A stretch of DNA of 56,824 nt from Paenibacillaceae bacterium. GTDB taxonomy: Bacteria > Bacillota > Bacilli > Paenibacillales > UBA4045. The notes under the pieces were generated by a model. It did not search any database. It saw only the letters and a program-made list of their open reading frames with translations, and was not told the DNA's origin. The stretch lies in contig JBBDTA010000014.1 in NCBI GenBank assembly GCA_040904605.1, positions 1-56,824 of the forward strand. The letters are read 5' to 3'. Positions 1-56,824 of the stretch are shown here, in pieces. The first letter of the stretch is position 1. Each line of letters begins with the position of its first letter. A program made the position numbers and the translations under genes.

Positions 1-418
1 TTTCTTCTATGTTTGCTCCTAGTGCTTCCAATCCTTTTAGATGAAGATCTATTCTCCTTGTGCCAATTGCGCAGCCCCCTGGCTGATACACCTGGACCTC
101 TCCTGTCCTTGCAAGCAACGGACCCATTAAGAATATAGAAGATCTCATCAGTGTCATTAGCTCTCTCGGGATATGGGACGATCGGACATCGGTAGAGTCT
201 AAGGTAACTCGATCCTCATGATGCTCAGCCCGACAGCCTAGTGCTGCCAGTATCTGTATCATGACTTCGATATCCAATAGCTTTGGAACGTTCTCTATGA
301 TATTTACCCCTTCTGCCATGATGCTAGCAGCTAGAATAGGTAATGCTGCATTCTTTGCTCCGTGTATGCGAATGGTTCCCGACAGTGGTTTCCCGCCTTC
401 GATGACTAGTTTCTCCAA
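1..418 (-). CDS. murA: UDP-N-acetylglucosamine 1-carboxyvinyltransferase, 5' part only (runs off the window)
   Basis: Not in the ORF track. Manual translation from TTG at 418, with GGAGG RBS upstream, gives MEKLVIEGGKPLSGTIRIHGAKNAALPILAAS, the MurA N-terminus; the PGGCAIG motif lies near position 50-80. Confidence 0.95.
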   Translation of the reverse strand, partial: MEKLVIEGGKPLSGTIRIHGAKNAALPILAASIMAEGVNIIENVPKLLDIEVMIQILAALGCRAEHHEDRVTLDSTDVRSSHIPRELMTLMRSSIFLMGPLLARTGEVQVYQPGGCAIGTRRIDLHLKGLEALGANIEE

Positions 419-433
419 TGTCTCGCCTCCGTA

Positions 434-1339
434 TTACCGTTCACCCACCACCATTACTTCTGGGATCAGCTGCATACCAAACTGCTCGTACACGCATGCT
501 TGAATATGGTCCATGAGGGTGAGAACGTCTTGAGCTGATGCATGACCGCTGTTAATAATAAAATTAGCATGCTGGGTCGACACTTCCGCTCCGCCTATCA
601 CAAATCCTTTGAGCCCAGCCTCCTCGATTAATTTAGCAGCATAGTTGCCTTCCGGATTGCGGAATACACTACCTGCACAAGCGAATTGCAGCGGCTGGGT
701 TCGCAAGCGACGATCCTTATAGGTGGCCATCGCCGCAGCAATCTCCTTACGATCACCGTGAGCCAGTTCGAAGATGGCTTCGATAACGATAGCCTGAAGG
801 TCGTGGAGTATGGAATGACGATAGCTAAACCCTAATTCATCGACCTGCAGCGTTACTAAATCTCCTGTGTTCAGCAGTACTTCAGCCGATTTTAATACGC
901 TAGACATGTCGCTCCCGTGAGCACCTGCGTTCATATAGATGGCTCCACCAACAGTGCCTGGTATACCTCCTGCAAATTCAAGCCCTGTTAATCCTTGCTT
1001 CCCCGACATGACGGCCAACTTGATCATACCGTAAGCTGCACCAACACGAACCCTATGATCCTCAAACCGAAGTGTCTCATGAGCTTCTCCAAGCTTTATG
1101 ACTACGCCACGATAGCCTTTGTCAGTAACAAGGACATTAGAACCTTTACCCAGCTTAAACCAAGGTACCTGATGCTCATATAGAATCCTCACTATGCGCA
1201 CCAGCTGTTCTTTCGTATTCGGGATCAACAGAAAATCTGCCGGCCCGCCTATTCTCCAAGTCGTATAAGGACCCAGTGGTTCGTTCGGCAGGATTTGGCC
1301 GATATTCTCATTGCGGAGCACAGAGATAGCTTGATGCAT
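434..1339 (-). CDS. murB: UDP-N-acetylenolpyruvoylglucosamine reductase
   Basis: TTWRIGGPA, GKGSN, GIPGTVGGAIYMNAGA, AGSVFRNP and HANFI motifs. Confidence 0.97.
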   Translation of the reverse strand: MHQAISVLRNENIGQILPNEPLGPYTTWRIGGPADFLLIPNTKEQLVRIVRILYEHQVPWFKLGKGSNVLVTDKGYRGVVIKLGEAHETLRFEDHRVRVGAAYGMIKLAVMSGKQGLTGLEFAGGIPGTVGGAIYMNAGAHGSDMSSVLKSAEVLLNTGDLVTLQVDELGFSYRHSILHDLQAIVIEAIFELAHGDRKEIAAAMATYKDRRLRTQPLQFACAGSVFRNPEGNYAAKLIEEAGLKGFVIGGAEVSTQHANFIINSGHASAQDVLTLMDHIQACVYEQFGMQLIPEVMVVGER

Positions 1340-1466
1340 GGGACCAACCTCCTTCTCATCAGGGGTTAAGGGAGTCTGTCACAGCTATAGAGTATGTTAT
1401 GTAAAGGCGAATAGGAGTGTGACAACTGCCTATATTTGTAAGCGACTCCGTACTGTATATTACTCG

Positions 1467-2540
1467 TTATTGCTTGCGGGCATATTGCTCGATAAGCTGT
1501 ATTATGTGATTCACACTTTGCGTTGTTACGCTTTGTTCCATTCTATCTACATAAGAAGCTCGATCCTCATATAATTGTATAATAGCTTGATATAGCGTGG
1601 ATTGTGATATGTCTTCTTCATATAATACACGACAATAGCCCATTTTCTCAAAGGATTGTGCATTCAGGATCTGATCGCCCCGACTGGCCTGCAAGGTTAG
1701 AGGGATGAGCAGCATAGGCTTCTTCAGTGCGAGAAACTCAAAAATCGAGTTGGATCCCGCTCGAGATACCACAATATCAACCATTGCCAGAATGTCGGGA
1801 AGTCCCTCGTTAACATATTCGAATTGTCGGTATCCTATAGTCGCTTTGTGTAGCTCATCGATATTGCCTTTTCCACAAATATGTATGATTTGGAATCGTG
1901 GTAAGAGAACATCCAGACTCTCTCTAATCCTACGATTGATGGCTTGTGATCCAAGACTTCCACCCATCACCATCAAGATCGGTAGATGACTGTGAAATCC
2001 GCATCGCTCCCTACCCTTACTAGCTTGACCGTGTACAATATCTGCTCGAATTGGTGAGCCTGTATATTCGGCTTTATGCTTCGGAAGATGCTTCAGTGTT
2101 TCAGGGAATGTAACACATACCTTGGAGGCGAGTGGAATCGAGATTCGATTCGCTAGGCCAGGTGTCAAATCCGATTCGTGAATGATAACAGGGATACGAT
2201 TCAACCAGCTACCTATAATCACAGGGACTGATACGAAACCTCCCTTGGAGAAGACAACGTCTGGCCGGATTCTCCGAAGAAGTCGATAACTCTGAGCAAC
2301 ACCGCGAAGTACACGGAGTGGATCCTTCAAATTCTTCATGTCTATATATCTGCGAAGCTTACCAGTAGATATCGGGTGATAATGCACATCGCCGAATGAC
2401 TCGACAATCTCCCGCTCAATACCGGATACTGATCCGATATATTCAACGGACCAACCGGCATTAATTAGTTGAGGAATGAGTGCAACATTCGGAATAACAT
2501 GACCTGCTGACCCACCGCCGGTTAACACTATTTTCCTCAT
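1467..2540 (-). CDS. murG: Undecaprenyldiphospho-muramoylpentapeptide beta-N-acetylglucosaminyltransferase
   Basis: GGGSAGH, SKGGFVS, HESD, GGSLGS, SRAG and DQ motifs. Start trimmed to ATG 2540 (MRKIVLTGG), downstream of a GAGGTG RBS. Confidence 0.93.
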   Translation of the reverse strand: MRKIVLTGGGSAGHVIPNVALIPQLINAGWSVEYIGSVSGIEREIVESFGDVHYHPISTGKLRRYIDMKNLKDPLRVLRGVAQSYRLLRRIRPDVVFSKGGFVSVPVIIGSWLNRIPVIIHESDLTPGLANRISIPLASKVCVTFPETLKHLPKHKAEYTGSPIRADIVHGQASKGRERCGFHSHLPILMVMGGSLGSQAINRRIRESLDVLLPRFQIIHICGKGNIDELHKATIGYRQFEYVNEGLPDILAMVDIVVSRAGSNSIFEFLALKKPMLLIPLTLQASRGDQILNAQSFEKMGYCRVLYEEDISQSTLYQAIIQLYEDRASYVDRMEQSVTTQSVNHIIQLIEQYARKQ

Positions 2541-2574
2541 TCGATCCACACCTCTCATCCAAACCATTCCTTTG

Positions 2575-3672
2575 TTATCTTGCGTATCGAGATATATTAA
2601 GCAATATACCAATTGCGGTTAACATCAATGTGAGAGATGATCCACCTGCGCTGATAAGCGGCAATGTAATCCCCGTAACTGGCATCATTCCAGTCACTAC
2701 AGCTATATTGATAATGACCTGAACGGCAATCATCCCTACAATTCCTGTAGCGAGCAGACTGCCAAAGCTATCCGGTGCAGTGATTGCGGTGCGCATACCT
2801 CGCCATATCAATAATAAGAAGAGGAGAAGAACGGTTGCTGCACCAATAAATCCGAGCTCCTCAGCGATGATAGAGAAAATAAAATCAGTTTGGGGCTCTG
2901 GTAGATAGCTATACTTCTGTCTGCTCATACCAAGACCAAGCCCAACAAGCCCACCTGGTCCGATGGCATACAGCGATTGGATGATCTGATAGCCTGCTCC
3001 CAGAGGATCCTGCCATGGGTCTAGGAACGAAGTAATCCGCTGCAAGCGGTAAGGAGCTGCGGCTATTAGACCTGCAAAGCCAGCAAGACCAACTACACCT
3101 AACCATGCCAAGTGAGATAGCTTTGCACCCGCTGTATAGATAATCATTAAGGTAGCTCCAAGTAATACAGCACCTGTGCCTAAATCAGGCTGAAGCATAA
3201 TCATGCCGAAGGCTAATCCCAAGATAAGAAGCATCGGCAGTAATCCCCTATAGAAGGAAGTGATGCGTGATTCGGGTTCAGACAAAACTCTAGCCATGAA
3301 TACAATCATGGCCATCTTCATGAATTCGGAGGGTTGAATGCCGAACGAGGCGATACCTAACCAACTTCGAGCCCCTCCACGTTCAACACCGATTCCTGGA
3401 ATAAGCACAATGATGAGCAGCAGAAAGCAGGCGATTAATCCTATGTTAGCTACTCTTCTCCATACTTGGTAGTCCGTGTGCATGGTGATGATCATAGCGG
3501 CGACACCTAGCACAGCGAAGATTAGCTGACGCTTCAAATAATAGAAGCTATCTCCAAAATCGTGGAACGCGAGTATAGCACTTGCACTGTAAACCATGAT
3601 AACGCCAATTGCCAAAATCAACAAGGTGGGAATGATAATCCATAAGTCTGGTGCGGTACGAGCTCTAGCCAT
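2575..3672 (-). CDS. spoVE: SEDS peptidoglycan glycosyltransferase SpoVE (FtsW family)
   Basis: GARSW, IQPSEF, QPDLGT, GYQIIQS, LPEPQTDFIF and GITLPLIS motifs; dcw position between murD and murG. Start ATG 3672 after AGGAGG. Confidence 0.92.
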   Translation of the reverse strand: MARARTAPDLWIIIPTLLILAIGVIMVYSASAILAFHDFGDSFYYLKRQLIFAVLGVAAMIITMHTDYQVWRRVANIGLIACFLLLIIVLIPGIGVERGGARSWLGIASFGIQPSEFMKMAMIVFMARVLSEPESRITSFYRGLLPMLLILGLAFGMIMLQPDLGTGAVLLGATLMIIYTAGAKLSHLAWLGVVGLAGFAGLIAAAPYRLQRITSFLDPWQDPLGAGYQIIQSLYAIGPGGLVGLGLGMSRQKYSYLPEPQTDFIFSIIAEELGFIGAATVLLLFLLLIWRGMRTAITAPDSFGSLLATGIVGMIAVQVIINIAVVTGMMPVTGITLPLISAGGSSLTLMLTAIGILLNISRYAR

Positions 3673-3748
3673 CTGTGGACCTCCTACAGTCCAGGCAGCA
3701 AGTGGCCATGGACATATTCGAGCCCGAGGCAACTACGAACAGGCTCTA

Positions 3749-5137
3749 TTAAAGGTTATGCACCGATGCTTTAAACATGCGTCCACGTTGCTCGTAGGAT
3801 GTGAACATGTCCCAACTTGCACAAGCAGGGGAGAATAGAATCACATCTCCACGCTCAGCTGCAGCATAGGCTAGCTTTACTGCCTGATTCATCATATCCT
3901 CGACACTATTAGCAGTATCGACGACTTCAATCGATCTCAACCGTGCTTGCTCCGCTACTCGCTGCAGCTTGAATTTCGTCTCACCTATGAGAACGACAGC
4001 CTTCACTCTGCTCTCGAAGTAAGGAAGAAGCTCCATGTAATCGGAGCCTCGATCTAAACCGCCGCCTATCCAGATGATAGGCGCCTCGAAAGCATCCATC
4101 GCCTTCATCGATGCAGAAGAGTTTGTCGCTTTGGAATCATTATAGAAGCGAATGTCACCCAGAGTCCGAACAAACTCCTGACGATGCTCAACACCGCGAA
4201 ATTCACGAAGCACTGGAGCAATCACATGAATATCTACGTTCGCTGCGATAGCTACTGCAGCGGTGGCAAGCGCATTCTCCAGATTATGCTTCCCAGCTAT
4301 CCCAAGCTCAGATGGAGGAATAATCGGCCAAGTTTCGCCTGATTTGTCCCTATAAGTAATCATTCCTTCTTGAACATAAATCCCATAAGGTAATTTCTCA
4401 ATAGCGGAGAATGGAAATAGCGTTGCGCGACTTTGAGAAGACAATCTTCTACATTCACTATCGTCCCAATTCACAACAGCTATGTCTTCTGCCGTCTGAT
4501 TAGCGAATAACTTCGCCTTGGATTCTATGTAATCGTCCATATTACCATGATAGTCCAGATGAGTCTCATAAATATTCAATAAACATGCAATGTGAGGGCG
4601 GAACAGTTGTGTCCCCTTCAGCTGGAAGCTACTCAATTCTACAACCAACCATTGTCCTGCTATGTTCTCCTTGGCCGCATCGCATAGAGGCCGCCCAATA
4701 TTGCCCGCGACGATCGGCTTCAGTCCTGCCTTCTCGAGAATGAGCCCGACCCACGTCGTTGTAGTCGTCTTCCCATTCGAGCCCGTCACACCAATAATCG
4801 GTCCAGCACATAGGTAAGAACCAACTTCAATCTCCGTAACGATGTCAATTCCGAATTCAATGGCTTTCATGATCGGAGGCACATGATAAGGGATTCCCGG
4901 ATTCTTGACAACCAGCTTCACATCTGGATGAATCAAGCTCTCAGGATGCTCTCCGCAGATCACCTGTATACCGAGTGCTTCTAATTCCTCAGCTTCCGGA
5001 CAATCCTCTCTAGATTTTCGATCATTCACAGTCACGATTGCACCGAGCTCGTGGAACACTCTTGCCACTGCTTGTCCACTCTTAGCAAGCCCGAGAATAA
5101 CGACTTGTTCATTGCTATAATCGCTTGGATGCTTCAT
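3749..5137 (-). CDS. murD: UDP-N-acetylmuramoyl-L-alanine--D-glutamate ligase
   Basis: GLAKSG, TGSNGKTTT, ELSSFQL, NDSKATN and SPACASWDMF motifs. Confidence 0.97.
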   Translation of the reverse strand: MKHPSDYSNEQVVILGLAKSGQAVARVFHELGAIVTVNDRKSREDCPEAEELEALGIQVICGEHPESLIHPDVKLVVKNPGIPYHVPPIMKAIEFGIDIVTEIEVGSYLCAGPIIGVTGSNGKTTTTTWVGLILEKAGLKPIVAGNIGRPLCDAAKENIAGQWLVVELSSFQLKGTQLFRPHIACLLNIYETHLDYHGNMDDYIESKAKLFANQTAEDIAVVNWDDSECRRLSSQSRATLFPFSAIEKLPYGIYVQEGMITYRDKSGETWPIIPPSELGIAGKHNLENALATAAVAIAANVDIHVIAPVLREFRGVEHRQEFVRTLGDIRFYNDSKATNSSASMKAMDAFEAPIIWIGGGLDRGSDYMELLPYFESRVKAVVLIGETKFKLQRVAEQARLRSIEVVDTANSVEDMMNQAVKLAYAAAERGDVILFSPACASWDMFTSYEQRGRMFKASVHNL

Positions 5138-5138
5138 T

Positions 5139-6101
5139 CTATAACCCCTCGATCAAGAAAATTCCTAAGCCCGCAAACAGCAAACCAACACACCAGAACG
5201 TAATGACAACTCGCCACTCCGACCATCCGGACAGTTCAAAATGATGGTGAATTGGACTCATTTTGAATATACGCTTGCCCGTGGTTTTGAAGGAAATCAC
5301 CTGGATGACTACGGATAAAAGTTCGATAACGAATATTCCGCCAATAATAACCAATAAGATTTCGGTCTTAGTTAGGATAGCGACAGCCACTAAGCCACCC
5401 CCAATACCAAGTGAACCGGTATCCCCCATGAATAGCTTGGCCGGGTGCGCATTGAATATGAGAAAGCCTAGGACGGCTCCGATCATCGCAGCAGAGAACA
5501 TGGCGGCCTCTGTTTCAGTTCGATATAATGCAATAATCACTAGCGCTCCAAAAGCAATAACGGCGGTTCCAGAGAGAAGTCCATCCAAACCATCTGTAAA
5601 ATTCACGGCATTCGTAAATCCTAGCATGAAAATGACTATGAACGGATAATAGAGCAATTGAAGATCTAATGCAAAGTCAAATGGGGTAAAATAAATGGTT
5701 GTATCATGACCGCTATTATATAATAGCCAACAGATCACTGCAGAGAAGAACAATTGTCCGAGCAGCTTTTGCTTGGCGCTTAAACCCATTGATCGCTTGA
5801 ACACAATCTTGATATAGTCGTCCAGGAAACCGATCAGACCAAATCCTAACGCAGCGACCAATAGAATATAAAACTCTTGACTTTTATCGGAAAATCTCAG
5901 GAAAGCGAGCGTCAAAGCAAGCAAAATAATAACTCCACCCATCGTGGGGGTTCCTTGCTTCTTCTGATGTCCTTGTGGTCCTTCAAAGCGAATTTGCTGC
6001 CCGAATTTGAGCTTGCGGAGTAGGGGGATGAATAATGGTCCAAGAATGATGGAGAGTAAGAATGCTACTCCCATAGTAACCACGACAACAGTAAAATCCA
6101 C
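5139..6101 (-). CDS. mraY: Phospho-N-acetylmuramoyl-pentapeptide transferase
   Basis: KKQGTPTMGG, NAVNFTDGLDGL, FMGDTGSL and PIHHHFEL motifs. Confidence 0.97.
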   Translation of the reverse strand: MDFTVVVVTMGVAFLLSIILGPLFIPLLRKLKFGQQIRFEGPQGHQKKQGTPTMGGVIILLALTLAFLRFSDKSQEFYILLVAALGFGLIGFLDDYIKIVFKRSMGLSAKQKLLGQLFFSAVICWLLYNSGHDTTIYFTPFDFALDLQLLYYPFIVIFMLGFTNAVNFTDGLDGLLSGTAVIAFGALVIIALYRTETEAAMFSAAMIGAVLGFLIFNAHPAKLFMGDTGSLGIGGGLVAVAILTKTEILLVIIGGIFVIELLSVVIQVISFKTTGKRIFKMSPIHHHFELSGWSEWRVVITFWCVGLLFAGLGIFLIEGL

Positions 6102-6172
6102 GATGGTACCCTCTTTCTAAGAATCGGCTATAATATTACTTTAGTGGAAGGTATATGATACCGATTTAAAAT

Positions 6173-7579
6173 TTAAATCTGTCTCAATGCTTCCACTAGC
6201 TCCTCCAACCGTTTACCTCTGGAGGCTTTCACTAGTACTATATCCTGAGGCATGGCAACAGCAGCAATCAGCCTAGCTAATTCGGCTTTATCGGTTGATG
6301 CGTATACACGGTCTGGCGAATACTTCGCTCGACATTCATCGGCTATATATGCAGCCATCTTACCGAAGGTAAATATATAGTCGAAGCTCAGTGAATTCAG
6401 CAATTTCCCAATTCCACGATGGAAGTCCTCCGATTGTGGCCCTAGCTCTAGCATATCACCTAATACAACTATTCTCTGTTGAAAGCCTTGTAACTCATCT
6501 AGTAATTGTAAAGCCGCCTTCACCGAAGCAGGACTAGCGTTGTAAGCATCATTCAGAATGGTAAGTCCATTGCTAGCATGGAGCAGCTCAATTCGCATAC
6601 CAGTCGGTTTAGTCTGCTGCAGCCCTGAACGAATAGATGATTCATCTATCCCGAAGAACTCGGCAACAGCTATGGCGGCAAGTGCATTGATCACATTATG
6701 ACGCCCAAGTAAGGGTATGGCAAGCTCCGACAGCATAGGATTACCTCTAACATTCACTGCAAAATGGGTCTGATCCGCTTGAACGCGAATGTCACATGGA
6801 GAATAATCATTGTCCTTATCTGCTGAGCCGAATGAGATAACGTGGATTTGCTTATTACCACTCTCTTCGACGAGCTCGCGTAACAGCGGTTCATCACCGT
6901 GATAGATGAGCACACCCTCATCTCGCAAACCCGCCATAATCTCGAATTTCGCCCTTGCGATTTCTTCTCTTGAACCTAACTGCAGCATATGTGCTTCACC
7001 GACATTCGTGATGATTACCACTTCCGGACAAGCTATCTTGGACAGCAGTTCAATCTCACCTCGTCCACTCATGCCCATCTCAACTACCGCGACCTCTGTT
7101 GCTTCATCCATCTGTAATAAGGTTTGTGGCAATCCGATATGATTGTTCAAATTACCTTCGGTTTTATGAACTCGGAATCGACTAGCCATAACTGAGGCAA
7201 CCATGTCCTTCGTTGAGGTTTTACCATTGCTGCCGGTAATCCCAATAACACGGATCGGAAGCTGCTGTCTATAGCTTGCTGCAAGCTGCTGAAGCGCTTG
7301 TAAGGTATCATCAACGATAATCATTGGAATTCCATCATACTCTGGTATTAAATCATGATCTCTTTGCCATAACACGGCGACTGCTCCAAGCTGGTAAGCC
7401 TTCTGCACATATTCATGTGCATCATAATGCTCACCCCTAAGTGGAACGAACAAATTCCCATCCACTATCGTGCGTGTATCCGTACTTACGCCTCTTATTG
7501 ATGTGGGCCGTGCATCTGTACTACGAAGCTCAGCTTCGGTCATCATACTGCAGATTTGCCCCAACGTTCTCTGTATCAT
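6173..7579 (-). CDS. murF: UDP-N-acetylmuramoyl-tripeptide--D-alanyl-D-alanine ligase
   Basis: TGSNGKTSTK, NNHIGLP, EMGM, NDAYNASP and LGDMLELG motifs. Confidence 0.96.
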   Translation of the reverse strand: MIQRTLGQICSMMTEAELRSTDARPTSIRGVSTDTRTIVDGNLFVPLRGEHYDAHEYVQKAYQLGAVAVLWQRDHDLIPEYDGIPMIIVDDTLQALQQLAASYRQQLPIRVIGITGSNGKTSTKDMVASVMASRFRVHKTEGNLNNHIGLPQTLLQMDEATEVAVVEMGMSGRGEIELLSKIACPEVVIITNVGEAHMLQLGSREEIARAKFEIMAGLRDEGVLIYHGDEPLLRELVEESGNKQIHVISFGSADKDNDYSPCDIRVQADQTHFAVNVRGNPMLSELAIPLLGRHNVINALAAIAVAEFFGIDESSIRSGLQQTKPTGMRIELLHASNGLTILNDAYNASPASVKAALQLLDELQGFQQRIVVLGDMLELGPQSEDFHRGIGKLLNSLSFDYIFTFGKMAAYIADECRAKYSPDRVYASTDKAELARLIAAVAMPQDIVLVKASRGKRLEELVEALRQI

Positions 7580-9070
7580 CTAGGATAAGCTCCTTATCGC
7601 ATTCATTGCTACAATTCGGTCATCGAAATCAATCGTTTGGTCCTTCAAAATTTGATATGTTTCATGCCCCTTGCCAGCGATTAGAATAACATCATGGGGG
7701 AGTGCCATACGAATAGCTTGCTGTATAGCACTAGTACGATCCACAATGAGATTGTAACGATCCGCCGGAAAGCCGCTTGCGATAATACCCTCAGCCACTT
7801 CACCTAGGATGGTGTCAGGATCCTCCGAGCGTGGATTATCTGATGTGACCATAATAAAATCACTATATTCAGTGGCAATTCGACCCATGATCGGTCTCTT
7901 GGTGCGATCCCTGTCTCCTCCGCACCCGAATACCGTAATAATGCGTCCTGTCGCAAACTCTCTGACTGATGTAAGTGCATTATCCAGTCCATCTGGTGAA
8001 TGCGCATAATCAACTAGGACAAGAAACTCCTGTCCTGCATCAACAATTTGCATGCGTCCATCTACGGATTCCATCTCCTCTAAGCTATGCACAATTCGTT
8101 CCAATGGAATACCTTCTATCAAAGTTGAGGCAATCGCCCCAAGCGCATTATAAACATTAAATTTGCCAACTAATTTCATCTGAACCTGAGCTGAGCCGGC
8201 GAATAAGGTGTTCAATGTAAAGGAAGTACCTTTCATGGAAATATGAATATCCGTTGCCCGAATATCGGCATCATTCTCAATGCCATAGGTGATCGTTTGT
8301 GCCGCTGTTAAGCTGGCATATCGCTGTGAGACAGGATCATCTGCATTCAATATAGCGAACTGGCGATCATTCGCATGCGGTCCATATTCATTGCCCAGTC
8401 TGGAGAACAATAATCCCTTCGCATCCCGATAGTTTTCCATCGTCAGATGATAATCCAGATGGTCTTGTGTCAGATTCGTGAAGAGAGCAGTACGGAATCG
8501 ACAGCCCTTCACTCTCCCTAACTCCAGAGCATGGCTCGATACCTCCATGACACAGAACTTTGCACCCTCATTCACCATGAGCCGAAGCGTTCGTTGCAAA
8601 TCTAAGGCTTCCTGTGTTGTCCGTTCTGCTGGTATGGTCCTGCCTGCTAAGCGTGTATGAATCGTTCCCATTAAACCTGTGCGATAGCCTGCATCGCTAA
8701 GTATATGATCAATAATGAATGTAGTCGTCGTCTTCCCATTCGTACCCGTAATACCAATCAGCTTCAACTGTTGACTAGGATAGCCGTAGAAGTGACTAGC
8801 AATTACACCCATCGCCTGTCTGCAGTCCTTCACAAATAGCTGCGGTGCTTGAATATCAGGGACATCCCTCTCCAAAACTAATGCAACGGCTCCTTTAGAT
8901 ATCGCTTCCTTAGCGAATTGATGACCATCCTGCACATGACCTGAGATACAAATAAATAAATCGCCGGATTGTACCTTCCTAGAATCGGTTTGCACGCCCT
9001 GGAAGTCGATATTGCCATCCCCTACAAGCCGAGAAGCCGCCAGCCAATCAGCTAATTCCACTAATCGCAA
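7580..9070 (-). CDS. murE: UDP-N-acetylmuramoyl-L-alanyl-D-glutamate--meso-diaminopimelate ligase
   Basis: TGTNGKTT, MEVSSH, DHLDYH, DYAH, GCGGDRD and the mDAP-type DNPR motif. Probable start TTG 9070 after AAGGAG. Confidence 0.96.
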   Translation of the reverse strand: MRLVELADWLAASRLVGDGNIDFQGVQTDSRKVQSGDLFICISGHVQDGHQFAKEAISKGAVALVLERDVPDIQAPQLFVKDCRQAMGVIASHFYGYPSQQLKLIGITGTNGKTTTTFIIDHILSDAGYRTGLMGTIHTRLAGRTIPAERTTQEALDLQRTLRLMVNEGAKFCVMEVSSHALELGRVKGCRFRTALFTNLTQDHLDYHLTMENYRDAKGLLFSRLGNEYGPHANDRQFAILNADDPVSQRYASLTAAQTITYGIENDADIRATDIHISMKGTSFTLNTLFAGSAQVQMKLVGKFNVYNALGAIASTLIEGIPLERIVHSLEEMESVDGRMQIVDAGQEFLVLVDYAHSPDGLDNALTSVREFATGRIITVFGCGGDRDRTKRPIMGRIATEYSDFIMVTSDNPRSEDPDTILGEVAEGIIASGFPADRYNLIVDRTSAIQQAIRMALPHDVILIAGKGHETYQILKDQTIDFDDRIVAMNAIRSLS

Positions 9071-9086
9071 AAGGATCACTCCTTAA

Positions 9087-9213
9087 AAGTTTTTGATGAT
9101 CACGCAAGTGGTCGATAAAACTACATCGTAAGCATAAACTAAGTTTTTGATGATCACGCAAGTGGTCGATAAAACTACATCGTAAGCATAAGCTAAGTTT
9201 TTGATGATCACGC
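9087..9213. repeat. 54-bp tandem repeat (about 2.35 copies) of an intergenic hairpin element
   Basis: Unit AAGTTTTTGATGATCACGCAAGTGGTCGATAAAACTACATCGTAAGCATAA(A/G)CT starts at 9087 and 9141, with a partial copy at 9195. One mismatch between the two full copies. Confidence 0.95.
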
Positions 9214-9246
9214 TCTTCATAGATTATATCACTAATATCCCAATTT

Positions 9247-11187
9247 CTATTCCTTTTTTGCTGGCTGTTCTGTAAGGAATACACGAATTGTAGAGCCTTT
9301 CTGTACCCTTGTTCCAGCTTTGGGGGCTTGACTTACGATAAGATTCCCTGTCCCCGCTCTGGCTAGGTTCAGGCTAGAGCCCAAATCTTGAATAATCTCA
9401 TTGACTGTCATACCCACCAAGTCGGGTACCTCTACATAAGTGCGCTCACCTAGCTCAGGGCGATACAGCTTATCTAACTGATCCTTCCGTGGTTCAATCT
9501 CTAAGTACCGCAGTGTATCCTCCATGACATTACGGACAATTGGAGCAGCAATTAATCCTCCAAATTGTAATCCTTGCGGATCATCAACGGCGATATAGAT
9601 CACAACCTGCGGATCATCCGCAGGGGCAAAGCCAATAAAGGATACGATGTGCTCATTGGGTGAATACCTGCCGTTAATAATTTTCTGTGCCGTACCTGTC
9701 TTACCTCCAACCCGATATCCATCTATAAATGCATTCCGACCGGTTCCTTTGGCCACGACGCTTTCTAGTGTGAGACGAACCTCTTTAGATGTTTCCTCTG
9801 AGATCACCTGGCGAACAAGCTCCGGCTCTATCTCCTGAACCACCTCACCTGTAAGTGGGTTCAACCACGATTTTGCTACATGAGGCTTATACAGCTTCCC
9901 ACCATTAATCGCAGCTGAGACAGCGGCAATTTGTTGCATAGGTGTGACCGAGACCCCCTGACCAAAGGCGGTTGTCGCCAATTCAACGGGTCCAACCTGA
10001 GAAGGCTTGAACAGAATTCCATTCTCCTCACCCGCAAGATCAATTCCCGTTTTCTGACCGAAGCCGAATCGTGTAATGTAGTCGAATAGCTTCTCCTTGC
10101 CCACTCGCTGCCCCATCACTACAAAGCCCGGGTTACAAGAATTCTCCACGACCTGCAAAAAGGTTTGATTACCATGCCCCCCTTTTTTCCAGCAACGAAG
10201 TTTAGCCCCTGCCACCTCAATGTAGCCTTTATCGAAGTAATGGTCATTCTTAAGGTCGACTTTCTTCTCCTCTAAAGCTGCAGCGAGTGTAATGATCTTG
10301 AAGGTAGAGCCGGGCTCATAAGTCATCCAGATCGGTAGATTGCGATTGATAATTTCGGATGAGTAAGCTTTATAATTACCAGGATCATATGTAGGTCTGC
10401 TAGCCATAGCTAGGACTTCGCCCGTATTAGGATCCATCGCAATACCGATCACATGCTTGGGTTGATACTGGAGCACCGCTTGGTCTAGCTCTCGTTCGAG
10501 AATGGTTTGAATGGGCTTGTCGATCGTAAGCTGCAAGGTCAAGCCTTCTCGCGGGCTCGTATATTCGTCTGTTGACCCTGGCATCTGTCGACCCTGAACA
10601 TCGGCTAGGAAGGAGACATTCCCTGATATCCCTTGAAGATAGTCATCATACTCAAGCTCTACGCCGGTCAAGCCTTGGCTATCAATGCCCGTAAAGCCAA
10701 GAATATGAGCAGCAAAGCCGCCATATGGATAATATCGTTTATGATCCTCGGCGACATAGATACCCGGTATATTCAGATTGCGTATTTCTTGTGCTTTCTC
10801 TGTTGTAATCTTACGCCCACCGGGTTGGATTTTGACAATGAACGTTTTCTTCACCAGCATCTCATATAATTTTTTCTCTGACATATCAATTTTCTGAGCT
10901 AGCAGCTTAGCTGTTCCCGCTGCATCTTTAATCTGTACGGGCACTGCCATAACGGTGGGAGAGCTAATATCATAAGCAAGTGGAATGCCGTTCCGATCTT
11001 GGATCTCACCACGCTGAGCGGTAAAGGGTATATTACGTCTCCAAGAATCCTCCGCCCGCTCGGATAGCTCAGAGCCTTTCCAAATTTGCACATAACCTAG
11101 TCGAGTAATAAGCGCTAGGAAAATAAGAGAACCTATTATTAATGACACAAATAGCCGCCTACGCATCGTAGCTTTGGATACTTTCAT
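9247..11187 (-). CDS. spoVD: Stage V sporulation protein D (class B PBP)
   Basis: YEPGSTFK (SxxK), NSCN and KTGTAQ motifs, single C-terminal PASTA domain, CWKKGGHG motif; second PBP of the dcw cluster. Confidence 0.93.
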   Translation of the reverse strand: MKVSKATMRRRLFVSLIIGSLIFLALITRLGYVQIWKGSELSERAEDSWRRNIPFTAQRGEIQDRNGIPLAYDISSPTVMAVPVQIKDAAGTAKLLAQKIDMSEKKLYEMLVKKTFIVKIQPGGRKITTEKAQEIRNLNIPGIYVAEDHKRYYPYGGFAAHILGFTGIDSQGLTGVELEYDDYLQGISGNVSFLADVQGRQMPGSTDEYTSPREGLTLQLTIDKPIQTILERELDQAVLQYQPKHVIGIAMDPNTGEVLAMASRPTYDPGNYKAYSSEIINRNLPIWMTYEPGSTFKIITLAAALEEKKVDLKNDHYFDKGYIEVAGAKLRCWKKGGHGNQTFLQVVENSCNPGFVVMGQRVGKEKLFDYITRFGFGQKTGIDLAGEENGILFKPSQVGPVELATTAFGQGVSVTPMQQIAAVSAAINGGKLYKPHVAKSWLNPLTGEVVQEIEPELVRQVISEETSKEVRLTLESVVAKGTGRNAFIDGYRVGGKTGTAQKIINGRYSPNEHIVSFIGFAPADDPQVVIYIAVDDPQGLQFGGLIAAPIVRNVMEDTLRYLEIEPRKDQLDKLYRPELGERTYVEVPDLVGMTVNEIIQDLGSSLNLARAGTGNLIVSQAPKAGTRVQKGSTIRVFLTEQPAKKE

Positions 11188-11233
11188 CCTGTCTTACCCC
11201 CATCATCCTATCGACTGAAATACGTTTCATATC

Positions 11234-11263
11234 AACGTATTCCATAAGGATCGGGGATAGAAC
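11234..11263 (-). promoter_or_regulatory. SigE-like promoter upstream of spoVD
   Basis: Minus strand TCTAT-N15-AATACGTT; spoVD is SigE-dependent in B. subtilis. Confidence 0.45.
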
Positions 11264-11309
11264 AAGCTAGGGCCATCTCGCCCTTATACAGACCAACATA
11301 GCATAAGGA

Positions 11310-13505
11310 TTATTCTTCTTCATTGTTATTAGTCTCTGTCTGTTCTTCTGGAACAGGCTCCAGCTTAAAGGGTTCAAATATAATCTCAATAATCTTGGAA
11401 TCAGGGGTTCCTATAAATTTCTGTGAAATAACAAACCCTTCCCCCAATAAGGTACAATCTGCTTCGTACACCGAGCAAACCTCGACAACATCCCGCATCG
11501 AACGCCCAGTGACATCAGGGAAGGTTAGCCCTTCCAACGGTTGTGTCAGAATGTAGCCTCTCTGCTCAAGTCCAATTTGAGTCCCCGCCATCGGTTGTTG
11601 TTGTACGACCTTCTTCCCATTGCCAATCACGTCATAAGCAATACCAATTCGAGATAGCAAATCCTTCGCTTCCGATGTACTTACCTGGCTAAGATCAGGC
11701 ATCAGCACACCACTATTATCGAGTAATTGAGTAACCCCTAGCGACGTATTAGCCTTAGGCACATTCAAGTATCTTAGGCTTTTTCCCATGATATCCTTAA
11801 ACACTGGTGCGGATACCTCACCGCTCCGATTCGAATCTGAACCGATGTCAGGATCGTCAATAATGACGCATAATACAATCTGCGGATTATCCGCAGGTGC
11901 ATAACCAATGAAAGAAACAACCCACTTGCTAGTAGCATAGCTGCCATCTATAAATTTTTGAGCCGTCCCCGTTTTACCAGCAATCCGATACCCATCAATA
12001 AATCCACGGCGACCTGTACCAATCTCTTGATCGGACACAACCTGCTCGAGATATCCGCTCACTTCCTTGGCTGCTTGCTCTGAGATAACCTGTCTAATGA
12101 ATTCCGGCTCTGTTTTCTTCAGTACCTCGTTCGTTACAGGATCAATGATTTCTTTCATAAGGTACGGCCTCATTAACTTACCACCATTAGCAATGGCAGA
12201 TATCGCAGCGACCTGCTGAATAGCTGTTACCGCTACACCTTGACCGAAGGTAGCATTAGCAACCTCACTGGGATAGTGAAAATTAATGTCACCACTAATT
12301 TCACCGGTGAGATCAATGCCTGTCTTATGACCAAATCCGAATTTCTCAATATAATCGTGCAACTTCTCTTTTCCCAGTCCATCGTACCCGAGTTTTACAA
12401 AGGCAACGTTACTCGAACGTTTGAGACCTTCTAGGTATGTAATATTCCCCCAGCCCCAACCATTATTATGATCTCGAATCGTTGCACCAGGCACCTTGAT
12501 CGATCCAGATGGGTATGTATCCTCCGGATGGAATATTCCTTGATCAACAGCCCCGGCCAGAGTAACAATCTTAAAGGTGGAGCCAGGCTCAAATTGAGAA
12601 GCAATATTATGATTCTTGAAATCTCCCTGATCGGCAAAATCCCAATATGTATTAGGATTAAATGTAGGCAAACTGGACATGCCTAAGATCTCCATCGTGT
12701 TCGGATCAGCGGCTATGACCATCGCACCCTTCGGATGAAATTGTTCATTCATCTTCTCTAATGCTTCTTCAATATAATGTTGAATATTCCGATCGATCGT
12801 TGTCCGCACATTACTTCCATTCACAGGTGCTGTTACCGCAGCATGACCTTCAGGCAGCTGATAGCCAAGTCTATCCTTCTCGTAGCTAATTGACCCCGGT
12901 GTGCCCTTCAGATATTCGTCATAGACGAGTTCAATTCCAGTCCTCGCTTGATTTTCCTTGTCCACATAACCGAGAACATGAGAAGCCAGTTGATTCGTCG
13001 GGTAATATCGTTTTCGCTCCTCTAGTAATGTAACAGAACCCTTTAATCCAAGATTATCAATTTGTTTAATAATTTCATCCGCGACCGATTTATCTATTTT
13101 CCAGCCTTCGTTGCGAATTTCTACCTGATCCTTCAATCTTCCATCATCTCGCTTGGAAGTAACACGAACATTCAGCTTACTTAGACCTTCAGGGGTATTC
13201 ATGTTTAAGAGTGGTGCTAGCATGCCCACCACTACATCTTGCTGCTTATACTTATCAATAAGCAATGGATTTACGGCAACCGTATAAGACTCGCCATCCT
13301 GCGCTAAGATCTTATCATTCCGATCAAGAATCGATCCTCTTATCGGTTGGAGCACCTTTTGTTTGCTCCAAGAATCCTCGGCCTTATCTAATAGCTCCGC
13401 ACCATTCACAATTTGTACCCAATATAGCTTCATAGTCATCGTAAGAAAAAGAAGGGTAAAGAGCCCTCCAATTACTAAGGATCGAACCCTGATTCTTCTA
13501 CCCAT
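11310..13505 (-). CDS. pbpB: Division class B penicillin-binding protein (PBP2B/FtsI-like) with PASTA domains
   Basis: FEPGSTFK, SSN and KTGTAQ motifs, two PASTA-like repeats; directly after ftsL. Confidence 0.88.
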   Translation of the reverse strand: MGRRIRVRSLVIGGLFTLLFLTMTMKLYWVQIVNGAELLDKAEDSWSKQKVLQPIRGSILDRNDKILAQDGESYTVAVNPLLIDKYKQQDVVVGMLAPLLNMNTPEGLSKLNVRVTSKRDDGRLKDQVEIRNEGWKIDKSVADEIIKQIDNLGLKGSVTLLEERKRYYPTNQLASHVLGYVDKENQARTGIELVYDEYLKGTPGSISYEKDRLGYQLPEGHAAVTAPVNGSNVRTTIDRNIQHYIEEALEKMNEQFHPKGAMVIAADPNTMEILGMSSLPTFNPNTYWDFADQGDFKNHNIASQFEPGSTFKIVTLAGAVDQGIFHPEDTYPSGSIKVPGATIRDHNNGWGWGNITYLEGLKRSSNVAFVKLGYDGLGKEKLHDYIEKFGFGHKTGIDLTGEISGDINFHYPSEVANATFGQGVAVTAIQQVAAISAIANGGKLMRPYLMKEIIDPVTNEVLKKTEPEFIRQVISEQAAKEVSGYLEQVVSDQEIGTGRRGFIDGYRIAGKTGTAQKFIDGSYATSKWVVSFIGYAPADNPQIVLCVIIDDPDIGSDSNRSGEVSAPVFKDIMGKSLRYLNVPKANTSLGVTQLLDNSGVLMPDLSQVSTSEAKDLLSRIGIAYDVIGNGKKVVQQQPMAGTQIGLEQRGYILTQPLEGLTFPDVTGRSMRDVVEVCSVYEADCTLLGEGFVISQKFIGTPDSKIIEIIFEPFKLEPVPEEQTETNNNEEE

Positions 13506-13520
13506 ATCGAAGTCAACCCC

Positions 13521-13931
13521 TTATTTCTTTAATGCCATTTGATCTATCCCGGCAGCTCTCGACCCAAGGGGAATTTCACTTATGTCTTCCTCGATGGAGG
13601 AATGTAATCCTAACTGCTTCGCTTTATCAATAAGACGCTTCGGATCCTGAAGCGAGTTCACTTCAAGCTCCAAGGTCCCATTCTCGCTCTCAAGCTGCTG
13701 AATTTGTTGCTCCATCTGTTGCATCTTGGCATTGACTTCATAGATTTGCGCATAACGAAAGATAACCAATCCAGCCACAAGAACACACACAATAATCGTA
13801 AATAAGTAAAGAAGCTTCTCTTGCGTCGGTATTGCCTTCTTGCGTTTCACAATTCGTTTCGTCTCTTGATAAGTTACCTGCGGTTTTTTCCTCTGGCTTA
13901 CAGCCAAATTCCCCTCATAATACAAAGCCAA
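13521..13931 (-). CDS. ftsL: Cell division protein FtsL
   Basis: Basic N-terminus, EK motif, one TM helix and a coiled coil; lies between rsmH and the PBP gene. Confidence 0.88.
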   Translation of the reverse strand: MALYYEGNLAVSQRKKPQVTYQETKRIVKRKKAIPTQEKLLYLFTIIVCVLVAGLVIFRYAQIYEVNAKMQQMEQQIQQLESENGTLELEVNSLQDPKRLIDKAKQLGLHSSIEEDISEIPLGSRAAGIDQMALKK

Positions 13932-13959
13932 GACCCCCTATTCGTGTCAATCATCAAAC

Positions 13960-14910
13960 TTATATTTTTTCCGCTATTCGCAATTTAGCTGATCTAGCCC
14001 TAGGGTTAAGCTCAAGCTCTTCGGCTCCCGGTACAATAGGCTTTCTGTTGATCAGGCGAACAATCTCTTCTTTTCGACATACACAGACAGGAAAACCCGG
14101 CGGACAACTACAAGCTTCAACAAATTTCGCAAAGAAATGCTTGCAAATCCTGTCCTCCAAAGAATGGAACGTGATGACCACTAGTCTTCCTCCGGGGGCC
14201 AGGCATTGTATTGCTTGCTCAAGTACTTCTTGTAATACGCCCAATTCGTCATTGACTGCAATCCGGATCGCTTGGAAGCTTCGTCTGGCAGGATGAGGTC
14301 CAGTTCTTCTTGCTGCTGCTGGTATCGCTTCCTTGATCAGCTCCGCTAGCTCACTCGTTGAATGTATCGGTTTTAATGCTCGGGTTTGAATAATGAGTTT
14401 GGCTATTCTTCGCGCGAATTTTTCTTCACCATATTCGAATAGAATTCGTGTCAATTCATCCTCCGGCCATTCATTCACAACCTGGAATGCGGATAGATCA
14501 TTCGATCGATCCATTCTCATGTCTAGCTCAGCATCTTGATGGTAGCTGAATCCACGTTCTGCATCATCTAGCTGTGGGGAGGAGACACCCAAGTCGAGCA
14601 GAATTCCGTCGACCTGTGGCCACCCATTATTCACTGGAACTTGCTGAGCCAATAATTGTTGACGGAGTTGGCTGAAATTACTGTTAATCAGCTTAACGCG
14701 ATTACCATAAGGCGCGAGCTTGATTGCTGCGTTCTGGATGGCGGTAATATCTTGATCAAAAGCAATTAATTGACCTTCATCATTTAATTGTTGTGCAATG
14801 AAGCTGCTGTGGCCAGCACCGCCAAGTGTGCAATCCACATAAATTCCGTCAGACTTTATATTCAAGCCGTTTACGGCTTCATTCAACAATACGGTCACAT
14901 GGTGGAACAC
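13960..14910 (-). CDS. rsmH: 16S rRNA m4C1402 methyltransferase
   Basis: [38 protein letters not shown] and [10 protein letters not shown] motifs. Confidence 0.97.
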
Positions 14911-14931
14911 GATGGGTAACCCCCTAGGAGT

Positions 14932-15369
14932 TTACAGATCAAAGTTGAAGTCGACCAATTTTTCTGCAATTTCATTGAATGATGATTCTGAAGCTTGTGC
15001 ATATTGATCCCACATGTCCTTACTCCAAATCTCTACACGATTGGATACGCCAATTACGATACAATCCTTATCTAGCTTTGCATGCTCCCTTAGATTGCTT
15101 GGTATGTTTACTCTTCCCTGTTTGTCCAGCTCACATTCCGTAGCCCCAGAGAAGAAAAACCGAGTGAACGCACGCGCATCAGACTTCATAAGCGATAGCG
15201 TCTTGAGCTTCTGTTCGAGCACAGCCCATTCTTTCGTAGGGTAAACGAATAGACAGCTGTCAAGGCCTCGTGTGACCACGAAGGATTGATCGAGTGAGTC
15301 ACGAAACTTGGCCGGAATAATAATCCGCCCTTTTTCGTCGATGCTATGTTGATACTCACCCATGAACAT
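14932..15369 (-). CDS. mraZ: Transcriptional repressor MraZ
   Basis: [15 protein letters not shown] and LDKQGRV (two DxxGR repeats). Confidence 0.97.
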
Positions 15370-15398
15370 CCTCGGCTCACCCCTCTAGGTTAATAGTC

Positions 15399-15426
15399 TA
15401 CCACTTTACCCCACTTCACACCACTT
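15399..15426 (-). promoter_or_regulatory. MraZ operator: three GTGG direct repeats at 10-bp periodicity
   Basis: CCACTT at 15401, 15411 and 15421 (AAGTGG on minus), matching the known MraZ-binding repeat architecture. Confidence 0.85.
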
Positions 15427-15436
15427 AACGATACTA

Positions 15437-15463
15437 ATTCTCCACAAAAAGAAAAAGTCCTGC
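15437..15463 (-). promoter_or_regulatory. SigH-like promoter upstream of mraZ
   Basis: Minus strand GCAGGACTT-N11-GGAGAAT fits RnAGGAwww-N11/12-RnnGAAT; overlaps the terminator arm. Confidence 0.45.
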
Positions 15464-15482
15464 AACTTTGCAGGACTTTTTT
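15452..15482. terminator. Intrinsic terminator (bidirectional form) after the DUF4349 gene
   Basis: AAAAAGTCCTGCAA-CT-TTGCAGGACTTTTTT perfect inverted repeat with A/T tails. Confidence 0.85.
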
Positions 15483-15527
15483 AAAATTCTTTTTTCTGAA
15501 GTTTAGATGATGGCGGGTAGATCGATA

Positions 15528-16643
15528 TTACTCTGGATCGGCTTTATGCACAGTTTCCTTATCCGCTTCTGCTTGCTGCACAACCACCTGATCCTTCTCC
15601 ACTGGAGTTACATAAGAGCCAGCAGCTTTACGCGGACCTTCGTATCTAGTCTTCCGATATATGACCCAGATGAGCACAACAATTAAACCAACAACGACAA
15701 GTATCGGTAATGCTCCTGCCAAGCCGATGAATATCCCCTCGAACATGGCAATTACAGCTTTTCCACTACCCTTCATGGCATCTCCAGCGCGAGTAAGCAC
15801 ATTCTCCTTCTTCTCCGCTTGAATTTGCGCCTTACCTTTCTTCTCATACATTCTGATTTCTACCGTGGAGAAAGCGACATTCTGATCGATGTATCGCATC
15901 CGACCTTTGATTGCTTCAATCTCCTCCTGCACTCGTGCAAGCTCATTAGAAAATTGCAGCAAATTCTTCGTGTCGGTAGCCTTCTCCATAAAGCTGAGCA
16001 GACGGGCTTCCACAACCTGCTTAGCCTTCAATCTAGATGCAATATCCACGTACTCCTCTGTTACATCCTTACCTTGAATATTGCGCTGTGCCTCGGTATC
16101 CTTCTTCTTCAGTTCTTCAAGCTTAGACACGAAAGGATGAAAGCCTTGAGAAGGAACTTTTATGACGAATAGACCACCTGATTCATAATCACTCATCGTA
16201 TCATTAAAATTCAACATGTAACCACCAGCTAACGTCACCATGTTGAATAATTCAGTTTGAGCATCACCATAATCTTCAACCTCAAGTACAACATTCGCGT
16301 TATAGATTAGCTTTCGATCATAAGCGCTGAGGTCCGATGCTGTTGCTCCTAAAGACGGATTACTGTTATCGGTAACGGATTCGCTGGACGCCTCTTCTGT
16401 TACCTCTTTACTATCAGCCATTGCCGCAGGCTCTGACCTCAGATCTTCTGCTTTTCCGAATTCTACTTCCATTGGAGCTTCTGGACTTGCTGCAGTATTC
16501 ATAGACATTTTTGAGTTTGAGTCAATCGCACTATCATTGTTACTTGCACCACAGCCTGTTAACCCGATCAAAAGCAAAATAATAGCTAATCCATACAACC
16601 ACCCACGAAGCGAATTCCTCTTCCCACTAATGTGATTATTCAT
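15528..16643 (-). CDS. DUF4349-family lipoprotein with C-terminal TM anchor
   Basis: Lipobox LTGC, low-complexity linker, RKLIYNA...DVTEEYVD...EIEAIKGRMRYID core and C-terminal TM helix. ATG 16643 follows AGAGGGGG (alternative GTG 16652). Confidence 0.8.
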   Translation of the reverse strand: MNNHISGKRNSLRGWLYGLAIILLLIGLTGCGASNNDSAIDSNSKMSMNTAASPEAPMEVEFGKAEDLRSEPAAMADSKEVTEEASSESVTDNSNPSLGATASDLSAYDRKLIYNANVVLEVEDYGDAQTELFNMVTLAGGYMLNFNDTMSDYESGGLFVIKVPSQGFHPFVSKLEELKKKDTEAQRNIQGKDVTEEYVDIASRLKAKQVVEARLLSFMEKATDTKNLLQFSNELARVQEEIEAIKGRMRYIDQNVAFSTVEIRMYEKKGKAQIQAEKKENVLTRAGDAMKGSGKAVIAMFEGIFIGLAGALPILVVVGLIVVLIWVIYRKTRYEGPRKAAGSYVTPVEKDQVVVQQAEADKETVHKADPE

Positions 16644-16706
16644 GAACCGCACCCCCTCTAATTGTTAGTAGTGGCTTCTTTATCTGTAATCCACTATTTG
16701 TAAGGT

Positions 16707-16735
16707 TAGACGAGGATTACGAATAGAAGGTTGCA
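16707..16735 (-). promoter_or_regulatory. ECF sigma (SigM/SigW/SigX-type) promoter for the DUF4349 gene
   Basis: Minus strand TGCAAC-N17-CGTCTA. Confidence 0.65.
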
Positions 16736-17086
16736 AATTAATCCTCCACAGTATACTTAACAAATAAGCATCAAAGCTGAAGACTGTCCCACAATAACGA
16801 TCATATGCAGATAAGAACAGGTTGGCGGTAACAAACTATTGCGTAGATACAACTATTCTAGTTTCATTTAATCTATAACAAAAAATAATTGCTTAAATAC
16901 AATTAAATCTTGGATAAAGCGATAATCCCATGGAATCTAAGTGAAATAATTGCACTATGTTACTACTTCTTCCAATCTCCCTACTTTTATAGAAAATAGA
17001 TGTAAATATACGCTATTTATTCGATATACACAACTATTGAAGGCTATATCAGAGAAACCCATAAATTCTGGCGTGTACTCAATAAT

Positions 17087-17116
17087 AAACCCGACAGATT
17101 AATCTCTGTCAGGTTG
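17087..17116 (-). terminator. Probable terminator after ahcY
   Basis: AACCCGACAGA-TTAATC-TCTGTCAGGTT imperfect inverted repeat with T-rich tail on the minus strand. Confidence 0.55.
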
Positions 17117-17154
17117 TGTGTGTGAACAATGAAATTGCTTAATTCTATCGATTC

Positions 17155-18417
17155 TTAATGCTCTGTCCAGCTCTCAAGGTAGCTCTTCTGCTCTGTTGTG
17201 AGTTTGTCGATCGTCATACCGAGTGCTTCGAGCTTGAACAATGCAACTTGAGCATCAATCTCGTAAGGTACATCAACTACCTTGTTGCCTATTAATTTAT
17301 ATTGTTCGTTCACATACTTTAATGACATAGCTTGCAAGGCGAAGGTCATGTCCATAATCTCAGCAGGATGACCGTCTCCCGCAGCGAGGTTAACCAAGCG
17401 ACCTTCTGCTAATATATAGAACTTACGGCCATCAGGCAGCTGATACTCTTCAATGTTACGACGAACCGTACGTTTACCATTCGATAGAGCTGCTAGCTCG
17501 ACCAAATTCACCTCTACATCGAAGTGACCAGCGTTACATAGGATTGCTCCATCCTTCATTACCTCGAAGTGCTCACCGCGAATAACATCCCTATTACCGG
17601 TAACTGTTACGAAAAATTCGCCAACCTTGGCCGCTTCAAGCATAGACATTACAGCGAAACCATCCATGTACGCTTCCACAGCACGGATTGAATCTATCTC
17701 AGTTACGATTACATTCGCTCCGAGGCCCTTAGCTCGCATAGCAACCCCTTTGCCACACCAGCCATAGCCGCATACAACGACCATTTTGCCAGCTACAACT
17801 AGATTTGTCGTCCGATTGATTCCATCCCATACAGATTGACCTGTTCCATAACGATTATCGAACAAATATTTGCAGTAAGCATCATTCACCGCGATCATCG
17901 GAAACTTCAGCTTGCCTTCCTTCTCTAACGACTTCAAGCGTAGAATGCCTGTCGTCGTTTCTTCAGCACCACCACGTACATTGACCATCAATTCCGGTCT
18001 TTCGGCATGAAGAATGGTAACTAAATCGCCACCATCGTCGATAATGAGATCCGGCTTGTTCTCTAGAGCCATGACCATCAATTGTTTGTACTCTTCAGGA
18101 CTCGGATTGTACTTCGCAAATACGGTAATTCCATCCTCAACTAGTGCAGCACACACATCATCCTGGGTAGAAAGAGGGTTACTTCCAGTAATGGTTACTT
18201 CTGCGCCACCTGCTTTTACTACCTTAGCCAGATAAGCTGTCTTCGCTTCAAGGTGAAGAGAGATTGCTACCTTCAATCCTTTGAATGGCTGTTCCTTCTC
18301 GAATTGCTCTCGAATTCGGTTCAGAACCGGCATATGCTGGTTTACCCAATCGATCTTCAGGTGACCTTCTGGTGCTAGCTTAATATCCGTAATTATACTC
18401 GTTTGTAATGTGTTCAT
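17155..18417 (-). CDS. ahcY: Adenosylhomocysteinase (SAH hydrolase)
   Basis: SNPLSTQD, DDGGDL, EETTTG, FDNRYGTGQS, GYGWCGKG, GHFDVE and GRLVNL motifs. Confidence 0.96.
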   Translation of the reverse strand: MNTLQTSIITDIKLAPEGHLKIDWVNQHMPVLNRIREQFEKEQPFKGLKVAISLHLEAKTAYLAKVVKAGGAEVTITGSNPLSTQDDVCAALVEDGITVFAKYNPSPEEYKQLMVMALENKPDLIIDDGGDLVTILHAERPELMVNVRGGAEETTTGILRLKSLEKEGKLKFPMIAVNDAYCKYLFDNRYGTGQSVWDGINRTTNLVVAGKMVVVCGYGWCGKGVAMRAKGLGANVIVTEIDSIRAVEAYMDGFAVMSMLEAAKVGEFFVTVTGNRDVIRGEHFEVMKDGAILCNAGHFDVEVNLVELAALSNGKRTVRRNIEEYQLPDGRKFYILAEGRLVNLAAGDGHPAEIMDMTFALQAMSLKYVNEQYKLIGNKVVDVPYEIDAQVALFKLEALGMTIDKLTTEQKSYLESWTEH

Positions 18418-18431
18418 GTTGTTCCTCCTAA

Positions 18432-18521
18432 AAGTTTTGTTTATTATAGTGACTTACGAAGTAAAGTCATTCATTCATACAAAACTACTTCGTAAGCATA
18501 AGCTAAGTTTTGTTTATTATA
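18432..18521. repeat. Variant copy of the intergenic hairpin-repeat element
   Basis: Core AAAACTACTTCGTAAGCATAAGCTAAGTTTT (18481-18511) differs by one base from the 9171-9201 copy. 17-bp direct repeat AAGTTTTGTTTATTATA at 18432 and 18505. Confidence 0.85.
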
Positions 18522-20163
18522 AATAAACAGCATAATGACTGCCATTCGACTCAAATTCCGCATGGAGTAACTCCTTGAGCCATCCATCGCCATACTTGTT
18601 GAGATAGCTTATTACATTATAAACTCTTTCCTGTCTTCTCCCAAGTGGAATTAAACTCTGACGAATTCGCTCATATTGTCTCTTCGCTGCATCGAACTGG
18701 GCCTCATAAGCATCCTTCGATTTGGCTTCAAGAAACTGAATCTGCTCCATAATCTTATGTCGATTCGTATCCCCAAGCTGACGAATACCTGGATTGATCG
18801 TTCCAATCGCCTCCAATACAGGTCCATACAAAGCATCGAACTGATCCTTCACATTCGCGAACATCTGCGGTAAGCCTATAGAATCCTGATCTTCCAGCCA
18901 TTCTGTACGCTTCTCGTCGAGACGCAACACCGCATCCTCAAAAGATAGATCGAGCTTAACAAGCTGCTTCTGTACCGTACCTTCTACCAATGTGAATTCC
19001 AGACGAGGAAGGATGATTGGCATTTGATCACCAACAGAGCGGAAAGCCTCTCGAGTTAGCCCCCAATAAGCAATCTCACCTCCACCCAACACCGCACTGA
19101 GTACAGGGAATAGATAATTCTGCATAAGAGGTCTAGTGAATACATTATTACTGAAATTCTCAGGCTGCTGCTCGGCTAAACTTAGAAGCTCTGATTCACT
19201 CATGCGAAATCGCTCCATTTTGTCCGTATAATCATCACCCTGGCGTTGAAGCAGCAGTCGTTCACCCTCATGAATAATGAATAAATTGGCATTACCCTCC
19301 CGGATATCAGCTTGCGGCTCGTAACCAAGTCCGATTAAACGGTCTTTGGATACCTTAAGCGCCTGACCAATCGTCTTCTGTTGAATAATTAATTCCCGGA
19401 ACATGGGGGCTTCAATCTGTCTTAGATTCGGATCATCGGAATCCATCAATATAAGACCCTCTGAACCGAATAACATACTCATCATTCCAGCGAATAGATC
19501 AACCAACGTATTAGATTGCGTGGATAATTCACGTAGCTTACCCATCCAGTGCGATTTAAAATCCGTTGACATCAACGAAGTATCCAGTTTCTCCAGCACC
19601 CGCTCCCATTGCTCAGCAGAAATCGCTAAGCGACTTATGGGAACTCTCGTACCTTGACCCTTGGAGCTATCTAACTCTATCTTCTCCAGTGCTAACTGCG
19701 GAGTCAGTTGATGAATATGATTAACCTCGTCCAGATCATGATCCTCACCAGCAATCCAGAACACCGGGATCACCGGGCGATTCAATCGTCGCTCCGCTTC
19801 CTTCGCTGCACGAACAATCGAGATAGCTTTATGTATGACGAGTAGGGGACCCGTGAACAAGCCTGCTTGTTGCCCACCGATAATTACAAGCGTTTCGCTC
19901 TGTCGCAATCTATGTATCGATTCTATGACATTAGCTGAATTTGGGAATCTGATGTTATATTGCTCTAACGCTTGTACAACAGCTTCTCTAGGAGCGGAAA
20001 TCGTGGTTTGTTGATCCAACCAAGCTGCTCGTTCCTGAAGAGACTGAGATATACAAGGGTTATATTCGAACAAATCCTGTACCTTTGAATAATCGTGTAT
20101 ATAATCTTCAGCCAGCGGCTGAGTTTGCTTCCAGCGTATGTGCTCTAGCTTCATCTCTCTCAT
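18517..20163 (-). CDS. bshC: Bacillithiol biosynthesis cysteine-adding enzyme BshC
   Basis: GQQAGLFTGPL, PVFWIAGEDHD, FSNNVFTRP, GGEIAYW and QERVYN motifs; usual position upstream of mraZ. Confidence 0.95.
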   Translation of the reverse strand: MREMKLEHIRWKQTQPLAEDYIHDYSKVQDLFEYNPCISQSLQERAAWLDQQTTISAPREAVVQALEQYNIRFPNSANVIESIHRLRQSETLVIIGGQQAGLFTGPLLVIHKAISIVRAAKEAERRLNRPVIPVFWIAGEDHDLDEVNHIHQLTPQLALEKIELDSSKGQGTRVPISRLAISAEQWERVLEKLDTSLMSTDFKSHWMGKLRELSTQSNTLVDLFAGMMSMLFGSEGLILMDSDDPNLRQIEAPMFRELIIQQKTIGQALKVSKDRLIGLGYEPQADIREGNANLFIIHEGERLLLQRQGDDYTDKMERFRMSESELLSLAEQQPENFSNNVFTRPLMQNYLFPVLSAVLGGGEIAYWGLTREAFRSVGDQMPIILPRLEFTLVEGTVQKQLVKLDLSFEDAVLRLDEKRTEWLEDQDSIGLPQMFANVKDQFDALYGPVLEAIGTINPGIRQLGDTNRHKIMEQIQFLEAKSKDAYEAQFDAAKRQYERIRQSLIPLGRRQERVYNVISYLNKYGDGWLKELLHAEFESNGSHYAVYL

Positions 20164-20190
20164 CCCTTCTAAACGGACAAACTTTATCTT

Positions 20191-20219
20191 ATTCTACACG
20201 TCCCAGATTAGATCGTCAA
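20191..20219 (-). promoter_or_regulatory. SigA promoter for bshC-ahcY
   Basis: Minus strand TTGACG-N17-TAGAAT. Confidence 0.7.
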
Positions 20220-20318
20220 AGTCATAGAAAATAGGCCGAAAACACTCCGACCATGTTCACATCATTACATTCAGTCAAGGGTAAACGGCTATGTCGTCTA
20301 AGAAAGTCTTCTAATAGG

Positions 20319-20594
20319 TTAATTAAACTCTGATTCGCGTTTGAACGAGGTTACCTTCTCAATGGCATAGGACAGCTCTTTATATACATCACTTTCGAGC
20401 TGAGTGCGAAGCTGTGTCTTGGCGAATACCTCGCCCTTCTCTGTCGATACATACTTAGCAGGAAGCCGATTTAAGGTAATGGCCATTATATCGTCGAATT
20501 TTCCTTCATCCAGATTCTGAAGCTCAACATGACGAACCATATATTCTTTTAGACAGCTACCTACTAATTGTTCCATTAAGTTATGTATTGGCAT
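20319..20594 (-). CDS. ComFB-family protein
   Basis: HNLMEQLV...DIMAITLNRLPAKYVST..GEV pattern typical of ComFB. ATG 20594 after AAGGTG. Confidence 0.8.
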   Translation of the reverse strand: MPIHNLMEQLVGSCLKEYMVRHVELQNLDEGKFDDIMAITLNRLPAKYVSTEKGEVFAKTQLRTQLESDVYKELSYAIEKVTSFKRESEFN

Positions 20595-20604
20595 CTGAAT
20601 CACC

Positions 20605-21003
20605 TTATATTTGAATTATACTTATGATTATCCCAATCAAGAAGAACAATAGATACGTGAAACCTAGTACTAAGAAGCCTAATCTCCATACAGCTCGACC
20701 AATCTTAATAGGGTCTGCCTTACCTCTGAGACGATTCTGAGCATTACCAATAAAGCCTGCTAACAGTAGTAAGAACAGTACAATGATCCAGAATCCCTTG
20801 AAGCTTGTATCGAATATCCGATCATACATTGAAGCAACAGCTCCAATAAGGAATACCATTGTGATGTCCGCTGCAAGCCGAGAGGCTGTTTTCTTATTGC
20901 CCCAAATTCCGTATCCTATAATCCATACTAACGGAAATACAAGGAATGCGAAAGTAGCAATTATAGCATAAATGCTCAATAACCAATCCCAGTCCATCGG
21001 CAC
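20605..21003 (-). CDS. DUF3397-like membrane protein
   Basis: Four TM helices, ADITMVFLI and WRLGFL patterns; conserved position upstream of bshC. Confidence 0.7.
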   Translation of the reverse strand: MPMDWDWLLSIYAIIATFAFLVFPLVWIIGYGIWGNKKTASRLAADITMVFLIGAVASMYDRIFDTSFKGFWIIVLFLLLLAGFIGNAQNRLRGKADPIKIGRAVWRLGFLVLGFTYLLFFLIGIIISIIQI

Positions 21004-21047
21004 ACCACCGTCGAATCAATTGATAACCATCCATCATACAGTATATA

Positions 21048-21074
21048 TTTCGACAAGTTATTAACAAATCCTGC
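21048..21074 (-). promoter_or_regulatory. SigH-like promoter for DUF3397-comFB
   Basis: Minus strand GCAGGATTT-N11-GTCGAAA. Confidence 0.45.
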
Positions 21075-21085
21075 CCGCTTGGAAC

Positions 21086-21129
21086 AAAGAAAAGATCCCT
21101 GGCTTATGCCCTATAGGCTACCGGGATCC
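21086..21129 (-). terminator. Probable terminator after the RsfA-family gene
   Basis: GATCCC...GGGATC stem with an A-run on the plus side (U-tail on minus). Confidence 0.5.
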
Positions 21130-21214
21130 ATTCTACTTGAGCTTGTTCAAAAACATACATTGGGAGCAAACACACTCAGTTGGAAATAAATAAATCCTCG
21201 TTTAATCACAGGTT

Positions 21215-21847
21215 TTATTCAATTCTTTCCAAATTACCATTGGCATCCATCTTGAAGCGCTGCTTGTGATCCTCTTCTTCTTCAGTAAGGAAGGCGAGCT
21301 TACGAGCGCGATCCATAATCTGAATTAAAGCACGATAATCATCATTAATAACTCGATAGTCGGTTTGAACGACATTCACTTCACCTGACAATCTTTCATT
21401 CTCTTTCTTCAAGTGAATGAGGTCATCCTGTTTTTCTTTAAGCGCTTTCTCTAATACTCGAATTTGTCGGCTCATCTCCTGATAAGTACCTTTCCATTGA
21501 CGGAGAAAACGAATGACCCTATCGATTGATATCGCCTCATCACCACTATCCGACTTAGCTTGATGAGCATCTTCGATATCCATATCCGTCGAGCTTACTG
21601 TAACCAACATTAGCTTCTTATTCCGCTTCTGTCTTTGAGATTTGGCGATTTGGATAGCAGCCTCATATTTCTTACGTACACAGCTATTCCATCGGAAGCC
21701 ACAAGCGGCGGCAGTTCTTCCAATTCGCTCGCCAACCTCCTCGAAAGCTCTCAGCTGCGTACCACCCTCGCGTATATGGCGCAAGGTCACTTCGGCCAAT
21801 ATTAGATCGTCATCCGCACTCCATGCATCTTGCCTGATTGCAGACAT
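21215..21847 (-). CDS. RsfA/GerR(YlbO)-family sporulation transcriptional regulator
   Basis: RQDAWSADDDLILAEVTLRHIREG...AACGFRWNS, coiled coil, and FKMDANGNLE C-terminus. Confidence 0.9.
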   Translation of the reverse strand: MSAIRQDAWSADDDLILAEVTLRHIREGGTQLRAFEEVGERIGRTAAACGFRWNSCVRKKYEAAIQIAKSQRQKRNKKLMLVTVSSTDMDIEDAHQAKSDSGDEAISIDRVIRFLRQWKGTYQEMSRQIRVLEKALKEKQDDLIHLKKENERLSGEVNVVQTDYRVINDDYRALIQIMDRARKLAFLTEEEEDHKQRFKMDANGNLERIE

Positions 21848-21902
21848 CAGTCGCGATCCTCCTTTCTAATCCTTACGATAATAGGCAGTTTGTCACTATA
21901 TA

Positions 21903-21930
21903 ACTCTATGCGCCTGATAGAAATCATAGA
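21903..21930 (-). promoter_or_regulatory. SigE-like promoter upstream of the RsfA-family gene
   Basis: Minus strand TCTAT-N15-CATAGAGT, same geometry as the spoVD candidate. Confidence 0.35.
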
Positions 21931-22094
21931 ATCTATTTTCATACTACTTTTTATTTCCATATTCCCATCAACTCATACCTGTGTCCTTGAAGAAGATTTT
22001 ACAATATCGTCACTAATCCACATTTACAACTATAGGTAACAGACGTTATAATGGTCTATAGATTGTACGGAACCTTACGAAAGGTGGATGTTGC

Positions 22095-22331
22095 ATGTCA
22101 CGCATGTTTAGGGTACTTGGCTTCTGGACATTGGTAACCGCATTGATGGCTCTAGCCGGAGGTATGGTGCAGATGGCACTACTGTTCTTCTTCCAGACAG
22201 CTGCCTTTGTGTTCTTAGGATATATGAATCTGAAGGAGAAGACATACATGTATCTGTTCTGGGCTTACATGGTGTTAGCCTTCCTAGGAATTACCTATTG
22301 GTCGTTCTTCGAGTTAGAACTACCTATATAA
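22095..22331 (+). CDS. DUF2626-family small membrane protein
   Basis: MxRMFRVLGFWT N-terminus, three TM segments; AAGGTGG RBS. Confidence 0.8.
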   Translation: MSRMFRVLGFWTLVTALMALAGGMVQMALLFFFQTAAFVFLGYMNLKEKTYMYLFWAYMVLAFLGITYWSFFELELPI

Positions 22332-22398
22332 TCAGAGATAATGCAACATCATGATCAACAAAGGTATACACAGCAGAAGGTGACTAAACCACTAAGGT

Positions 22399-23532
22399 CT
22401 AGTCACCTTCTCTATGTTGAATTAACACCTTAAATAACTCACTCATGGAGTCTCCTATCAATAATTGCCTAATGGCTCGATTGCTCTTGACCACAGGATG
22501 GAATGGATCTGTCCATGCATGATCCTGTAATTTGGATAGAATACCTTGATCTATGAGAAACTGCCTTTGAGTTTGATAAGTATAATTGGTGAATCCGCAT
22601 TCGTTTCCAATTCGAATACATGAGCTAAAGTTAATATGGGAGGTGATATCTTGATTTCCTATATGAATGTAAGGATTCTGGTGCGCAATATGCTGATGGT
22701 AACACATGAGTGTGCCAATATGCCGATGTGCCGCATACAACTCTGATGCCTCGTCCCCATAATCAATCGTAATTAGCATGCCTGACTTCATCTTGGATCC
22801 TATCCGGCGTATCCAAGAATCAGCGGCTAAATTAATTTCAATGGTATGCCCTTCAGCACCGTTGATCTGAAATTGCTCAATGTATGCAGCAAGCTCATCT
22901 TCCTCCGGAATCGGATGAAGCCCTTCTACAAATTGACCTGACGTCTGGTCATAGGATACATACACCTCCTGATATCGACCATTGAACTTCTTAACTAGAT
23001 GTATGGGAAAGGCATCCAACAGCTCATTCGAGAATATAATTGCATCATGGAGTGGCGGCATCTCCCACCAGTTCTGTGCATCAATAAAACGAATTTTATG
23101 TTTATGTACATGAAGAAGCTCGCGTTGTAGCACTTGATGATAGGGACTAACCTCAATTAAGTCATAGGTGATGTTGTTATATATTTCCGGATAAACATTC
23201 TGCAGCTCATCAAGGATTTGTAACGCTAGCTTTCCAGTTCCACTACCCCATTCCGTAATGGAAGGTAACTCTATTCCTCTATTATCAGACATATACTGTG
23301 CGAATCGAGCTGCTAGCATCTGGCCCATGAATGGACCCATAGAGCTACTCGTATAAAAGTCGCCATCCTTACCAATTTTGGATTCCGGCTTCATATAATA
23401 ACCACATTTATCTTGATATAAGCACATATTCATATAGTCATGAAAAGAAATTGATCCGTCATCAGCTCGCTCAATAGCGGCTATGATTTCTTCTACAAGT
23501 TGTCTATCTCCTGATAATTCTAATGTACTCAC
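22399..23532 (-). CDS. SAM-dependent methyltransferase, NDUFAF7/MidA family
   Basis: GDFYTS, EWGSGTG, SNELLDAFP, IDYG and QDITSHINF motifs. Confidence 0.88.
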   Translation of the reverse strand: MSTLELSGDRQLVEEIIAAIERADDGSISFHDYMNMCLYQDKCGYYMKPESKIGKDGDFYTSSSMGPFMGQMLAARFAQYMSDNRGIELPSITEWGSGTGKLALQILDELQNVYPEIYNNITYDLIEVSPYHQVLQRELLHVHKHKIRFIDAQNWWEMPPLHDAIIFSNELLDAFPIHLVKKFNGRYQEVYVSYDQTSGQFVEGLHPIPEEDELAAYIEQFQINGAEGHTIEINLAADSWIRRIGSKMKSGMLITIDYGDEASELYAAHRHIGTLMCYHQHIAHQNPYIHIGNQDITSHINFSSCIRIGNECGFTNYTYQTQRQFLIDQGILSKLQDHAWTDPFHPVVKSNRAIRQLLIGDSMSELFKVLIQHREGD

Positions 23533-23615
23533 CTGGTACCTCCACCTTTAGACAAAGTAATTACAAACCGTTATAATAGGAAAGAAATTAGACCCTCAAA
23601 GGAGTCCACAAAGTC

Positions 23616-24608
23616 ATGACCCGTACGTATATTTTGCTTATTATGCTCGTTCTTCTTGCAACTGCTGTTGTTGGTTGTGGTGATAGAGAACAATTACAAG
23701 TAGATGTTCTGAAAGCATTGGCTAAGCACACCGAGATGAACACTTATCGTTTCAGCGGATCGGCAGATCTTTCCCTTGAACGTCCTGCAGCAGACTGGAG
23801 CTCAAATCCGCTGACAGCTGGAATGCTTACAATGATAACGAATGGCCGGCTGACTTGGGAAGGTGTAGCCAGTGTCGAGCCTGTAAGAATGGAGCTATTA
23901 CTTAAGCTGACTCCTCATAGTTCAAACCAACCTATAGACATTCCTATGCTCATACAGGATAACAAAATGTATGTACACATTCCAGCGATTAATGAGGCTG
24001 AACAATATTATGAAATTGATCTAGATCAGCTCAGTGAGCTGTCTGGCGCAGACAATCCTTTGTCATCCGAGCAATTAGGAGGTGCAGGTCAATTATTCTC
24101 CTCCATCTTCCACGACATCATCAGTGCAGTCAATCCTAAGAGATTTGAAGAAATTAAGAATACCGAAGCAGGCTTAAGATTGATCAACATTACATTGAAG
24201 CAGAAGCATATCGAAGAAGTGATCGACATTTGGTTTTCTGCATTACCCGGAATCATCAATCAATTGAGTGTAGCTGGTTATATCCAACCTCAAACCCTAG
24301 AAGCTTGGGAACAGAAATTAAGTCAAACGAATCACCACACCTGGATCGAACGCAGCGATAAGATTACTCTAAATCAGCCATTGACTCTGCTTACTAAATT
24401 AGATGAAGAAGGCTTCGTGCGTGAATCACATATGAAGGTCGATATAACTGCAATTGGTGAGGATAAAGCAGCTAAGACATGGTCAGTCGATGTGGTCAAT
24501 CGTTATGATGATATTAATCAGAATCCACCCTTCACCCAACCAGTTCCTAAGAACATTAAACCTTTCACTGATATCCTTGAGTATATGTCAGGCAATCGAA
24601 ATCCTTAA
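23616..24608 (+). CDS. Uncharacterised lipoprotein
   Basis: Lipobox VVGC, AAGGAG RBS, 330 aa; C-terminal YDDINQ pattern. Confidence 0.8.
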   Translation: MTRTYILLIMLVLLATAVVGCGDREQLQVDVLKALAKHTEMNTYRFSGSADLSLERPAADWSSNPLTAGMLTMITNGRLTWEGVASVEPVRMELLLKLTPHSSNQPIDIPMLIQDNKMYVHIPAINEAEQYYEIDLDQLSELSGADNPLSSEQLGGAGQLFSSIFHDIISAVNPKRFEEIKNTEAGLRLINITLKQKHIEEVIDIWFSALPGIINQLSVAGYIQPQTLEAWEQKLSQTNHHTWIERSDKITLNQPLTLLTKLDEEGFVRESHMKVDITAIGEDKAAKTWSVDVVNRYDDINQNPPFTQPVPKNIKPFTDILEYMSGNRNP

Positions 24609-24640
24609 TGTGAGCCTAACAATGGGAGAGGGAGAGCACT

Positions 24641-25729
24641 ATGGGGATCCAAACGAAGAAAATAATTGTGACAAGCATAATAGGCTCTATCCTCTGGTTA
24701 ACCCTCACAACAGGTACACGTGCAGAGCTAACGATCGAGGAAACTCGAAAATTACTGGAGGAAAGCTTGACCATCTCCGAAATCGATCGAGAGATTACTC
24801 GATTGTCTCTGGAGGAACAGAAGATTTCAGAACAGATTGTGGATACAGAGAAATCCATTGTTAATCAAGAGCAATTAGTTGATAAGGCTCGTGTACACGC
24901 TGGTAAGGTGCTACGCTCCTTTTATATGGGTGAACGTGATGGACTTTGGTTATTGTTGTTAAATTCACAGAGCTTCTCCGATGCTATTGTCGTTTATCAA
25001 TATCTGCAATCCATCGTAGAGAATGATCAGAGAGCTTTGCAGAAGCATCAGATTGCATTCCAGGAATTGAAGGATTTGAATCAAAGCCTCGCATTGACCC
25101 AGTCTGAGCTTAGAGACCTTAAAGCTCAATTTATTGCTCAACGCATCCGTGTTGTTCAGCTTCAAGAACAGTTAGATAGTAAGCTAGCCGTTCTGGATAA
25201 TAAAGAGGAGCTGCTCACCCAGATCGATGAACTCAGTAAGGCTTGGCGTAAGGATGGACTACCACTATTCCAAGAATTCCTACAAGCCATGTCTGAAGCA
25301 ATGCTTGAGCTACCAGACTATATTACAGAGAATGAGGAAAGTTTGGAGCAGGATGGGGCAAAGTTTATTTTTCATATTAAGGATGAACAGCTCAATTCCT
25401 TCTTGCGTAGTAAGAACCCGATCTTCGAACAATTTGTATATACGATTACTAGTGAGCATATATCCATCAAGGGAAAGGGTAGTAAAGATCAAATCAATAT
25501 CTTGATTAATGGCCACTACAACATTGTGAATGAACCAGAGAATGCTCTACGATTTACACTAGACGAATTAATCTATAACGAATTCACGCTGCCCGATACA
25601 ACTCGGAATGATATGCAGAAGCAGTTCAGTATGACCTTCTATCCGAAGCGATTCTCTGGGGCAATGGAAGCAACTGCTGTCCGTCAAAACCCTGGTGAAT
25701 TATTAATTGAATTGACGATTAGCCCTTGA
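24641..25729 (+). CDS. Secreted coiled-coil protein with PcsB/CwlO-like N-terminal stalk
   Basis: Signal peptide, long heptad region, FYMGER..LWLLLLNSQSFSDAI...NDQ motif; no recognisable catalytic domain. Confidence 0.75.
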   Translation: MGIQTKKIIVTSIIGSILWLTLTTGTRAELTIEETRKLLEESLTISEIDREITRLSLEEQKISEQIVDTEKSIVNQEQLVDKARVHAGKVLRSFYMGERDGLWLLLLNSQSFSDAIVVYQYLQSIVENDQRALQKHQIAFQELKDLNQSLALTQSELRDLKAQFIAQRIRVVQLQEQLDSKLAVLDNKEELLTQIDELSKAWRKDGLPLFQEFLQAMSEAMLELPDYITENEESLEQDGAKFIFHIKDEQLNSFLRSKNPIFEQFVYTITSEHISIKGKGSKDQINILINGHYNIVNEPENALRFTLDELIYNEFTLPDTTRNDMQKQFSMTFYPKRFSGAMEATAVRQNPGELLIELTISP

Positions 25730-27061
25730 TTAAGGTGTAGTTTTAATCTGCTTCCATAATTGTTCTAGCTGTGCATTCCAATCTTTAATCAATGATGGAT
25801 TCATGTCAAGATCACCTATAGCTTGTCGCAATATATTCATCTTGATTGACAGCTGAGGGTCTTTACTCCAAGCTCTACCCTCTTCAACTGCCTTGACTAA
25901 CAATCCGGATTGGGGTAGTTTAAGGAAGCTATTCGAATCTTGTATGGGTAAATTGGCAGGTAATTTATAGGCTATCCCTATTGTTTGGATCTGGTGAGAT
26001 AAATTCGTCATCCAAGCAATCCAAGAGTAAGCCATCTCCTGATGGATCGTTTGTGAAGAAACAGCATAGCTGGTTCCCGATAACCAAAGTCCAGCATCTG
26101 ACGAATCTCCGCCTAACAGACTTACAGAAAGTGCTTCACTGCCATTCTTTCTTGCCAACCATTCAGAGAGGGGCACTACCATTGCTGCGAATTGGTTGTT
26201 GGCGAACTTCTCCCAGGTTTCACCCGGAGAAAGCGGTTGCATATGTAATAATGGTTTGGTTAACCCATCCTTATTATCTATAAGATCTCTTGTCATTAAT
26301 TTCTCAAGTAATTCGATATCCTCATCTGAATTAAGCGTATACATGTGATCGAGCTCCTTGGACCAATCACCTCGGAAAGCCCAGATCAACGAAACAAAAG
26401 CCTGTTCATCACTAGAATCCACATGAATACCTTCATAGGTTGGATCATTCAGCAGAAGAGAATCATGAAGCAATAGCCATTGATCTACGCTTTCTGGTAA
26501 TTCGCTCTCTCCTTTCATCTTGACTAGAGTCGGATTCCAGACAATGATATAAGGATCGACTGTATGCGGAACCGCCCATGTATAACCATTCCATTCGGCC
26601 TGAACTAATGCTTGATTGGAGGTAGATCCAATATTAATTGGGCTGAATTCGTTGGCTTGATGGGACAAATATCCTCGGGCAGCGAATTCACTTATCCAGC
26701 TATTATCGAGCATCATAATGTTAGCGCTCTGACCAGCCATAGCTTGCTCTTTCAAGTAAAGGTATGATTGCTCATAAGTCAAATTCGTTAATTTGATTGT
26801 CGTCCCTGGATGTAGTTGTTGGAATTCTTCATTCCACGCTGACATGGTTTTGAATAGTTCGGGTTCCATGTATACAGTAGCAGTTAGTTCAATCTCCTCG
26901 TTACCAAGACTGATGTTTGGATCAATTGGTAACCCTGCTGCTTGTTCATGCTCTCGTAATGCAGGTGTATCCTGTGCATTGTCACCCATGAGCTGAGTCA
27001 AGAGCAAGAAGCATAGGAAAACTATCGCTATGAGAATAATACTGTTCTTTCTTCTGGACAA
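25730..27061 (-). CDS. Extracellular solute-binding protein (family 1-like), orphan
   Basis: N-terminal hydrophobic anchor, EFQQLHPG, IMMLDNSWISEFA, WNGYTWAVP and LSGTSYAVS. Confidence 0.75.
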   Translation of the reverse strand: MSRRKNSIILIAIVFLCFLLLTQLMGDNAQDTPALREHEQAAGLPIDPNISLGNEEIELTATVYMEPELFKTMSAWNEEFQQLHPGTTIKLTNLTYEQSYLYLKEQAMAGQSANIMMLDNSWISEFAARGYLSHQANEFSPINIGSTSNQALVQAEWNGYTWAVPHTVDPYIIVWNPTLVKMKGESELPESVDQWLLLHDSLLLNDPTYEGIHVDSSDEQAFVSLIWAFRGDWSKELDHMYTLNSDEDIELLEKLMTRDLIDNKDGLTKPLLHMQPLSPGETWEKFANNQFAAMVVPLSEWLARKNGSEALSVSLLGGDSSDAGLWLSGTSYAVSSQTIHQEMAYSWIAWMTNLSHQIQTIGIAYKLPANLPIQDSNSFLKLPQSGLLVKAVEEGRAWSKDPQLSIKMNILRQAIGDLDMNPSLIKDWNAQLEQLWKQIKTTP

Positions 27062-27167
27062 GGGTAATTCTCCTCTACTTACATGTTGGTTATCTTTATA
27101 GTAACAAAAAAAACGTCCAAACGCATAACGTAATTAAATATATTTCTTGTTACTGAAGTTAACACTA

Positions 27168-27199
27168 AAGGACCGTTAGCGTGATTTCTCTAACGGTCC
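27168..27199 (-). terminator. Hairpin/terminator after ylaK
   Basis: GGACCGTTAG...CTAACGGTCC 10-bp perfect inverted repeat. Confidence 0.65.
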
Positions 27200-27213
27200 C
27201 ATTTGCTGTATTA

Positions 27214-28551
27214 TTATAATAATTCCGTAGCAAGCTGCGCAAGCAGTGACCTTTCGCCCTTCTCCAGGGTGACATGGCCACTAATAGACTCATCCTTGAA
27301 ACGCTCGACCACATGTGTTAAGCCGTTACTAGCGGAATCCAGGTAAGGATGATCGATCTGTTCAGGATCACCAAGGAGCACAATCTTACTCCCTTGTCCA
27401 ACCCTTGACACGATGGTTTTCAATTCATGCTTCGTTAAATTCTGCGCTTCGTCAATGATGATGAATTGCCCCGGAATCGAACGTCCCCTAATATAAGTAA
27501 GCGCCTCTACTTGTATGCTACCCATTCCCACTAAAATCTTCTCAATATCCCCAGGCTTCTTGGTATCGAAGAGATATTCAAGATTATCATAGATGGGTTG
27601 CATCCACGGACGCAGCTTCTCATCCTTCTCACCTGGCAAATATCCAATATCCTTCCCCATCGGAACAACGGGTCGAGCAATCAATAACTTTTTATACTTA
27701 TGCTCATCCTCTACCTTAAGCAGGCCTGCAGCAAGTGCGATTAATGTCTTACCTGTACCAGCACGCCCCGTCAAGGTTACGATTGGAATATCATCGTTAA
27801 GCATAAGCTCTAATGCCATTCGCTGTTGAACATTACGAGCACTAATCCCCCACACTGGATCATTGCTAAGGAACAGGGGCTCCAGCTTAGTAAGCTCTTT
27901 ATTCACCTTCAAGACCGCTGATTTTGTTGTACCCAGTTCATCCTTCAATATAACGAACTCATTGGGACGAAATTTATAATCGAATTGCTTCACTGACAGC
28001 CAACGATTGGAATAGAAGTCATCTATAATACCAGGATGAACATGTAAGGTCACATTACCTAAGTACACATCATCTGAAGATACGATTCGGTCGGTCTTAT
28101 AATCCTCAGCAGGAATACCCATAACATCTGCTTTAATTCGTACTAGTGTATCCTTGCTCACCAGTATGACTGGCATAGATATCTTCTTTGCTGTTTTCTT
28201 ATCTTGTTCCTCGAGAAGATAATTTAGGGCAACCGCAAGTATACGATTGTCATTGGTCATCTCTCCGAATAACTCTTGCGTTCGTGTGTAGCAGCGATGA
28301 TTTAATTCTACTTTGAGAGACCCGCCATTATCCAGGGGTACACCATCATGTAGGTGACCTCTTTCTCTAAGTTGGTCTAGTAATCGTGATACATATCGTG
28401 CATTTCGTCCAACCTCATCCATATTTCTCTTGAACGAATCAATTTCCTCTAATACGACCGCAGGGATGATCACTTCATTATCTTCAAAGGCGAATAAAGA
28501 AAGCGGGTCATGGAGTAGAACATTCGTATCAAGAACATAAGTTTTTTTCAT
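27214..28551 (-). CDS. ylaK: PIN-PhoH (PhoH2/YlaK) ATPase/RNase
   Basis: YVLDTNVLLHDP (PIN), GRAGTGKT, GYLPG, YIRGRS and DEAQN motifs. Confidence 0.92.
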   Translation of the reverse strand: MKKTYVLDTNVLLHDPLSLFAFEDNEVIIPAVVLEEIDSFKRNMDEVGRNARYVSRLLDQLRERGHLHDGVPLDNGGSLKVELNHRCYTRTQELFGEMTNDNRILAVALNYLLEEQDKKTAKKISMPVILVSKDTLVRIKADVMGIPAEDYKTDRIVSSDDVYLGNVTLHVHPGIIDDFYSNRWLSVKQFDYKFRPNEFVILKDELGTTKSAVLKVNKELTKLEPLFLSNDPVWGISARNVQQRMALELMLNDDIPIVTLTGRAGTGKTLIALAAGLLKVEDEHKYKKLLIARPVVPMGKDIGYLPGEKDEKLRPWMQPIYDNLEYLFDTKKPGDIEKILVGMGSIQVEALTYIRGRSIPGQFIIIDEAQNLTKHELKTIVSRVGQGSKIVLLGDPEQIDHPYLDSASNGLTHVVERFKDESISGHVTLEKGERSLLAQLATELL

Positions 28552-28658
28552 ATTAAGTCCTCCCTCATCGGATATATTGCTCGAGCCGTTACAGATACAT
28601 AAAAACCATGAGAGTGGAAACCATAATGAAATGAAATAGCTTAGAAAGGACGATCATT

Positions 28659-29225
28659 ATGCGATTATTCGTTGTATCCTTTATTGCAGTTGTACTAGTC
28701 ACCGGCTGTTCCAATACTAAGGATGATGCCTCCTCCTCCCCCATTAATAAAAGCCAGAAGATTCGTGTACAACAGACTGTACCACATAAACCAGAAATCA
28801 AAAATTCTGACGATGTCGTACAACGATTAGAGAAGCTAGCCACATCGGTTCCTCATGTGATTGCTGCTAACTGTGTAGTCGTTGGTGATACAGCAATAGT
28901 AGGGATTAATGTAGATGGAAATTTAGAACGCGCGCGAGTAGGAACGATCAAATATTCGGTAGCTGAAGCCCTTAGAAAGGACCCTGTTGGTATTCAGGCG
29001 ATTGTCACTGCCGATATCGATATCGGCAATCGACTTCGTGAGATGAATACCGATATCAAGAATGGCAAACCTGTTAGCGGCTTTGCTCAGGAATTAGCAG
29101 ATATCATCGGACGGATCATCCCACAGCTACCCAGAGACATCGAGTCACCCCAAGACAATCAATCAGGTGATCCTTCGACTAAGTCTAATCATGACCGCAA
29201 GCAATTAAAGAATAGAAGCGTATAG
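28659..29225 (+). CDS. ylaJ: YhcN/YlaJ-family sporulation lipoprotein
   Basis: Lipobox VTGC, VGTIKYSVAEAL and ELADIIGRIIPQ; divergent from ylaK. Confidence 0.88.
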   Translation: MRLFVVSFIAVVLVTGCSNTKDDASSSPINKSQKIRVQQTVPHKPEIKNSDDVVQRLEKLATSVPHVIAANCVVVGDTAIVGINVDGNLERARVGTIKYSVAEALRKDPVGIQAIVTADIDIGNRLREMNTDIKNGKPVSGFAQELADIIGRIIPQLPRDIESPQDNQSGDPSTKSNHDRKQLKNRSV

Positions 29226-29232
29226 CATAATT

Positions 29233-29271
29233 AAAAAAAGCCTTGTTACAATGCCATAACTAGGCTTTTTT
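29233..29271. terminator. Bidirectional terminator between convergent genes
   Basis: AAAAAAGCCT...AGGCTTTTTT. Confidence 0.75.
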
Positions 29272-29712
29272 CATGCTTGAGAAAACTTGACCATCTAATT
29301 TCTCAGCAGCACGTTTATCGTATGTTTTCTCATATTCAGGTGCAGTAGAAATTCTGGCTCCGTAGAACATAGCATCGCGTACAATATCGATAGCAATATC
29401 AAAGCAGCTTAGCTGGAATGGTACTTCAGACAACGCTTCAATCACCATAGAAGCCTTTCCATAGATAGTGTGGACACTACCAGCACCGAAGCAAGTTACA
29501 GTCACTTGAGATTGCTGCTTCATATTGTTAATAAGTCGCGAACGATGGTCAACTGCAAATCGCAGCCTTCCTCTGTCCACTGCATAGATCCAAGAAATCG
29601 CATTAACCACAGGTCCATTCGTCTCTGAATCGATCGTTCCTAATAGAACGAAGGCTTCCTTCTGTAGCAGTGCAAAAAGCTCCTCTGGCAGTGCTGTCAG
29701 CAACTCATTCAT
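29260..29712 (-). CDS. Pyridoxamine 5'-phosphate oxidase-like (split-barrel) protein
   Basis: VLLGTID..P.VNAISW...VRDAMFYG...YEKTYD. Start trimmed to ATG 29712 after GGGAGG. Confidence 0.8.
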   Translation of the reverse strand: MNELLTALPEELFALLQKEAFVLLGTIDSETNGPVVNAISWIYAVDRGRLRFAVDHRSRLINNMKQQSQVTVTCFGAGSVHTIYGKASMVIEALSEVPFQLSCFDIAIDIVRDAMFYGARISTAPEYEKTYDKRAAEKLDGQVFSSMKKA

Positions 29713-29803
29713 TGGATCAAGCCTCCCTGCTGATATTATGAAAACTGAATCAATTATGATTATGAAATTGATTCTTCTATACAATGAATTATATCACATC
29801 AAG

Positions 29804-30859
29804 TTAGGGTGTTCCAGAGTTTACAAAAGGATCTGCTGTCAACGCTGCTTTAAGCTGTTGCTTGGCCTTATCCATATCTGCATCCTTCACTCGGATGTAT
29901 GGACTTCTCCATTCCCCATGAAGTGGAATGAATGTGATATTATTCTTCTTCATAGTCGAATATGCGAGTATGAGGCTTCTAAGCTGATCTTTGGGCGTAT
30001 CGGTTTTTAAGTTATTACCGACTGCATCAAATACATTATCGAGCTTCAGTATTCCAGTTATAGATGTCATTCTGTCTACCATAGCTTTCAGAACGATTTG
30101 CTGGCGCTCATTTCTCTCCGAATCACTCGATTCTGCTGTACGTACCTCACACTTTCGCGATGAATGTCGATACCTTACATAATCTAACGCTTTCTTACCA
30201 TCCAGCTCTTGAATACCCTTCTTAAGCTGAATATTCGTACCATCTGCATTATCGATATAACACATATTCATATCTACATCTACTTTAATGCCGCCTAACT
30301 CGTCGATGATATCCTCGAACGTCTTGAAAGTAATCACTGTAACATAATCAATTGGAATATCAAGGAAATCACCGAACAGTTCCTTGACTAATTGCTGAGA
30401 AGGCTTTTTATCCTGACGCTGAGCAATGGAATAGAATGCATTCGCCTTCCTGGCCTTATATCCATCTGGTTTCATGTAGAGATCTCTTGGTAGTGATAAT
30501 AAAGAGACTGCTTGAGTCTTCGGATTTAACACAGCAACCATGATGACATCGGTATTCAAGCTGCGTGTTTCCTCTCTCGTATCCAGTCCTAATAATAGAA
30601 TAACCTTGGGATCTTGGGAGGATGTACCGTCATCATGCGTCGTAGCACTGCTACTTTTGCCCAGCATATTATCGAACTTAGAGTACAAATAGCCGGCGTA
30701 CCCGACACCCGCTAAGATTATAATTAACCCTATGATCAGAAAATATTTGAGTAGAGGATGCATACGTTTGGTATCTTGCATCTTTCTCGTTCTATTCGGT
30801 ACTCCAGAGTAGCTGCTTTGTTCGGTCTTCATCTCGTTGTTAACCATACTAGGCACCAC
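29804..30859 (-). CDS. LytR-CpsA-Psr (LCP) family wall-polymer transferase
   Basis: TM helix, LLLGLD, NTDVIM, SLPRD, ALDYVRYR and D..RNERQQ motifs. Confidence 0.92.
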   Translation of the reverse strand: MVPSMVNNEMKTEQSSYSGVPNRTRKMQDTKRMHPLLKYFLIIGLIIILAGVGYAGYLYSKFDNMLGKSSSATTHDDGTSSQDPKVILLLGLDTREETRSLNTDVIMVAVLNPKTQAVSLLSLPRDLYMKPDGYKARKANAFYSIAQRQDKKPSQQLVKELFGDFLDIPIDYVTVITFKTFEDIIDELGGIKVDVDMNMCYIDNADGTNIQLKKGIQELDGKKALDYVRYRHSSRKCEVRTAESSDSERNERQQIVLKAMVDRMTSITGILKLDNVFDAVGNNLKTDTPKDQLRSLILAYSTMKKNNITFIPLHGEWRSPYIRVKDADMDKAKQQLKAALTADPFVNSGTP

Positions 30860-30862
30860 TTT

Positions 30863-31138
30863 TCACTCATTATAACGAGGATTTGCATTAATATCATGAA
30901 GCAATTGCTCTGTCATATCCCGATCAAACGATTTTTTATGAGTTGTCCCATCAAGTTCGTACCACACTTGCAGAAGATCGTCACCCACAGATTCCATTCT
31001 GACATCGTTCAACATATAATCTTCATGGAGAATTTCTTCGAAGAAATCCACAGTGTTCTTAGCAGATATATCTTCCGGTCGTGCCTCTGCGACGGTCTTA
31101 ATCTGAAGCCAATTGAAGAGTGCATCTTCCAATCTCAC
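30863..31138 (-). CDS. Conserved hypothetical protein
   Basis: GGGAGG RBS, 91 aa, DALFNWLQI...INANPRY; in an operon with ylaH and typA. Confidence 0.75.
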   Translation of the reverse strand: MRLEDALFNWLQIKTVAEARPEDISAKNTVDFFEEILHEDYMLNDVRMESVGDDLLQVWYELDGTTHKKSFDRDMTEQLLHDINANPRYNE

Positions 31139-31177
31139 TTGATCTCAAGCCTCCCTCATCATAGCAAGACAAGAACC

Positions 31178-31474
31178 TCACTTTGATTGATCCTGTTGAT
31201 CTTTATTCCGCCAGGAAGTATAGAGCACTCTTCCCCGATACAGGAGCATCATCACAATCGCAACGAATAAGCTAAGAACAATTGGTAACCCGGCATCAAC
31301 CTGAAAAAGGAGCAGCAAAAAGGAGCCTGCTCCAATCATTAAGTAGACGATCAATTCTTTCAAGATCGGCAGCTTTCTAACCCGGAAAACCTTATTATAA
31401 ACGTATACGGTAAATACAAATATGAGACTATAAGTGACCCATAGGTGATCAACAAACCAATCATTCAATCCCAT
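31178..31474 (-). CDS. ylaH: YlaH-like membrane protein
   Basis: VYNKVF..KLPILK..IVY and LPI motifs; directly downstream of typA as in B. subtilis. Start uncertain. Confidence 0.75.
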   Translation of the reverse strand: MGLNDWFVDHLWVTYSLIFVFTVYVYNKVFRVRKLPILKELIVYLMIGAGSFLLLLFQVDAGLPIVLSLFVAIVMMLLYRGRVLYTSWRNKDQQDQSK

Positions 31475-31506
31475 GACCAGTACCATCCTTCTTGGTTCAT
31501 GCAAAT

Positions 31507-33345
31507 CTATATGGTAACAGATGCTTTACGGTTCTTCTCAGCTCTTTCTCGTTCACTCTTGTTAAGAATTTTCTTACGAAGTCGAACTGATTTAGGGGTG
31601 ATTTCACAATACTCATCGTCATTCAAGTACTCTAAAGCTTGCTCCAGAGACATCATACGAGGCGTTTTCATTCTTACTGTATCTTCCTTCGTTGCAGACC
31701 GAACGTTTGTCAGTGCCTTCTCCTTGCAAATATTCACGATGATATCATTGTCACGAGTATGCTCGCCTACAATCATTCCTTCATAAACATCGGTACCCGG
31801 CAGAACGAATAAGGTTCCACGATCCTCAATACCAAGGATACCATAAAGCGTGGCAACTCCATTCTCACTAGCGATCAATACGCCCTCGCGACGGCCGCCT
31901 ACATCAGCCCCAAAGTAAGGTGCATAGCTGTCAAAAGCATGATTCATGACACCATAACCACGAGTCAATGTTAGAAATTGTGTACGGTATCCAATTAATC
32001 CGCGTGCAGGAATCAAGAATTCAAGACGAACTTGACCTGATCCATTATTAATCATATTGACCATCTCAGCTTTACGTGAGCCTAAGCTCTCCATAACTGA
32101 GCCTGTATGCTCTTCTGGCACGTCAATAAGAAGACGCTCAAGCGGCTCCATCTTAACGCCGTCAACATCTTTAATAATAACCTCTGGTTTTGAAACCTGC
32201 ATTTCATAACCATCACGTCTCATCGTCTCAATTAGGATACCTAGATGTAGCTCTCCACGTCCCGAAACAACGAACATATCTGGACTGTCTGTTGCATCCA
32301 CACGAAGACTCACATCGGTTTCTAATTCGCGGAATAAACGTTCTGACAGCTTACGTGATGTTACCCACTTGCCTTCTTTACCTGCGAATGGTCCGTTGTT
32401 CACAAGGAATGTCATTTGCATGGTTGGTTCATCAATCACGATAACTGGAAGTGGCTCTAGAACAGCTGGGTCCGTCAAGGTTTCACCAATATTAATTTCT
32501 CTAATACCGGCAACAGCGATAATATCACCAGCACCCGCTTGCTCAATCTCAATTCGTTTCAAACCTTGGAAACCGAACAACTTCTCAACACGCGCTTGCT
32601 TCACCTTGCCATCTTGGGCAAGAACAGCAATGGATTGACCTTGAGATATTGTGCCCCTGTTGACACGACCGATACCAATACGACCAAGATAGTCGTTGTA
32701 ATCCATTAATACAACCTGGAATTGTAACGGATCTTCTATGCTCTCGGTTGGAGCCGGGATGCTCTGAACGATCGTCTCATACACAGCCTGCATATTCTTC
32801 TCTAGAGATTCAGGTGTAATTCCAGAAGTACCCATCAATGCTGATGCATATACAACTGGGAAATCCAGTTGATCATCATTTGCACCAAGCTCAATAAATA
32901 AATTTAACACTTGGTCTACGACATCCTCCGGATTTGCATTCGGACGGTCAATCTTATTCAATACGACAACTGGGATCAGGTTCTGTTCTAATGCTTTACG
33001 TAGTACAAATTTCGTCTGAGGCATACACCCCTCGAATGCATCTACGACCAATAGAACACCATCTACCATCTTCATTATCCGTTCAACCTCGCCGCCAAAG
33101 TCCGCATGACCTGGGGTATCCACGATGTTAATTAGATATTCTTTATAATTAATCGCAGTGTTCTTAGCTAGAATGGTAATACCTCGTTCACGTTCTAAGT
33201 CATTAGAATCCATCGCACGTTCTTGAACGGCTTCATTCGCTCTGAATGTTCCTGATTGTTGTAGGAGTTGATCAACAAGCGTTGTCTTACCATGATCGAC
33301 GTGCGCAATAATAGCAATGTTACGAATCTTATTCCTTGGATGCAT
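31507..33345 (-). CDS. typA: Translational GTPase TypA/BipA
   Basis: IRNIAIIAHVDHGKTTLVD, DTPGHADFGGEVER, GRGELHL and EITPKSVRLRK motifs. Confidence 0.98.
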   Translation of the reverse strand: MHPRNKIRNIAIIAHVDHGKTTLVDQLLQQSGTFRANEAVQERAMDSNDLERERGITILAKNTAINYKEYLINIVDTPGHADFGGEVERIMKMVDGVLLVVDAFEGCMPQTKFVLRKALEQNLIPVVVLNKIDRPNANPEDVVDQVLNLFIELGANDDQLDFPVVYASALMGTSGITPESLEKNMQAVYETIVQSIPAPTESIEDPLQFQVVLMDYNDYLGRIGIGRVNRGTISQGQSIAVLAQDGKVKQARVEKLFGFQGLKRIEIEQAGAGDIIAVAGIREINIGETLTDPAVLEPLPVIVIDEPTMQMTFLVNNGPFAGKEGKWVTSRKLSERLFRELETDVSLRVDATDSPDMFVVSGRGELHLGILIETMRRDGYEMQVSKPEVIIKDVDGVKMEPLERLLIDVPEEHTGSVMESLGSRKAEMVNMINNGSGQVRLEFLIPARGLIGYRTQFLTLTRGYGVMNHAFDSYAPYFGADVGGRREGVLIASENGVATLYGILGIEDRGTLFVLPGTDVYEGMIVGEHTRDNDIIVNICKEKALTNVRSATKEDTVRMKTPRMMSLEQALEYLNDDEYCEITPKSVRLRKKILNKSERERAEKNRKASVTI

Positions 33346-33392
33346 GAGGTAGTTCCCTTCCTATTCCGATTGTATATTGTCCTATAATCACA

Positions 33393-33422
33393 GAAAAGCG
33401 TCAGGCATAAGATGCCGACGCT
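33393..33422 (-). terminator. Terminator-like hairpin in the typA 5' leader
   Basis: Minus strand AGCGTC-GGCAT-CTT-ATGCC-T-GACGCT followed by TTTC. Confidence 0.6.
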
Positions 33423-33437
33423 GGACATTTATGTTAA

Positions 33438-33466
33438 GTATACTCTAAATAAGACGAATCCGTCAA
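33438..33466 (-). promoter_or_regulatory. SigA promoter of typA
   Basis: Minus strand TTGACG-N17-TATACT. Confidence 0.75.
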
Positions 33467-33490
33467 TATTATCGGCAACTCAAGCCTTTG

Positions 33491-33970
33491 TTAATTGTTG
33501 GGTCTACGTCGTACCATAGCCACTCCGAGTATAATAAGAGCAAGAGCTATAATATATATACCACTAGTCATCAATAGAGTAAAGCTAAAGAATATCGCAG
33601 CGATAATGGCAAGAATGGCCGATCCTATGAACGCCGCCTTCGGTTTATTCGGATCGAAAAAATAGGCTTCAAACAAACCAATAGCCACACCCATTATAAA
33701 TCCCGGCCACAGATAACTCATTGAATCCCAGCCGAATAGATTACAGTAGAAGAACATGAACGAATATACCGTCAGTAAACCTCCAGGAACTAGGATTCCT
33801 GATGGTAAGCCTTTGGCAAAGAAGAGGAAGTGAAAGAATAAACCTGGTAATAGAACAAATATAGGCCAAATCATACTCCCAATGAAATCAAAAACTCCTA
33901 TTTTCCCTAATAACAGAAAGATACCTACGACAATAATAGTTAACCCGCTGAAATATGAATTTCTATTCAT
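33491..33970 (-). CDS. Hypothetical polytopic membrane protein
   Basis: About six TM helices with WPIF/WPGF repeats; AAGGGAG RBS. Confidence 0.75.
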   Translation of the reverse strand: MNRNSYFSGLTIIVVGIFLLLGKIGVFDFIGSMIWPIFVLLPGLFFHFLFFAKGLPSGILVPGGLLTVYSFMFFYCNLFGWDSMSYLWPGFIMGVAIGLFEAYFFDPNKPKAAFIGSAILAIIAAIFFSFTLLMTSGIYIIALALIILGVAMVRRRPNN

Positions 33971-34007
33971 CCTATGCTCTCTCCCTTATGTATATGGCGG
34001 ATCATTG

Positions 34008-34679
34008 TTATCTCATTCGTCGTCTACTGACGTAAAGCTTGAGAAGACCTGAAGCAAGCACTAGAATCACTCCACCAATCGGGATGATCCATTGAAGGTT
34101 TTGGTTTGACTGCTCGAGGAATCGACCTACCTTCTGATCACTCAGTATCATCTCACCCGCCGTATAACCAAGTATAGCCGCACCCAAGTATATGAAGATT
34201 GGATAACAACTCAGTAGCTTCATGATCATTGTGCTTCCCCATATGATTAGCGGTATGCTTAATCCGATACCTATAATAATCAGCGCTGTGTTCCCTTTGG
34301 CTACCGCTGCGATGGCAAGAACGTTGTCCAAGCTCATTACAAAATCAGCAATAATAATGGTCCGAACAGCACCCATTAATAAGGTAGCTTCACGAACATG
34401 CTGTTCCCCAGAATCCTCAACCAGTAATTTGATTGCAATGTATAGCAATAATACAGAACCAACTGCTTGTAAATAAGGAACGTCAAGCAAATAAACGGCC
34501 CCAACCGTTAGCAGCAGACGAAGGGTAACCGCTCCGAAGGATCCCCAACCTACGGCCAACCTGCGTTGATGTATCGGCAAATTCTTACTCGCCATTGCAA
34601 TGACGACAGCATTGTCTCCGCTTAATACGATGTTGATTAGCATAATTTTTATGAATAATAATATCTCTTCCTCCATCAT
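34008..34679 (-). CDS. TerC-family (YjbE-like) membrane protein
   Basis: LSGDNAVVIAMA and ADFVMSLDNVLAIAAVA. Start trimmed to ATG 34679. Confidence 0.92.
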   Translation of the reverse strand: MMEEEILLFIKIMLINIVLSGDNAVVIAMASKNLPIHQRRLAVGWGSFGAVTLRLLLTVGAVYLLDVPYLQAVGSVLLLYIAIKLLVEDSGEQHVREATLLMGAVRTIIIADFVMSLDNVLAIAAVAKGNTALIIIGIGLSIPLIIWGSTMIMKLLSCYPIFIYLGAAILGYTAGEMILSDQKVGRFLEQSNQNLQWIIPIGGVILVLASGLLKLYVSRRRMR

Positions 34680-34740
34680 CCCTTCCTCCAATAGTAATGT
34701 ATACGGACAAACTTGGCAATTCATACCATTGGTTGATTAC

Positions 34741-35952
34741 TTAAAAATAAGAGTCCGTTTCACGTGCCATTCGTTCCGTGATTGTGACCGTTACCGTGTT
34801 CCTGATCGCCTCATCCATAGTACCCTGCAGCCAAGCCGCTCGTTGTTCTAAACGATTAATCACACTAGGATTCGGATTTGTACTAGGGGACTTGGGAACG
34901 AATAGTGTACAGCAATCCTCATAAGGCTGTATCGAGACAGGGAATGTCCCGATCATTCTTGCTTTAGACACAATCTCTTGTTTATCCATCATGATCAATG
35001 GACGGAGAATAGGCATTCCCGCTGCTTGCTCGATTACGGACATACTTGGTAAGGTCTGACTCGCCACCTGACCTAAGCTGTCACCTGTAATGATTGCCTT
35101 ACAAGCTCGTTGCCGTCCTAATTCCGTAGTAATACGTAGCATAGCACGACGCATAAGTGTAATTAATAAGGTCTCATTACCTAGTTCCTTCAGACCGGTC
35201 TGAATATCAGCAAATGGAACCATATGCAGAACAATACTTCGCGAATAACAGGAGAGCTGTTCTGCCAACTCTATTACCTTCTGTTGTGCTCGTTCGCTCG
35301 TATAAGGAAAGCTGTGGAAGTGAATAGCCTCCAGCTCTAGACCCTGCTTTAAGGCTAACCAGCCTGCTACCGGGCTATCTATACCACCAGACAGCATGAC
35401 AATGGCTTTGCCATTCGTACCTGATGGGTAGCCGCCTAGACCAGGTATGATCTCGCAGAATATATATGCATGCTGCTCACGAATTTCTATTCGTAGTTCT
35501 ACTGCAGGAGTGTGAACATCGACCTCCAAACCAGCTATGGCCTGCAGGATGTAACCTCCCACTAGATTATTCATGGATTGAGAATCATGCAGGAAATCCT
35601 TATTCACCCTTCTAACCGAAACTTTAAAGGTAGTGGGCTTATCCTTCAGACTTTTCATTAGACGAAGAGCTGTTTCTCGGATAGCTTCCAAGCTTAACTC
35701 ACAGCGATTCACTGGACTGAAAGAGAATATGCCGAAGGTTCTTGATATCCGTTCCGCTATATCGATATAAGATTCTCCATTAAGATGAATATATAACCTG
35801 CCATAGCTTGCTTCGAATTGAACATGGGGAAACCGTTCTAATCGCCATTGAAGATGCTCTAGCACAGCACGTTCAAATCGATGACGATTTCTTCCTTTAA
35901 GCGTCTGTTCGCCCATCCGAACCATGATTATTGGGTTATTGATTTCTTCCAC
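34741..35952 (-). CDS. thiI: tRNA 4-thiouridine(8) synthase
   Basis: THUMP domain, SGGIDSPV PP-loop, GDSLGQVASQT and EDCC motifs. Confidence 0.95.
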   Translation of the reverse strand: MEEINNPIIMVRMGEQTLKGRNRHRFERAVLEHLQWRLERFPHVQFEASYGRLYIHLNGESYIDIAERISRTFGIFSFSPVNRCELSLEAIRETALRLMKSLKDKPTTFKVSVRRVNKDFLHDSQSMNNLVGGYILQAIAGLEVDVHTPAVELRIEIREQHAYIFCEIIPGLGGYPSGTNGKAIVMLSGGIDSPVAGWLALKQGLELEAIHFHSFPYTSERAQQKVIELAEQLSCYSRSIVLHMVPFADIQTGLKELGNETLLITLMRRAMLRITTELGRQRACKAIITGDSLGQVASQTLPSMSVIEQAAGMPILRPLIMMDKQEIVSKARMIGTFPVSIQPYEDCCTLFVPKSPSTNPNPSVINRLEQRAAWLQGTMDEAIRNTVTVTITERMARETDSYF

Positions 35953-35958
35953 CTCACC

Positions 35959-37113
35959 TCATTGTAATTTTAATCGTCTCCATGTTCTTGCAACCGATTC
36001 AGCTAAATACTGCATGTTCTCAAGCGAATGCACCGGAGCAAGACTTATTCGAATTCCACTCTTAGCCAAAGTCTGCTCGTATCCCATAGCCATGAGCGTC
36101 CTGCTTGGTAAATCCTCTCCTGATGCACAGGCAGATTGAGCGGAGACATACAAGCCAGCGGACTCCATGGCGTGTACGAATACCTCGGATTTAATACCTG
36201 GCAGGCAAAAATGAACAATATGCGGAAGCATATCTTCCTCATCTTCAGAGCCAGTTAATATTAATCCATCCACCAGCTTTAATTGCTCAACAAGGCTTTG
36301 CCGTAGATGGGCCACATGCTGCCTATTCGCTACAAGTTTGTCGGTCCCCATTCTCAACGCTTTGGCCATCCCTACAATTAAAGGAACATTCTCTGTTCCA
36401 GGACGCAGTCCGAATTCCTGTCCACCGCCGAGTAGGATAGGTTTTAGACGAATCCCCGGTCGACGATATAGAATACCGATGCCCTTAGGGCCATAAAATT
36501 TGTGAGCTGACAAAGATAATAAATCTATGCCTGCTTTATCCGGATAGATGGGTAGCTTCCCTGCGCCTTGGACCGCATCCACATGGAAGATAATTCGAGG
36601 ATGCCTGGTAAGCTCATGACCTATTGCTTCTACAGGCTGTATGCGTCCTGTCTCATTACTCACCTGCATAATACTTACGAGAATTGTATCGTTACGGATA
36701 GCTTGAATCACATCCTCCGACCGGATGCTGCCTGTCCGATCCACAGGCACATAAGTCACCTCGAAGCCCTCGCGTTCCAGCTGCTGGAAGCATTCGTAGA
36801 CCGAAGAATGCTCCATTCGAGAAGTAATCAGATGCTTTCCCCTCGAAGCGAATTGGCGTGCACACCCCATTATAGCGATGTTATTACTCTCGGTCCCTCC
36901 TGATGTGAATATGATATGTGAGGCTTCCGTATGTAAACACGTAGCAACGACTTCCCTTGCCTGTTTCATTAGCTTCTCAGCCTCAAAGCCCTTTCGATGA
37001 AGCGATGAAGGATTACCATAGTAATTGTTCATTAAGTCGGAAACAACATCAATAACCTCCTTATAAGGAGGTGTGGATGCACTAAAGTCATAGTAGTGTT
37101 CACTATCAATCAT
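35959..37113 (-). CDS. iscS: Cysteine desulfurase (IscS/NifZ-like)
   Basis: FTSGGTESNN, HVDAVQ, SAHKFYGPKG and SACAS motifs; adjacent to thiI. Confidence 0.9.
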   Translation of the reverse strand: MIDSEHYYDFSASTPPYKEVIDVVSDLMNNYYGNPSSLHRKGFEAEKLMKQAREVVATCLHTEASHIIFTSGGTESNNIAIMGCARQFASRGKHLITSRMEHSSVYECFQQLEREGFEVTYVPVDRTGSIRSEDVIQAIRNDTILVSIMQVSNETGRIQPVEAIGHELTRHPRIIFHVDAVQGAGKLPIYPDKAGIDLLSLSAHKFYGPKGIGILYRRPGIRLKPILLGGGQEFGLRPGTENVPLIVGMAKALRMGTDKLVANRQHVAHLRQSLVEQLKLVDGLILTGSEDEEDMLPHIVHFCLPGIKSEVFVHAMESAGLYVSAQSACASGEDLPSRTLMAMGYEQTLAKSGIRISLAPVHSLENMQYLAESVARTWRRLKLQ

Positions 37114-37762
37114 TACGTAATCCCATTACCTTTCGTATATAATTCTGGGTTTCCTGTGGCAGTTCATCATACTTGTCCTGTAATTGCGCATCATTACTTA
37201 TTCCTAACCTGTCGATCCGTCCTGGACCAGCATTATATGCTGCAAGGGCCACACGCTCATGACCATTATATTTCTGTAATAGGTAAGCAAGAAATTTAGT
37301 TCCGCCATTAATGTTATCTTGTGGATCATATGAATTCTTCACCCCAAGTGAAGCTGCTGTAGCATCCATCAGCTGCATTAATCCTTTCGCACCTGATTCA
37401 GAAACGGCGTCAGACTTATAACCAGATTCGGTCTGTATAACAGCTCGGATTAGGTTTGGGTCCACGCCATATTGGGTTGACGATTGCTCAATGAGCTGAT
37501 CATAATCTGTAACATTCAATATAGAATAGCTGCCTGAGAGCTTGGAGTTGAATAGATATTGACTCTTCTCTGATGTAAGTTCACTTGAAGACATTAAGCC
37601 TTCGCTTAATCCATTACTCTGAATTAATGATTCTAACAATGCCAGAAACTCACTTTCACTCGTACCATCCACAGAGGTAGAGGAACGTTCCGGGAACAAA
37701 CCGACGCTGTCCATGAAACGAAGTTTTAGTAGTTCCTCGAGCTGTTTTGGATGAATATTCAT
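37106..37762 (-). CDS. Lytic transglycosylase (SLT domain; CwlQ/YjbJ-like)
   Basis: IQTESG (catalytic Glu), GAKGLMQLM, ALAAYNAG and ETQNY motifs. Confidence 0.9.
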   Translation of the reverse strand: MNIHPKQLEELLKLRFMDSVGLFPERSSTSVDGTSESEFLALLESLIQSNGLSEGLMSSSELTSEKSQYLFNSKLSGSYSILNVTDYDQLIEQSSTQYGVDPNLIRAVIQTESGYKSDAVSESGAKGLMQLMDATAASLGVKNSYDPQDNINGGTKFLAYLLQKYNGHERVALAAYNAGPGRIDRLGISNDAQLQDKYDELPQETQNYIRKVMGLRND

Positions 37763-37897
37763 ACCTTCTTATCCTCCCCAAATACCAATCCCTGATCAGC
37801 TTATCTGTATTTATTCTACAACTTATTCATAAGCATGAATAGTATGGATTGAAAAGCGAGTGGAAACGAGGATTCACTAAGTATAGGAAAACACGAA

Positions 37898-37940
37898 GAG
37901 GCTGTCCATAAGCCCACATTCGGCAGTTCGACAGCCCCTC
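37898..37940 (-). terminator. Hairpin after the small membrane protein gene
   Basis: GAGGCTGTC...GACAGCCCC imperfect inverted repeat. Confidence 0.4.
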
Positions 37941-37950
37941 AAGGTATAAT

Positions 37951-38346
37951 CTACAGAATAGCATTACCAATATTGAAGAAGAATGCGATTAAACCTATAA
38001 TAATTGCCACAGAGCCCATGCCCTTTCGACCCTGCATGAACGCGATCAGTCCGATAATCACTGCTGCTGGAGCTAATAATGTTGGCCAGATAAACCATGC
38101 TGCAATAGACAATATTAATGCTGTTAGCCCCCATGCCCTACCTTTATCAACTTCCTTAGTTGAATCAATACGATTCTGTGGTTGATCTTGAAATCGACTT
38201 ACTTTACCGTCAGCAACCTCGGCAGCAAATTCCTCATCGCTGCGCGAATAAAACTTTGGTGCCTCGTTATCAGCAGAGAATGCGTTCGTCTCTATATCGT
38301 TCTTCCCTTTGATATCTTTTGTTCGTCTTTTGTTGCTCATACTCAT
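37951..38346 (-). CDS. Small membrane protein (DUF4190-like)
   Basis: EEFAAEV motif then three TM helices; GAGGAGG RBS. Confidence 0.7.
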   Translation of the reverse strand: MSMSNKRRTKDIKGKNDIETNAFSADNEAPKFYSRSDEEFAAEVADGKVSRFQDQPQNRIDSTKEVDKGRAWGLTALILSIAAWFIWPTLLAPAAVIIGLIAFMQGRKGMGSVAIIIGLIAFFFNIGNAIL

Positions 38347-38374
38347 CCCTCCTCAATAAAGTGCGAGCAGCTTC

Positions 38375-38587
38375 TTAAGCTTGTTTGACCTTGAATGTGT
38401 GGCAACATGTATTGGAAGAACGATTTGCATGACTCTGGTGCTCGGTATCAAACCCTTCACCTGCAAATTCTGCATTGAATTTCCTAGTTGCATGTGAGTC
38501 AATATCGATCATAATCATGTCTGCTCCGCATTTGTTGTCAGTTTTCCAATATTCGCAGTTTGCTACACTGCAAGTTACATTCGGCAT
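38375..38587 (-). CDS. DUF1540-family small Cys-rich protein
   Basis: V.CSVANC.YW...C.A.....TCCHTF. ATG 38587 after GGGGGTGA. Confidence 0.85.
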   Translation of the reverse strand: MPNVTCSVANCEYWKTDNKCGADMIMIDIDSHATRKFNAEFAGEGFDTEHQSHANRSSNTCCHTFKVKQA

Positions 38588-38605
38588 TCGTATCACCCCC
38601 TTAAC

Positions 38606-38634
38606 AAGTTTCCCTTAACGGGGGTGACTTATAC
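38606..38634 (-). promoter_or_regulatory. SigF-like promoter for the DUF1540 gene
   Basis: Minus strand GTATA-N15-GGGAAACTT fits GywTA-N15-GgnrAnAnTw. Confidence 0.55.
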
Positions 38635-38638
38635 ATGC

Positions 38639-38670
38639 AAACAAGGAGCCCCAGTCAAACAGGCTCCTTG
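38639..38670 (-). terminator. Hairpin/weak terminator after the YpuI-like gene
   Basis: CAAGGAGCC...GGCTCCTTG 9-bp perfect inverted repeat, short U-tail on the minus strand. Confidence 0.6.
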
Positions 38671-38694
38671 ATAATCTTCTCAGCTATTATTGGG

Positions 38695-39195
38695 TTAAAC
38701 CTTTTCACCTTGAAGTCTGCGTTGATTCACATAATCGTTCTCATAATAAGTTAAATTTTCACGAAGCTGCTCATAAATTTTGGATATCTCAAGTGTAATA
38801 TCTCGAACAGCACGTACAGGTTTCTTCCTGAATCTAATCGCATCCTGCCCTGTATAGGCATAACGCCCTTCTTCAGAATAGCATTCATTCTTAGGATAAT
38901 AAAAACGATTGATGCTTTGATGATACACATCATATAACACTTTCTCAGCACTCTCTACATTAAATACAGGTCTACGAATATTGGCACCTAGCTTCTCATA
39001 ATACACTTCCGAGAATACAAGTAAGTGCCTCAAATCTGTCAAGAAGCCTTTGTAAAATTCGATCATTGCTGCATCCTGGTCACTGTAGAGACTAGAAAGA
39101 GAATGATTGTTCAGAAAACCTTCAAGAAGCTCAATTGCATTCTTTAACTGGATTTTTGTTGATTCACATAAGAGTTTAGTTTGATCCGCTAGCAT
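38695..39195 (-). CDS. YpuI-like (DUF3907) protein
   Basis: LRHLLVF, AEKVLY.VYH, FYYPK and AYTGQDAIRF. Start ATG 39195 after GGAGG. Confidence 0.8.
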   Translation of the reverse strand: MLADQTKLLCESTKIQLKNAIELLEGFLNNHSLSSLYSDQDAAMIEFYKGFLTDLRHLLVFSEVYYEKLGANIRRPVFNVESAEKVLYDVYHQSINRFYYPKNECYSEEGRYAYTGQDAIRFRKKPVRAVRDITLEISKIYEQLRENLTYYENDYVNQRRLQGEKV

Positions 39196-39362
39196 GATGA
39201 TGTTACCTCCTGGAATAATCATTAGAACTTTCTTCACTCATATCCTAACACAAAAAAATCACAAAATATACAATAAGAACTTCATCAATCCTGATGCATA
39301 TTTCGTTCTATTCCTTCCAACGCTATGAGTAGGAAATCATTCCTCGAAAAGGAGCTCATGCG

Positions 39363-41195
39363 ATGCTATACAGAACACCCAGATGGATATTTGCCCTGTT
39401 CCTTCTTATCGGAATCGGATACTTCATTATTCCGACTCAGAAGCAGCACGAAGACTTAGTCAAGGAGGCTCCACGTTATGAAGCTGCGCAGAAGCAGATC
39501 TTAATCGATCAAGATATTACCATGACCAATGAATTATGCAGAATTCAATGTAAAACCGACTTCAGTCGGATACTGCCGGAGCTGCAACACACACCAAAGC
39601 TTCAAATTAATGAAAAGCTGCAGCAATTGAGAATAGAACATCCCCATATGCTTGCTGTATCATGGACACGCCCTAACATCCAACAGGCTATTAGCTCAGG
39701 CAGCTATGCTTCGGATATAAGAAAGAAGCTAGACCCCTTCCAAGCCAAGGCTAAACAATCTCTTCAGGATGGAGAAGAGTATCATTCTCCTAGTATACAG
39801 GTCGGTCAAGATCATTATATGCTATTAGCAGTACCTTCCTCAGAGGGAGGCGGCCTAACGGGTGTTATCAAGCAATCAATTCTAAATCAAGTCCATGACC
39901 AACAGAAGAAAAATTTACGTTTAGTACCTTACCCATCCGAAGGAAATTATCAAGTGGAATCCGTTGACTCCGATACACACCGAGATGTCCGAGTGAATAA
40001 CGGTGAAGAGAATGGCGGAGTTAGTCACTACCATAAAGAACAGGTTGTTGTTAAATTCCAAGCTACACCTGTTCGAGCTGAGATGGCCAAGATCAAACAA
40101 GCTATTCACGCAACTTCCATACTTAAATTAGGATATACGTATGTATTCGAATCCAATAAACTAACCGCCGAACAGATGATGGCATATTTCAAGAATAGTG
40201 ATCACGTCGAATATGTGGAGCCCCACTACTACTACATGACCAACGACGAGCCTATCCCTAATGATGATTTATTCGCTCCTCATCAATGGAATCTGCCTAT
40301 CACACAAACCATTGAAGGCTGGGGGATTTCCAAAGGCAACGATAATATCATCATTGCCGTATTAGATACTGGTGCTGATCTAGATCACCCAGACTTACAA
40401 GGGCGACTAGTGGAAGGTCTGAATATCATCCGACCAGAGCAAGCGCCAACTGATGATGTCGGGCACGGCACTCACGTCACAGGAGTGATCTCCGCAACTG
40501 TGAACAATCTTGAAGGTGTTGCAGGTATGACCTGGTACGATAAAGTTATGCCGATTAAGGTATTAGATGAATCCGGAGCTGGAACTACTTATTCCGTCGC
40601 TCAAGGTATTATCTGGGCGACGGATCATGGTGCGAAAATTATTAATATGAGCTTAGGTAATTATGCTCAAGCTGAATTTCTGCACGATGCTGTCCGATAT
40701 GCTTTCGACCGTGATGTCGTGTTAATTGCAGCAAGCGGCAATGATAATACAGATCAACCTGGATATCCAGCTGCATATCCCGAAGTATTCGCCGTTGCTG
40801 CAACGGACAATCTTAAAGAGCGAGCACCTTTCTCCAATTATGGAGATTATATTGATGTTGCTGCTCCAGGTGTAAGTATCGCCAGCACCTATCCAGATAA
40901 TCAGTACGCAGCATTATCGGGGACATCCATGGCAAGCCCCCATGTTGCTGCATTAGCCGCATTAATACGCTCCGTTAACCCTCTATTGAAGAATACGGAG
41001 GTCATGAATATTATGCGTGATACAGCTGTTGACTTAGGAGAACGTGGGAAGGATACACAATTCGGATATGGACAGATCAACGTCCAACAAGCATTAATCC
41101 AAGCAAACAATACCAAGAATTCCGTTCGATTATTCCCGGAATGGGTCAAGCGAGAAATTGAACAAATTCGTTCAAAGTATACCGCATCCCTCTAA
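39363..41195 (+). CDS. S8 subtilisin-like serine protease with long N-terminal extension
   Basis: Catalytic triad VLDTG / HGTHV / GTSMASPH, oxyanion SGN, N-terminal TM helix. Confidence 0.93.
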   Translation: MLYRTPRWIFALFLLIGIGYFIIPTQKQHEDLVKEAPRYEAAQKQILIDQDITMTNELCRIQCKTDFSRILPELQHTPKLQINEKLQQLRIEHPHMLAVSWTRPNIQQAISSGSYASDIRKKLDPFQAKAKQSLQDGEEYHSPSIQVGQDHYMLLAVPSSEGGGLTGVIKQSILNQVHDQQKKNLRLVPYPSEGNYQVESVDSDTHRDVRVNNGEENGGVSHYHKEQVVVKFQATPVRAEMAKIKQAIHATSILKLGYTYVFESNKLTAEQMMAYFKNSDHVEYVEPHYYYMTNDEPIPNDDLFAPHQWNLPITQTIEGWGISKGNDNIIIAVLDTGADLDHPDLQGRLVEGLNIIRPEQAPTDDVGHGTHVTGVISATVNNLEGVAGMTWYDKVMPIKVLDESGAGTTYSVAQGIIWATDHGAKIINMSLGNYAQAEFLHDAVRYAFDRDVVLIAASGNDNTDQPGYPAAYPEVFAVAATDNLKERAPFSNYGDYIDVAAPGVSIASTYPDNQYAALSGTSMASPHVAALAALIRSVNPLLKNTEVMNIMRDTAVDLGERGKDTQFGYGQINVQQALIQANNTKNSVRLFPEWVKREIEQIRSKYTASL

Positions 41196-41242
41196 ATCAC
41201 AAAAAAACAACCTAGTTCTGGAACTATCCATCCCGATGTAAT

Positions 41243-41292
41243 AAAAAGGTGCATCCATCAAGGCTGATTACCAGCTTAGTGAATGCACCTTC
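41243..41292. terminator. Hairpin between the convergent S8 protease gene and rnpB
   Basis: AAAAAGGTGCAT...ATGCACCTT inverted repeat. Confidence 0.55.
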
Positions 41293-41312
41293 TAATTGAT
41301 ATGTAGGAATAG

Positions 41313-41758
41313 AAAAGCTTGTCGTAAGCCGGGTTCTGTACTCTCAAGTGGTTATAACGGGGGTTAGCCCTCCCACGGCGAAAGTGACAATCATCTATCT
41401 AGGCCACGCATTGCTACGTGGCTCCAGCGACCAACCCGAACGCGCCTCGAGCTAAGGCTGTGCCTTTAAGCACTGCGTTCCTCCTAGGTCTTGCTCCAGA
41501 TGGGGTTTACCAGGACGTAAGTCGCCAAACATCCTCGTGGTCTCTTACACCACGGTTCCACCCTTGCCTGTTCGTATATCTGGAAACCAGACATACGCCA
41601 TCGGCGGTCCATTTCTGTGGCACTAATCCTTCAACTCGCGCTGACTGGACGTTATCCAGCATCCTGCTCTATGGAGCCCGGACTTTCCTCCCGTATTCGA
41701 ATGAGAATGGCACATGCACATTAACATTCGAACGCCGGCGATTGTCTGACAAGCTTCC
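41313..41758 (-). ncRNA. rnpB: RNase P RNA (type A-like)
   Basis: Minus strand has GAGGAAAGTCCGGGCTC, AGTGCCACAGAAA, GGTAAACCCC and ACAGAACCCGGCTTA. P1 helix AAGCTTGTC/GACAAGCTT closes the ends. Confidence 0.96.
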
Positions 41759-41772
41759 CTATATCATTCATT

Positions 41773-41801
41773 ATTATAACAAGGAGTGTGTTCCACCACA
41801 A
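41773..41801 (-). promoter_or_regulatory. SigA extended -10 promoter for rnpB
   Basis: Minus strand TTGTGG-N17-TATAAT with a TGn motif. Confidence 0.55.
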
Positions 41802-41820
41802 CACACAGTTTCTGCTATCT

Positions 41821-42615
41821 TCACATAAACTGAAAAGGCTCTGTGTTTAATTCAGATGGACTAACCTTCGTGACGTACCTTCCCTTCCGAAGCTTCTCCT
41901 GCAAGATATTAGCGACAGCAGGCTTCAGCAGCTTCTCAATGTTATGGCCTGCATCAATGATGTTCATGCCAGCAGCTAACGCATCGTGAGCTGTGTGGTA
42001 ATCGATATCTCCCGTGATCAACACATCAGCTCCAGCGAATATTGCAGCTTTCACATAATCACGACCTGAACCTCCAAGAACAGCGACCTTCCTGATCATA
42101 CGATTTGGGTCACCAACGAAACGAACTGCGGGAATATCATAAGCTATCTTCACTGTGTTAATGAATTCAGATAACAATTGGTGCTTAGGTAACTTGCCGA
42201 CTCGACCAATTCCCTGATCCGGCCGAACCTCTTGGAGAAAGCTCAGATGCTCAAGGCCAAGCATGTTGGCCAGAATATCATTAACACCACCTGTAGCTAC
42301 ATCAAGATTCGTATGAGCAATATATACAGCAATATCATTCTTGATCAATGATTCATAAAGCTTGCCAGCTGGAAGATCCATTCGCAAATGTTTGATGGGA
42401 CGGTATAAGATAGCATGATGAGCGATAATTAGTTCAGCTTGCATGTCAATTGCCTCGGATACAACGTCTGGAGTCACATCGAGTGCGATAAGTACCTGAG
42501 ACACTGGCTTGTTCAGAACCCCTAGCTGTAGACCAATGGGATCATCAACGAACGCATATTGCTTCGGAGCCAATTGCTCCATGAATTGTACGATGGTCTG
42601 GCCATTCGCGATCAT
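41821..42615 (-). CDS. Nif3-like (DUF34/YqfO) dinuclear metal protein, short form
   Basis: D.IGLQLG, IIAHH, AHTNLD, TGDI.YH and DAGH motifs. Confidence 0.92.
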   Translation of the reverse strand: MIANGQTIVQFMEQLAPKQYAFVDDPIGLQLGVLNKPVSQVLIALDVTPDVVSEAIDMQAELIIAHHAILYRPIKHLRMDLPAGKLYESLIKNDIAVYIAHTNLDVATGGVNDILANMLGLEHLSFLQEVRPDQGIGRVGKLPKHQLLSEFINTVKIAYDIPAVRFVGDPNRMIRKVAVLGGSGRDYVKAAIFAGADVLITGDIDYHTAHDALAAGMNIIDAGHNIEKLLKPAVANILQEKLRKGRYVTKVSPSELNTEPFQFM

Positions 42616-42629
42616 TCTAACATCACTCC

Positions 42630-43406
42630 TTATTTAGCCCAACCATTAGAGGCTCTCCTAATCGATTCGATCTCAGCTTCAAGATGTATCCTCTTGTCTA
42701 AAGACACTGGATGTTCTGACTTGCCTAAATGATTAATAATCCATTCCCGCTTACTGATCTCTTGAAGCCATTTATTCTTGAATGTTACGTTAGATTCGCG
42801 AACAAGATAGGGTCCCATCAACATCTGCAAATAACGATCCACTTCAAATCCATCCTCTAGAACAATTGGACTATATAATTCGGCTAGACTTCTTATTAGC
42901 TCGTCAGTGTCAGCTGGAACTGCGATAAGTATTTCATACGTTAGACCATCTTCAACAAGAATGTACTCATCCTGAAGAAACCAATTGTTGTGAACGAACC
43001 ACTCTCTTAAGGCATACTCCCCCACATTGGGCTGCATAATAAGTCGTTTAACTCCAGCAAGACAATCAAGTCCTTGATCAAGAATACTGACCATTGTAGA
43101 ACCACCCATACCCGCAATGACAATCGTATCCACTTCATTAGCATGTAAAACAGATAACCCGTCACCATGACGTACCGATATGATGTGCCCGAGATCTGCT
43201 TGTTGGACTTGTTTGCTAGCGGCTAGGAAGGGTCCTTCATTCAGTTCACCTGCAATCGCACTTTCTATAATACCTTGTTGTGCCAGATATACTGGCAGTA
43301 GCGCATGATCGGAACCTATATCCGCCATTCGGCTACTCTGAGGAACTTGATCAGCAATCATTTTTAATCTTAGAGATAATTTAACTGATGTATAATTCTC
43401 TTTCAT
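42630..43406 (-). CDS. trmK: tRNA (adenine22-N1)-methyltransferase
   Basis: LSLRL, ADIGSDHALLP, GDGL, IAGMGG and QPN motifs. ATG 43406 overlaps the upstream TGA (TGATG). Confidence 0.92.
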   Translation of the reverse strand: MKENYTSVKLSLRLKMIADQVPQSSRMADIGSDHALLPVYLAQQGIIESAIAGELNEGPFLAASKQVQQADLGHIISVRHGDGLSVLHANEVDTIVIAGMGGSTMVSILDQGLDCLAGVKRLIMQPNVGEYALREWFVHNNWFLQDEYILVEDGLTYEILIAVPADTDELIRSLAELYSPIVLEDGFEVDRYLQMLMGPYLVRESNVTFKNKWLQEISKREWIINHLGKSEHPVSLDKRIHLEAEIESIRRASNGWAK

Positions 43407-44239
43407 CAACCTGTTACCCACTCTTTCATTTTGCGTTTTCTTTGTACAAGCCATACGATTATGGCCAGGCTCAATGTTTTGCAGACGATTCCAGTAATTA
43501 GAATGAGATGAGAGATGTCTGAGAATAATAACCCATAGATTTCTGGAATTAAGAAGAATAGACTAGAGATAATAATTAACAGCCATCCGGTCATACGATT
43601 AGTTACCAGCTGATTTCTGCCAAGCATGAATAGAGCAATGAATACAGGAGTAGCGTATAGTTGAAGAACATACCATTTCGGTTCGGGATGAATCCATTGA
43701 ATCAACCAAGTATAAGCCATGATCATACATACCCAACCGCAGAAATGCAATAATCCAATACGTGCAAAGATACCAATAAGAATCCACAGTGCCCCACTGA
43801 AAGCGATAGTACCTATAACCATTGTCGCACTATTCCATTCATTAATACGCAAGATTAGCTCACCCATGAACAATAAAAACATAGATGCTATACCTATACA
43901 CATGTAAGCAAATGTCGGTTTCCTCTGACGTTCTGCAATACCTATGCTATATAGTATTCCAATCACTGAAAGTGAAAGACCGATTTGCATCGCTGGATGA
44001 AAAGAGGTAAAATACAGGGAACAAACCAAAAACAAGGAGATTAAGCAAAAGATAAGGAATGAATTCCTGTATGCCCGTCGACTGCCTGTTGTGGAAGAGT
44101 TGCGTCCCTTACGCTTCGCGTCTTCTTGCTCATCAATATATAAATTCATTAAAAAATCACAATAGTGCTCTGGAAGTATCTTACTGCTGCGCCAGCGTTC
44201 AATTTCACTTAAGATGGTTTGTCGCTTAACAGGATCCAA
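43406..44239 (-). CDS. Hypothetical polytopic membrane protein (DUF2157-like N-terminus)
   Basis: EIERWR..KILPEHYCDFL.NLY followed by about seven TM helices. Confidence 0.75.
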   Translation of the reverse strand: MDPVKRQTILSEIERWRSSKILPEHYCDFLMNLYIDEQEDAKRKGRNSSTTGSRRAYRNSFLIFCLISLFLVCSLYFTSFHPAMQIGLSLSVIGILYSIGIAERQRKPTFAYMCIGIASMFLLFMGELILRINEWNSATMVIGTIAFSGALWILIGIFARIGLLHFCGWVCMIMAYTWLIQWIHPEPKWYVLQLYATPVFIALFMLGRNQLVTNRMTGWLLIIISSLFFLIPEIYGLLFSDISHLILITGIVCKTLSLAIIVWLVQRKRKMKEWVTG

Positions 44240-44260
44240 TCATTCCTCACTCCTAACCAG

Positions 44261-44291
44261 AAAATGACCTACCTGCGAGCAGAAAGGTCAT
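44261..44291 (-). terminator. Terminator after sigA
   Basis: ATGACCT...AGGTCAT stem with a U-tail on the minus strand. Confidence 0.6.
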
Positions 44292-44312
44292 CCTAAGTAT
44301 AAACGAACTATT

Positions 44313-45437
44313 TTACTCCAAAAAGTCCTTCAAGCGTTTGCTACGGCTTGGATGACGAAGCTTACGAAGAGCTTTGGCTTCTATCTGACGAATACGTTCA
44401 CGAGTAACACCGAATACTTTACCTACTTCTTCAAGTGTTCGTGTCCTGCCATCATCTAAACCAAAACGTAATCGAAGAACATTCTCTTCTCGTTCGGTTA
44501 ATGTATCCAGCACATCCTCGAGCTGTTCCTTTAGCAATTCATAAGCCGCGGCATCTGCAGGAGCTAGTGCATCCTGATCCTCAATGAAATCACCAAGATG
44601 TGAATCATCTTCTTCGCCTATTGGTGTTTCTAACGATACAGGCTCTTGGGCAATCTTCATAATCTCTCGCACTTTCTCCGTGCTAAGCTCCATCTCTTGA
44701 GCTATCTCTTCTGGAGTTGGTTCACGACCTAGTTCTTGCAAAAGTTGACGCGAAACACGAATGAGCTTGTTAATCGTCTCAACCATATGAACAGGAATAC
44801 GAATGGTTCTGGCTTGATCCGCTATAGCACGTGTAATGGCCTGACGAATCCACCAGGTAGCATACGTACTGAATTTATAACCTTTGGTATGATCAAATTT
44901 CTCTACCGCTTTAATCAATCCCATATTACCCTCTTGGATTAAATCCAAGAAAAGCATGCCGCGTCCAACATAACGTTTGGCGATACTAACAACAAGTCGG
45001 AGGTTGGCTTCGGCTAATCTGCGTTTAGCCTCTTCATCCCCATCCTCAATTCGCTTCGCCAGTTGAATTTCTTCTTCAGCTGACAGCAAGGGAACTCGGC
45101 CAATTTCCTTCAAGTACATTCTAACCGGATCGTTAATCTTAATTCCTGGTGGAAGTGAAATATCGTCTTCGAATGTGAATTCGTCACGCTCTCTCGGCTG
45201 TCCATCTGGATCGAGAGAGTTCTCTTCTTCATTCTCATTATTCACTTCAATTCCCTGATCAGCTAACAACTCAAAAAAATCATCCATCTGTTCAGGATCT
45301 TGGTCGAATGGACTTAATCGTTCGATGATGTCTTTGTAAGTGAGTGAGGAACGCTTCTTACCTAGCTCGATTAGCTGATCCTTCACTTGTTCCAATGTTA
45401 ACTCAGTTTCTAATTCAGTATGCTGTTCGTTTGCCAT
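44313..45437 (-). CDS. sigA: Primary RNA polymerase sigma factor SigA/RpoD
   Basis: [31 protein letters not shown] and [20 protein letters not shown] 45437 after GGAGGAGG. Confidence 0.98.
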
Positions 45438-45487
45438 TATTCCAACTCCCTCCTCCCTGGTCGCCATCTTAACGCCAATTGCTCACG

Positions 45488-47317
45488 TTATATTGACTTC
45501 AGTTCTTTCTCCAAGGATATAATCTCCATGCCAATTTGCGCCGCTCTCAGCATATCTCCAGATCGCATAGCTTGACTCTGATCTTCCTTTTTCTGCCTAA
45601 TTGCTTGTTGTTTGGGGTACTTCTTAATCTCTCTAATGTAATCATCAATCACCTGTGCATGAATACCTGCGCCTGTTTCTGTCATTAACATAGCACTAGC
45701 AATATTAACGAGGCTCTCGTCTTCAAGTCTGGTGATAAACCGACTGGGATCAGGTTCATTGCCCTGAGCATAATAAGCATATAGATAAGCAGCAATGGCT
45801 GCATGAGCTTCGACATGAAATTGATCAGCCAGATGTTCCTGGACGTACATAGCTACTTCACGATCCTCCATCATAATCGTCAGCAGCTTCCGTTCTGCAT
45901 TGTGGTAGGCGGGTAGTAAGGAAGGAACGCCTTTCTTGCCGCTTTCACCCTGCATAACATTATTCCACGGAATTTCGTTCTTATCCCTATGACGCTTTAA
46001 ATTTTGTGATTGTTGCCGGAGCTGATGTAGTTGTTCATGCAAAGCTTCCATTGTGTATTGAAAGTCAACCGATAATTCTCGCAGATAAAATTCTCTCTCC
46101 GTTGGTGATTGCAATTCAGCAATGATCTTTAATGCTGCTTGAATGTACTTAAGCCTTCCTTCATCGCCTCTCGCTGGAAAACTCCTGCGGAGATAAATCA
46201 GTCTATACTTCGTAGCTGGCACCGCACTCTGAATAATATGCTGCTGAAAGGCGTCTTTACCATGCTGAGCAATATAGTCATCTGGATCAAGTCCATCTGG
46301 CAATTGGGCTACACTGACGGAACAGCCTTCCTTCTCTAATAGATCCAGACTTTTGTAAGCAGCGGCTAATCCGGCCTGATCTCCGTCATAGCAAACGATA
46401 ACCTGCTCTGCCAGTCTTCGAATAATACGAGCATGCCACTCCGTTAGAGCAGTACCCATTGTTGCTACACCATTCTCCGTTCCTGCTTCCCAAGCTCGGA
46501 TCACATCACCAAACCCCTCAAAAATAACTACAACCCCGGATTTGCGAATGGCTGATCTTGCGCGATGAAGATTAAACAAAGTACGACTCTTGTTGAACAC
46601 AGGTGTTTCAGGTGAATTCAGATATTTGGGTTGACCCTCACCAACGATTCGTCCTGACAGAGCAATCGGTTTTCCTTGATTATTGTGAATCGGGAACATG
46701 ATTCGATCACGGAAGCGGTCTACATACCCACTATGATCTTGCTTAGCTGATATAAGTCCACCCTTCTCCATCAATTCCGAATCAAATTGATTCTTGGCCA
46801 GGTAACGGACTAGAGTATCCCAAGAAGCAGGAGCATAACCAATCTGAAATTCTTCAATCAAATGATCTGTAAAGCCCCGAGCGCGCAAATATTCGAGAGC
46901 AGCGTGACCTTCGACAGAGTTCTTCAGCACATAATTGTAAATTTTTACGGCAAGCTCATGTGCTGCTATGATTGTAGAGAATTCCTTCTGTTCTTCCGAT
47001 TCCTGAACAGAAGTTTCTTCCCATTGAACAGAAATTTGTGCTTCCTTGGCCATATGACGAACGGCCTCTGGGAAGGAATAGCCTTCAATATCCATTACAA
47101 ACTTGATAACATGCCCCCCAGCCCCACAGCCAAAACAACGAAAAATTTGTTTCTCTGGCGAGACGGTGAATGACGAAGTTTTCTCAGAATGGAACGGACA
47201 TAGACCTTTGTAATTCCGCCCTTGCTTCATAAGATGAACATACTTGCCAACTGTCTCCACAATGTCGTGATGCTTGAGTACAGCGGCAATCACTTCTTCT
47301 GGAATTTTATTAGACAT
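45488..47317 (-). CDS. dnaG: DNA primase
   Basis: CPFH...CFGC zinc finger, KYLNSPET, EGFGDV, YDGD and DPDD TOPRIM motifs. Confidence 0.97.
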   Translation of the reverse strand: MSNKIPEEVIAAVLKHHDIVETVGKYVHLMKQGRNYKGLCPFHSEKTSSFTVSPEKQIFRCFGCGAGGHVIKFVMDIEGYSFPEAVRHMAKEAQISVQWEETSVQESEEQKEFSTIIAAHELAVKIYNYVLKNSVEGHAALEYLRARGFTDHLIEEFQIGYAPASWDTLVRYLAKNQFDSELMEKGGLISAKQDHSGYVDRFRDRIMFPIHNNQGKPIALSGRIVGEGQPKYLNSPETPVFNKSRTLFNLHRARSAIRKSGVVVIFEGFGDVIRAWEAGTENGVATMGTALTEWHARIIRRLAEQVIVCYDGDQAGLAAAYKSLDLLEKEGCSVSVAQLPDGLDPDDYIAQHGKDAFQQHIIQSAVPATKYRLIYLRRSFPARGDEGRLKYIQAALKIIAELQSPTEREFYLRELSVDFQYTMEALHEQLHQLRQQSQNLKRHRDKNEIPWNNVMQGESGKKGVPSLLPAYHNAERKLLTIMMEDREVAMYVQEHLADQFHVEAHAAIAAYLYAYYAQGNEPDPSRFITRLEDESLVNIASAMLMTETGAGIHAQVIDDYIREIKKYPKQQAIRQKKEDQSQAMRSGDMLRAAQIGMEIISLEKELKSI

Positions 47318-47365
47318 GTACTCCTCTATTCTGTATAAGTAGCTTCCAAATTGCCACGTATAACT

Positions 47366-47392
47366 ATTCGCTAAACGGATTTATTCTCCTGC
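47366..47392 (-). promoter_or_regulatory. SigH-like promoter upstream of dnaG
   Basis: Minus strand GCAGGAGAA-N11-AGCGAAT; the B. subtilis sigA operon has SigH promoters in this region. Confidence 0.55.
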
Positions 47393-47862
47393 AAGTGTGT
47401 CAAAACTTTTGTCATAGATTGTAGAAAATAATTTCGGTCTTCCTCGGTAAAAGCTTTAGGTCCGGAGCCACGGGCATACTTCCCACTTCTTCGTTGTTTC
47501 GCAAGCTCATGTCTGCGTTCTAACATAAAATCAATCGTTTCATTCTTATACAATTGGCCGCGATTGGATAGTGTAATCGCTCCTTTAGCAAGACCAATCG
47601 TAGCAAGACCGTAGTCTTGGGTAACGAGTATGTCACCTCGAGATATTCGGTTAGCAATATATAGATCCACAGATTGATCAGAACGGTCAACCTGAATGAC
47701 TGTCACGCCTTCTGTAGCAGGAGCCATTCGATGATCGAAGGAGGCAACAATAACCACCTCAACCTTAAATTGCTTTCCCACGGTAATGATCTCCGTTTTT
47801 ACTGGGCATGCATCCGCATCTACGATTATCTTAAACGGTAACGACTGAATAACGATCACCAA
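47371..47862 (-). CDS. yqxD: YaiI/YqxD (DUF188) family protein
   Basis: IIVDADACPVK and DILVTQDYGLA motifs. Confidence 0.9.
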   Translation of the reverse strand: MVIVIQSLPFKIIVDADACPVKTEIITVGKQFKVEVVIVASFDHRMAPATEGVTVIQVDRSDQSVDLYIANRISRGDILVTQDYGLATIGLAKGAITLSNRGQLYKNETIDFMLERRHELAKQRRSGKYARGSGPKAFTEEDRNYFLQSMTKVLTHLQENKSV

Positions 47863-47919
47863 ACATTCCTAATTTACTTGTCATCATATATATACGAGAT
47901 ATTTAGTTGAAATCCTTTT

Positions 47920-49995
47920 TTAGGACCACACGATTCTGGAGAAGTCAGCAAAGGAGAATATAGGCTTCGCAACAGCTGCAAGCAATGCTAATCTCGCTTG
48001 ACGGAGTTCCATATTGTCTGTCATCACCATCACAGCATCAAAATATGGATTGATCCTATCCTTCAATCGGGTCAGAATCTGCAATGCCTCTGCTTCTTGC
48101 CCCTGTTGCATCCTCTCCATATATAATATATGAATGGATTGTGACTCTTTGTATAGATCAAATTCCACTTGTTCCTCGAATATCGCTGTATTCATAAGCT
48201 CATCGCTAGACTTGGCGGCCAAATTATGAACACGATTGAAAGCATCCACGATAGATTTGGCTTCTGTGGTCCCAAGAAAGTCAGCTAAGGCTTGTGCTTT
48301 GCGAATAACGGCGGGTACTGAGTCTATACCTGGCTCCATAGCAGCATCTGCGATATCGTAACGCACTTTATCGGATAGAATATTTTTCATTCGAAGTGAG
48401 AAAAAGTCATACATGTCTGTGTGAATCTCATCGCTTGTCCGTTTTAACGGAATTTGCAATTGAATGACCTCAAGTGCGCTTCGGAATAAATCTCTCAGGG
48501 ATAACGAAAGGTTATGCTCGATCAATATTTGAACAATCCCTGTCGCTTGTCGACGTAATGCATATGGATCCTGAGAGCCTGTTGGGATAATACCTATAGA
48601 GAAGCAACCTGCAATTGTATCCATCTTGTCGGCAATACTAATGATTGCTCCAACGATCGATGCAGGCACTTGATCTCCAGCAAACCGAGGCAGGTAATGT
48701 TCATTCATCGCTCGTGCAACCTGCTCTGATTCCCCAAGCTTACGTGCATAATCTTCACCCATCACACCTTGAAGCTCGGGGAATTCATAAACCATCTGGG
48801 AAACAAGATCGAATTTGCAAATTTGAGCAGCACGTTGTATAGACGGCAGCTGCTCTTGTTCTACATGAATAATGTGAGCAATACGGTTGGTGAGCGCTTC
48901 AATTCGTCGCACCTTATCCCCAATCGTTCCCAGCTCTTCATGGAATACAATCGTCTCAAGTCGCTTCAATGCATCGCTAATCTGCATCCTCTGATCTTCT
49001 TCGTAGAAAAATTTAGCATCCGACAAACGTGCCCGCAGTACTTTCTCATTACCTTTTGCCACTTGCTCCAGCGCTTGTGTATTCCCATTACGAATCGTTA
49101 CGAAGTAAGGTAAGAGCTGACCGTTCTTATCCAGTACTGGGAAATATCGTTGATGCTCACGCATCGACGTAATTAATACCTCTTGGGGAATCGTCAGGAA
49201 CTCGGGCGCGTAATTCCCATACAGGATTGTTGGATATTCAACCAAGAACAATACCTCTTCTAACAGATCTTCCTTCATTGCGATGTGCCAACCTTTGTCA
49301 GCCGCTAAATTCTCTATCTGTTGAACAATCATCTTCTTGCGCTGATCAATATCCACAATAACGCTCTGCTCACGCAAGCGTTCGACATACACCTCGGGCG
49401 AGCTAATCTCTGTATCTACACCAAGGAAACGGTGCCCCTTGGTTAACCGTCCAGCTGTAACACCCGTAATTTCCAATGGGATCACATCCGAACCGAACAA
49501 TGCAACCATCCAACGAATAGGTCGAATGAATTTCAGCTCATAGAAGCCCCATCGCATATTCTTAGGGAATGCCATAGATTGAATTAAATCCTGTAAGTGC
49601 TTGGATAGCAATTGTATGGTCGGTGCTCCTTTGCTGCTCTTTCTTGCATACATATATTGAACATCAGCAACTTCCTTCACATACACATCATGCTCGGTCA
49701 CGCCTTGACCTTTCATAAAACCCACTGCAGCCTTCGTCCATTGCCCTTGTTCATCCTGGGCAATTCGCAGGGAAGGACCTTTTACTTCCTCGTCGAGATC
49801 CGTTTGTTGCTCATTCATATTACTAATCATAACGGCCATTCTTCTAGGCGTTGCATAGAGTTGAACGGTTGAGAACGAAATTCTGGAGTCGGTTAACCAT
49901 TTCGTCAGCTTCTGTCCAAGTTGTTCGGCTGCTCCACGTATAAATCTTGCTGGCACTTCCTCCATGCCAATTTCCAATAACAGCTGCTTTGTCAT
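47920..49995 (-). CDS. glyS: Glycine--tRNA ligase beta subunit
   Basis: [37 protein letters not shown] and [10 protein letters not shown] motifs. Confidence 0.97.
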
Positions 49996-50879
49996 GGACT
50001 TATCGCCCCTTTGTTTTGTAATAACGGGAAGCCGAGACGTTCTCGCTCCTCCAGATATGTCTGTGCAATCTGACGCGCCAGATTACGGACTCGTACAATA
50101 TATCCGGTTCGTTCCGTAACACTTATCGCACCACGAGCATCTAATAAATTGAAGGAATGAGAACATTTTAATACATAATCATAAGCGGGAAAAACAAGCC
50201 TCTCGGCCATAGCACGACGCGCTTCCTCCTCGTACATACTAAAGAGTGAGAACAGCATGGTTGAATCTGATACTTCGAATGTATATTTGGAATGCTCGTA
50301 CTCTGCTTGATGGAATACATCACCATACGTAATTCCATTCACCCATTCAAGCTCATACACATTCTCTTTATCCTGAATATAGGAGGCAAGTCTCTCTAAA
50401 CCATATGTTATCTCTACAGCAACTGGATTAGCATCGAGACCGCCTACCTGTTGAAAATACGTAAATTGAGTAACTTCCATCCCATCCAGCCATACTTCCC
50501 AACCGAGTCCCCAAGCACCTAGAGTTGGAGCTTCCCAGTTATCTTCAACAAATCGAATATCATGGAATGAAGGGTCAATACCTAGAAGTCTCAGACTATC
50601 TAGATAAATCTCCTGTATATTGTTGGGTGATGGCTTCATGATGACCTGGAATTGATGATGCTGATAAAGGCGATTCGGATTCTCACCATACCGACCATCT
50701 GCAGGCCGACGAGATGGTTCAACGTAGGCTACGTTCCAAGGCTCGGGTCCAATGCTTCGCAGGAAGGTCATCGGGTTCATTGTACCCGCACCCTTCTCTA
50801 CATCGTATGGCTGAACAATCATACAATTCTGATTGGACCAGAATTGCTGCAGCGTTAAAATCATCGTTTGAAAATTCAT
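49992..50879 (-). CDS. glyQ: Glycine--tRNA ligase alpha subunit
   Basis: [26 protein letters not shown] and EITYGLER. Start ATG 50879. Confidence 0.97.
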
Positions 50880-50924
50880 CGAATACCCCCTAATATACTT
50901 CATTCATCTATAGCCTAATATGCA

Positions 50925-51164
50925 CATCAAAAAACTCCCGTTCCTGCGTCTGAATCAGACATAGGGACGAGAGCTATCTCCCGCGGTTCCACCCTAATTG
51001 GCAACATTCTGCAAGCGAAGGTTGCCCTCTTTTCGTGGTGCTGGCACTCCGGAATGCCATTCATCGATACGTAAGTACCGGGCTTACACTATCCCCAGCT
51101 CGCTATAATTACGCAACCCGACTACTCTTCTCCATCATAGTGCCTAATAAATACTTTACTTTTG
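50925..51164 (-). promoter_or_regulatory. T-box riboswitch (Gly specifier) upstream of glyQS
   Basis: T-box AATTAGGGTGGAACCGCG at 50982-50999; stem I with AGTA and GA motifs; GGC specifier at 51056-51058; terminator with U-tail at about 50929-50975. Confidence 0.93.
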
Positions 51165-51170
51165 GTAAGC

Positions 51171-51199
51171 ATTATATCATGTCTACTAAATCGAGTCAA
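51171..51199 (-). promoter_or_regulatory. SigA promoter of the glyQS leader
   Basis: Minus strand TTGACT-N17-TATAAT with TGn extension. Confidence 0.85.
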
Positions 51200-51215
51200 A
51201 AATAAGACTGCTCAG

Positions 51216-51965
51216 CTATACACCATACTTCTCGATCTGATCCATCACATGCTGCGAGCGCCATTGTATACCGATGTGTGTATCCAGAAAAGCACGCATG
51301 ACCTGTTTCAATAATAGCTTGGTTTCAAGCTTCACTTCTACTTTTCCCAAACGATTGAGATCAACCTTAGCCAATAACCGTAATAACTTTAATAGCCCAT
51401 CAGTTATTTCTAATGCTTGTGGATAATTCGTTACACAGTTCACACATAACAAACCTCCAAGTTGAACATTTAACCTGGGATGATTGGTATCTGTGCCACA
51501 TGATGCGCATTTATCGAAATTCGGTGCATAACCAGCTTGAATGAGCATCTTCATCTCGAACAGATGAGTGATCATCTGCGAGTCCTTCCCATCCTCTATA
51601 CTATCTAGTGCAGCTTTTAATTGCTCATAGATGAATGGATTGGGCTCATTGTCGGTGAGTATTCGGTCAATCATCTCAGCCATGTAAGCACTGTATGCAG
51701 TAAGAATCAAATCTGCTCTCAATCGATGGTGACTCGAGATGATGTCAGCATGGTTCAGTGTACCCATCTGTGTTCCGGTTTTGAAGAACACAAATTCACC
51801 GTGTGTGAATAGCTGTGCGATCGCGGAGTGCCGACTGTTCATTTTCTTAGCACCTCTAACCATTACGCCAACTTTTCCGACATCTCGGGTGAATAATGTA
51901 ATAATCTTGTTGCTTTCCCCATAATCCATACTCCGTATGACAATACCTTCTATACGGTGCAACAC
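51216..51965 (-). CDS. recO: DNA repair protein RecO
   Basis: GIVIRSMDYGESNKIITLFT, RGAKK, and CxxC...CxxC zinc motif. Confidence 0.95.
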   Translation of the reverse strand: MLHRIEGIVIRSMDYGESNKIITLFTRDVGKVGVMVRGAKKMNSRHSAIAQLFTHGEFVFFKTGTQMGTLNHADIISSHHRLRADLILTAYSAYMAEMIDRILTDNEPNPFIYEQLKAALDSIEDGKDSQMITHLFEMKMLIQAGYAPNFDKCASCGTDTNHPRLNVQLGGLLCVNCVTNYPQALEITDGLLKLLRLLAKVDLNRLGKVEVKLETKLLLKQVMRAFLDTHIGIQWRSQHVMDQIEKYGV

Positions 51966-52002
51966 GATAATCGCCTTCTTCTCCCAAACGATTGGTCATA
52001 TT

Positions 52003-52152
52003 CTATATATAATTGCCTGTGGCTTGATCCTCCTCATCCATGAGCTCATCCTCAGCATCACGATTATTGTTAATCAGATGCATATCTTTATATAGCAGGT
52101 AAGCATCGACATCTCCAGTCAGTGTAAAATACTCCCACGAAAAGGTTCGCAT
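52003..52152 (-). CDS. yqzL: YqzL-family small protein (49 aa)
   Basis: Not in the ORF track. Translation MRTFSWEYFTLTGDVDAYLLYKD..., between era and recO as in B. subtilis; GAGGA RBS. Confidence 0.85.
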   Translation of the reverse strand: MRTFSWEYFTLTGDVDAYLLYKDMHLINNNRDAEDELMDEEDQATGNYI

Positions 52153-52197
52153 TCGGTATCCATCCTCTCGAAAATGACTATGCAGTTGTTATAGAGA

Positions 52198-52227
52198 TAG
52201 GATGAGACGAAAGAGGGGAAACTATGC
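52198..52227 (-). promoter_or_regulatory. SigG-like promoter upstream of yqzL-recO
   Basis: Minus strand GCATA-N18-CATCCTA. Confidence 0.45.
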
Positions 52228-52266
52228 CTTGGAATGACTACCAATCCAATCCAGTTCTGCCCAGTC

Positions 52267-53178
52267 TTATTCGTTGCGATAACCAAGATCTTTTAATGAC
52301 CTCTCATGATTTCGCCAATCCTTCTTCACCTTAACCCATATTTCTAAGAACACCTTGGAGCCTAATAGCTTCTCGATATCATGTCTGGCTAACTGACCAA
52401 CCTTCTTGAGCAGCGCACCCTGCTTACCAATGATGATCCCCTTCTGTGAATCTCGTTCGACATAGATGACAGCGGATATATGCACGATACCATTCACCTC
52501 CACCTTCATATCCTCAATAAAGACGGCGATTGAATGAGGGATTTCTTCATGCGTGAGGTGAAGAATTTTCTCTCGGATAAGCTCTGCGCAGATAAATTGC
52601 TCAGGGTGATCAGTAATCTGATCAGACGGATAGTACTGTGGTCCTTCCGGAAGATATTTGACCACAACCTTGAGCAGCGTATCCACGTTATGACCTACTA
52701 ACGCAGAGATCGGTACAATATCAGCGAATGGGTATAAATCCTTGTAAGCGGTTATCGCTTCGAATACATTCTCAGGTTGAACCTTATCGAGCTTATTGAG
52801 CACTAGGATGACGGGTGTTTGGATGTTCTTCAGTCGTTCAATAATGAACCTGTCGCCACCACCTAAGCCATCTACAATATCAGCTAGGAATAAGATGACA
52901 TCCACTTCCTCGAGTGCGCCCAAAGCAGATTTCATCATATAATCGCCAAGCTTTGATTGCGCTTTGTGAATTCCTGGTGTATCAAGGAACACAATCTGAT
53001 GATCATCCTGTGTATAAACCCCATGAATTTTATTACGTGTGGTCTGTGGTTTGTCAGACATAATGGCAACCTTCTGGCCAAGCACTTGATTCATCATGGT
53101 TGACTTGCCTACATTGGGTCGACCAATAATTGCCGCGAATCCACTCTGAAATTTACTCTTCGTCGTTGACGTGTTCAT
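52267..53178 (-). CDS. era: GTPase Era
   Basis: [24 protein letters not shown] and KH-domain IIGKQG motifs. Confidence 0.97.
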
Positions 53179-53196
53179 GAATACTGCCTCCTGATA

Positions 53197-53254
53197 TATT
53201 GAACATCCTATTGAACATCCTATTGTTTGGTACGAATTACTATTGCGAATTACT
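53197..53254. repeat. Short tandem duplications in the cdd-era spacer
   Basis: TATTGAACATCC x2 plus TATTG (53197-53225); CGAATTACT at 53233 and 53246. Confidence 0.7.
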
Positions 53255-53262
53255 CTTACAGA

Positions 53263-53691
53263 TTACTTTTGTGAATCATTCAATCGTTCTAACGATTTGG
53301 GACCGAATGCGCCGGGTAACAATTGTGAGACAGTGCTCTGTACCCATTCCCCCTGTATATTGCCCATGAATACAGGCATGTCAGGAGAGCAGAGCTCAAT
53401 TAATACTTGGCGACATACGCCACAAGGACTGACGGGATCTTGCATATCAGCGACAACAGCCATCATTCGAAAGCTGCCTGCTGTTGCTCCATCTGCAATC
53501 GCTCGGAATAAAGCGGTACGTTCCGCACAATTGGTTGGAGCATAAGCTGCATTCTCTACATTGCAACCAGCATGTATATGTCCATTGCCATCCATAAGCG
53601 CAGCACCGACTTTAAACTCAGAATAAGGAACATATGCATTCTCTCTTACTGCGACCGCTGCTTCCTTCAGCTTCCGGATGTCCATCTCCAT
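53263..53691 (-). CDS. cdd: Cytidine deaminase
   Basis: AYVPYSEFKVGAA, GCNVENA, CAERTA and PCGVCRQ motifs. Confidence 0.96.
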   Translation of the reverse strand: MEMDIRKLKEAAVAVRENAYVPYSEFKVGAALMDGNGHIHAGCNVENAAYAPTNCAERTALFRAIADGATAGSFRMMAVVADMQDPVSPCGVCRQVLIELCSPDMPVFMGNIQGEWVQSTVSQLLPGAFGPKSLERLNDSQK

Positions 53692-54044
53692 GTAATACCT
53701 CCAATGATATGGTCACCCACAATGATGATTCCTACAGCAATTGCAAAGAGTGCACACACCAATACGGCAGCTGCAGCGCAATCCTTGGCCGCTTTGGCAA
53801 TCGGATGTTGATTGGGCATAGCCAGATCAACCGTTTTCTCAATAGCTGTATTCAATAATTCACTAACAATAACGAGTGTTATCGCGAGGAACATCAATAT
53901 TAATTCGATTGCAGATAAATCAATTACGATGGCAATAATGAGAGTAATGACAGCGATCGTCGTGTGGATTCGCATATTACGTTCATGAATTAAACTAAAA
54001 CCATACCCTTCACGAGCGTGACGAAGACTGTCTATTAAGCGCAT
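53667..54044 (-). CDS. dgkA: Diacylglycerol/undecaprenol kinase (DgkA family)
   Basis: ERNMRIH, ELLNTAIE..VD and AKDCAAAAV motifs. Confidence 0.92.
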   Translation of the reverse strand: MRLIDSLRHAREGYGFSLIHERNMRIHTTIAVITLIIAIVIDLSAIELILMFLAITLVIVSELLNTAIEKTVDLAMPNQHPIAKAAKDCAAAAVLVCALFAIAVGIIIVGDHIIGGITWRWTSGS

Positions 54045-54051
54045 TAGGTAT

Positions 54052-54543
54052 TCACCTCGTCAGTCCAATTTGGGTCAATATCTGTTCCTGTTTAGCAATC
54101 ATGATCTGCTCAGCCGCTTCATCCTGATGATCATACCCGATCAGATGTAAGAAGCCATGTACGAATAAGAAACTAATCTCTCGCTCTAATGAATGTCCAT
54201 ACTCTTTACTCTGCTCCAGCGCTCTTGGAATGGATATGACAATATCGCCCAATAATTCGGCATCCGGTGCCTCTTCCCAATCCTCGTTGTTGAACATAAT
54301 AATGGGCTCATCTGTTTCATTCTCAGTTAATGCAAAAGAGAGTACATCCGTCACTTTATCCAATCCACGGTAATTCTTATTTAATTCACGGATGGCTTCG
54401 TCATCCACGAAGGACAATGCCACTTCCCCATCCTTAATACCTTCCATCTCTCCAGCTAGATGCAGAATCATCTTGAGCTTATCGATCCAATTACCAGGAA
54501 TCTCTTCCTTCAACTCACTGTTCCATTCTAATGTTAAGCTCAT
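54052..54543 (-). CDS. ybeY: rRNA maturation endonuclease YbeY
   Basis: TDVLSF, LGDIVIS and HGFLHLIGYDH motifs. Confidence 0.96.
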   Translation of the reverse strand: MSLTLEWNSELKEEIPGNWIDKLKMILHLAGEMEGIKDGEVALSFVDDEAIRELNKNYRGLDKVTDVLSFALTENETDEPIIMFNNEDWEEAPDAELLGDIVISIPRALEQSKEYGHSLEREISFLFVHGFLHLIGYDHQDEAAEQIMIAKQEQILTQIGLTR

Positions 54544-56795
54544 ACTTGTGCACCCCTTTTATCTTTGTGCGAAATGGATTGATTAGGCAAATCTTCAGGA
54601 TACTCTATTCTCGAATGGAATATCCCTAATAGTGTCTCCTTCAGGCTGCGAGCTACCAAATCCAATTCCTTCATGGTTAAATCACACTCATCGAATTGTC
54701 CATCATCTAAGCGAGCTTTAATAATTTTGCGAATCATCGTATCGATTTGCTCTTTGGTTGGATTCCGCATGGAGCGTACAGCAGCTTCTATACTATCAGC
54801 AATCCCCACGATCGCCGCTTCACGAGTTTGTGCCTTGGGCCCAGGGTAACGATATTCAGCCTCATCAATAACCGTCTCTGTATCTCCATCCTGTTCCAGC
54901 TGCTTCATCGCTTTATGATAGAAGAACACTAACAATGATGTCCCATGATGCTGCTCGGCAATATCACGAAGCGGTTTAGGCATACGATGGTTAAGCAGCA
55001 TATCCACACCATCGCGTGCGTGAGCAATAATGATGGATTTACTAAGTGATGGGTCCATCTGATCATGTGGATTCTCGATATTCGTCTGGTTTTCTATGAA
55101 ATAGCTTGGCCGTTTGGTTTTCCCTATATCATGATAGAAAGAACCGACTCGGCATAACAATCCATCAGCACCAATGGCCTCTGCAGCAGATTCCGACAAA
55201 TTGCCAACCATCACACTGTGATGATAAGTCCCAGGTGTCTCGGTAAGGAGCTTACGAAGCAAGGGATGATTCGGATTTGAAAGCTCAACAAGCTTGAGTG
55301 GAGACAGAATACCAAAGGCGATCTCGAAGAATGGAAGCAGGCCAATAACTAGAACCGCTGTAATCATCCCCCCAGTGGTTGAGAAGGCGATTGAATATAA
55401 CACATTCTTCAGTGAATACGAATTCTCAATTAGAATAAATGAGATGGAAGATATTGTTGCAAAAGCACAAATCAATATACCTGCTCTTAATATCGTTGAC
55501 CTCTGACTTACCTTATGAATAGCAAAGATCGATACCATACATACAACAGCAGCTACAAAGCCATAACGATAATCGAAAATAAGATCGTTACGAACATTCA
55601 GAATAATACTTGCTAATATACTGAATATCATGGAGGAGATAAAGGCGATTTGGGCATCCAATAAGATCGTAATCAGAATGCTCCCTAATGCTACTGGAGC
55701 CATATATCCGATGTATGGAACATCCGCATCCTGACCAAGAGAAATAATCACAATACTGATAATCGTCAGTATATGGATCAGCAATAGCATGAGCAGATGT
55801 ACATTATTCGCCATGATAGCAAGCTGACTTTGGCGAATGAACATATACAGCACGAAGACGAACAATGATACCATTATCAGCATGCCGAGATGAGGCCAGA
55901 GGTTTGTTGAATTCTTCAGTACATCCAAATCCTGTAGGAGATCATAATTTTCTGCTGTGATTCGTTGACCCTTAGCGACGAGCACATCACCTTTCTGCAC
56001 ATAGATCGCTTCAGTCATCTCAGCTGCTTGAATTCTAGCTTCCTTGGTGGCTTCTTCATCATAGAATCGATTCGAAGTCAGTGCAAATCGAGCTATCTCC
56101 TGTACGATCTCTCGAGCATTCTTGTTCGACAATTGTGAAGCATTGACCATCTCAGGTACCTTGGTACGTGATGCTAGTGGATCATTATTCCTTTCAAGCA
56201 TCAGTTTAGTTACAATACTCTTAGTTACAAATTTCATCTCCGATATTTCCTGTGCAGAGATTTTTGGTATCTTGAAGTATGTTTCTTCTGGTATACGATA
56301 TTCATAGTCTGCCATTTGAGCTTGAATTTCTTCAAGCATAGCCTCTTTATATAGATCACGATTATCACGAATATAACGATCTGTGTAATCTTTGAATAAT
56401 TGAGGGAACTCGCTCCGATATATCGCTATTTTGTCATCGTTGCTCATTAAGGTATCCGGGTTAAGCTGCTCGATCTTATTAAAGACTAGCTCTACGATTT
56501 CCTCATTCCTCAATTGAATCACGGTTTGTACGGGCTGTACATCCTCAGATGCATCCGCTTGGGCACGTAAGGTCGCAGCTTTATTCTCAATCATTCGTGG
56601 TGCAAGGATAGATTTACTACTAATGCCATTCAGTTTAATATCATAGGTCTCTTGTATCAATTTGGGAGAAACGGACAGGTAGTACAGCACAATGAATGAG
56701 AAAAACAATAGAACACGAACACTTCTACTATTCTTCCATCTATTCACCTTTTGGCGCCATTTATTCTGTTGTAATCGATTTATGTTAGGTTCCAT
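54540..56795 (-). CDS. pgpH: 7TM-HD phosphohydrolase; c-di-AMP phosphodiesterase PgpH (YqfF)
   Basis: Extracellular domain, seven TM helices, PGTYHHS, YHDIGK, HHGT and ADSIEAA motifs; upstream of ybeY. Confidence 0.9.
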   Translation of the reverse strand: MEPNINRLQQNKWRQKVNRWKNSRSVRVLLFFSFIVLYYLSVSPKLIQETYDIKLNGISSKSILAPRMIENKAATLRAQADASEDVQPVQTVIQLRNEEIVELVFNKIEQLNPDTLMSNDDKIAIYRSEFPQLFKDYTDRYIRDNRDLYKEAMLEEIQAQMADYEYRIPEETYFKIPKISAQEISEMKFVTKSIVTKLMLERNNDPLASRTKVPEMVNASQLSNKNAREIVQEIARFALTSNRFYDEEATKEARIQAAEMTEAIYVQKGDVLVAKGQRITAENYDLLQDLDVLKNSTNLWPHLGMLIMVSLFVFVLYMFIRQSQLAIMANNVHLLMLLLIHILTIISIVIISLGQDADVPYIGYMAPVALGSILITILLDAQIAFISSMIFSILASIILNVRNDLIFDYRYGFVAAVVCMVSIFAIHKVSQRSTILRAGILICAFATISSISFILIENSYSLKNVLYSIAFSTTGGMITAVLVIGLLPFFEIAFGILSPLKLVELSNPNHPLLRKLLTETPGTYHHSVMVGNLSESAAEAIGADGLLCRVGSFYHDIGKTKRPSYFIENQTNIENPHDQMDPSLSKSIIIAHARDGVDMLLNHRMPKPLRDIAEQHHGTSLLVFFYHKAMKQLEQDGDTETVIDEAEYRYPGPKAQTREAAIVGIADSIEAAVRSMRNPTKEQIDTMIRKIIKARLDDGQFDECDLTMKELDLVARSLKETLLGIFHSRIEYPEDLPNQSISHKDKRGAQV

Positions 56796-56824
56796 CGGGC
56801 TACCGTCCTTTCTTGTCCTCTATG

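Follow-up and report, generated by a model that had tools for sequence, protein, structure and literature searches.

The window analysed here, the whole stretch of 56,824 nucleotides, is contig C14 of a 2.28-Mb Paenibacillaceae genome that is 65% complete (G000), and it carries between bshC and ahcY, and again before murE, copies of a short structured repeat (Table 1). All three genes lie above their NCBIfam cut-offs. In the loci of relatives across the order bshC is found directly 5′ of ahcY, and one conserved operon (bshC-ahcY) probably links bacillithiol synthesis with SAH hydrolase.

Table 1. Features of the bshC-ahcY intergenic region and of the second array in the window (SD, Shine-Dalgarno sequence)
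Feature	Position	Strand	Remarks
Full repeat unit, subtype B, 73 nt	18430..18502	-	Core C-NN-ATGCTT-N-CGA-W-G-Y, then hairpin AGTTTT-[interior]-AAAACT, then TTT; the 73-nt period equals the spacing of the direct repeat
Core motif	18487..18502	-	Conserved family-wide
Variable hairpin	18433..18486	.	Conserved basal stem AGTTTT/AAAACT; interior subtype-specific
Inverted core fragment CTTACGAAGTA nested in hairpin	18453..18463	+	Probably a self-insertion; other subtype-B copies alike
Left junction dinucleotide AG	18503..18504	-	CT on the template strand
SD of ahcY, AGGAGG	18424..18429	-	Its first AG is the right junction
17-nt tail of extra unit	18505..18521	-	Repeats 18432-18448; meets the bshC end through the shared TATAATA
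ahcY, adenosylhomocysteinase, downstream host gene	17155..18417	-	ATG at 18417
bshC, upstream host gene	18517..20163	-	Stop at 18517-18519
Second array, before murE	9084..9213	-	Two 54/55-nt subtype-A units plus a 19-nt tail; ends AAG↓GAG (about 9079-9084)

The sequence-only reading had picked out a 31-bp core with self-complementary ends (AAAACT/AGTTTT), and the match on which it was based is real: 18481-18511 and 9171-9201 are identical at 30 of 31 nucleotides, and a third copy in the window lies at 9117-9147. However, this segment is not the unit itself, which measures 73 nt here; it spans the junction between two units. Likewise, the 17-bp direct repeat (18432-18448 and 18505-18521, the second arm overlapping the bshC stop) is present as described; the second arm is the tail of a second, extra unit. 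A target-site duplication was rejected because the empty allele holds only the 7-nt TATAATA of the repeat, and a TIR-type MITE was rejected both for this reason and because the unit ends, C-NN-ATGC and AAAACTTTT, are not complementary. The segment between AGTTTT and AAAACT folds as the hairpin that had been proposed, with z = -3.6 for plus-strand RNA (none of 200 shuffles as good) and z = -2.0 for minus-strand RNA (7 of 200), and the inverted core word that had been read within it is there.

Beyond the window, the core has 20, 36 and 57 matches in the genome at up to 2, 4 and 6 mismatches, and a profile search gave 128 hits, 108 of them at E<0.01, whereas the reversed genome gave none. The dispersed family that had been suspected from two copies thus comprises 105 loci in this 65%-complete genome. 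An SD and the start of a long open reading frame (ORF) lie at the repeat end in 70 of the 99 loci with an intact 3′ side, as against 0 of 105 in the reverse direction; across nine genomes, the array ends directly at AGGAGG before a start codon in 142 of 186 loci among the matches listed, as against 3 of 186 in the opposite direction. The latter count is anchored on the core alone, with six more distant genomes entering with their first listed matches; loci picked by an SD-containing pattern (L253-L332) were left out of it, and were included in the counts of downstream clustering, hairpin strand, junction conservation, reading frames and linkers. Adjacency to the ribosome-binding site in a fixed orientation, as claimed from the window, is therefore a property of the family. 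In the source genome, the end motif of the repeat precedes up to about 9% of strong-SD genes (105/1174, a figure with no chance control).

Read on the mRNA strand, with arrows at the junctions, the unit is AG↓C-NN-ATGCTT-N-CGA-W-G-Y(N) - AGTTTT [interior] AAAACT - T(0-3)N - AG↓GAGG, with a size of about 36-80 nt and a hairpin of 17-59 nt. The basal stem AGTTTT/AAAACT is intact in 202 of 244 units, and there are a few double changes such as GGTTTT/AAAACC. In subtype A, the commonest subtype in the source genus, 203 of 246 stem cells are Watson-Crick pairs, compared with 145.6 +/- 5.5 in column shuffles (maximum 163 in 2000), although the copies are related, the covariation was counted by script and the excess over shuffles is not a probability. 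The stems show compensatory change, and the hairpin is probably under selection. Where the hairpin interior is long it holds words resembling the core, in inverted form in subtype B and in permuted form in genus g17; this suggests that units have inserted into themselves. In one array (L522; G023:C236:3450-3850) the tandem 37-nt units include GGAG(G), such that SD-like words are repeated within the array. A likeness to CRISPR repeats or attC sites, based on the GTTTT...AAAAC ends, was also considered and dropped; the neighbouring genes belong to core operons, and each of the two alternating segments derives from the repeat.

It is informative to ask which strand the hairpin favours. In subtype A the template strand is the more stable in 39 of 45 copies with RNA parameters and in 41 of 45 with DNA parameters; G-T wobbles favour it 20:9, or 18:5 with a loop-anchored pattern, and its loops read GCNA in 28 of 45 copies. 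Loops of the c(GNA)g and c(GNNA)g types are unusually stable in DNA. Among the Paenibacillus subtypes the strand bias is weak or absent (23/45 RNA, 20/45 DNA), and the hairpin interiors fold poorly, with z of about -0.6 to -1.1. No conserved reading frame runs from the core ATG; depending on the copy, it stops in the core, in the hairpin, in the SD or nowhere.

Comparison of orthologous sites shows that the repeat comes and goes. In 2 of 30 genomes the repeat occupies the bshC-ahcY gap, as different subtypes; a third named metagenome-assembled genome (L306) has a third subtype there, and a metagenome contig has 13 nt, as in G002, in place of the 90 nt found here; about 8 host letters are missing at the ahcY site relative to an 87%-identical relative. 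Among 55 loci from three congeners, 26 have no orthologue in G000, and the 29 that do comprise 13 filled and 16 scored as empty, of which three are mis-anchored (L045, L051, L079); at five others a 3′ stub or a decayed copy persists (L036, L063, L072, L073, L085). Two sites in g17 are occupied in some of its species but not in others, and the empty alleles already have the SD and spacer. L396 has retained the host stop TAG to its left and GAGGTG to its right. The SD-type end TTTGAG, which is terminal in the sister species' L378 and L379, has in L377 become an internal junction. No empty allele from the same species or strain occurred among the contigs compared. These filled and empty sites, at ahcY, in g17 and among the congeners, agree with the earlier proposal of a non-autonomous mobile repeat.

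The strict sense orientation beside the SD could instead mark a cis-regulatory leader (a protein-binding RNA, a standby site or a portable promoter) of the kind represented by Neisseria REP2. Some sites are indeed common to species, as the 13 filled orthologues in G000 illustrate, and the ahcY locus has 3 promoter-like sites against 1.1 +/- 1.0 in shuffles, with two TATAAT matches in the direct repeats. These hexamers lie in the subtype-B tail at 18443-18448 and 18516-18521 on the minus strand, and some copies might supply a weak promoter. Nonetheless, the downstream genes are unrelated, with 256 ORFs falling into 200 clusters, and the neighbours do not appear to form a regulon; many sites are empty in close relatives; the murE site holds subtype A in G000 and subtype B in G003; some copies lie within MITEs; and subtype A folds worse on the mRNA strand, with the core ATG lacking a conserved frame. 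We therefore consider a regulatory leader very improbable, and the structure-conserved regulatory mRNA element that had been inferred from the window is not upheld. The repeat may still have secondary effects on expression.

The junctions define how the unit meets its host. AG closes 172 of the 207 internal or stub linkers, and GG another 22. Conservation falls to background after AG↓GAGG, and the spacer matches that of empty sites; these comparisons identify the last SD letters and the spacer to the start codon as host sequence. A T before AGGAG is enriched (38/80 compared with 182/875), so part of the SD context travels with the repeat. At the other end, a bare AG opens 82 of the 267 arrays, an extra tail is present in 139, and the remaining 46 have neither; the tails, of 4-39 nt, match the array's own variant and are remnants of an extra unit, left either when copying went round a second time or when part of a tandem pair was deleted.

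An array with one fixed and one ragged end invites comparison with a bacterial SINE, in which an mRNA with the unit and AGGAGG would pair with a nicked template ending CCTCCT and a reverse transcriptase would copy away from the SD and stop variably, much as in target-primed reverse transcription. Tails that match the array's own variant would fit such RNA-templated copying, as would the 7-nt microhomology at the left ahcY junction with its lost host letters, the T that moves with the repeat, the GGAGG within the tandem units of L522 and the invariable location of the unit on the mRNA strand. However, a comparison of different loci found no unique donor flank common to them, the 82 clean starts at AG are not ragged, and deletion in a tandem pair could equally leave tails. 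Furthermore, reverse transcriptases (RVT_1) occur in 21 of 26 genomes rich in the repeat and in 17 of 23 poor in it, are absent from the closed repeat-rich G019 and G078, and have a repeat nearby at 1 of 30 loci, in a repeat-rich genome. We regard copying from RNA as unlikely.

What the repeat recognizes is best seen where it has entered other repeats. In G078 a unit sits at AG↓GCGG within an unrelated 240-nt MITE (20 filled copies read, 31 empty), with two target letters missing at the junction, and in a second host repeat family a unit lies before GACGG. These cases indicate that the target is a sequence rather than translation. Consistent with a sequence target, two copies in G000 (C110:18987-19053 and C42:4085-4130) lie at a perfect SD-like site that has no start codon at the usual distance. 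The host MITE (L467-L498; G078, G043, G064) is about 240 nt long, has TIRs that begin TATA and at least 50 copies in G078, and includes a subfamily with the SD repeat as a passenger; the second host family has filled and empty versions in G000 (C25:9300-9470, C83:50-200, C45, C154, C155, C116, C135).

Several other repeats were encountered in these genomes. G002 and G003 have a repeat of about 230 nt, built as a nested palindrome, that contains the core (L064, L080, L081, L084, L086, L096), with L084 broken by a further insertion; a G000 copy (C80:2440-2700) is without the core. G000 also has three further families, two of them made of 51-nt units in tandem and the third a long palindromic element (C6, C17, C38, C131; C11, C114, C129, C147; C3, C9, C68, C111, C133, C137), and a terminal sequence shared by 14 sites, most near contig ends (C16, C32, C41, C70, C84 and others), which resembles the end of a multi-copy insertion sequence that was left unassembled.

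The repeat had been taken for a possibly lineage-specific one, and this proved too narrow. A core extended by one base was found in 155 of the 301 genomes sampled from the order, with up to 173 copies and no matches in the reversed control, and an independent 15-mer across the SD junction occurs in 167 of the 301, in the same genera. Outside the order, a similar 14-mer in 231 Bacilli never exceeds 3 per genome, like its control. At least 80 named records match the full unit, and among the matches listed all are Paenibacillus, Paenibacillaceae or unclassified Bacilli; four further families have copies with the same anatomy. The comparisons place the family across much of the order and not in one lineage. 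Within it the distribution is patchy, the 15-mer being found in 34 of 37 g17 genomes, 7 of 48 in g25 and 1 of 19 in g28, as expected for a factor that comes and goes among sister genera. As had been surmised, no catalogued Rfam family covers the repeat: at the gathering threshold the window matches RNase P only (bacterial class A, 41310-41757 on the minus strand, 263 bits), and nine loci at E<=1 gave one miRNA match with E 0.9, its score falling well short of the gathering score. The repeat had no match among the plasmids of PLSDB or the phages of INPHARED, and IMG/VR gave 6 core-like matches, none with the unit anatomy. No description of the family was found in the literature searched, which excluded most subscription journals and all supplements.

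The families searched for a partner were Y1_Tnp, REP_Tyr_transpos, RVT_1, IS110 and IS607, and none of them co-occurred with the repeat. The suggestion that a RAYT or other Y1 transposase moves the repeat did not hold. REP_Tyr_transpos (NF047646) is above cut-off in 0 of 66 genomes chosen as repeat carriers, a result difficult to reconcile with a canonical RAYT. Y1_Tnp occurs in 8 of 23 genomes rich in the repeat and in 11 of 23 poor in it, is absent from four of the five genomes of the source family (G000, G001, G003, G004) and from the closed repeat-rich G019, G064, G078 and G200, and in the Y1 loci read is never flanked by the repeat as part of an element, although two have host-neighbour copies. 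Likewise, no recurring mobile gene emerged on clustering 256 upstream and 256 downstream ORFs, and a scan of 94 + 55 mobile-gene loci found a copy nearby at three: in L556 and L557 it precedes host sequence outside the insertion sequence, and L137 was seen as an array alone. In E. coli, tnpA-REP is carried by 74 of 110 strains and strains without it are reported to keep their REPs (PMC3333891), so absence from single genomes is not decisive.

The shared AG core, the absence of terminal inverted repeats and the asymmetric 5-6-nt target would also suit a miniature derivative moved as a double-stranded circle by a site-specific recombinase with a 2-bp core (the IS110 bridge, IS607 serine or tyrosine type). 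IS110 genes are common (31 of 34 genomes searched), translation initiation signals are the reported target of IS900 (PMC8141618), and AGGAG is given as the TAM of IS607 TnpBs (PMC11061315). Yet the repeat is at the ends of 0 of 30 IS110 loci read, out of about 260 IS110 matches, and of 0 of 20 loci from the IS607 search; IS607 TnpA is above cut-off in 1 of 44 genomes, and the repeat-rich G043 and G076 have no IS110. The two positions beside the left junction vary freely, which would be a poor fit to guide pairing. Such a recombinase seems to us less likely again than copying from RNA.

One could also dispense with a dedicated enzyme altogether and suppose that host repair joins small circles or fragments, released from arrays by looping out, at sites of microhomology (AG, AGG, AGGAGG, GCT/ACG), with selection keeping SD-adjacent copies only. 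The lack of a partner gene among Y1, RAYT, RT, IS110, IS607 or recurring neighbours would then need no explanation, the long interiors do resemble permuted or inverted cores joined at short shared words, and units at one site differ by 15-34% between species, compared with 5-7% for the adjoining coding DNA. However, a shared word of two or three letters is too short to account for the AG↓GAGG of most copies, and the conservation of the core across families, the compensatory change in the stems and the patchiness among sister genera all count against it; we consider host repair improbable. It is also tempting to suggest, tentatively, that a mobiliser outside the Y1/RAYT, RT, IS110 and IS607 families reads AG↓GAGG, joins short hairpin DNA and regenerates the ribosome-binding site, in which case the thousands of copies at Paenibacillales translation starts would constitute an undescribed class of SD-restoring mobile repeats.

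Known systems provide partial parallels. Like the REP/BIME sequences of E. coli, the repeat consists of small intergenic hairpin units with variable linkers and tandem amplification (PMC3333891, PMC6006769), and the high copy number and palindromic units characteristic of REP/BIME-REPIN are found here as well. Its junctions fall at CT on the template strand, which recalls the reported cutting of single-stranded DNA at C↓T by TnpA-REP, a proposed builder of BIME arrays through single-stranded circles (PMC3333891). It differs from REP/BIME in that no REP-flanked tnpA was found in the genomes searched, successive units run head-to-tail in a fixed position against the SD, insertion is at AG↓GAG(G), and no family-wide GTAG precedes the hairpin; GTAG appears in the G000 variant on the mRNA strand only, and other genera read GCGAG, GCCAG, GCAAG or GTCAG. 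Mycobacterial interspersed repetitive units (MIRU) are, as reported, similarly short, gene-less, apparently mobile, located at translation starts and thought to spare downstream expression, but they insert at the start codon and couple a small ORF at -4 (PMC12548453), whereas this repeat inserts in the SD and has no conserved ORF; a MIRU-like coupling ORF was rejected because the stop position varies by copy. Neisseria REP2 and Borrelia IR-A/B are described as dispersed two-hairpin repeats that lack terminal inverted repeats and lie directly upstream of genes (PMC3184786), which is true here too, but REP2 is reported to have its own promoter, ribosome-binding site and ATG, a length of 120-150 bp and a contact regulon (PMC3184786). 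In this repeat the spacer and start codon are host-derived, the units of about 36-80 nt are tandem and self-nesting, and the downstream genes are unrelated by sequence. IS900, of the IS110 family (PMC8141618), and IS607-TnpB with its AGGAG TAM (PMC11061315) are also reported to recognize SD-like or translation-start sequences; these are autonomous and encode transposases, and no such element sharing the repeat's ends was found among the 30 IS110 and 20 IS607-search loci. Thus, the repeat builds arrays like REP/BIME, spares translation like MIRU and sits like REP2, and it departs from each in defining features.

The reading that we prefer, with a rough probability of 0.6, is that of a gene-less, non-autonomous mobile repeat of REP/BIME-like habit that inserts into the SD and restores it. 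The unit anatomy and fixed orientation, the filled and empty orthologous and paralogous sites, the AG junctions and the host-derived SD end and spacer are observed directly. From these, the unit would insert at AG↓GAG(G) directly 5′ of the SD and rebuild the site; a 5-6-nt target, combined with the purging of insertions in coding DNA, would explain the placement with no link to translation; because the target is recreated on insertion, occupied sites would be hit again or would duplicate locally, and tandem arrays, swaps of subtype and hairpins nested in one another would result; and the restored SD would keep the cost low. Taken together, these steps, from anatomy to low cost, seem to us highly probable.

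The chemistry is the least certain part. That single-stranded template-strand DNA is joined at CT in the manner of REP/BIME, by an HUH-type reaction, we would place somewhat below even odds. In G078, 31 of 39 exact-match loci are presumed to be co-oriented with replication (the origin being assumed at base 1), so at most loci the template strand would also serve as template for the leading strand, contrary to the IS608 rule; this count and the lack of a candidate among the enzyme families searched both weigh against single-stranded DNA. Clean cutting and joining is also disfavoured by the proportion of bare-AG starts (82/267) and by the apparent loss of target letters at the two informative junctions, those at ahcY and in the MITE. 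Nonetheless, we favour joining of single-stranded DNA over mRNA-templated copying, a 2-bp-core recombinase and host repair.

The repeat family is real, widespread and apparently undescribed. Inserting into the SD and rebuilding it would add a safe-harbour strategy beside those of MIRU and REP2, and how REP2 spreads has itself been posed as an open question (PMC3184786). Given that the repeat occurs in cultured Paenibacillus, and that there are sister genera with and without it, the mobilising factor is open to comparative genomics and to experimental tests, and any enzyme able to join short DNA at AGGAG would also be worth having as a tool. On the reading favoured here, a selfish repeat has reshaped translation-start regions across a large and much-studied group of soil bacteria.
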